Source of the DNA: PVC group bacterium
Lineage (GTDB): Bacteria; Auribacterota; Erginobacteria; Erginobacterales; Erginobacteraceae
Assembly: GCA_043804695.1 (NCBI GenBank)
Contig: JAZDIV010000143.1
Coordinates: 1 to 28,907 of the forward strand
DNA length: 28,907 bases
Direction of reading: 5' to 3'
Shown here: positions 1-28,907 of the stretch, one piece after another
How positions within the stretch are numbered: position 1 is the first letter of the stretch
How the letters are laid out: the number at the start of each line of letters is the position of its first letter
Notes under the pieces: model-generated
Seen by the model: only the letters and a program-made list of their open reading frames with translations
What the model was told of the DNA's origin: nothing
Database searches by the model: none
Made by a program: the position numbers and the translations under genes

Positions 1-126
1 GAATAAAATAATTAGTTTTTTTTGATACCAAGGTCTTCCCGTTACGGTTACGGATTGTACGGTTGGATTTTAACTAATTTCCGGATCGTTATCAATCTGT
101 TTTAGATTCAGAAAGAGAAAACTTAC

Positions 127-153
127 TAAATTAGCGCCGGAGGCGCTAATTTA
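127..153. repeat. Perfect 12-bp hairpin TAAATTAGCGCC-GGA-GGCGCTAATTTA (short GCGCC-GNA-GGCGC family)
   Basis: Read directly. It overlaps the TAG stop of the antiporter gene. Related copies at 4400-4423, 11641-11658, 13555-13585 and 21886-21910. Confidence 0.8.
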
Positions 154-1963
154 TCAAGATAATCAGAAAAACAATCATCCCCAATAAACACCAGCTCAGA
201 TAGGTCGGGAGCACCCCGTCATGAAGCGTTTTCAATCCGTCGCTGATCCAAAAAGTCAGCCTGCTCCCCAGGTCATAAATATCAAAATATTTCAAGCCGG
301 CCATTTTATAAATTACCTTCAGCGGACCAAGTTCTTTGATCGTATTATAAAATTCAGTTCCGGTCACCCGGTTTTCTGTGGGCAGAAGCGGTTCACCTCC
401 GATGTAAGGCTTATCCACCCTCATCCCCTTGAGATTCCCCAGCTTATACACGACCCATCCGACAATCAGACCGACCGCGATCATCCCGGTAGCTAAACCG
501 GGGCGCCACCCGCCGAGCCAGGCGCCCGCTGTCTCCAATCCCGGAACCGAGCCGGCGAGGAACACTTTAATCGGCAGATAGAATGCAAAAACTCCCATCA
601 CGACGCAGAGGAGAGCCAGAACAGCCATCGGCGCCCACATTACCCAGGAGACTTCGTCTTTCGATCCCTGATTGTCCCCTTTACCGAGAAAGATCGCGTA
701 GAGAAGCTTCATGAAGCTGGCCAGAGTGAGGGCGGAGCCGAACATGGCTGCCAGCAGCCAAACCACCCAGAGCCGGGCGCCCAGACCGGTCCCTTTCTCC
801 CCCATCTCGATCAATCCCTGATACACCATCCATTTTGAAACGAAACCGTTTAGAGGGGGTATCCCGGAGATAGCCAGCGCCGCTATAAGAAAAAAGATGA
901 AGGTCAAAGGCATAATCTTGACCAGGCCCCCTAACTTATCCAGATCGGTGGTGCCCTTCCGCTTCTCCACCGCGCCGACGGCCAGGAACAGCCCCTGCTT
1001 GTAAACAGCGTTGTTGAGCATGTGGAACAGTCCCCCCGCTATCCCTATCACCGTCCCGGTCCCGATTCCCAGAATCATGTACCCGGCCTGTGATACGGCG
1101 TGGAAACCAAGCAGCCGCTTGGCGTCATGCTGTATCAGAGCCATCATAACCGCGGCGACAATGGTAACGGCACCGATGAGCATGAGGGCAAACCGGGCCC
1201 CGGAAGTAATCTGAAAGAGGTCAAGGCATATCCGGGCCAGCAGATAGATACCGAGCAGTTTATCCAGTGAAGCCGGCAGGAAGGCGGCCACCGGGACCGG
1301 GGCCTTTTCTGCAGTGACGGGGAGCCAGGTATGAAAAGGCATCGCCCCCACCTTGGCCAGAGCGGCAATCAGAAACGAGGAGAAGGCCAGAGCAGCGGCC
1401 CCGCCCCGGAGAGGAATCAGCATCTTCTCACCGATCCCCCAGCGCCCGGTCAGAGACCAGACGATAACAATGCCGAGCAGAAGGAGCGCGTCCGAGCCGC
1501 CGACGATGATGAAGGCCTTCTTGGCGGCGGGCGCGGCCGCAGGCCCCCCCAAACCGATCAGGAGGTAGAGCGTGATCCCCAGTATCCCCCAGAAAATCAG
1601 GAGCAGAAGCAGATGGGAAGCCAGCAGCGCCCCGTAAGCGGCCCCCAGGGTAAAGAGGGTAAAGGCGTAGTACTCCTTTAAACACGATTTCCCGGCCATG
1701 AAGCGGAGGGAGTACAGCATGATCAGGAAGCCGAACAACCCTACCCCCAGCAGGATGAAGGCGCTCAAGCTGTCCAGCCGGAGGAGAGGTATCCCGGAGA
1801 ACGACCACTGCAGCGGTTTCCGGAGAAAGAGAAGAATCGTCAGGACGAAGGTGATCCCCGCGCCGAGCAGGGCGAGCCCCTCCTTCAGCCCCTTGATCCG
1901 AGCCGGGAGGAGAAGAATTATTACGCCGGCAATGAACGGTATTGTTATTAGCCAGATCATCAT
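146..1963 (-). CDS. Antiporter-like membrane subunit of an energy-converting hydrogenase complex (NuoL/MrpA-D/HyfB-like, Proton_antipo_M)
   Basis: Very hydrophobic ~605 aa protein with motifs AKVGAMPFHTWLP, AKRLLGFHAVSQAGY, GGLFHMLNNAVYKQGLFL and AISGIPPLNGFVSKW. Start placed at ATG 1963 (or 1960) because the upstream TTG lies in repeat DNA. Confidence 0.9.
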   Translation of the reverse strand: MMIWLITIPFIAGVIILLLPARIKGLKEGLALLGAGITFVLTILLFLRKPLQWSFSGIPLLRLDSLSAFILLGVGLFGFLIMLYSLRFMAGKSCLKEYYAFTLFTLGAAYGALLASHLLLLLIFWGILGITLYLLIGLGGPAAAPAAKKAFIIVGGSDALLLLGIVIVWSLTGRWGIGEKMLIPLRGGAAALAFSSFLIAALAKVGAMPFHTWLPVTAEKAPVPVAAFLPASLDKLLGIYLLARICLDLFQITSGARFALMLIGAVTIVAAVMMALIQHDAKRLLGFHAVSQAGYMILGIGTGTVIGIAGGLFHMLNNAVYKQGLFLAVGAVEKRKGTTDLDKLGGLVKIMPLTFIFFLIAALAISGIPPLNGFVSKWMVYQGLIEMGEKGTGLGARLWVVWLLAAMFGSALTLASFMKLLYAIFLGKGDNQGSKDEVSWVMWAPMAVLALLCVVMGVFAFYLPIKVFLAGSVPGLETAGAWLGGWRPGLATGMIAVGLIVGWVVYKLGNLKGMRVDKPYIGGEPLLPTENRVTGTEFYNTIKELGPLKVIYKMAGLKYFDIYDLGSRLTFWISDGLKTLHDGVLPTYLSWCLLGMIVFLIILIN

Positions 1964-1996
1964 TTTGCGTGGTTCCGATGGCAGCCCCAACCTTTA

Positions 1997-2127
1997 GAGG
2001 CTGTCCAATAAGTCCTGAATAGTCATTGCGAGCGACGAAGGAGCGAAGCAATCCCTAATCTTAATCACAACTGGATCATACTTAAATTAGGATGAGATTG
2101 CTTCGTCGCTGTACTCCTCGCAATGAC
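1997..2127. mobile_element. Palindromic GTCATTGCGAG...CTCGCAATGAC element with MITE-like left end (copy 1)
   Basis: Core palindrome at 2022-2127, preceded by TTTA-GAGGCTGTCC as in the copy at 11679. The right end is only a degenerate match near 2159-2170. Confidence 0.7.
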
Positions 2128-2180
2128 GTGGTTTTGCACTTTAATCTTTGGTCTTTGAGACGCAGCACTCGCGCAAGGCA

Positions 2181-3398
2181 CTAAGTTTTTAACTTCCTCA
2201 AAGTACTCTCCGGTTCAACTCCTAACTCTCGAGCCACATGCAACGTTTTTTCCCGGGACAACCGCAGCAGGTCCTGGGAATTCAGGGTAGCCGTACCCGT
2301 ACCATCCCGGGCCACCGCCATTCTCTCGGTACAGCAGTAGCAGGGATCGACGGCCGCCAGGATAATGGTGGCGTCGGAGACCGTCTCCCCGCGAACGGCG
2401 ATGTAATTGGTGGGAAGGTTCATATAACTGGGGGCCCGGACTTTGTAGCGGACCGGGCACGAGCTCCCGTCGCTTAAAATGTAATGAAAAACCTCTCCCC
2501 GGGGAGCCTCATGACGGCCGATGCCTTCTCCGGGAGGGAGTTCCTTCACGCGGAGATCGAATTCCCCGGGCGGCAGATCTTTCAGGCATTGTTCGATGAT
2601 CTTCATCGACTCATACATCTCCAGAATCCTGACCACGGCCTTATCGAAAACATCACCGTTCTCGGTCACGATCACCTGCCAGTCGACCCGGTCGTAGGCG
2701 GCATAGGGGTCATCGCGGCGCACATCGATATCCACACCGGAAGCACGGGCGGTCGGTCCCAGGGCACCGGTCTTGATGATGTCCTCCTTCGTCAATATCC
2801 CCACCCCTACCAGACGCGCGTGCAGAACGGGATCATCGAGAGCGGCCCCCTTGAACATATCCAGTATCGGCTTCAGGCTGTCCAGCGTTTTGAGGATCCA
2901 GGGGATGTCATCATTGTCTATGTTCCTCCTTACCCCTCCGACCTTCATCATCGCGTAGTGGTTCCGGTTGCCGGTTACCTTCTCCAGAATGTCCAGTATC
3001 GGCTCCCGGTACTTCCAGGCCCACATCCAGAGAGTGTTGTAACCGAGGAAGTGCCCTGCCAGTCCCACCCAGAGGAGGTGGCTGTGCAGCCGCTCCAGCT
3101 CCCCGATGATGGTGCGGATGTAAAGAGCCCGCTCCGGAGCCCGGATCCCGGCCAGGTCTTCCATCGCGTTCACCGAAGCAATCGGATGACTGGTCGAGCA
3201 GATTCCACAGATCCGCTCTACCAGGAAAACCACCTGGTCAAAGGTCTTAGACTCGGCCAGTTTCTCGATACCCCGGTGGTTGTAACCGATGTGGATATCG
3301 AGCTTCTCCACCCGCTCCCCTTCCACATGAAGCTCGAAGAACTCCGGCTCCTCCTGGAGGGGATGGTAGGGGCCGATTGGTATGATTGTTTTAGCCAT
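2181..3398 (-). CDS. Group 4 [NiFe]-hydrogenase large subunit (HycE/EchE/MbhL-like)
   Basis: L1 motif ERICGICSTSH, L2 motif DPCYCCTER, plus GYNHRGIEK and EAPRGE. All four Ni-binding Cys are present, and there is a C-terminal extension after the Arg. Confidence 0.93.
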   Translation of the reverse strand: MAKTIIPIGPYHPLQEEPEFFELHVEGERVEKLDIHIGYNHRGIEKLAESKTFDQVVFLVERICGICSTSHPIASVNAMEDLAGIRAPERALYIRTIIGELERLHSHLLWVGLAGHFLGYNTLWMWAWKYREPILDILEKVTGNRNHYAMMKVGGVRRNIDNDDIPWILKTLDSLKPILDMFKGAALDDPVLHARLVGVGILTKEDIIKTGALGPTARASGVDIDVRRDDPYAAYDRVDWQVIVTENGDVFDKAVVRILEMYESMKIIEQCLKDLPPGEFDLRVKELPPGEGIGRHEAPRGEVFHYILSDGSSCPVRYKVRAPSYMNLPTNYIAVRGETVSDATIILAAVDPCYCCTERMAVARDGTGTATLNSQDLLRLSREKTLHVARELGVEPESTLRKLKT

Positions 3399-3419
3399 TA
3401 TCTTATTTATTCTTTATCC

Positions 3420-3445
3420 GGGCGAACACGGGGGTTCGCCCCTAC
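3420..3445 (-). repeat. GTAG-type REP palindrome
   Basis: Minus strand reads GTAG-GGGCGAAC-loop-GTTCGCCC. Confidence 0.7.
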
Positions 3446-3450
3446 GAATT

Positions 3451-3490
3451 GTTCAACGTTCGAAGTTGGACGTTGAACGTTCGACGTTCA
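3451..3490. repeat. Heptamer tandem repeat (GTTCRAC/GTTGRAC)n
   Basis: gttcaac gttcgaa gttggac gttgaac gttcgac gttca. The same family occurs at 5499-5517, 5568-5579 and 15054-15093. Confidence 0.8.
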
Positions 3491-3949
3491 TTCTTTTATT
3501 CTGTTCCCTTCCTTCCCATAATCCTTCCTTAAAGGATAGACACCTTCCGGCCACTCTTCATCGAGCAGCAGCCGCTGCAGATCGGGGCGGCCCTTAAACG
3601 TAATCCCGAACAACTCGCCCATTTCCCGTTCGATCCAGTTCGCGGCCGGTACGAGATCTGAGATAGAATCGACTTCGGGGTTTTCTTTTCCCAGCCTGAC
3701 CCGGAGGGAAAGAATTACTCCGGTCCCGTCGAAAGAAAAATGATAGAGGATCTGGAACCCTTCCAGGGTTTGAACCGCGGAGGCGATAGCAAACCGGGCA
3801 CCCATTTGATGAAAGACTTCTCCGGCCACCTCTCTCAAGGCCGCGGGCTTGACCTCGAGGTAAACCCGCTGCGGGTTCTTCTCCGCCCAACTCACAATCT
3901 CATCTAAAAACTTCAAATCAAGCGCTTCTTTCAGTTCCGGAATATTCAT
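3488..3949 (-). CDS. NuoC-like subunit of the hydrogenase complex (MbhK/EchD-like, Complex1_30kDa)
   Basis: Motif PAANWIEREMGELFGITFKGRPDLQRLLL...YPLRKD; operon context. Confidence 0.9.
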   Translation of the reverse strand: MNIPELKEALDLKFLDEIVSWAEKNPQRVYLEVKPAALREVAGEVFHQMGARFAIASAVQTLEGFQILYHFSFDGTGVILSLRVRLGKENPEVDSISDLVPAANWIEREMGELFGITFKGRPDLQRLLLDEEWPEGVYPLRKDYGKEGNRIKE

Positions 3950-3961
3950 TAACGCCTTCGT

Positions 3962-4396
3962 CTATTTCTTGCTGAGTTTTTCCTTCATCACTTCCAGTGC
4001 TTTTACCAATCCCAGGATCATCGCTTCCGGCTTGGGCGGACAGCCCGGAACATAAACATCGACCGGCAGATAATGGTCGACCGGTTCGGGAGCGTTGTAA
4101 CTGCCGTAAAAAATCCCCTGTCCCATGGAACATGCCCCCATGGCGACCACCGCACAGGGTTTGGCCATCGATTTGTAGACTTCCATGGCTCGGGGCATCG
4201 CTTTGCGGGTCATCGCCCCCGTTACCAGGAGAACATCCGCGTGCCGGGGGCTTCCTACCAGCAGGACACCGAACCGCTCCGCGTCAAACCGGGGGGTCAG
4301 GACATCCAGTATCTCAATGTCACAGTTGTTGCAGGACCCGGTACTGAGATGAAAGACCCAGGGAGACTTCAATAAAGCTTTCTGTTTCAGGTTCAC
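3962..4396 (-). CDS. Hydrogenase small subunit (NuoB/HycG/EchC-like)
   Basis: GSCNNCDIE, SPRHADVLLVTG, GAC and YVPGCPPKPE [4Fe-4S] motifs; GTG start. Confidence 0.92.
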   Translation of the reverse strand: MNLKQKALLKSPWVFHLSTGSCNNCDIEILDVLTPRFDAERFGVLLVGSPRHADVLLVTGAMTRKAMPRAMEVYKSMAKPCAVVAMGACSMGQGIFYGSYNAPEPVDHYLPVDVYVPGCPPKPEAMILGLVKALEVMKEKLSKK

Positions 4397-4453
4397 TTTT
4401 AAATTAGCTCCGTCGCTAATTTATATTCTTATTTTTCGCAGAAAAATAAGAGT

Positions 4454-5386
4454 TTATAATCCAATTAGTGCTAACACCATTGCAATAACCGAGATTGCAA
4501 AGACCGGTCCCCAGAAAAATTTCACTGCCTGATCTATCCGGACCCGGGGATTGGTGTTTCTGATCAAGACAACGAGAACCAGAATCAAAACATATTTCAA
4601 GATCCCGGTCACGATGTGCCAGCCGGAGAAGTCTATCCCTCCCATGAAGACAACCACCAGGAACATCGGCATCACGAAGAGCATCATCAGCCTGGTGAGC
4701 CTGTAGACGGCCAGTGGTGGTCCGGAATACTCCAGGTAGGGACCGGAGACGATCTCGGTTTCCGCCTCCGGGATATCGAAGGGAACCAGCGTCAGCTTGG
4801 CCTGCTGGCAGAGCAGGGCGACGATGAAAGCCAGTATTCCTGACAAGCTCCCCAGGAACATCCCGTTCTGGGCCTGGTAGAGGAGGAGCCCCCCGATCTT
4901 GATCAAACCGGACCGGGCCACCGGGACCAGGACGGCCAGGACAAAAGGCAGTTCGTAAGCCAGCATCAGCTTCATTTCCCTGCTGGCACCGAGGGCTGAC
5001 AGCGGATTCCGGGACGCGAATCCCCCGATGATTACCGCTACCGCCGGTATCGCAAGCAGGTACAGAACAACAATCAGATCCCCGACGAAGAGGCCGGACG
5101 GGGTCAGGTCGCTCAGCCAGAGGATCATCGAGACGATCACCACCGCCCCCATCCCGAAGAGGGGGGAGAGCAGGAAGACGATCTTCGAACTGCCGGATGG
5201 CACGATCGTCTCCTTCCCCATCAGCTTTAAAAAATCGGCAAACGACTGATACCAGGGCGGCCCAACCCGCCACTGGACCCGGGCGGTGACTTTCCTGTCG
5301 ACCCATCCCGCCAAACAGCCGACCACGGCGGTGAAGAGAAAACCGGGGAATATTAAGAAATAAAATAGCCAGGTTAATGCATTCAT
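4454..5386 (-). CDS. NuoH-like membrane subunit (HycD/EchB/MbhM-like)
   Basis: DRKVTARVQWRVGPP, ADFLKLMGKE, PFDIPEAETEI...EYSG and NPRVRIDQ motifs. Confidence 0.92.
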   Translation of the reverse strand: MNALTWLFYFLIFPGFLFTAVVGCLAGWVDRKVTARVQWRVGPPWYQSFADFLKLMGKETIVPSGSSKIVFLLSPLFGMGAVVIVSMILWLSDLTPSGLFVGDLIVVLYLLAIPAVAVIIGGFASRNPLSALGASREMKLMLAYELPFVLAVLVPVARSGLIKIGGLLLYQAQNGMFLGSLSGILAFIVALLCQQAKLTLVPFDIPEAETEIVSGPYLEYSGPPLAVYRLTRLMMLFVMPMFLVVVFMGGIDFSGWHIVTGILKYVLILVLVVLIRNTNPRVRIDQAVKFFWGPVFAISVIAMVLALIGL

Positions 5387-5591
5387 GATTCGCTTTTCAG
5401 ACGACGTTCAATTATCTCCCCCCAACCTCGCCCCCCGGTAAAAACAGACGATTGAATGTGATTGAATATGAAAGCTCCCTCCACCTCGCCCCCTTTTCGT
5501 TCGATGTTCGATGTTCAGTTTTTAACTTTAGGCACTTTACACTTTAGGCACTTCAGGCACTTCTGCTGTTGAACGTTCATTCTTTTATATG

Positions 5592-6071
5592 TCAGGTTTC
5601 CCCCGTTTTCCAGGCAATCGCTTTCACCAGCAGATGGTCGTTGACCTGATAGATCCCCTCTTCCTCATTCTCCTCGAAATCGCCGAAAAGGATTGCCCCT
5701 TTCGGGGCGCGGCGCGAGCAGAGCGGTACTTCATCCTCCCCGAGGCGCCCCAGGCAGTAGTCACAGACGGGGGTTTTGTACGGTATGTACTCGGGGATGA
5801 TTGTCCCGAAGGGACAGGCGGCGGCGCAAGAGTAACAGTTCGAACAGCGCAGTACATACCGCCTGACCACCTCGTTCTCCTCCTTCTCCAGCGCCTCCTG
5901 GGGGCAGGCCTGCACGCAGGTACCAAGTTCGCAGTGACGGCAGATCAGGAAGAATGTCGCCTTCTCGATCAGGTCGATCACTCCCCGGTTATCCGGGTGA
6001 TCGATGTAGGAGCAGTCGATGGCCGCCGGATCAACCGCTCGTAAAGCCTCAAGATCTATGAGAAGTTTCAT
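5592..6071 (-). CDS. Multi-[4Fe-4S] ferredoxin-like electron-transfer subunit (HydN/CooF/DmsB-like)
   Basis: CRHCELGTCVQACP, CSNCYSCAAACP and CDYC...PLC motifs. Confidence 0.85.
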   Translation of the reverse strand: MKLLIDLEALRAVDPAAIDCSYIDHPDNRGVIDLIEKATFFLICRHCELGTCVQACPQEALEKEENEVVRRYVLRCSNCYSCAAACPFGTIIPEYIPYKTPVCDYCLGRLGEDEVPLCSRRAPKGAILFGDFEENEEEGIYQVNDHLLVKAIAWKTGET

Positions 6072-6094
6072 CTTTTACTTCGCTTGCTTTTACA

Positions 6095-6320
6095 CCCCTG
6101 CCACTTTATGTGGCAGGTGAATCAGTTCATAAGCTATCTTTAGGTCATATTCAACCGATAAGGCCCCCGTGACTTTATGTCACGGGTGAATAAGTTCACC
6201 AGCTAATCCCAATTGAACTTTCTCCCCTGCCGCATAAAGCGGCAGGGGCCGATTTTTCTTTGATGCCGAAAGTTAGCCATTGAACTTACACTCCGGTGAG
6301 ATGAACTCACCGGGGGTGTA
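6095..6320. repeat. Cluster of four hairpin+AAGTTCA-tail palindromic units (two on +, two on -)
   Basis: Units at 6095-6136(+), 6163-6205(+), 6212-6249(-) and 6274-6320(-). The stems differ but stay paired, the loop is TTYAT and the tail is (A/C)AGTTCA. Confidence 0.8.
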
Positions 6321-6376
6321 ATGAACTTTTCGATTTCTACCCGCAAATCATAAAGGCCCGTTAACACCTTACACCA

Positions 6377-7207
6377 CTAATCCCAGACGCCCTCCAGATC
6401 CTTCAATTTGTCAAACGTCAGAACCGGACCGTCCTGACAGACAAAATACGGCCCCAGGCGGCAGTGGCCGCATTTCCCGATCCCGCAGCTCATGTTCTTT
6501 TCCATCGAGAGATAGATCGCCCCGGGAGGATATCCCACTTCCGCGGCCAGCTTGAAGGTGACGAACTTCATCATGATCGGCGGGCCGCAGACGACCGCCA
6601 CGCTCTCCTTGACGGTAACATCCAGGTTGTCCAGAGCAGTGGTCACCAGACCGACGTTCCCCTCCCACTGCTGTCCTTCCGGCACCTTATCCACCGTCAC
6701 CCGGATGGAGATATTTTTATGTAGGGACGGCCATTCACTGATGACCTTCTTTTTATAAATCAGGTCTTCCGGCGACCGTGCGCCGCAACAGAAGATGATT
6801 TTTTGATACGCGTCAACATCATGGGCCAGGGCGAGGAAGAGCGCCCGGAGGGGAGCCAGGCCGACCCCGCCGCCCACCAGGAGAATCTCTTTTCCCCGGT
6901 ACGTTTCCAGGGGATACTCTTTCCCGAACGGGCCCCTCAATCCCACCACCGCGCCCGGCCCCATCTCGTGAAGCCGGTCCGTCACCGCCCCTACCCGCAT
7001 GATGGTGACCTCCAGCTTCTCCTTCTCAAAGGGCGAGGAAGAAGGGGTGAAGGGGGCTTCCCCCAGCCCGGGGACGGTAATGCCGACAAACTGGCCCGCC
7101 CGGAAGGTGAACTCCTCCGCCGGTCGGAAAACAAAGGTCTTGATCGTCGGGGATTCGGTAATCACCTCCTCGATCTCGGCCGGTATCGGTTGATAGGGAT
7201 TCTTCAT
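6377..7207 (-). CDS. FAD/NAD(P)-binding oxidoreductase with [2Fe-2S] (AsrB / sulfhydrogenase gamma HydG-like)
   Basis: FRAGQFV, RGPFGK, GGGVGLAP, CGPPIMM and MSCGIGKCGHC...VC motifs. Confidence 0.9.
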   Translation of the reverse strand: MKNPYQPIPAEIEEVITESPTIKTFVFRPAEEFTFRAGQFVGITVPGLGEAPFTPSSSPFEKEKLEVTIMRVGAVTDRLHEMGPGAVVGLRGPFGKEYPLETYRGKEILLVGGGVGLAPLRALFLALAHDVDAYQKIIFCCGARSPEDLIYKKKVISEWPSLHKNISIRVTVDKVPEGQQWEGNVGLVTTALDNLDVTVKESVAVVCGPPIMMKFVTFKLAAEVGYPPGAIYLSMEKNMSCGIGKCGHCRLGPYFVCQDGPVLTFDKLKDLEGVWD

Positions 7208-7211
7208 AATT

Positions 7212-7242
7212 GTGAAAAGTGTAACGTGTAAAGTGTAAGGAT
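7212..7242. repeat. Left arm of a 31-bp inverted repeat built from GTGTAAN heptamers
   Basis: gtgaaaa gtgtaac gtgtaaa gtgtaag gat; its reverse complement matches 7645-7675 at 29/31 positions. Confidence 0.9.
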
Positions 7243-7243
7243 G

Positions 7244-7618
7244 TCAGACCTTCTTTATGAGTCCGACTATCATCTTTCCGAGGGCTACGCATTCGGCGCG
7301 CAATTCTTTCATCTTTTTATCGGTGATATTCTTGGTCTTATGAAGAACTGAAATCGAAGGGATACCTTCCCTGATCGAAGTTAATGAGTAGCCATAAAAG
7401 CGGCGTTTATCATCCTTACTCAATTTGCCGCTTCCTTCCGCTATATTATTAATAAAGGACATCGCGGCCCGGATGAAATTACCTCCTATGGTATAGCGCA
7501 GATAGGGCGGCAAATCCTTCACAACAGCGCAAACCGCACAAACAAACTCCAAGCCCTTTTGATAGACGTTCAATCTTTCAAAGTCAAAAATGTAATCCTC
7601 CTTCTCTTGTGCGCTCAT
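7244..7618 (-). CDS. Four-helix-bundle protein (23S rRNA IVS-protein / Avd-like family)
   Basis: FDFERLNVYQKG N-terminus, RAAMSFINNIAEGSGK...RFY core and GKMIVGLIK C-terminus. 124 aa, visibly more AT-rich than its neighbours. Confidence 0.88.
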   Translation of the reverse strand: MSAQEKEDYIFDFERLNVYQKGLEFVCAVCAVVKDLPPYLRYTIGGNFIRAAMSFINNIAEGSGKLSKDDKRRFYGYSLTSIREGIPSISVLHKTKNITDKKMKELRAECVALGKMIVGLIKKV

Positions 7619-7644
7619 TAAATCTTCAGCTGCTGTCCAAGCCG

Positions 7645-7675
7645 ATCCTTACACTTTACACATTACACTTTACAC
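7645..7675. repeat. Right arm of the 31-bp heptamer inverted repeat
   Basis: atcc ttacact ttacaca ttacact ttacac; it abuts the TGA stop (7676-7678) of the upstream gene. Confidence 0.9.
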
Positions 7676-8713
7676 TCAGGTCGATTTTATCCTTTTCAAA
7701 ATCGACCTGATATCAATCTTCCCCATGCAGGCCTCGAAACAGCGGCCGCAGCCCGTGCAGGCGATGACGCCGGCCACGTCGGGAAAGAACTGGAACTTCT
7801 TGGAGAAGCGATTGCTGAGACGTTGAGAACGGCGGGGCCGGGGGTTGGCGCCGCCCGCTACCCGGGGGAAGCCCGGGTACTGGCAGGAGTCCCAGTTCCG
7901 GTACTTGACCGACCCTCCGGCAGCGGCCACCTCCTCCAGAATAAAGCAGTGACAGGTGGGGCAGACCAGGTTGCAGGCCCCGCACTCGACACACGACGCC
8001 GCCTCTTCCCGCCAGAGCGGATCGGCACTCTTAGCTTTTACTTCCTCCGCGGAGGGAGCTTCCCCGATCTGCCCCTGTTCGGATAATTGTTTCCGCAACC
8101 CGGCGAGAACCTCCGACCTCCGTGTATCTCTCTCCCGGAGCTGCTCGGGCGACGGGGGGCTCAGCCTTTCCGCCTCTTCGGCGATCAAACGCTCGCCCCG
8201 TTCGCTCGCGGTCTCGAGCAGGAAGCCGTCTGCCAGCTCGCTGAGATTGAGGTCAAAATCTTCCCGCGGATAGGGCTCCCTCCCCACGATCGGGCAGAAG
8301 CAGACATCCTTGAATCTGGTACAGTCTCCGGAGACGAGGATCGTCTTCTCCGTCATCTCCATATAGAAGGGATCGGAACATTCTCCTTCCCGGAAGATGT
8401 AGTCGAGCACCGGGAGACAGGCCAGGTCACAGGCTTTCAGCCCCAGGACGATCCGCTCGCGGCCGGCCCCGAAATCATCAATCTTGGCGGGAAAACCGGC
8501 CACCGCCACCCGTTCCGGGAAGAGGAAGTTTTTCAGGGATTCCACCGCGCGGTAGGGGGAAACGGTGCTGATTTCATCACTGTCCCCGTTCCACCGGACA
8601 AACCGCCAGTCGCCGTTAATCTCCCGGGGGTAATAAAGATCGCGAGCCCGGGCCAGGCCGGAAAGAAAGCCGGCCAGAGCGTCCCGGGAAAGAAAATAGC
8701 ATTTCCGTTCCAT
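7676..8713 (-). CDS. 4Fe-4S dicluster protein, AsrA / sulfhydrogenase beta (HydB)-like
   Basis: GLKACD, C..CFC, CVECGACNLVCPTCHCF, RNWDSC and CTGCGRCFEACMGKID motifs. Confidence 0.88.
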   Translation of the reverse strand: MERKCYFLSRDALAGFLSGLARARDLYYPREINGDWRFVRWNGDSDEISTVSPYRAVESLKNFLFPERVAVAGFPAKIDDFGAGRERIVLGLKACDLACLPVLDYIFREGECSDPFYMEMTEKTILVSGDCTRFKDVCFCPIVGREPYPREDFDLNLSELADGFLLETASERGERLIAEEAERLSPPSPEQLRERDTRRSEVLAGLRKQLSEQGQIGEAPSAEEVKAKSADPLWREEAASCVECGACNLVCPTCHCFILEEVAAAGGSVKYRNWDSCQYPGFPRVAGGANPRPRRSQRLSNRFSKKFQFFPDVAGVIACTGCGRCFEACMGKIDIRSILKRIKST

Positions 8714-8724
8714 GACGGTGACTC

Positions 8725-9357
8725 TTACCCCTGCACCTTCAGGTTATACGCCAGGCCTTCCAGGCCGATGGCGAGATCGATATTCTCCACCTGGACGTCA
8801 TCCGGCACGACCAGCCCGACCGGAGCGAAGTTGAGGATCGCCTTGATCCCGGCCTTCACCAGCCGGTTCGCGACGTCCTGCCCGGCCTCGGCCGGCACCG
8901 CGATGATCCCGATCCGAACTTTCTTCTCCCGGACAACCTCCGGAAGAACGGACAGATCATTAATCCTCAACTCGGCCGGACCGACGCGGCGGCCGATGCC
9001 GGCCCGGTCGAAGACCGCGACGATCTGGAAGCCTCTTTTCTCGAATCCCTTATAGGCCAGCAGGGAGCGGCCAAGATTGCCGACCCCGATCAGGGCGACG
9101 TGATGGATTCGATCGGTTCCCAGAATCCGGATAATAGCCCTGATGAGTTCACCGATGCCGTATCCCCGGCCCTTGATGCCGAACTGGCCGAAACAAGCCA
9201 GATCCTTGCGCACCTGGTCGGGCTTCACGCCGACCAGGTAACCGATGGCAGCGGAAGAGACGGTCGCCACCTCCGCCGTTGAAAGGCCGTTAAGCGCCCG
9301 CAGATACAGGGAGAGGCGGCAGATGACAACCCGAGGTATTTTTCCGTTACTGATCAA
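8725..9357 (-). CDS. rex: Redox-sensing transcriptional repressor Rex
   Basis: RLSLYLRAL, VRKDLACFGQFGIKGRGY wHTH, Rossmann GVGNLG and ILNFAP motifs. The TTG start is approximate. Confidence 0.95.
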   Translation of the reverse strand: MISNGKIPRVVICRLSLYLRALNGLSTAEVATVSSAAIGYLVGVKPDQVRKDLACFGQFGIKGRGYGIGELIRAIIRILGTDRIHHVALIGVGNLGRSLLAYKGFEKRGFQIVAVFDRAGIGRRVGPAELRINDLSVLPEVVREKKVRIGIIAVPAEAGQDVANRLVKAGIKAILNFAPVGLVVPDDVQVENIDLAIGLEGLAYNLKVQG

Positions 9358-9411
9358 TTAAATTTTTACTTCGTAAAAATTTAAATTCCGTGTCCTGTCA
9401 TGCCGGGGGCG

Positions 9412-9440
9412 ACCTTAAACCAATCCCGGCCCAGCGTCAA
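9412..9440 (-). promoter_or_regulatory. Putative sigma70 promoter of the rex-hydrogenase operon
   Basis: Minus strand TTGACG (9440-9435), 17 nt spacer, TAAGGT (9417-9412). Confidence 0.6.
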
Positions 9441-9447
9441 ATAGTTA

Positions 9448-9465
9448 TTGTGATTTTTTTCACAT
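9448..9465. promoter_or_regulatory. Rex operator
   Basis: TTGTGATTTTTTTCACAT versus the consensus TTGTGAA-N4-TTCACAA (2 mismatches), just upstream of the -35 of rex. Confidence 0.8.
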
Positions 9466-9632
9466 AAAAGTTTTCCTGCGGAAAACTTTTATGAACTATT
9501 TTTGTCGCTATTTTTTTCATCGAACAACCGGCAATTTATACGTTGCTTCCGGAGGTCATTTCATCTACTATCTATGTTGTTTGGAAATACCATCAGCCAC
9601 AGAAAGGGATTTCCGCCCCGAAGGAGTGTCTT

Positions 9633-10403
9633 ATGAAAACACGTTTTATAATCGTTCTGAGCGCCATCGTTCTCATCATGGCCGGGTGCGCCACCCGGCG
9701 TCACCGGGTCCCGCCGCCCCCCGAGGAACCGCTGGAGCTGGAGATGGTGGAGGAAGACGTGGCCGTGATCGAGGAGGGGGTGGTGGTCGAAGAGAGCGCG
9801 GTCATTGCGGTGGCGGTGGAGGCTCCGGCCCCGCGGCCTAAAAACCTGAGCTGGGAAGAGATCAAGCAGCTGGGGACGACCTACACGATCGCCAGGGGAG
9901 ACACCCTGAGCGGCATCGCCGCCCGTCATAACGTGGGGACGGGACTTCTCACCCGGCTCAACGATATCAAAAATCCGAACCTGATCCGGATCGGCCAGAA
10001 GCTGACCGTGGTTGAAGGGCCGTTTTGGATCGCCGTGGACAAGGGCGACAAGACCCTCTCCGTTTACCGGGGGGAGACCTTCATCCGGTCCTACCCGGTG
10101 GCGCTGGGAAAAAAGAACAGCACGCCGGAGGGTGAATTCACGGTCATCAGGAAACTGGTCGATCCGCCCTGGACCGATCCCTACAACCGGACCATCGTCC
10201 GGGCCGACAGCCCCGAGTATCCCCTGGGAACGCGCTGGATCGAGTTCATCGCGCCTCCCGGGGCTTACGGCATCCACGGCTCAAAAGTCGCCGAGGAGAT
10301 CGGCACCGAAGCCTCCTTCGGCTGCGTCCGGGTCCTCCACCCTCAGGAAGAAGAGATCTACGACTTCGTGACCCTCGGCTCCCCGGTCAAGATCGCTCCT
10401 TAA
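9633..10403 (+). CDS. LysM-domain L,D-transpeptidase lipoprotein (YkuD family)
   Basis: AAGGAG RBS, lipobox IMAGC, LysM ([13 protein letters not shown]...IGQKL) and catalytic GIHG...SFGCVR. Confidence 0.9.
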
Positions 10404-10654
10404 AACGCAACTCTCTGCTTCGGGATGTAATGCCGCCGTAGCGGAAACCTTCAGGTTCCCACGGCAACCTCGCGGTCGCCGCTGCCGCATTCCCCGCCGG
10501 GTCCGCCTCCGGTGGGTTCTTGCCCCGAGATAGCGAAGCTATTCCCGCAAAGCAGCTATGCTGTCGCGGGATCTTCTATTTTCGGGGTGAAAATATTTCT
10601 GTCGTGTTTCGGGAGGGACCAAAGCCGTGGGGGTCTTGGGGGAAACGAATATCA

Positions 10655-10718
10655 TGTGGAAGAGGTTTTTAACCTCGACCAGGGAATACGCAAATCGTGG
10701 TTGGAAACCCCTCCCACA
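10655..10718. repeat. TGTGGGAG-type REP doublet
   Basis: tgtggaagaggtttttaacctcga ... tcgtggttggaaacccctcccaca; homologous to 26838-26942. Confidence 0.65.
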
Positions 10719-10749
10719 AACAGGCAGAGAGCAGAGCGCCCGGGGGAGA

Positions 10750-11559
10750 TTACCGGGGCTGGTAATACCGCAGAGCCTCCGGCATCATCCCGCGGATCTC
10801 CTGGAGTCGATTCTCGGTGGCGGGGTGGGTGGAAAGAAACTCGATCGGCATGCTCTCGCCCTTGGCCATCATCCGCTCCCAGAATGGGATCGATTCCCTC
10901 GGGTCATACCCGGCTTTCGCGGTCAGGATCAGGCCGATCCGGTCCGCCTCGTACTCCTGGGTCCGGCTGTAGGGGAGGAGAATGCCGACCTGGGAACCGA
11001 GACCGTAGGCTGCCAGCCAGAGCGCCTGCGTCGTCTCCGGCTCTTCCCGCAGGGCCTGGGAGAGCCCGATCGCGCCCAGTTGATAAAGAAGAAGCTGGCT
11101 CACCCGCTCCCGGCCGTGGCCGGCCAGGGCGTGAGCGACCTCGTGCCCCATCACCACCGCCAGGCCGGTATCGTCACGGGTCACGGGCAGAATCCCGGTA
11201 TAGACCACGATCTTTCCCCCGGGCATGCACCAGGCATTGACCGCTTCATTGTCCTCGAGCAGGGTAAACTCCCAGTCATACGTGCTCACCTCGCCGGCAT
11301 ACCCCTGTTCCCGCATGAAATCTTCCGCCGAGGCGGCGATCCGCTGTCCCACTCTCTTGACGGAAGCAGCGGCCGGGCGATCCCCCGACCGCTTTGATTC
11401 CGACAATACCTGCTGGTAGGAGCTCCGGCTCATCTCCATGATCTGACTGTCGGGGACCAGCGAGAGCTGGGAGCGGCCGGTGTAGGGAACCGTCGCGCAA
11501 CCGGTTAAAAAACCAAGAAAGATTAGGCCGGCGAAAATATATCGAAAATATTTTTTCAT
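10750..11559 (-). CDS. M48 family zinc metallopeptidase lipoprotein
   Basis: Lipobox LTGC, VNAWCMPGG, HEVAH (HEXXH), YSRTQEYEAD and FLSTHP motifs. Confidence 0.93.
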   Translation of the reverse strand: MKKYFRYIFAGLIFLGFLTGCATVPYTGRSQLSLVPDSQIMEMSRSSYQQVLSESKRSGDRPAAASVKRVGQRIAASAEDFMREQGYAGEVSTYDWEFTLLEDNEAVNAWCMPGGKIVVYTGILPVTRDDTGLAVVMGHEVAHALAGHGRERVSQLLLYQLGAIGLSQALREEPETTQALWLAAYGLGSQVGILLPYSRTQEYEADRIGLILTAKAGYDPRESIPFWERMMAKGESMPIEFLSTHPATENRLQEIRGMMPEALRYYQPR

Positions 11560-11678
11560 CGATCTGACTCGTTAAATCCCAAATCCCAAGCACCTCAGCC
11601 TACGGCTGAAAATCCCAAACAAATCACAAATAACAATTAATTAGCGCCTTCGGCGCAACTTCGTAGCGGCAGCCTTTA

Positions 11679-11845
11679 GAGGCTGTCCGACAACCCCTGA
11701 AATGTCATTGCGAGACCCGAAGGGGCGAAGCAAACTATTTTTTCATTCATAACCGCCTCTTATCTAAAATAATGGGATTGCTTCGTCGCTGCGCTTCTCG
11801 CAATGACCTTTAAAATGCCTAAAATCCGAATTACCGGACAGCCTC
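11679..11845. mobile_element. 167-bp MITE with 11-bp TIRs and a TTTA target-site duplication (copy 2 of the GTCATTGCGAG family)
   Basis: TIRs GAGGCTGTCCG / CGGACAGCCTC, TTTA on both sides (11675-11678, 11846-11849) and core palindrome at 11704-11807. Confidence 0.82.
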
Positions 11846-12112
11846 TTTAGGCTGCCATTTAGTGGCGACCTGAAGGTCACCGCTACGACATTTATTGAAA
11901 TTCCGAAGCAGTAAAATATAAACTATGGCCCAGTTCTGTTTGGGATTTTGAATTTCGGTCAGCCTCCTTCGCCATAGTAGCCTTTTGGCTACGGCGGCTG
12001 AATTGGTGCTTATTTGAGATTTGAAATTTGTTATTTGGAATTTCCTGCTCCCTGTTTTTTGCCTATCGACGCATGCCGTGAGAAGATATTCAAATGACAG
12101 CGATGATCGGAA

Positions 12113-13555
12113 CTATTCCAGAGGGAGCAGGCGGCGGCTGATCTGGTGGACGCGGCGGGAGAAGAGGGTGAGGAGGATGATCTTGATGTCCAGGAGCAGC
12201 GACCAGTTTTCCAGGTAGTACATGTCGTACTTGACCCTCATCTTGATCGAGGTATCTCCCCGCAGGCCGTTCACCTGAGCCCAGCCGGTGAGCCCGGACT
12301 TGACCAGGTGGCGCGACATGTAGCGGGGGATGTATTCCTTGAACTGCTCGACGAAGACCGGCCGCTCCGGGCGGGGGCCGACCAGGCTCATGTCCCCCCT
12401 GATGACGTTCCAGAGCTGAGGGAGCTCGTCCAGGCTCATCCGGCGGAGAAGCCGGCCCAGGGGCGTGGCCCGGGGATCGTCCCGGCGCGGTAACACCGGG
12501 CCGCTCTCCTTCTCGGCGTCGGCCGGCATGGTTCTCAGCTTGTAGAGGAGAAATTTTTCCCCGTTCTCCCCCATCCTCTCCTGCCGGAAGAGCACCGACC
12601 CTTTCGAGGTCAGCTTGATGGCCAGGGCGCAGGCCAGCAGGACCGGAAAGGCCAGCGCCAGTCCGAGGGCGGCGCCGAGAAGATCGAACGTTCTTTTCAC
12701 GAAGCGGTTCCAGGCCGAATGCAGGGGAAGCGCCCTCAGGCCGACCAGGGGAATGCCGTCCAAGTTCACCACCTCCACCTGGCTGGTCAGGATGGAGAGG
12801 ACATCCGGAACCAGTTTTACGCTGACCAGGTTCTTTTCACAGAGGAGAATGATCTCCATGATCCGGGAGTGGGGAAGATCGAGACGGGTGATGATAACCT
12901 CATCAATCGGATGTTCCCGGATGATATCCTCAAACCGGTCAACCATCCCCAGGACGGGTAAACCGTTCCCATCCTCGTCGGGGGCGCCGTCGTTGAACCG
13001 CAGGACGCCGATCACCTCGGCTCCCCAGCGGGGGTTCTCGGAAAAATTTCGGAGGAGGCGCCGGGCTATCTCTCCCAGCCCGAGCAGGAGAATCGCGCGG
13101 AATTTCCTGTTTCTCTTCCAGATGCTGAGTTCCAGCTTGTCGATCACTCTCCGGGAGAGCGTGACCAGGATGATGCTGAAAAACCAGCCCCAGGCGAGCA
13201 TCCGGCGGGAATAGGTAAAATCTTCCCGGTAGAGAAACGTCAGCGCCATCAGGCTGAAGAGGACGACGGTGACCGCCTTGGTGATCGCGAAGAAATGCCA
13301 GGTCGAAGAAAAGTAGGTCTTCCGGCGGTAGAGATGAAACGACTTGAAGACGATGAAAAAGACCGCCAGGGTCACCGGGAAGGCTTGCAGGTACTCGGCG
13401 AGGGGGGGTATCCCCTTGGTGACGGGGAAGACCCGGGTTAGAGGAGAAAGAAAGCTGACCCAGAAGGCGAGAAGCATGCCCGCGAAAAGGGTCAGTCCAT
13501 CCGTGACCAGCGAGACCAGGGTAAAGATGACGGTATGGCGGCGAATCTGCGACAT
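12113..13555 (-). CDS. Undecaprenyl-phosphate glucose phosphotransferase (WcaJ-like priming glycosyltransferase)
   Basis: Four N-terminal TMs, a CoA-binding-like domain and KRTFDL...KLRTM...SLDELPQLWNVIRGDMSLVGPRPERP...GLTGWAQVNG. Start placed at ATG 13555 behind GGAGG. Confidence 0.92.
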   Translation of the reverse strand: MSQIRRHTVIFTLVSLVTDGLTLFAGMLLAFWVSFLSPLTRVFPVTKGIPPLAEYLQAFPVTLAVFFIVFKSFHLYRRKTYFSSTWHFFAITKAVTVVLFSLMALTFLYREDFTYSRRMLAWGWFFSIILVTLSRRVIDKLELSIWKRNRKFRAILLLGLGEIARRLLRNFSENPRWGAEVIGVLRFNDGAPDEDGNGLPVLGMVDRFEDIIREHPIDEVIITRLDLPHSRIMEIILLCEKNLVSVKLVPDVLSILTSQVEVVNLDGIPLVGLRALPLHSAWNRFVKRTFDLLGAALGLALAFPVLLACALAIKLTSKGSVLFRQERMGENGEKFLLYKLRTMPADAEKESGPVLPRRDDPRATPLGRLLRRMSLDELPQLWNVIRGDMSLVGPRPERPVFVEQFKEYIPRYMSRHLVKSGLTGWAQVNGLRGDTSIKMRVKYDMYYLENWSLLLDIKIILLTLFSRRVHQISRRLLPLE

Positions 13556-13633
13556 TAAATTTAGCACCTCCGGCGCGAAATTTAAATGGCTCCGACTGCG
13601 TCGGAGCTGAATGTTAAAATAAAAAAACCTGCC

Positions 13634-13724
13634 GGAGTGATGGAATACTGGAGTGGTGGAGTACTAGGCGCGGCGGCTATCCACGGCAGCCCAATAATCC
13701 ATCACTCCATCACTCCAACACTCC
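13634..13724. repeat. Inverted octamer arms (GGAGTRNT)x4 / (ANYACTCC)x4 with no ORF between them
   Basis: Arms at 13634-13665 and 13693-13724. The same family occurs at 15171-15198 and 16438-16574. Confidence 0.75.
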
Positions 13725-13776
13725 ATTCAGCATATTCTTGTGTACCAAGAAAAATACAGTCTCTGATAAAGTGGGT

Positions 13777-14886
13777 CTACTTTCCACAAATGATCTCATC
13801 GATCTTGCATTTGAACTCTTCTTTGAATCTATCCCGTCCGAAACGGAGGACATGCGCCCGGATGGACTCCCGATCGAACGCCGCTTCATTTTTAATGAAG
13901 AGGTCAACCGCCGCCAGGAGCGCTTCCTCCGTCTGCTCATAAAAGAATACCCCGGTCGGGGGCTCGCCGGCCCCGCCCCGCCAGGGCACGGTGGTCTCCG
14001 TCAGGCCTCCCGCGCCGAAACCGATGACGGGCCGGCCGCAGGCCTGCGCCTCCAGGGGAACGATCCCGAAATCCTCCAGGCCGGGGAAGATGAGCGCCCG
14101 GCAGTTCCGGTAGCACTCCCGCAGGTCTTCGTCGCTCAGCCAGCCCGGAAACTCGATGTTCGGGCCGGCCGTTTCTCTCAGCCGGCCGGCGGACGGGCCG
14201 GTTCCCACAATCTTCAGCGGAAAACCGAGACGGTTGAAGACGGCGATCGCCAGGTCCACCTTTTTATAGGGGACCAGGGCCGAGACGATTAAAAAAAAAT
14301 CTCCGGAGGATGGACCCGGATGGAAAAAATCGGTGTCGACCGGCGGATAAATTACTTCAGCCTGTCTATTGTAGATGCGGTCGATCCGGCCGGCAACATT
14401 TTTCGAGATGGCGAGAAACCGGCCGACCCGGTCCGACGAGCGGACATCCCACCGGCGGAGGTACGCGAACATCGGCCGCAGGAGCAGCTTTTTCAGGAGC
14501 CCGGGGCCAAAGTAGTCTTCATAGAGAAACCAGACGTACCGCATCGGGGTAAAACAGTAGCAGACACTGACGGCATCCGCGGGGGGACGGCATCCTTTCG
14601 CGACCGCGTGGCTGGTGCTGATGACCAGGTCAAACCCGGAGAGGTCGAACCGTTCGATCGCCCGGGGGAAGAGAGGCAGATAATTCCGGTAATATTTCTT
14701 CGCCAGAGGAAGCTTCTGGATGAAAGAGGTGCGGATCTTCATCCCCCGGATCCGGGGCGAGATCTTCTCCGGTTCGAGGAGGAGGGTGAAGACCTCGGCT
14801 TCCGGGTAGAGTTCGCAGAGTGTCTCCAGCACTCGCTCCCCCCCCCGCATTCCGTTCAGCCAGTCATGGACCAGAGCGACTCTCAT
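13777..14886 (-). CDS. GT4 glycosyltransferase
   Basis: RVALVHDWLNGMRGGERVL N-terminus and EDFGIVPLEAQACG (EX7E-type) motif. Confidence 0.92.
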   Translation of the reverse strand: MRVALVHDWLNGMRGGERVLETLCELYPEAEVFTLLLEPEKISPRIRGMKIRTSFIQKLPLAKKYYRNYLPLFPRAIERFDLSGFDLVISTSHAVAKGCRPPADAVSVCYCFTPMRYVWFLYEDYFGPGLLKKLLLRPMFAYLRRWDVRSSDRVGRFLAISKNVAGRIDRIYNRQAEVIYPPVDTDFFHPGPSSGDFFLIVSALVPYKKVDLAIAVFNRLGFPLKIVGTGPSAGRLRETAGPNIEFPGWLSDEDLRECYRNCRALIFPGLEDFGIVPLEAQACGRPVIGFGAGGLTETTVPWRGGAGEPPTGVFFYEQTEEALLAAVDLFIKNEAAFDRESIRAHVLRFGRDRFKEEFKCKIDEIICGK

Positions 14887-14894
14887 TATTCATT

Positions 14895-15235
14895 TAACCG
14901 AAAAAAACGCAAAAATTTGCAAGAGTTTCCCCTGACCTCGTCCCCTTTGATTAGCCACCAAAAGGCGCAAAATACGCAAGAGTCCCCCTACCTCGGCCCC
15001 TCATTGAACCACGGAGAATACGGAGAAAGAAAATCAGTCCCGCGCCCCGGTGGCTTCGACGTTCGACGTTGAACGTTCGACGTTGAACGTTCAGTTTTTT
15101 CTTCCAACCTTGCCCCCTTTAATTAGCCGCAAAAAGCGTAAAATACGCAAAAGTTCCCCCACCCCAGCCCCCCACCATTCCACCACTCCATTACTCCATA
15201 TCTCTTTTCTTGGTGCCTTTGTGCCTTGGTGGCTA
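14895..15235. repeat. Mosaic array of short repeat modules
   Basis: Three GCAAAA..GCAA modules, an ACGGAGAA doublet, GTTCGAC heptamers, ACTCCA octamers and a GCCACCAAG element, separated by C-rich ACCTYG tails. Confidence 0.7.
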
Positions 15236-16381
15236 CTCTACCAGGCTTTCATAAACCGCCAGGGTCTCCCGGGCGGTTTTTTCCCAGGAGAACTCCCGGG
15301 CCCGGGCCAGCCCTTTCTTTCGCAGCTCCTCCCGGAGCGGTTCCGAGTCCCAGAGCTTTTCAATCGCCCCGGCGATCTCCTGATCCCGGCCGGGATCGAT
15401 CAGGAGGGCGGCGCCGCCGACAATCTCCGGGAGGCTTCCCCGGTTGGAGGAGATGACCGGGGTCCCGCAGGCCATCGCCTCCAGGGGCGGCAATCCGAAC
15501 CCTTCGTAGAATGAGGGGAGGACGAGGATCCGGGCCCCGTTGTAAAGGGGGATAAGGTCTTCCTCGTCGACGCCGTCCAGGAAGGTGACCCGGGGGCCGA
15601 GGCCGAGCGAGGACACGGTTTCCCGCGCCTCCGGGTACCGGGGGTCGGGAGGGCCGGCCAGGACCAGGCGGGGCCGGTCGGATCTTGTCCGGCAGAAAGC
15701 GGCAAACGCCCTGATCAGGCCGGGGACATTTTTGTAGGGATCGAACCTCCCCACGTAGAGAAGAAAGGGGTCCGCGGAACCCAGCTTCTCCGCGCAGAAG
15801 CGGATACTCTCGGCTTCCGGCAGGGGACGGTATTGTTCATCAATCCCGTTGTAAACAACCGCTATCCTCTCCCCCTCCACCCCCAGGTCCGCCGTCAAAT
15901 CATCCCGGGTGTGGTTGGAGACAGCGATGATCCTGTCCGAACGACGGGCACAGCGGATCAGCACCCGGCGGAAAATCCAGTGAAAACGCGTCTTTTTGGC
16001 CCGGGGGGTAAAGTGCGGGAACTTGAGAGGAATCAGATCGTGGATGGTCGAGACCGTCCGGGTCCCACTGATAAAAAGCGGCAGAAAGTAATTCGTCGAG
16101 TGGAATACGTCCAGCCCCAGCTTCCGGATCAGAGAAGGTATCCTTATCTGGCCGGCGAGGGAGAAGATCCCCCAGGGTACCGGTACCGACTGCAGGTTGG
16201 GGTATCTTTCCCAGCGCCGGGCGTAACGATCCATCACGCCCGGATCGCTGAAGAAGAGGAAGTAGTGATTCCGCCGGTCGATTTTTCCCAGATGATGGAT
16301 CAGCTTTTCGGTCACCCGGCCGACACCGGAGATCCGGGGGAAGATCCAGCGGGCGTCAATGCCGATTCGAAGAGAACACAT
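15233..16381 (-). CDS. GT4 glycosyltransferase (MtfB/WbpY-like)
   Basis: RIGIDAR, TIHDLIP, GRFDPYKN and EGFGLPPLEAMACG motifs. Confidence 0.92.
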   Translation of the reverse strand: MCSLRIGIDARWIFPRISGVGRVTEKLIHHLGKIDRRNHYFLFFSDPGVMDRYARRWERYPNLQSVPVPWGIFSLAGQIRIPSLIRKLGLDVFHSTNYFLPLFISGTRTVSTIHDLIPLKFPHFTPRAKKTRFHWIFRRVLIRCARRSDRIIAVSNHTRDDLTADLGVEGERIAVVYNGIDEQYRPLPEAESIRFCAEKLGSADPFLLYVGRFDPYKNVPGLIRAFAAFCRTRSDRPRLVLAGPPDPRYPEARETVSSLGLGPRVTFLDGVDEEDLIPLYNGARILVLPSFYEGFGLPPLEAMACGTPVISSNRGSLPEIVGGAALLIDPGRDQEIAGAIEKLWDSEPLREELRKKGLARAREFSWEKTARETLAVYESLVE

Positions 16382-16607
16382 TATAAAGGCTACCCTATTA
16401 ATACAAATAATATGTTTTCAACCAGCGCTACAGAAAAGGAATAATGGAGTATTGGAGTAGCAGTCTTCGCCAGAGTAACCTAAGGCTACGACGGCTGAAT
16501 TGGGAATATCCGGGCCGAGCGAGGTGGGGTAACCTGTCCTCCACCACTCAATCATTCCATTACTCCACTACTCCCCTCTGCGCTGTTATTCTCTACCGGG
16601 ACACATC

Positions 16608-17759
16608 TTACCCCAGCATTCCCCCCTGACCGGCGGCATTGCGATACACTTCCACCGTCTTCTCGGCGGCGCGGACCCAGGTGAAATCTTTCGACTGCCG
16701 TTTCCCTTTCTCCCGCAATTCATCGGCCAGTTCTTCCCTGGTCAGGAGGGCTTCAATCGCGCCGGCCATGTCCCGCTGATCCATCGGATCGAAAAAAAGC
16801 GCCGCGTCGCCCAACACCTCGGGGAGAGAACCCGTCCGGGAAGCCGCTACCGGCACGCCGCTGGCCATCGCCTCCAGCGGCGGCAAACCCTGGCCCTCGT
16901 AGATGGACGGAAAGACAAAGGCGGACGCTCCCCGGTAGATCGCCGGGAGCGCGGAACGGGGGACATATCCGATCTCCATCACCTCCCGCTGTCCGGCCTG
17001 AGTTCTGAACTGCTGCTCGATCTCCCCGCACAGCCATCCCTTCATCCCCGCCATGACCAGCTTGTATCCCCCCACCCTCTCGTTCGTGCGTAGCGCGTGC
17101 CAGGTCTGGAGCAGCCGGACCAGGTTTTTCCGAGGCTCCCAGGTGCCGACGGTGAGAACATACTTTTCCGGAAGGTGGAACCGGTACCGCACCCGGAGGA
17201 GTTCGTCATCGGTGATCGGCACCCGGAAGCTGTCGTCTATTCCGCCGGGGATCACCGCGACCTTGTTCTCCGCGACCGGATAAAGGGAGACCAGCTCGTC
17301 CCGGGTAAACTCGGAGATGACGATGATGCGGTCGGACCGCTCCAGGCTGCCGGGGAGAGCCCCCTCCAGGTATTTCAAGTTCTTTGGCTCCGTGAACTCC
17401 GGGTACCGCTTGAAGGAAAGATCGTAGACCGTGGTCACCATCGGCTTTCTTTTCACCGGCCGGCTGATGAAATCGGGGAAATGATAGACGTCCATCCCCC
17501 GGATCAGCCAGTTGAGGGGAGGAAAGCCGAACCGTTTCCAGCCCAGGCTCAGGATCCGTCCCGGGATCTTCCTCCCCAGGGGGGGCATCTTCTTATAGAC
17601 CCGGGCCGGGAGATCAACGTGGCCGCGACGACTGAAATAAAAAGGGCAGATGCGCCCGGGATTCTCGAGGGCGGCCAATCCGTCCAGTAGGCCCAGCGTG
17701 TAGTAGCCGACACCGGTCAGGGGGCGCGTCAGACACTGTATATCTATCCCGATCTTCAT
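16608..17759 (-). CDS. GT4 glycosyltransferase (MtfB/WbpY-like)
   Basis: MKIGID, TVYDL, GTWEPRKN and EGQGLPPLEAMASG motifs; start at ATG 17759. Confidence 0.92.
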   Translation of the reverse strand: MKIGIDIQCLTRPLTGVGYYTLGLLDGLAALENPGRICPFYFSRRGHVDLPARVYKKMPPLGRKIPGRILSLGWKRFGFPPLNWLIRGMDVYHFPDFISRPVKRKPMVTTVYDLSFKRYPEFTEPKNLKYLEGALPGSLERSDRIIVISEFTRDELVSLYPVAENKVAVIPGGIDDSFRVPITDDELLRVRYRFHLPEKYVLTVGTWEPRKNLVRLLQTWHALRTNERVGGYKLVMAGMKGWLCGEIEQQFRTQAGQREVMEIGYVPRSALPAIYRGASAFVFPSIYEGQGLPPLEAMASGVPVAASRTGSLPEVLGDAALFFDPMDQRDMAGAIEALLTREELADELREKGKRQSKDFTWVRAAEKTVEVYRNAAGQGGMLG

Positions 17760-17846
17760 TATAATTTTGGCTGGCGCGCTTACGCCTGCTCCGCTCTGCC
17801 GGAGAAGCAATCCCGTGTTTGCCGCTACACTAAAATTATACTATTT

Positions 17847-17897
17847 TAATCTGAATTATTCATGAAAATTACATATTTTCATGAATAATCCAGATTA
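17847..17897. promoter_or_regulatory. AT-rich 23-bp inverted repeat next to a TATAAT box upstream of the glycosylation cluster
   Basis: TAATCTGAATTATTCATGAAAAT-TACAT-ATTTTCATGAATAATCCAGATTA (1 mismatch); TATAAT on the minus strand at 17840-17835. Confidence 0.55.
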
Positions 17898-18168
17898 CTA
17901 ATTATCGTTCAACGGATTATGAATAGCAATCTGGTTTCTGCGGCTACCGAACACTGTTTTTTCTTCACCGGAAGGACAGCGGTTTGTTCTTTCTGTTACC
18001 ATTGCCGGCGGAAATAGAACTTTGCTACAATTCATTGTTTTGCCAGGGAAGTCGATACAATCAGTATGTTTTCGTGTTGCCTTTCTGTTAACCTTTGTCA
18101 TTGTTCAAAATTAATCCGATTTATGCCTGCCTGCGGCAGGCCTAAATCGGATCAGGCTACTCAATCAA

Positions 18169-18659
18169 TTGACAGCGGTCAACTCCAAAACTGGCGTCCT
18201 CAGGGACCGGCCATCCCCGCTCCTTTTCGCCGCCCTGGTCATCCTCACCGTCCTGGTCTACCGGCAGACGCTCTTCTCTTCCTTTCATTTCGACGACCGG
18301 TCTTCAATTCCGGCAATCCGAAGTACCACGACAACGGCCGGTTCGGAACCGGCGCCGGCACGGAAAAAGTCATGGGCGGCGTGGAGGCCCCCGGCCATTT
18401 CGCGTACGCGGTCACCCAGATCCGGGTCTTCGCCACCTACCTCCGGCTGGTCCTCTTCCCCGTCCGCCAGAACCTGAACGAACTGGAACCGGAGAATGCC
18501 GCCGCTCATCTCCAGGCGGGCCTGATCTGTGCCCTAGTGAAGAAAGATCGTCAAACAGCCGTTCCTTATCTCAAACACGCCCTGGAACTCGACCCCTCGC
18601 TGCCGGATCGAGACCGGATCGAGAAACTGCTCGGCGGACCCAGGAGCCTGTCTGAGTAA
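18169..18659 (+). pseudogene. Internally deleted, frameshifted remnant of a TMTC-like multi-TM TPR protein
   Basis: Frame A gives VYRQTLFSSFHFDDRSSI (N-terminal TM+DD motif). Frame B gives YAVTQIRVFATYLRLVLFPVRQNL joined directly to a final TPR (ELEPENAAAH...ALELDP). Confidence 0.7.
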
Positions 18660-18692
18660 TGGCTCCTAGTTTTTCACCGCCGTGATTCTCCC

Positions 18693-18721
18693 TTGCCGGT
18701 TTTCCCGGCTTTGGCTATACT
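18693..18721 (+). promoter_or_regulatory. Putative sigma70 promoter of the kinase/regulator pair
   Basis: TTGCCG, 17 nt spacer, TATACT, 16 nt upstream of ATG 18738. Confidence 0.6.
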
Positions 18722-18737
18722 GAGAAATCTTGGACCG

Positions 18738-19874
18738 ATGAAAAACGGCGCTCTGACAAAAAAACAGCTTCTGGAAGAAGTCCGCCGTCTCCGGCGGGAG
18801 GTGTCCCGGCTGGAGAAAGCGCGGGAAACGGATGCCGCGGCTGGAATCGGGAAAGCACAGCTGCGCATGCTGGTGGAAGCCCTGCCCGACGTGGTCCTGA
18901 CCCTGGACGGCGCGGGGCGGTACCTGAAGATGCTGGCCCGGAGAAACGGCCTGCTGGGCGCCCTGCCGGAGGAACTGGACGGGAAATGTATTCATGACAT
19001 CATACCCCGGGAAACAGCCGACCAGTGCGTTGCCATCATCGGCAAAACCATCGAATCCGGGGAGGGACAGGTCGTGGAGTATGAGCTGGACGTCATCGAG
19101 GGCCACCGGTGGTTCGAGGGACGGACCTCACCGCTCAGGGAACCGGACGGATCGATCTCGAAGGTGCTCTGGATAGCACGCGATGTCACCGGGCGGAAAC
19201 AGGCGGAAGAGAGGATAAAAACCGCCCTCGAGGAGAAGGAACTGCTGCTGAAGGAGATCTATCACCGGGTAAAGAACAACCTCCAGATAATCATCAGCCT
19301 TCTCAAGCTCCAGGCCGGCTATGTAACCGACAGCGAGACACAGGAACTCTTCCGGAAAAGCCGCAACCGGATAGCCTCCATGGCGATCATCCACGAGATA
19401 CTGTACAGCGCCGACAATCTGACCAGCGTGGATTTTAACCGGTATATACACACCCTGATCAGCCACCTTTTTTCCGGATACGCGATCCAGCCCGGGAAAA
19501 TCCGGCTGGAGACGGATATCCGGGATATCTTTCTCGACATCAACACGGCCATCCCCTGCGGATTGATTATCAACGAACTGGTTTCAAGCTGCCTCGATCG
19601 GGGTTGTCCCGATCATGACCGGGGAATCATCCGGATATCGATGCGGCGCCCGGCGGGAAAAGGGATTGAATTGTCTTTTTCCAGCCGGGGAGGCGACGGG
19701 CCGGAAGAACTGGTCGGCAAGAAAAATCCGTCATTCGGCCGGGAACTGATCGAGACGCTGACAAGACAGCTCGGAGGCAAACTGAAGATTGAACGGAACG
19801 AGTGGACGACACTCAAGATAACCTTCTCCGACAGGTTATCTACTGCGTTCAAAACTACCCCGATTTATAAATAA
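18738..19874 (+). CDS. PAS-domain HisKA_2-type histidine kinase with a degenerate ATP-binding domain
   Basis: PAS/PAC ending ARDVTGRK, H-box LLKEIYHRVKNNLQ and AIPCGLIINEL. Confidence 0.88.
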   Translation: MKNGALTKKQLLEEVRRLRREVSRLEKARETDAAAGIGKAQLRMLVEALPDVVLTLDGAGRYLKMLARRNGLLGALPEELDGKCIHDIIPRETADQCVAIIGKTIESGEGQVVEYELDVIEGHRWFEGRTSPLREPDGSISKVLWIARDVTGRKQAEERIKTALEEKELLLKEIYHRVKNNLQIIISLLKLQAGYVTDSETQELFRKSRNRIASMAIIHEILYSADNLTSVDFNRYIHTLISHLFSGYAIQPGKIRLETDIRDIFLDINTAIPCGLIINELVSSCLDRGCPDHDRGIIRISMRRPAGKGIELSFSSRGGDGPEELVGKKNPSFGRELIETLTRQLGGKLKIERNEWTTLKITFSDRLSTAFKTTPIYK

Positions 19875-19897
19875 ATCGGGGTAAGGGCCGATTGAGA

Positions 19898-20536
19898 ATG
19901 AAAAAACGGATCATGATCGTTGAAGATGAAGGCATCGTCGCCCGGGACTTAGAGAAGACACTGCTGCGGCTGGGGTACGAGGTCACGGCCGTCGTTCACT
20001 CGGGACCGGAGGCCGTCCGGCGGGCCGTCCGGGAAAAACCGGACCTGGTCCTGATGGACATCGTTCTCCCGGGGGAGATGGACGGGATCGCGGCGGCGGC
20101 ACAGATCCGCGCCCGGGCCAACGTGCCGATCATCTATCTCACGGCCTACGCTGATAATGAGATCCTGCAGCGGGCCATGGTGACCACGCCCTTCGGCTAC
20201 ATCCTGAAGCCCTTCCGGGAGAGGGAACTTTACACCAACATTGAGACCGCCCTTTGCCGTCACGCCATGGAGGAAGAGCGGGAGAAGCTGTTCAATGAGC
20301 TTCAGGAGGCGCTGGCCCGGATCAAGACGCTGGAAGGGATCCTGCCGATCTGCTCCCACTGCAAGAAGATCCGTGACGAAACGGGCCGCTGGCGCGAGGT
20401 CAGCGCCTACCTCCACGACCATTCCCGGGTGCAGTTCACCCACGGCATCTGCCCCGACTGCATACAAAACTACTACCCCGGTTTTTCCCCCGGGAGACCC
20501 GATAATCCTACCGCAGGGAGAGAAGGAACTCCTTGA
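19898..20536 (+). CDS. Response regulator (REC) with a C-terminal Cys-rich domain
   Basis: IVEDE, LMDI, YLTA and KPF motifs; tail LPICSHCKKIRD...THGICPDC. Confidence 0.9.
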   Translation: MKKRIMIVEDEGIVARDLEKTLLRLGYEVTAVVHSGPEAVRRAVREKPDLVLMDIVLPGEMDGIAAAAQIRARANVPIIYLTAYADNEILQRAMVTTPFGYILKPFRERELYTNIETALCRHAMEEEREKLFNELQEALARIKTLEGILPICSHCKKIRDETGRWREVSAYLHDHSRVQFTHGICPDCIQNYYPGFSPGRPDNPTAGREGTP

Positions 20537-21881
20537 ACCGGCGGTAGTCGTTCGGGAGCGGGATCGGTCCGCCCTTTCTCTTTTCCAGATCCCGCAGGCT
20601 GGGCGGGGCCGGGGGGTGGAGGCCGAGGAGCGCCTCGATTTCATCGGGAAATTTGGCGGGGTGGGCGGTCTCGATCGATAGGCAAAGCGGGAAATCCCCT
20701 TCTTTTTTCAGGTACTCCAGCAGCCCTTTCCAGCCCACCGCCCCATGCGGCTCCAGGAGAAGACCGTATCGGCTGTATGCCTCCACGATTGTCCCCCTGG
20801 TCTCCCCGTCGCTCACGCTCACCGAGTAGATGCGCCGCCTCATCAGATCAAGATCGGGGCAGGCGTGCACCCGGCCGGTCCGGTCAATGGCGCCGCCGTA
20901 AATGTCGAAGAAACGGGCCAGATTGCTGGGATGCCCCACGTTCATGGCGTTGGAGAGGCATTTCCGCGATGGATCGACTTTCCGGTAGATCCCGGAGGAG
21001 AGGAGCCGGGGGAACTCGTCGTTCTCGTTGGTCGGCATCAGGAGACGGTGGACGGGCAGACCCATCCGCCAGGCCAGCTCGCAGCCGAAGGCGTTGCCGA
21101 AGTTGCCGGAAGGAACACAGATCACGGCTTTTTCCCCCTCCCGGGCGACCTGGGCGTATCCCCAGATGTAGTAAATCGACTGGGGGAGGATGCGCCCGAT
21201 ATTGATGGAGTTGGCCGAGGTGAGATGCAACTCGCGCAGGTCCGGGTCGAGAAAGGCCCGCTTGACCATGTTCTGGCAGTCGTCGAACTTGCCGTCCACC
21301 ATCAGCGCCTGCACGTTATCCCCGATGGTGTCGAGCTGCTTCTTCTGGCGGGGGCTGACCTCCCCGGCCGGATAGAGGATATAGACCCGGATCCCCTCCA
21401 CCCCCTTGAAGGCCTCGCCGATGGCGCTCCCCGTGTCCCCCGAGGTCGCGACCAGAACAGTGAGCTGCCGGCCGGAGGGGCAAAGATAGCTCATCAGGCG
21501 GGACATCAGCCGGGCGGCGAAGTCCTTGAAAGAAGCGGTCGGTCCCCGGTCAAGCCGCATCACGTATTTCCGGCCATAAACGCATTCCAGAGGGATCGGG
21601 AAGTCATAGGCGTCGCGGAGAATGGCCGCCAGGTCTTTCAGCGGCACGATGTCCTCCCAGAAATGCCTTCCCACCGCCAGCGCCGCCACCCAGTAGGGCT
21701 GATCCTTCAGGCTGGCGATCTCCCCCGGCGAGAGGACGGGGAGGCGTTCGGGCATGAACAGCCCGGCATCCGGCGCCTGGCCCATCATCAGGGCCTCCCG
21801 GAAGCCGACCGGCTCCCGGAAAGGAGGAATTCCCTCCGCTTCCAGGTTCCGGTTCGTGCTGTAATAGCGGATCGGTGACAT
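20508..21881 (-). CDS. thrC: Threonine synthase
   Basis: GQAPDAGLFMP, GPTASFKD (PLP Lys), ATSGDTG, SANSINIGR, VPSGNFGN and ETAHPAKF motifs. Confidence 0.93.
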   Translation of the reverse strand: MSPIRYYSTNRNLEAEGIPPFREPVGFREALMMGQAPDAGLFMPERLPVLSPGEIASLKDQPYWVAALAVGRHFWEDIVPLKDLAAILRDAYDFPIPLECVYGRKYVMRLDRGPTASFKDFAARLMSRLMSYLCPSGRQLTVLVATSGDTGSAIGEAFKGVEGIRVYILYPAGEVSPRQKKQLDTIGDNVQALMVDGKFDDCQNMVKRAFLDPDLRELHLTSANSINIGRILPQSIYYIWGYAQVAREGEKAVICVPSGNFGNAFGCELAWRMGLPVHRLLMPTNENDEFPRLLSSGIYRKVDPSRKCLSNAMNVGHPSNLARFFDIYGGAIDRTGRVHACPDLDLMRRRIYSVSVSDGETRGTIVEAYSRYGLLLEPHGAVGWKGLLEYLKKEGDFPLCLSIETAHPAKFPDEIEALLGLHPPAPPSLRDLEKRKGGPIPLPNDYRRFKEFLLSLR

Positions 21882-21910
21882 GTCGCAATTGAGCGCCTCC
21901 GGCGCAATTG

Positions 21911-22027
21911 GGTGACGGTTACGGTAACGAGGCCCGTTTCGTCTACTGGTTACGGTTACGTGCGCCGGGCGGAGCGGCCATTATCGTTACCCTCACCGAT
22001 ACGGGCCTCGTTACCCTAACCGTTACC
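21911..22027. repeat. Inverted hexamer-based arms (GGTWAC)n, 28/31 match, with no ORF between them
   Basis: 21911-21941 versus the reverse complement of 21997-22027. The same hexamer occurs at 41-53. Confidence 0.8.
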
Positions 22028-22129
22028 TTTTACGAAAATTTCAAAGTAGGGATATTAGCAGAAGAGCGCAGTAGAACAAACAGAAGAGATGAGTCCGGCC
22101 GGCGGCCTACCACTCGACCGCGCGCCGGT

Positions 22130-22861
22130 TTACTCCGCGACCGCCCGGCCTTCCGCGTAGGTCGTCACTTTGATCTGCTTGCCGGAACTGTTCCAGAAAA
22201 CCCATCTGCCCTGAGGGAGGTTGTTCCGGTACTCGCCTTCCGCCATCTTCTGGCCGTTCTCGAACCAGGCGGCGAAGAGGCCGTGACGGTCGCCGGAGAA
22301 GTACTCAATCCGGCTTTTCAGCTGGCCGTTCGCATACCGGGTCTCGCGGGTGCCGGTCTGCCCGGAAAGATCTTCCAACCTCCGGTCCCGATATGCTTCC
22401 TTGATCTTCCCGGAGACAAGGTATCCAACCGCGGCCAGGCCGAAGGCGGCCAGCACCGCGATCAGGATGATGACCAATCGCCGGGTCCGCCGTTTTTTTC
22501 TTTCGACCGTCTCCAGATATTCCCTGAATTCCTTCCAGTAGTCTCTCGTTCCGGCTTTTTGAAAGAACAGATCGAGAGCCTCTTTCATCGGCTCGGCGGG
22601 CGTGAAGCGGTAGTATTCCCGGCGCATCACTCCCTCGATCTTGGTCTGGAGGAGCCCGCCGGCTTTCAGCGCCGAGAGCGCTCCGGCCACCAGCTTGATC
22701 CGGTCATCGCCGAGACGACCGGCGATCCCGGCCGCGTCATTGTCTTCGGCGGGGTTGTCATAAAAAAAGGAGACCGGATCCGCCTTGAGCGGACTGTCAA
22801 CAACCCTGAGAATCGGAGCGAATTCCTTTATCTCCTCTACTTTTTGACCCGGTTCAATCAT
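22130..22861 (-). CDS. Single-pass membrane protein with C-terminal MORN-variant (YwqK-like) repeats
   Basis: TM after RKKRRTRR; YANGQLK...HGLFAAWFENGQKMAEGEY...GRWVFW. ATGA overlap with the upstream stop. Confidence 0.75.
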   Translation of the reverse strand: MIEPGQKVEEIKEFAPILRVVDSPLKADPVSFFYDNPAEDNDAAGIAGRLGDDRIKLVAGALSALKAGGLLQTKIEGVMRREYYRFTPAEPMKEALDLFFQKAGTRDYWKEFREYLETVERKKRRTRRLVIILIAVLAAFGLAAVGYLVSGKIKEAYRDRRLEDLSGQTGTRETRYANGQLKSRIEYFSGDRHGLFAAWFENGQKMAEGEYRNNLPQGRWVFWNSSGKQIKVTTYAEGRAVAE

Positions 22862-23763
22862 CTCCCGGACACTCCCTTCTTCTGCTGTTCATCCCACCAT
22901 TGCTCCCAGCGCTTGATGGCCGCCTTCCGCACTTCAAGAGGATCCGACGGGTCAAAACCGAAATTTTTCCCGGTTATTTCCCGGAGGAATTGAACCGCCT
23001 GTTCCCTGACCACTCCCTTCTTGTCGCGCGCGGCCGAGCTCAGGTTGACGATCAAGACCGGGATCCCTTCGGTATCGCCCAGGCGGGCCAGGGCGAGAGC
23101 GGCGTCGTTCCTCACCCAGAGGTTGGGGTTATAGATACTGTTGCGGAGATAGGGGACGGCCCCCTTGTCGCCCAGTTTGCCGAGCGCGGTGGCGGACGCG
23201 CTCCGGACATACGAACTCTCATCATTCAGGCCCGCGATCAGTTTCGCGTACGCCGCCGGGACCTTGAGGTTCCCGAGCGCTTCCGCCGCGGCCCAGCGCA
23301 CGTAGAAGCTCTCGTCCTGCAGAGCATTGAGGAGCGGCCCATGAACCCGGGGGTCATTAAAACGCCCCAGGGCGACGACACAGTCATACCGGACATAATC
23401 GCTGCCCTCTTGGGAGCCCGTGATCAATGCCGGGATGGAGCTGTAATCCCGGATAGTGCCCAGGGCCTGGGCGGAGTACCGCCCAATCAGTTCCTTGGAG
23501 TCCTGCAGGGACATCACCAGGTAGGGAACAGCAACCACATCATTTCCGGTCGCCCGGTTGGAGAGCTCTTTAGCGGCCGCCATCCGCTGAAGAAAATCTT
23601 CCTTGCTCAGATCAGAAATATAGTTGACAACATCTTCCTCGTCCTCCCTCCCGCCGCAGCCGGGAAGAAGGGCGCAGATGAAAAACAGGACGATGCAACA
23701 GAGACGGGCGCGGAAGACGAGCGGGGCGGGGGCGGCCTCGGGGAGAGCGGATCGTTTATTCAT
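22858..23763 (-). CDS. HEAT/PBS-lyase repeat lipoprotein
   Basis: Lipobox LLPGC and repeated L.D...YVR..AA.ALG units; start uncertain (23763 or 23799). Confidence 0.85.
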   Translation of the reverse strand: MNKRSALPEAAPAPLVFRARLCCIVLFFICALLPGCGGREDEEDVVNYISDLSKEDFLQRMAAAKELSNRATGNDVVAVPYLVMSLQDSKELIGRYSAQALGTIRDYSSIPALITGSQEGSDYVRYDCVVALGRFNDPRVHGPLLNALQDESFYVRWAAAEALGNLKVPAAYAKLIAGLNDESSYVRSASATALGKLGDKGAVPYLRNSIYNPNLWVRNDAALALARLGDTEGIPVLIVNLSSAARDKKGVVREQAVQFLREITGKNFGFDPSDPLEVRKAAIKRWEQWWDEQQKKGVSGR

Positions 23764-23858
23764 GATTGCCCCCGAATAATACTGATGCAATAATGCCATA
23801 AGAACCTAGCCTCGCAACTATTTAACTACGAATCTTCGCTAATCTTCGCGAATCTTTG

Positions 23859-23906
23859 GTAGCCGCACCTTTTAAGGTGCGTCCCGAAAGCTTTCGAGAC
23901 GGCTAC
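23859..23906. repeat. GTAG...CTAC REP-like element
   Basis: gtagccgcaccttttaaggtgcg...ggctac. It is followed by catttattg and gaaattccgaagcag, like the element at 11663-11886. Confidence 0.6.
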
Positions 23907-24119
23907 CATTTATTGTCCCAGACACGGCTTTAGACGTGAAATTCCGAAGCAGAGTATATTAGGTTAACACCTGCCGGTTCATCAGTCAAACAAAATCCTC
24001 CAATTCACATCCCGATCACCGGTCCTGCCCGCCGGCAGGCTTCGCGGTTTAACCCGAATTATTCATGAAAATTAATGCGGTTGCCCGTACCGGCGACACG
24101 GTTTTCGATCAGGCGATGG

Positions 24120-26390
24120 CTACCTCGCTACGGGCTCGTCTCCGGCCGTGCCGAAATAGAGGCGGCTCACCCCCCGCACCGCCCAGAGGCCGCTGCTCTC
24201 CCGGAAGATTCCGGGGTCGGCCGTGCCGTCGCCGTCATAATCCCCCGGGGTCGGACGGTCGCCCGCCCGGCCGAAGTAAAACCGGCTCACCCCCCGCGCC
24301 GCCCAGAGGCCGCTGCTTTCCCGGAAGATTCCGGGATCGGCCGTGCCGTCGCCGTCAAAATCCCCCGGGGCCGGACGATCACCCGGTCCGCCGTAATAGA
24401 ACCGGCTCACCCCCCGCACCGCCCAGAGGCCGCTGGTCTCCCGGAAGATACCGCAGTCCGTGCTGCCGTCGCCGTTAAAATCCCCCGGGACTGGACGGTC
24501 GCCCGCCCGGCCGAAGTAGAACCGGCTCACTCCCCGCACCGCCCAGAGGCCGCTGCTCTCCCGGAACAAGGCCGGGTCGGCGATTCCGTCTCCGTCATAG
24601 TCGGCGGGGAGAGGGAGATCGTTGACCGTGCCGAAGGAGAACCGGCTCACCCCCCGCACCGCCCAGAGTCCGGACAGGCGCCGGTAAAAAGCGATCCCGG
24701 CGATCCCGTCACCGGTATAATCAGCAGGGGCCGGGATATCGGCGGGGCCGCCGAAGTACCGCCTCGTCACTCCTCTCACAGCCCAGAGGCCGAGCGGATC
24801 GCGGAAAACCGCGATATCGGAATCCCCGTCACCGTCGTAATCCGCCGGACCGGCCAGGACCGGTTCCGACGTCTCCACCGGGCCGATATCGGGACCTCCT
24901 CCCGCGCTCCGGGGATTACCGTAATAGTCAAACGAGGGCAGGAGAACGCCGGCCGCGGTTCCCCGGTCCCGGCAGGGCGATCCGTAGGACGCCCGGAAAT
25001 CTTCTTCCGGCGCGGAGACCAGAAGCGGGTCGGCGGCGATGTTGCCGGAACAGGCGGCAAGGCCGTTCAGTCCGGTGACGGTGGAGGCGGAAACCTGTCC
25101 CGAATAAAGACCGGCCGGCATGTCGTAATAAAGAGAGTTCAGGGAGCGCAGATCCGGCGTCCCCAGGTAAAAGGTGTGATCGAGGTCGATGAAGATGGAA
25201 TTGACCGCTTCGAACTTTTCGGCGCTGCCTCCATCGTAGGCGTAGGTCCCGCAGTAGCCCTCCCCCTTCTTCATCAGGATGGAATTGATCATCCGGCATG
25301 GTCCGTCTTCAATGACAAAAGCGGCGTCGGCGTCGGCTTCGTAGATGATGGAGTTGATCACCTCCCCGTCGTGCCAGAACTTGACGCCGTTCCGCCCGAT
25401 CCCCGAGAGCAGGGTATTGACGACGCAGACCCCGAACGACTTGGTGTCGATCCCGTCCCCCTGGATATTCTCGATCAGGCAGTTGTCGATCAGGACGTTC
25501 CGGCAGTTGACCACCGCGAAGCCGTCCACCGCGGTTGACCCGTCCTCCTGGGGGTCGTTGCGGACCTCGACACCGGAGATCCGCACTCCCTTCACGTTGG
25601 CGTCGTCTTCATCCCCGATGTTGATCGGCATGTCCACATCCTCGATCCGGACACCGGAGAAAATCAGCCCCTCGATCTGGTACTTGATCCCCGGGTCATC
25701 GGGATCGAACTCGCGGCCGGAGAAGTACCCCGCCGACACGTAGTTGGTCGAGAAGAGCTGTGTGATAAAACCGGAGCCCCTCTTTCTGAACTCCCGGGCC
25801 CGGATATTTTTGATAACCAGATTCTCCAGCGGGGGCTGGTTGAACTGGGTCCCGAAGACAAAGGGGGTGGACCATCCCTCCAGGGTGAGATCGCTGATGG
25901 TGATATTCCGGCAGGGACTGTATGAATACAGGAGTACCTCTTCACCCCAGGAGGAGGGGTTCGCCGGCCAGATGTCGGGGCGGATGATCACCTCTTCACC
26001 GGGGTAGGCGGTGATCATCAGGTCACCCCGCTCGATCTCCAGATATTCGTAGGCGGAAGAACGGTAGTGCACCCCTCCCCGGAGATAGATCACGAACGGC
26101 AGCGAAGGGTTGGCGTTGGCGTACTCGATCGCGGCGCCCAGGTGCTGCTTGGGAGAGGCAAGAGAAAGTCCCGAATTGGAGTCGGCCCCGTCGGTCGCCA
26201 CGTAGAGGGGTGTCTTCCCGGCGGCGGTCGTCGTATCCTCCGGGATGTCTCCCGCCGCCAGGTATTCCGACGCGGCCAGGATCTCGGAGAGCGGGGGAAT
26301 CGTCCGGCACGGTGACGGAGACGGAAAGGCGGCAAAAAGCACCCAGAGCCCCGGCAGGAGTATCAACACCGGCAATCGCACCCTCTTCAT
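24120..26390 (-). CDS. Secreted right-handed beta-helix (pectin-lyase-like) protein with C-terminal FG-GAP/VCBS-like repeats
   Basis: Signal peptide, YVATDGADSNSG, beta-helix-type segments (NIQGDGID), PDIGPVE, then six 40-aa DYDGDG..D repeats. GGAGG RBS. Confidence 0.8.
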   Translation of the reverse strand: MKRVRLPVLILLPGLWVLFAAFPSPSPCRTIPPLSEILAASEYLAAGDIPEDTTTAAGKTPLYVATDGADSNSGLSLASPKQHLGAAIEYANANPSLPFVIYLRGGVHYRSSAYEYLEIERGDLMITAYPGEEVIIRPDIWPANPSSWGEEVLLYSYSPCRNITISDLTLEGWSTPFVFGTQFNQPPLENLVIKNIRAREFRKRGSGFITQLFSTNYVSAGYFSGREFDPDDPGIKYQIEGLIFSGVRIEDVDMPINIGDEDDANVKGVRISGVEVRNDPQEDGSTAVDGFAVVNCRNVLIDNCLIENIQGDGIDTKSFGVCVVNTLLSGIGRNGVKFWHDGEVINSIIYEADADAAFVIEDGPCRMINSILMKKGEGYCGTYAYDGGSAEKFEAVNSIFIDLDHTFYLGTPDLRSLNSLYYDMPAGLYSGQVSASTVTGLNGLAACSGNIAADPLLVSAPEEDFRASYGSPCRDRGTAAGVLLPSFDYYGNPRSAGGGPDIGPVETSEPVLAGPADYDGDGDSDIAVFRDPLGLWAVRGVTRRYFGGPADIPAPADYTGDGIAGIAFYRRLSGLWAVRGVSRFSFGTVNDLPLPADYDGDGIADPALFRESSGLWAVRGVSRFYFGRAGDRPVPGDFNGDGSTDCGIFRETSGLWAVRGVSRFYYGGPGDRPAPGDFDGDGTADPGIFRESSGLWAARGVSRFYFGRAGDRPTPGDYDGDGTADPGIFRESSGLWAVRGVSRLYFGTAGDEPVAR
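24141..24845. repeat. 120-bp coding tandem repeat, six copies
   Basis: GCCCAGAG recurs at 24181, 24301, 24421, 24541, 24661 and 24781. Confidence 0.9.
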
Positions 26391-26666
26391 CACCTGGTTC
26401 CTCCCCGTTCCTTGACTAAATATACATCATTTCACGTCTATCCCCAACCACCTCTTTTTCTCACTTGACGCTCATCGGACCCGGTGCGATATTGGACGTG
26501 CTTCCCGGGAAGTGCAGCACTTAATAGCCACCAAGACACAAAGGCACCAAGAAAAGAGAGAAAAGAACTGCATATATTTGTTCTTCCTCGGTGTCTTACC
26601 GCGCCCCGTAGCAGAGTTCTGTATGGGGATGTCTTGGAGGTAAGAAGTCACGCCAAAAAAACTACG

Positions 26667-26806
26667 AAGGAGAGCATTAAATAGATTGCATTATTTGAGA
26701 TAGTCATTGCGAGCGCAGCGAAGCAATCCCTTGTTCTCAAAATGATTGAGATTGCTTCGTCACTTCGTTCCTCGCAATGACATGTAACCTATTTTATGCT
26801 CTCCTT
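26667..26806. mobile_element. MITE-like element with 18-bp TIRs around the GTCATTGCGAG palindrome (copy 3)
   Basis: AAGGAGAGCATTAAATAG / CTATTTTATGCTCTCCTT (1 mismatch); core palindrome at 26703-26781. Confidence 0.7.
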
Positions 26807-26837
26807 AGTAAGTCCTGCTGGAATTGCAATAACCATC

Positions 26838-26942
26838 TGTGGGAGGGGCATCTTGCCTCGATCAAAGAGCAGTCAATTGTGGGAGAGGTTTCCAACCTCG
26901 ATCCAGGGAAGCCGGGAATCGGGCTTAAAAAGCCCTCTCACA
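26838..26942. repeat. TGTGGGAG-type REP cluster
   Basis: Units start at 26838 and 26878, and an inverted partner ends at 26942. Confidence 0.65.
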
Positions 26943-26962
26943 GTTGCGGAGTTAATTTACTT

Positions 26963-27385
26963 ATGATTTCAGAAGCAGCCAAGACGATACGGGTACCCGC
27001 CCGGCTGGAGAACCTGGAGAAGCTGGTTGACTTCATCATCGGCTGTCTGGAATGCTCCGGGGTCCCCCAGCCGGCGATCTCCGACATCCACCTGGCGGCG
27101 GATGAAGCCTGCACCAACACCATCACCTACGCCTACCCGGCCGGAGAAAGAGGGGATATCGAACTCTCCTGCGCCGTCTCCGGCGGCACGATCACCGTCA
27201 CCATCCGGGACTGGGGGGTCCCCTTCAACCCCCTGCAAGCCCCCTCTCCCGACATCGGCCTTGATATCGAAGACCGCCCGATCGGGGGTCTGGGCATCTT
27301 CCTGATGAAAAAGTTCTCCGACCGGCTGGAGTACCGAAGGGTAGACGGCTCCAACCTCCTCACCATTATCAAAAAAGCCGGGTAG
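26963..27385 (+). CDS. Anti-sigma factor Ser/Thr kinase (RsbW/HATPase_c_2 family)
   Basis: LAADEACTNTITYAY, IRDWGVPFNP and RPIGGLGIFLM motifs; GGAG RBS before ATG 26963. Confidence 0.9.
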   Translation: MISEAAKTIRVPARLENLEKLVDFIIGCLECSGVPQPAISDIHLAADEACTNTITYAYPAGERGDIELSCAVSGGTITVTIRDWGVPFNPLQAPSPDIGLDIEDRPIGGLGIFLMKKFSDRLEYRRVDGSNLLTIIKKAG

Positions 27386-27430
27386 ATTCTTCGAATCTAC
27401 CCGGCCTTTTTGATAGTATAGTACGCAAAG

Positions 27431-27568
27431 CGCCCCCGGTGGGTTTTCGAAGATCCTGAGCGAAGTCGAAGGAATCCCACCGGAGCGTAAGTTCATCAGC
27501 TAATCCCCTCGGCCTCCCATAACGCCCCCGGTGGGTTCATCCCACCGGAGCGAAAGTTCACCAGCTAC
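27431..27568 (+). repeat. Two more hairpin+AAGTTCA..AGCTA units, the first with a loop insertion
   Basis: CGCCCCCGGTGGG-TTCAT-CCCACCGGAGCG-AAAGTTCACCAGCTA at 27523-27567. The copy at 27431-27502 has about 28 extra nt in its loop. Confidence 0.8.
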
Positions 27569-27579
27569 ATCGCCGGCCC

Positions 27580-28032
27580 CTATTTTCGTCTTTTCCACTT
27601 GCCCTGCATTGTGCGGGCTATAGCAGTGAGGTGGACGTGCATTTCGCGGGGGTCCATGTCCTGGGCGAGGCCCATCTCTTCGGCTTCCAGTTCCATCGAT
27701 ATGGCGTCTCCCGCCTCAAATCCTTCACAGGCGACGATATCTTCCAGCATCACGTCGAGCTTCTTCAATTCATCCCATTTCCTGATCTCCCGCTCCATCT
27801 GCTCGTCCCCTTCTCCGGCGAGGAGGGCGTCCACCCGGTTCTTGATGTATTGCTGGACATTGTCCTTCAGCCCATAATCGATCCAGATGGGATCGACCCC
27901 CGGCTTTTCGATGATGTGAATGTAACCCAAAGTAAAGCACGGTTTAAGATATTCGTCCGACTCCAGCAGTTCCTTCAGTTGCTTAACCGAATAGTTCGGA
28001 GACTCCTTTTCTTTTTCCCGGTTCGAATTCAT
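27580..28032 (-). CDS. Hypothetical protein (acidic, 150 aa)
   Basis: ATG-started ORF with protein-like composition; no family recognised. Confidence 0.6.
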   Translation of the reverse strand: MNSNREKEKESPNYSVKQLKELLESDEYLKPCFTLGYIHIIEKPGVDPIWIDYGLKDNVQQYIKNRVDALLAGEGDEQMEREIRKWDELKKLDVMLEDIVACEGFEAGDAISMELEAEEMGLAQDMDPREMHVHLTAIARTMQGKWKRRK

Positions 28033-28221
28033 GGAGAGTTGCTCTTTAAATTGAGATTATGACAAGTTATCCTTCGCAATAAGAGCCGCCTGGAGAAGGA
28101 CTGATCGGATTATGATTTTATCTCCTTAATCAATTCAGCTCAATAAAAGAAAAGACTCTCCGGCCGGGAGAGTCTGCGGGGAAATCTATAAGGCTGTCAA
28201 TGTGAGGATCAAAGTGACTTT

Positions 28222-28905
28222 TTAACTGTCAAGAGGAAAGATTTGACCCCTCCTCGCTCGATAATAATATTCTCCTGATAATTCATACATCCCTACATCT
28301 CGAAAATACTTTTTGAAATTTCGATAAACATTTTGGGCCTCAAAATATTTATTTTGTTTTTCCTGAATAACAACCCTATCTAAATTATTATAGGCATTAT
28401 TAATTGATGAATTTTCTAATTTACACTCATTGAAATTAGCATTTCGTAGGATCGTTCCGTTGGTGAATTCTGCATCTCTTAAATCTGCGCTAGTTAAATT
28501 AGCTCCCTCTAAAGAGGCATGTCCTAAATAGGCTGACTTTAAATTGGCCCTACCTAAATTTGCTTCTTTTAGCTCCGCTGTCATTAAATTCGCATACTGT
28601 AAATTAGCACCCAATAGAAAGGCTTTTGTTAACTTTGCATCTTGTAATCTCGTTTTATAAAAAATTGTTCCAACACATTTAGCTTCTTTTGCATTTATGG
28701 AGATACAATCAGCTTCTGTTAAATCCGCTTCTTGTAAATTAGCCTCGCTCAAATTCGCCCATTTAAGATTGGCGTATTTAAAACAAGTTTTTAATAAATT
28801 CGCATGTGACAGATCGGCCTTTTCTAAATCAGCTCTTTCCAAATTTGCGCCTAGAAGAAGAGCTTGTTGAAGTTTTGCCTTAATTAAATGTGCCTGTTGT
28901 AAGTT
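28222..28905 (-). CDS. Pentapeptide-repeat protein (5' end outside the window; C-terminus probably truncated)
   Basis: A(N/D)LXX repeats in an open frame up to the window edge; markedly AT-rich. Confidence 0.85.
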   Translation of the reverse strand, partial: NLQQAHLIKAKLQQALLLGANLERADLEKADLSHANLLKTCFKYANLKWANLSEANLQEADLTEADCISINAKEAKCVGTIFYKTRLQDAKLTKAFLLGANLQYANLMTAELKEANLGRANLKSAYLGHASLEGANLTSADLRDAEFTNGTILRNANFNECKLENSSINNAYNNLDRVVIQEKQNKYFEAQNVYRNFKKYFRDVGMYELSGEYYYRARRGQIFPLDS

Positions 28906-28907
28906 GC

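Follow-up and report, generated by a model that had tools for sequence, protein, structure and literature searches.

How does an operon accommodate a third gene, enclosed by inverted repeats, at the junction between two genes that are normally coupled? This question is raised by a stretch of 28,907 nucleotides (the window) from a PVC group bacterium, whose genome (G000) is metagenome-assembled in 155 contigs and 88% complete. All of the features discussed here lie on the reverse strand, and the cluster begins with a gene for the redox-sensing repressor Rex (8725..9357; NF003993, E 4e-72, 242 bits against a cut-off of 217; Pfam Put_DNA-bind_N and CoA_binding). The upstream partner of the junction encodes an Fe-S subunit resembling AsrA or the sulfhydrogenase beta subunit ShyB (7676..8713; Pfam Fer4_22, E 2.5e-27), and the downstream partner an FAD/NAD(P) subunit resembling AsrB or the sulfhydrogenase gamma subunit ShyC (6377..7207; Pfam NAD_binding_1, DHODB_Fe-S_bind and FAD_binding_6). 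We refer to the former as asrA-like because its NCBIfam matches (ShyB, 1.7e-42, HydB and AsrA) all score under their equivalog cut-offs; those of the asrB-like gene (PRK08345, 2.6e-62, and AsrB, 1.2e-59) are also under cut-off. The insert that separates the two genes is 464 bp long (7212-7675) and has a GC content of 0.427, against 0.611 for the asrA-like and 0.591 for the asrB-like gene.

The ends of the insert are inverted arms of 31 nt (in mRNA sense, 5' arm 7645..7675 and 3' arm 7212..7242) with 402 nt between them, which are 94% complementary (29 of 31 positions); read by eye, the two exceptions on the mRNA are one U-G wobble and one U-U mismatch. Each arm comprises four heptamers of the GTGTAAA type plus GAT; on the mRNA the 5' arm reads GTGTAAA, GTGTAAT, GTGTAAA, GTGTAAG, GAT and the 3' arm ATCCTTACACTTTACACGTTACACTTTTCAC. 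The asrA-like stop is TCA at 7676-7678 of the forward strand and the 5' arm starts on the next base, 7675. It is followed by a spacer with a weak GAAGA ribosome-binding motif (7619..7644) and then by the four-helix-bundle gene (7244..7618), the stop of which lies 1 nt before the 3' arm and 36 nt ahead of the asrB ATG. Beyond the end of the 3' arm at 7212 the mRNA reads AATT (7208..7211), which is all that stays unpaired before the asrB-like ATG at 7207-7205. The dimensions given in a preliminary description, with 29 of 31 positions complementary, one G-U wobble and a stem running from the base after the TGA to 4 nt before the ATG, are therefore correct, as is its statement that the downstream gene has no purine-rich Shine-Dalgarno motif of its own, since none is found in the 17 nt preceding the ATG (CACTTTTCACAATT). 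When a 511-nt transcript was folded, the expected long-range stem appeared in the MFE structure and in the centroid alike (-152.5 kcal/mol, z = -4.08, with 0 of 100 shuffles as stable). Both kinds of structure contain this stem for each of the three orthologues that we identified (in this genome, G018 and L140), and the whole-transcript z-scores of the latter two are weak (-1.56 for G018 and -1.45 for L140).

The enclosed gene encodes a protein of 124 aa (pI 9.4) that falls in PF05635/TIGR02436, a very large family without known function. Its scores of 70.8 bits for PF05635 (cut-off 33.8; model positions 1-105 of 106) and 73.6 bits for TIGR02436 (cut-off 24) bear out the earlier assignment to the four-helix-bundle family, within which it is divergent, having L.YTIGGNFIR in place of the usual E..YG..SQ.RR. 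An AF2 model (pLDDT 95.1, pTM 0.86) has four long helices and superimposes on the family crystal structures 2GSC (TM 0.83-0.94, TMq 0.83-0.86, rmsd 1.0-1.2 Å) and 2RLD (TMq 0.72-0.78), each of which contains five chains; an S23p-family protein is described as a homopentamer (PMC4990558). The next best matches are chains of the DGR accessory protein Avd (TMq 0.72-0.74, TMt up to 0.85, rmsd 1.9-2.4 Å), for example 4DWL_D (TMq 0.74, TMt 0.85, rmsd 1.9 Å, 6% identity, E 0.09), which agrees with the relationship to Avd that had been proposed and with the reported homology of the S23p family to Avd (PMC10053308). The four-helix-bundle fold is thus common to our protein and Avd (PDB 4DWL; DGR ribonucleoprotein 8UBE/8UB7), whereas their sequences are only 6-7% identical and Avd is not reached by the family sequence profile at E <= 0.01. 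Avd is moreover linked to DGRs, whereas the contig analysed here has no reverse transcriptase, and the single one in G000 is on contig C23, which holds none of the eight PF05635 matches. The 25 family members that were aligned have pI values of 7.8-10.3 and so range from near-neutral to basic. Between this genome and G018, the four-helix-bundle gene has a dN/dS of 0.115, asrB one of 0.097 and asrA one of 0.181 (dS 0.52-0.66 for all three), indicating that the four-helix-bundle gene is under purifying selection.

The same junction was compared across 19 relatives' loci. In 12 of them, G013 included, the gap between asrA and asrB is 43 nt or less and free of repeat arrays, and in L025 and L026 the start and stop codons overlap (ATGCCTGA), which upholds the view that the four-helix-bundle ORF comes between two genes that are normally adjacent. 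Three lineages have a filled site: this genome, its sister species G018 (identity to this genome of 79% for asrA, 86% for the four-helix-bundle protein and 91% for asrB) and L140 (65%, 70% and 76%, respectively). The tight arrangement of stop, arms and ATG, with no Shine-Dalgarno motif before asrB, is repeated in both G018 and L140, such that the foot of the stem is 0 nt past the stop and 3-4 nt ahead of the ATG in all three lineages; in L140 the second heptamer contains the asrA stop, and 3 nt separate the 3' arm from the ATG. The counterparts of AATT are TCTG in G018 and CGA in L140, and the same four-helix-bundle start is preceded by the Shine-Dalgarno-like motifs AGGA and AGGG, respectively. 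A scar is found at this junction in G014, where a 28-aa C-terminal remnant (LRADCVHMGKMVFGMIKKA against LRAECVALGKMIVGLIKKV; HMM E 4e-4 among 54 frames) is accompanied by a (CACCTGA)x4 array that runs up to the ATG; the 5' arm is gone, as is most of the gene. Here a full-length asrB starts 105 nt past the asrA stop, with neither a Shine-Dalgarno motif nor a stem. G013, with its short, empty site, and G014 belong to the same genus. These comparisons show that the cassette was inserted into a short or overlapping junction and has been inherited vertically since before the three lineages split. The notion of a small mobile cassette is in keeping with the filled and empty states of a single site, but the insert is an old, vertically inherited resident and not a recent insertion; neither a target-site duplication nor a mobilising enzyme was identified for it.

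Counted by eye, identity to G018 is 27/31 for the 5' arm, 25/31 for the 3' arm and 14/26 for the spacer 7619..7644, while pS between the two genomes is 0.37-0.44. On these figures the spacer evolves at about the neutral rate, and the arms are more conserved than either the neighbouring spacer or synonymous sites, and thus more than neutrality would predict. In G018 the stem is degraded in its outer third, with five single-sided breaking changes, one pair-breaking double change and one restoring change (by eye). This outer third is the part that a terminating ribosome would have to melt.

Cassettes of this kind are not confined to the asrA-asrB junction. Arms surround all six PF05635 genes in G000 that have full-length matches over the Pfam cut-off, five of the six sets being heptamer arrays, and each of the five inverted heptamer-array pairs in this genome with a spacer of 360-475 nt encloses a PF05635 gene. 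Arms were likewise present at 29 of 29 PF05635 loci fetched from the phylum, and the upstream neighbour is co-oriented at 20 of 23 loci. The arms expected at other four-helix-bundle genes are thus present at all six genes; at the other cassettes the 3' arm ends 13-50 nt ahead of the next start, which often has a Shine-Dalgarno motif of its own. The tight geometry at asrB may merely reflect the shortness of the original spacer. Among the roughly nine commonest heptamer unit types in G000, five bracket a four-helix-bundle gene, one gene each; the GTGTAAA unit itself occurs at about 19 loci. Of the hairpins without a gene, 9 lie between divergent and 12 between convergent genes, roughly in proportion to the frequency of these contexts among intergenic spaces overall. 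We conclude that the insert is a resident copy of a promoter-less cassette, in which one basic gene of S23p/Avd fold lies between facing 7-base arrays, and that this cassette is a member of a genome-wide population of heptamer hairpins. Its identity and history as set out here can be regarded as highly probable.

A second junction, between moxR and DUF58 genes, carries orthologous cassettes in five genomes, with the consensus units TGGGGAA, TGGGGAA, TGGGGAC/TGGTGAC, TGGTGAA and TAGAGGA. In every one of these genomes the 3' unit, once reverse-complemented, matches the 5' unit of its own cassette at 6-7 of 7 positions. The orthologous cassettes have changed their heptamer on both arms together. 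In this series, between 2 and 94 nt separate the four-helix-bundle stop from the next start.

No promoter or terminator signal above chance was found in the asrA-asrB cassette and, since it is also co-oriented with its neighbours, it would be transcribed by read-through of the operon. Among sequencing runs, no RNA run contained the stretch, and two DNA runs yielded short fragments from relatives alone. The preliminary description had proposed that it might then be cut from the mRNA, as rRNA intervening sequences (IVSs) are by RNase III, to leave TGA-AATT-ATG. Such excision would accord with the anatomy of ORF-bearing 23S IVSs, exemplified by that in helix 45 of the Coxiella burnetii 23S rRNA, which is described as having a 28-bp terminal stem and tandem heptamers before the S23p ORF and as being excised by RNase III (PMC4990558). 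However, none of the 14 genomes of the order, eight of which are at least 90% complete, has a match to either RNase III domain (PF14622 or PF00636), whereas the same searches matched 8 of 14 control genomes, and PF14622 is present in 53 of 79 genomes of the phylum; this absence is defined by two Pfam models, and another double-strand RNase is possible. Removal of an IVS, moreover, is described as leaving the rRNA in pieces that are not re-ligated (PMC4990558), which in an mRNA would separate asrA from asrB. No Rfam family, self-splicing introns included, matches positions 6900-8000 at E <= 1. To our knowledge, no bacterial mechanism re-joins an mRNA to yield TGA-AATT-ATG. The lack of a detectable RNase III domain throughout the order makes excision of the IVS type unlikely, and taking all of this evidence together we consider it very improbable.

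Since no RNase III is detectable in the order, the 31-bp stem should instead persist in the mRNA. There it would mask the asrB-like start, which lacks a Shine-Dalgarno motif, until a ribosome terminating at the asrA-like stop, with a footprint predicted to span the first 12-15 nt of the 5' arm, melted the outer turn. Translation of asrB would in this way stay dependent on that of asrA, as in the coat-replicase coupling of the RNA phage MS2, where the replicase start is held in a long-distance stem that is opened by ribosomes on the coat gene. A related arrangement is the ribosome shunt of the CaMV 35S leader, in which ribosomes that have translated a short ORF as far as the base of a large stem continue on its far side. 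The likeness to both is one of geometry alone, and in our case the 5' arm lies past the stop and not inside the upstream ORF. Several observations speak against unmasking. G014 keeps an intact asrB, so the stem is not indispensable; the outer stem is degraded in G018; and arm mismatches are symmetric, as detailed below. Serial re-initiation by ribosomes that have translated the four-helix-bundle ORF is an alternative route to asrB. We therefore put coupling of the unmasking type at somewhat less than an even chance, whereas the explanation as a whole, of a resident promoter-less cassette in a coupled junction with read-through and unmasking by the stem, is the one that we favour and hold to be reasonably probable.

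It is possible, if rather doubtful in our judgement, that the arms have no role in translation and are ends at the DNA level, forming a hairpin or cruciform for insertion, copying or repair. The asrB-like gene would then be translated alone, from the unstructured C/A/U-rich leader of the 3' array, or by ribosomes leaving the four-helix-bundle ORF. This reading is consistent with the G-U and A-C mismatches between arms, which number 26 and 27 in 47 co-directional hairpins and 18 and 15 in 35 cassettes, with no bias towards the transcribed strand. Together with the gene-less hairpins in every intergenic context, this symmetry means that a DNA-level reason for complementarity fits as well. Unit changes common to many repeats of both arms amount to concerted evolution and point to DNA copying, the G014 asrB stands behind a bare 3' array, and on contig C101 a four-helix-bundle ORF reads through the 3' arm and stops 2 nt ahead of the next ATG, in an instance of direct serial coupling. 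On the other hand, no recombinase, Y1 transposase or reverse transcriptase adjoins any array, and the six Y1_Tnp genes and one reverse transcriptase gene of G000 have no flanking arrays. Given the spread of stop-to-start distances in the moxR-DUF58 series, serial re-initiation is unlikely to be the general rule. A transcribed stem that pairs at 29 of 31 positions next to a start codon cannot be neutral for initiation, which is affected by RNA structure at the ribosome-binding site. The remaining doubt, that the arms are a chance inverted repeat or an assembly artefact, is negligible: beyond the metagenomic origin of the genome nothing favours it, whereas the armed cassette recurs in two independent assemblies, array pairs of this spacing hold a PF05635 gene in five of five cases and the fold z-score is the one given above.

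The protein could alternatively be a domesticated, sequence-specific binder of its own heptamer family, as DNA or RNA, acting at the GTGTAAA loci as a regulator or RNA chaperone, with the operon copy being kept for such a function. The purifying selection, the charge of the family, its crystallisation as five chains and the ribonucleoprotein setting of the fold relative Avd (8UBE series) are all compatible with this idea, as is the finding of one four-helix-bundle gene for each of five major unit families. Heptamer arrays are denser in PF05635-rich genomes (14.7 versus 6.1 per 100 kb; Mann-Whitney p 0.034, the related genomes not being independent), and a correlation exists between the identity of the proteins and the similarity of their units (rho -0.20, permutation p 0.012; 26/35 cassettes). 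This weak correlation is, however, equally explained by joint inheritance of gene and arms. The genome with the densest arrays, G039 (51 per 100 kb; assembly 94% complete), lacks any PF05635 match at a threshold as loose as E <= 1, and at least four abundant unit families of G000 (AACGTTC, AATATCG, AGCGCAT and AAATAAC/AAATCAC) are without a four-helix-bundle gene in its 88%-complete assembly. A domesticated binder of this kind is unlikely. More speculative still is the suggestion that PF05635 cassettes are autonomous members of the heptamer-hairpin families, whose basic, ring-forming, Avd-fold protein would take part in templated copying or repair of the arms, helping to regenerate both from one unit. 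Templated copying would account for the swapping of the heptamer on both arms at once in orthologous cassettes and for gene-less hairpins of the same unit in other spacers. In lineages free of RNase III, the uncut stem might then serve as a bridge for ribosomes and keep the downstream gene coupled; were this true, the element could settle between co-translated subunit genes with hardly any cost.

The closest known relatives of the cassette are the 23S rRNA IVSs of Coxiella burnetii, Leptospira and Xanthomonas. As described (PMC4990558), these too have an S23p/PF05635 gene in the loop, a terminal stem of about 28-31 bp, heptamers by the ORF and a length of about 430-470 nt, and are regarded as selfish elements of unknown mobility, as the cassette may be. 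The Coxiella heptamer is GACAGAT, with a copy number that differs between strains, and the Coxiella ORF is reported to show reductive evolution and no expression (PMC4990558), in contrast to the ORF here, which is under purifying selection. IVSs sit in a 23S helix, in hosts with an excising RNase III, whereas this cassette lies between protein genes of an operon, matches no Rfam family and occurs in an order with no detectable RNase III; its arms, unlike those of IVSs, abut stop and start codons. We found no published description of such a cassette outside rRNA.

Tandem arrays of 7-9-nt units that face each other from opposite strands, at variable distances and in many intergenic copies, have been reported from Geobacter metallireducens, where paired heptanucleotide and octanucleotide arrays were called 'putative global regulator binding sites' (PMC2700814), and from Xanthomonas, with inverted pairs of the heptamer GGGAATC (PMC4692102). 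Four-helix-bundle and IVS proteins go unmentioned in these two papers (no occurrence of 'helix bundle', '23S' or 'S23'), and, unlike the arrays as described there, five unit families here each have a gene-carrying copy. Short palindromic repeats that occupy many intergenic spaces, and that also flank a single-copy gene, are likewise known as the REP/BIME and REPIN-RAYT systems. In REPIN-RAYT, however, the bracketed gene is a Y1 transposase, which is not so here, and the arms in our case are tandem 7-nt arrays and not a fixed palindrome; none of the six Y1_Tnp matches in G000 is bracketed by a heptamer array or hairpin, the nearest being one hairpin about 1 kb from the gene on C12. Tandem heptamer repeats in Geobacter, Xanthomonas, Nostoc and Beggiatoa are unexplained, and the present locus ties them to PF05635 in a testable form. 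It offers a filled series from three lineages and a natural arm-deletion variant at one operon junction, to which moxR-DUF58 adds co-varying arms, and in a host order seemingly without RNase III the question of the stem can be separated from that of excision. If the stem mediates coupling, this would be a chromosomal case of long-range start unmasking, for which RNA phages have so far supplied most examples; otherwise, the cassette would still be a clear instance of a selfish gene that lives on read-through of an operon.

The final codons of the asrA-like gene themselves form a perfect 13-bp hairpin (7676..7710; loop GAAAAGGAU), the 3' arm of which ends with the TGA stop, so that it directly adjoins the heptamer arm. 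In G018 a stem of 12-13 bp is kept through two two-sided changes (T-A to A-T and C-G to A-T, by eye) that alter the protein, and in L140 the stem is 6 bp.

The genes at this locus all lie on the minus strand. A Rex repressor gene (8725–9357) comes first and is followed by an AsrA/ShyB-like Fe-S subunit gene (asrA-like, 7676–8713), a 124-residue PF05635/TIGR02436 four-helix-bundle gene (7244–7618), an AsrB/ShyC-like FAD/NAD subunit gene (asrB-like, 6377–7207), a 4Fe-4S protein gene and then NuoH-like and NuoB-like genes. The four-helix-bundle gene is enclosed by two 31-nt arms, at 7645–7675 (5' in the mRNA sense) and 7212–7242 (3'), each consisting of four GTGTAAA-type heptamers. They are complementary at 29 of 31 positions, the exceptions on the mRNA being one U-G and one U-U. 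The first base of the 5' arm directly follows the asrA-like TGA, four bases (AATT) separate the 3' arm from the asrB-like ATG, and no purine-rich motif was found upstream of that ATG. The preliminary description was therefore accurate as to the position of the ORF and its arms, the stop/arm/start geometry and the lack of a purine-rich Shine-Dalgarno sequence for the downstream gene. When the RNA folding that it proposed was carried out on a 511-nt transcript, the long stem appeared in both the MFE and the centroid structures (z = −4.08; 0/100 shuffles equally stable). The cassette has a GC content of 0.427, against 0.59–0.61 for the flanking genes, and in this region promoter and terminator signals do not exceed chance and no Rfam family matches. 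Within the final asrA-like codons there is a perfect 13-bp hairpin (7676–7710, minus strand) with AAGGA in its loop; the stop codon closes it and the arm follows directly. In G018, the sister species in the same genus, two changes that fully compensate each other in the stem preserve this hairpin while altering two residues; it is shorter elsewhere, with 6 bp in the metagenome contig L140 and 5/6 bp in G013, a relative with an empty site.

The asrA-asrB pair is normally a coupled gene pair, and the cassette sits in its junction. A search of 79 genomes of the phylum with the asrA-like protein gave a match in 31, and both close-subfamily genes are present at 19 loci from relatives. At 12 of these 19 the junction is empty, as the preliminary description had anticipated, with the protein alignments no more than 43 nt apart and no array between them. 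Stop and start overlap at L025 and L026 (ATGCCTGA), the arrangement of classical coupling. The junction of G018 is filled, with the arrangement TGA|arm ... arm|TCTG ATG, and L140 represents a third filled lineage (identities of 65% for AsrA, 70% for the four-helix-bundle protein and 76% for AsrB) in which the second heptamer supplies the asrA stop and 3 nt separate the 3' arm from the ATG. Scans of sequence collections with the cassette protein recovered L140, L141 (again the sister MAG) and L142, a partial match at 40% in a Bacteroidia MAG. A search of public reads listed no RNA run containing the locus, and the two DNA runs X1 and X2 (low share, 80% likeness) returned only short fragments from relatives over the flanking genes, with no contig across the cassette and no joints. 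In G014 the site carries a scar: the asrA frame enters a 28-residue out-of-frame remnant of the C-terminal helix of the cassette protein (profile E 4e-4), past which a (CACCTGA)x4 array abuts the ATG; the 5' arm has gone, and with it the stem. The junction of G013, from the same genus as G014, is empty. Other insertions occupy the same junction in further relatives, namely CACGGAG-armed non-coding inserts with loops of 130–280 nt in three genomes of family f17 (L015, L016 and L017), arrays including GTGTAAT units in G046 (L018), and a 122-nt insert of another kind at L014; at none of these five junctions did the profile detect a four-helix-bundle remnant (E > 1). Heptamer repeats appear to have landed or been retained at the asrA-asrB junction repeatedly.

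The element is an old, vertically inherited and selected gene cassette of the type found as intervening sequences (IVS) in 23S rRNA, and its arms are constrained and co-vary. Between the host genome and G018, dS is 0.52–0.66 across asrA, the four-helix-bundle gene and asrB, and this similarity fits vertical co-inheritance of the three; the corresponding dN/dS values are 0.181, 0.115 and 0.097. The arms are identical at 27/31 and 25/31 positions, compared with 14/26 in the spacer before the four-helix-bundle start and with synonymous sites of which 37–44% differ, and we therefore consider the arms to be constrained. Changes at paired positions are mostly not compensatory, comprising one U-G to A-U double change, one pair-breaking double change and five one-sided breaks. 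The outer third of the G018 stem is weak, leaving a 16-bp core.

Co-variation of the arms can be followed at a second operon junction. A second long-resident cassette, at C101:1–600 of the host genome, is flanked by moxR and a DUF58 gene, and the orthologous site is filled in G021, G024, G013 and G014, giving a series of five genomes from two families (loci L051, L053, L059, L061 and C101; MoxR 81–93% and DUF58 70–86% identical). All five cassettes have the first base of the 5' array directly past the moxR stop, and a Shine-Dalgarno motif is lacking at every DUF58 start. The consensus units by genome are TGGGGAA, TGGGGAA, TGGGGAC/TGGTGAC, TGGTGAA and TAGAGGA. Comparison of the 5' unit with the reverse-complemented 3' unit of the same genome shows a match at 6–7 of 7 positions in every case. 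Since unit changes are common to many repeats of both arrays, complementarity is kept through concerted turnover, with either selection or a copying mechanism as the cause.

The host assembly (2.97 Mb, 155 contigs, 88% complete) contains eight PF05635 matches. Six are separate small genes, and the survey of them that had been suggested found inverted arms around every one. Heptamer arrays form the arms in five of the six, with a different unit in each: GGGGAAT on C101, CAGTAAT on C27, GTGTAAA on C143 (the window), TAAATCC on C83 and AATGACG/AAATCCG on C120, where the gene is broken. The sixth (C121:4859–5429) has imperfect 24/28 repeat arms that are not clearly heptameric and could represent an arm type that is older or distinct; its neighbours, named from their N-terminal sequences, are presumably a membrane-fusion-protein-like ORF and an RND-pump-like ORF. 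Weak PF05635 matches on C11 and C33 lie inside longer ORFs and were excluded as cassettes, arms not being found. With TRF, 432 period-7 arrays (merged, minimum length 20 nt) and 50 inverted pairs were detected in this genome, and the five pairs with a spacer of 360–475 nt are exactly the five heptamer-armed PF05635 genes.

A wider search of the genome identified 74 heptamer hairpins with loops mostly below 150 nt. Of the gene-less hairpins, 47 are in co-directional, 12 in convergent and 9 in divergent spacers, 3 are intragenic and 3 lie at contig ends. A context preference of these was rejected, their distribution among the three kinds of spacer being roughly that of the background (63% co-directional). 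GTGTAAA-type arrays number 28 at 19 loci. The gene-less copies (hairpins at C4:11364, C21:10842, C48:32905 and 41587, C61:12053, C72:2604, C87:24422, C134:343 and C155:13288) are modules of mosaic repeats, with a GC-rich hairpin (CAAGTTAGCGCC..GGCGCAACTTG) directly before and a ATTGAAATTCCGAAGCAG motif after; the cassette of the window is likewise preceded by a hairpin, the one at the end of asrA. The commonest units are AATCAGT (44), AAATCCT (30), AAAGTGT (20), AACGTTC (16), AATCGGT (15), AATATCG (15), AGCGCAT (12) and AATGACG (10), and in this assembly a gene-bearing copy is present in five of the commonest unit families and absent from at least four. On the purine-rich strand the consensus unit includes a stop codon in 217/345 arrays, and 134 are closed in all three frames; with letter-shuffled units the count is 204 ± 8, and stop content therefore reflects composition, not selection. 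TRF reports further period-7 arrays in the window at 3451–3489, 5499–5516, 11574–11640, 12012–12043 and 15055–15092, which belong to other unit families (GTTCGAC, AAATCCC/AACAAAT, ATTTGAA and TTCGACG).

Across the phylum, PF05635 was matched in 53/79 genomes, with up to 16 matches in one genome, and inverted arms were present at all 29 loci fetched, with period 7 nearly throughout and longer units at two. As judged by a crude ORF caller, the gene upstream has the same orientation as the cassette at 20/23 loci, and both neighbours do at 15/22. The 5' arm starts −19 to +10 nt from the upstream stop at 14 of 20 co-oriented loci by script, or 17 of 20 after reading three miscalled loci, and the stop often falls within the first units of the arm. 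From the end of the 3' arm to the next start there are 0–7 nt at 5/19 loci and 13–50 nt at the others, often with a visible Shine-Dalgarno motif. As a rule the G/purine-rich strand comes first in facing arrays on either strand (G-rich 5' arm, C-rich 3' arm) and the opposite is rare; this polarity is seen across the heptamer hairpins of the host genome and in 25/29 phylum cassettes (G > C in the 5' arm). Protein identity and unit similarity are weakly correlated (rho −0.20, permutation p 0.012) over 26 of 35 cassettes, nine having been dropped for poor periodicity or internal stops. In a sample of 24 genomes (up to the first 20 kb of contigs 1–3 of each), we counted 34 arrays in 556 kb from 12 genomes without PF05635 and 69 in 469 kb from 12 with at least eight matches; upper-middle densities were 2.6 and 16.7 per 100 kb (Mann-Whitney p 0.034, related genomes being non-independent). 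The exception is G039 (L089–L091), the densest of the 24 with 23 arrays in 45 kb, of several unit types and many as inverted pairs; its assembly is 94% complete, yet PF05635 was not matched in it even at E <= 1.

The Coxiella IVS, as described in PMC4990558, has a 28-bp stem, an S23p ORF and tandem heptameric repeats and is excised by RNase III. The present cassette resembles it in its S23p-family ORF, long stem and heptameric repeats, whereas it sits in an operon junction. Excision of the same type from the mRNA, which the preliminary description had entertained, is unlikely here. The RNase III Pfam domains PF14622 and PF00636 are found in none of 14 genomes of the order (families f1–f4; eight genomes at least 90% complete), while both models match 8/14 control genomes and PF14622 is found in 53/79 genomes of the phylum; most other families have one copy, and f22 lacks it apart from one weak match in nine genomes. 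The hosts of both long-resident series, asrA-asrB and moxR-DUF58, are thus ones in which a 30-bp stem, once transcribed, should escape cutting. Excision would in any case not re-join the mRNA.

If the stem stays intact in the transcript, a tentative model can be proposed. Because the cassette and its neighbours share one orientation and its promoter or terminator signals do not rise above chance, it would be expressed via operon read-through; the uncut stem would mask the asrB start, which has no Shine-Dalgarno sequence, until a ribosome halted at the asrA stop, with a footprint covering the outer arm, unmasked it. We put such unmasking-type coupling at a little below even. The data also allow the arms to matter at the DNA level alone, with asrB initiating on an unstructured pyrimidine-rich leader; this is compatible with the G014 variant that has no stem, with the weakness of the outer stem in G018 and with the symmetric mismatch spectrum. 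The strand-specific signal that the preliminary description had sought did not materialise: mismatches that would read as G-U on the transcribed and on the other strand number 26 and 27 in the 47 co-directional hairpins and 18 and 15 in 35 cassettes. An RNA-strand signature in the arms was accordingly rejected, G-U and A-C mismatches being symmetric, and nothing singles out the mRNA strand.

A link between heptamers and IVS is already in print for rRNA, since the Coxiella account describes both. Paired or tandem heptamers are described in the accessible text of PMC2700814, PMC4692102 and PMC4679880 with no link there to the four-helix-bundle family, and the Avd-PF05635 relation is stated in PMC10053308. 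Our search, which took in text passages of PMC2700814 on the Geobacter repeats, found no published link of PF05635 genes outside rRNA to heptamer arms and no paper describing cassettes of this kind at operon junctions. What the present locus adds is an allelic series at asrA-asrB, co-variation of the arms and the missing RNase III.

No mobilising enzyme was located beside the arrays. The host genome has one RT gene, on a contig other than that of the window, and six Y1_Tnp genes, none adjoining an array. The AF2 model of the four-helix-bundle protein has four long helices (pLDDT 95.1), and its best structural matches are 2GSC (TM 0.83–0.94) and 2RLD, followed by the DGR accessory protein Avd (4DWL) and the Avd chains of DGR ribonucleoproteins (TMq 0.72–0.74, 6–7% identity). 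The proposed relation to Avd is thus upheld by fold only: in the PDB a 25-sequence profile reaches just 2GSC and 2RLD at E <= 0.01. All 25 aligned family members have a pI of 7.8–10.3. The protein of the window has a pI of 9.4 and is divergent in the conserved E..YG..SQ.RR stretch.
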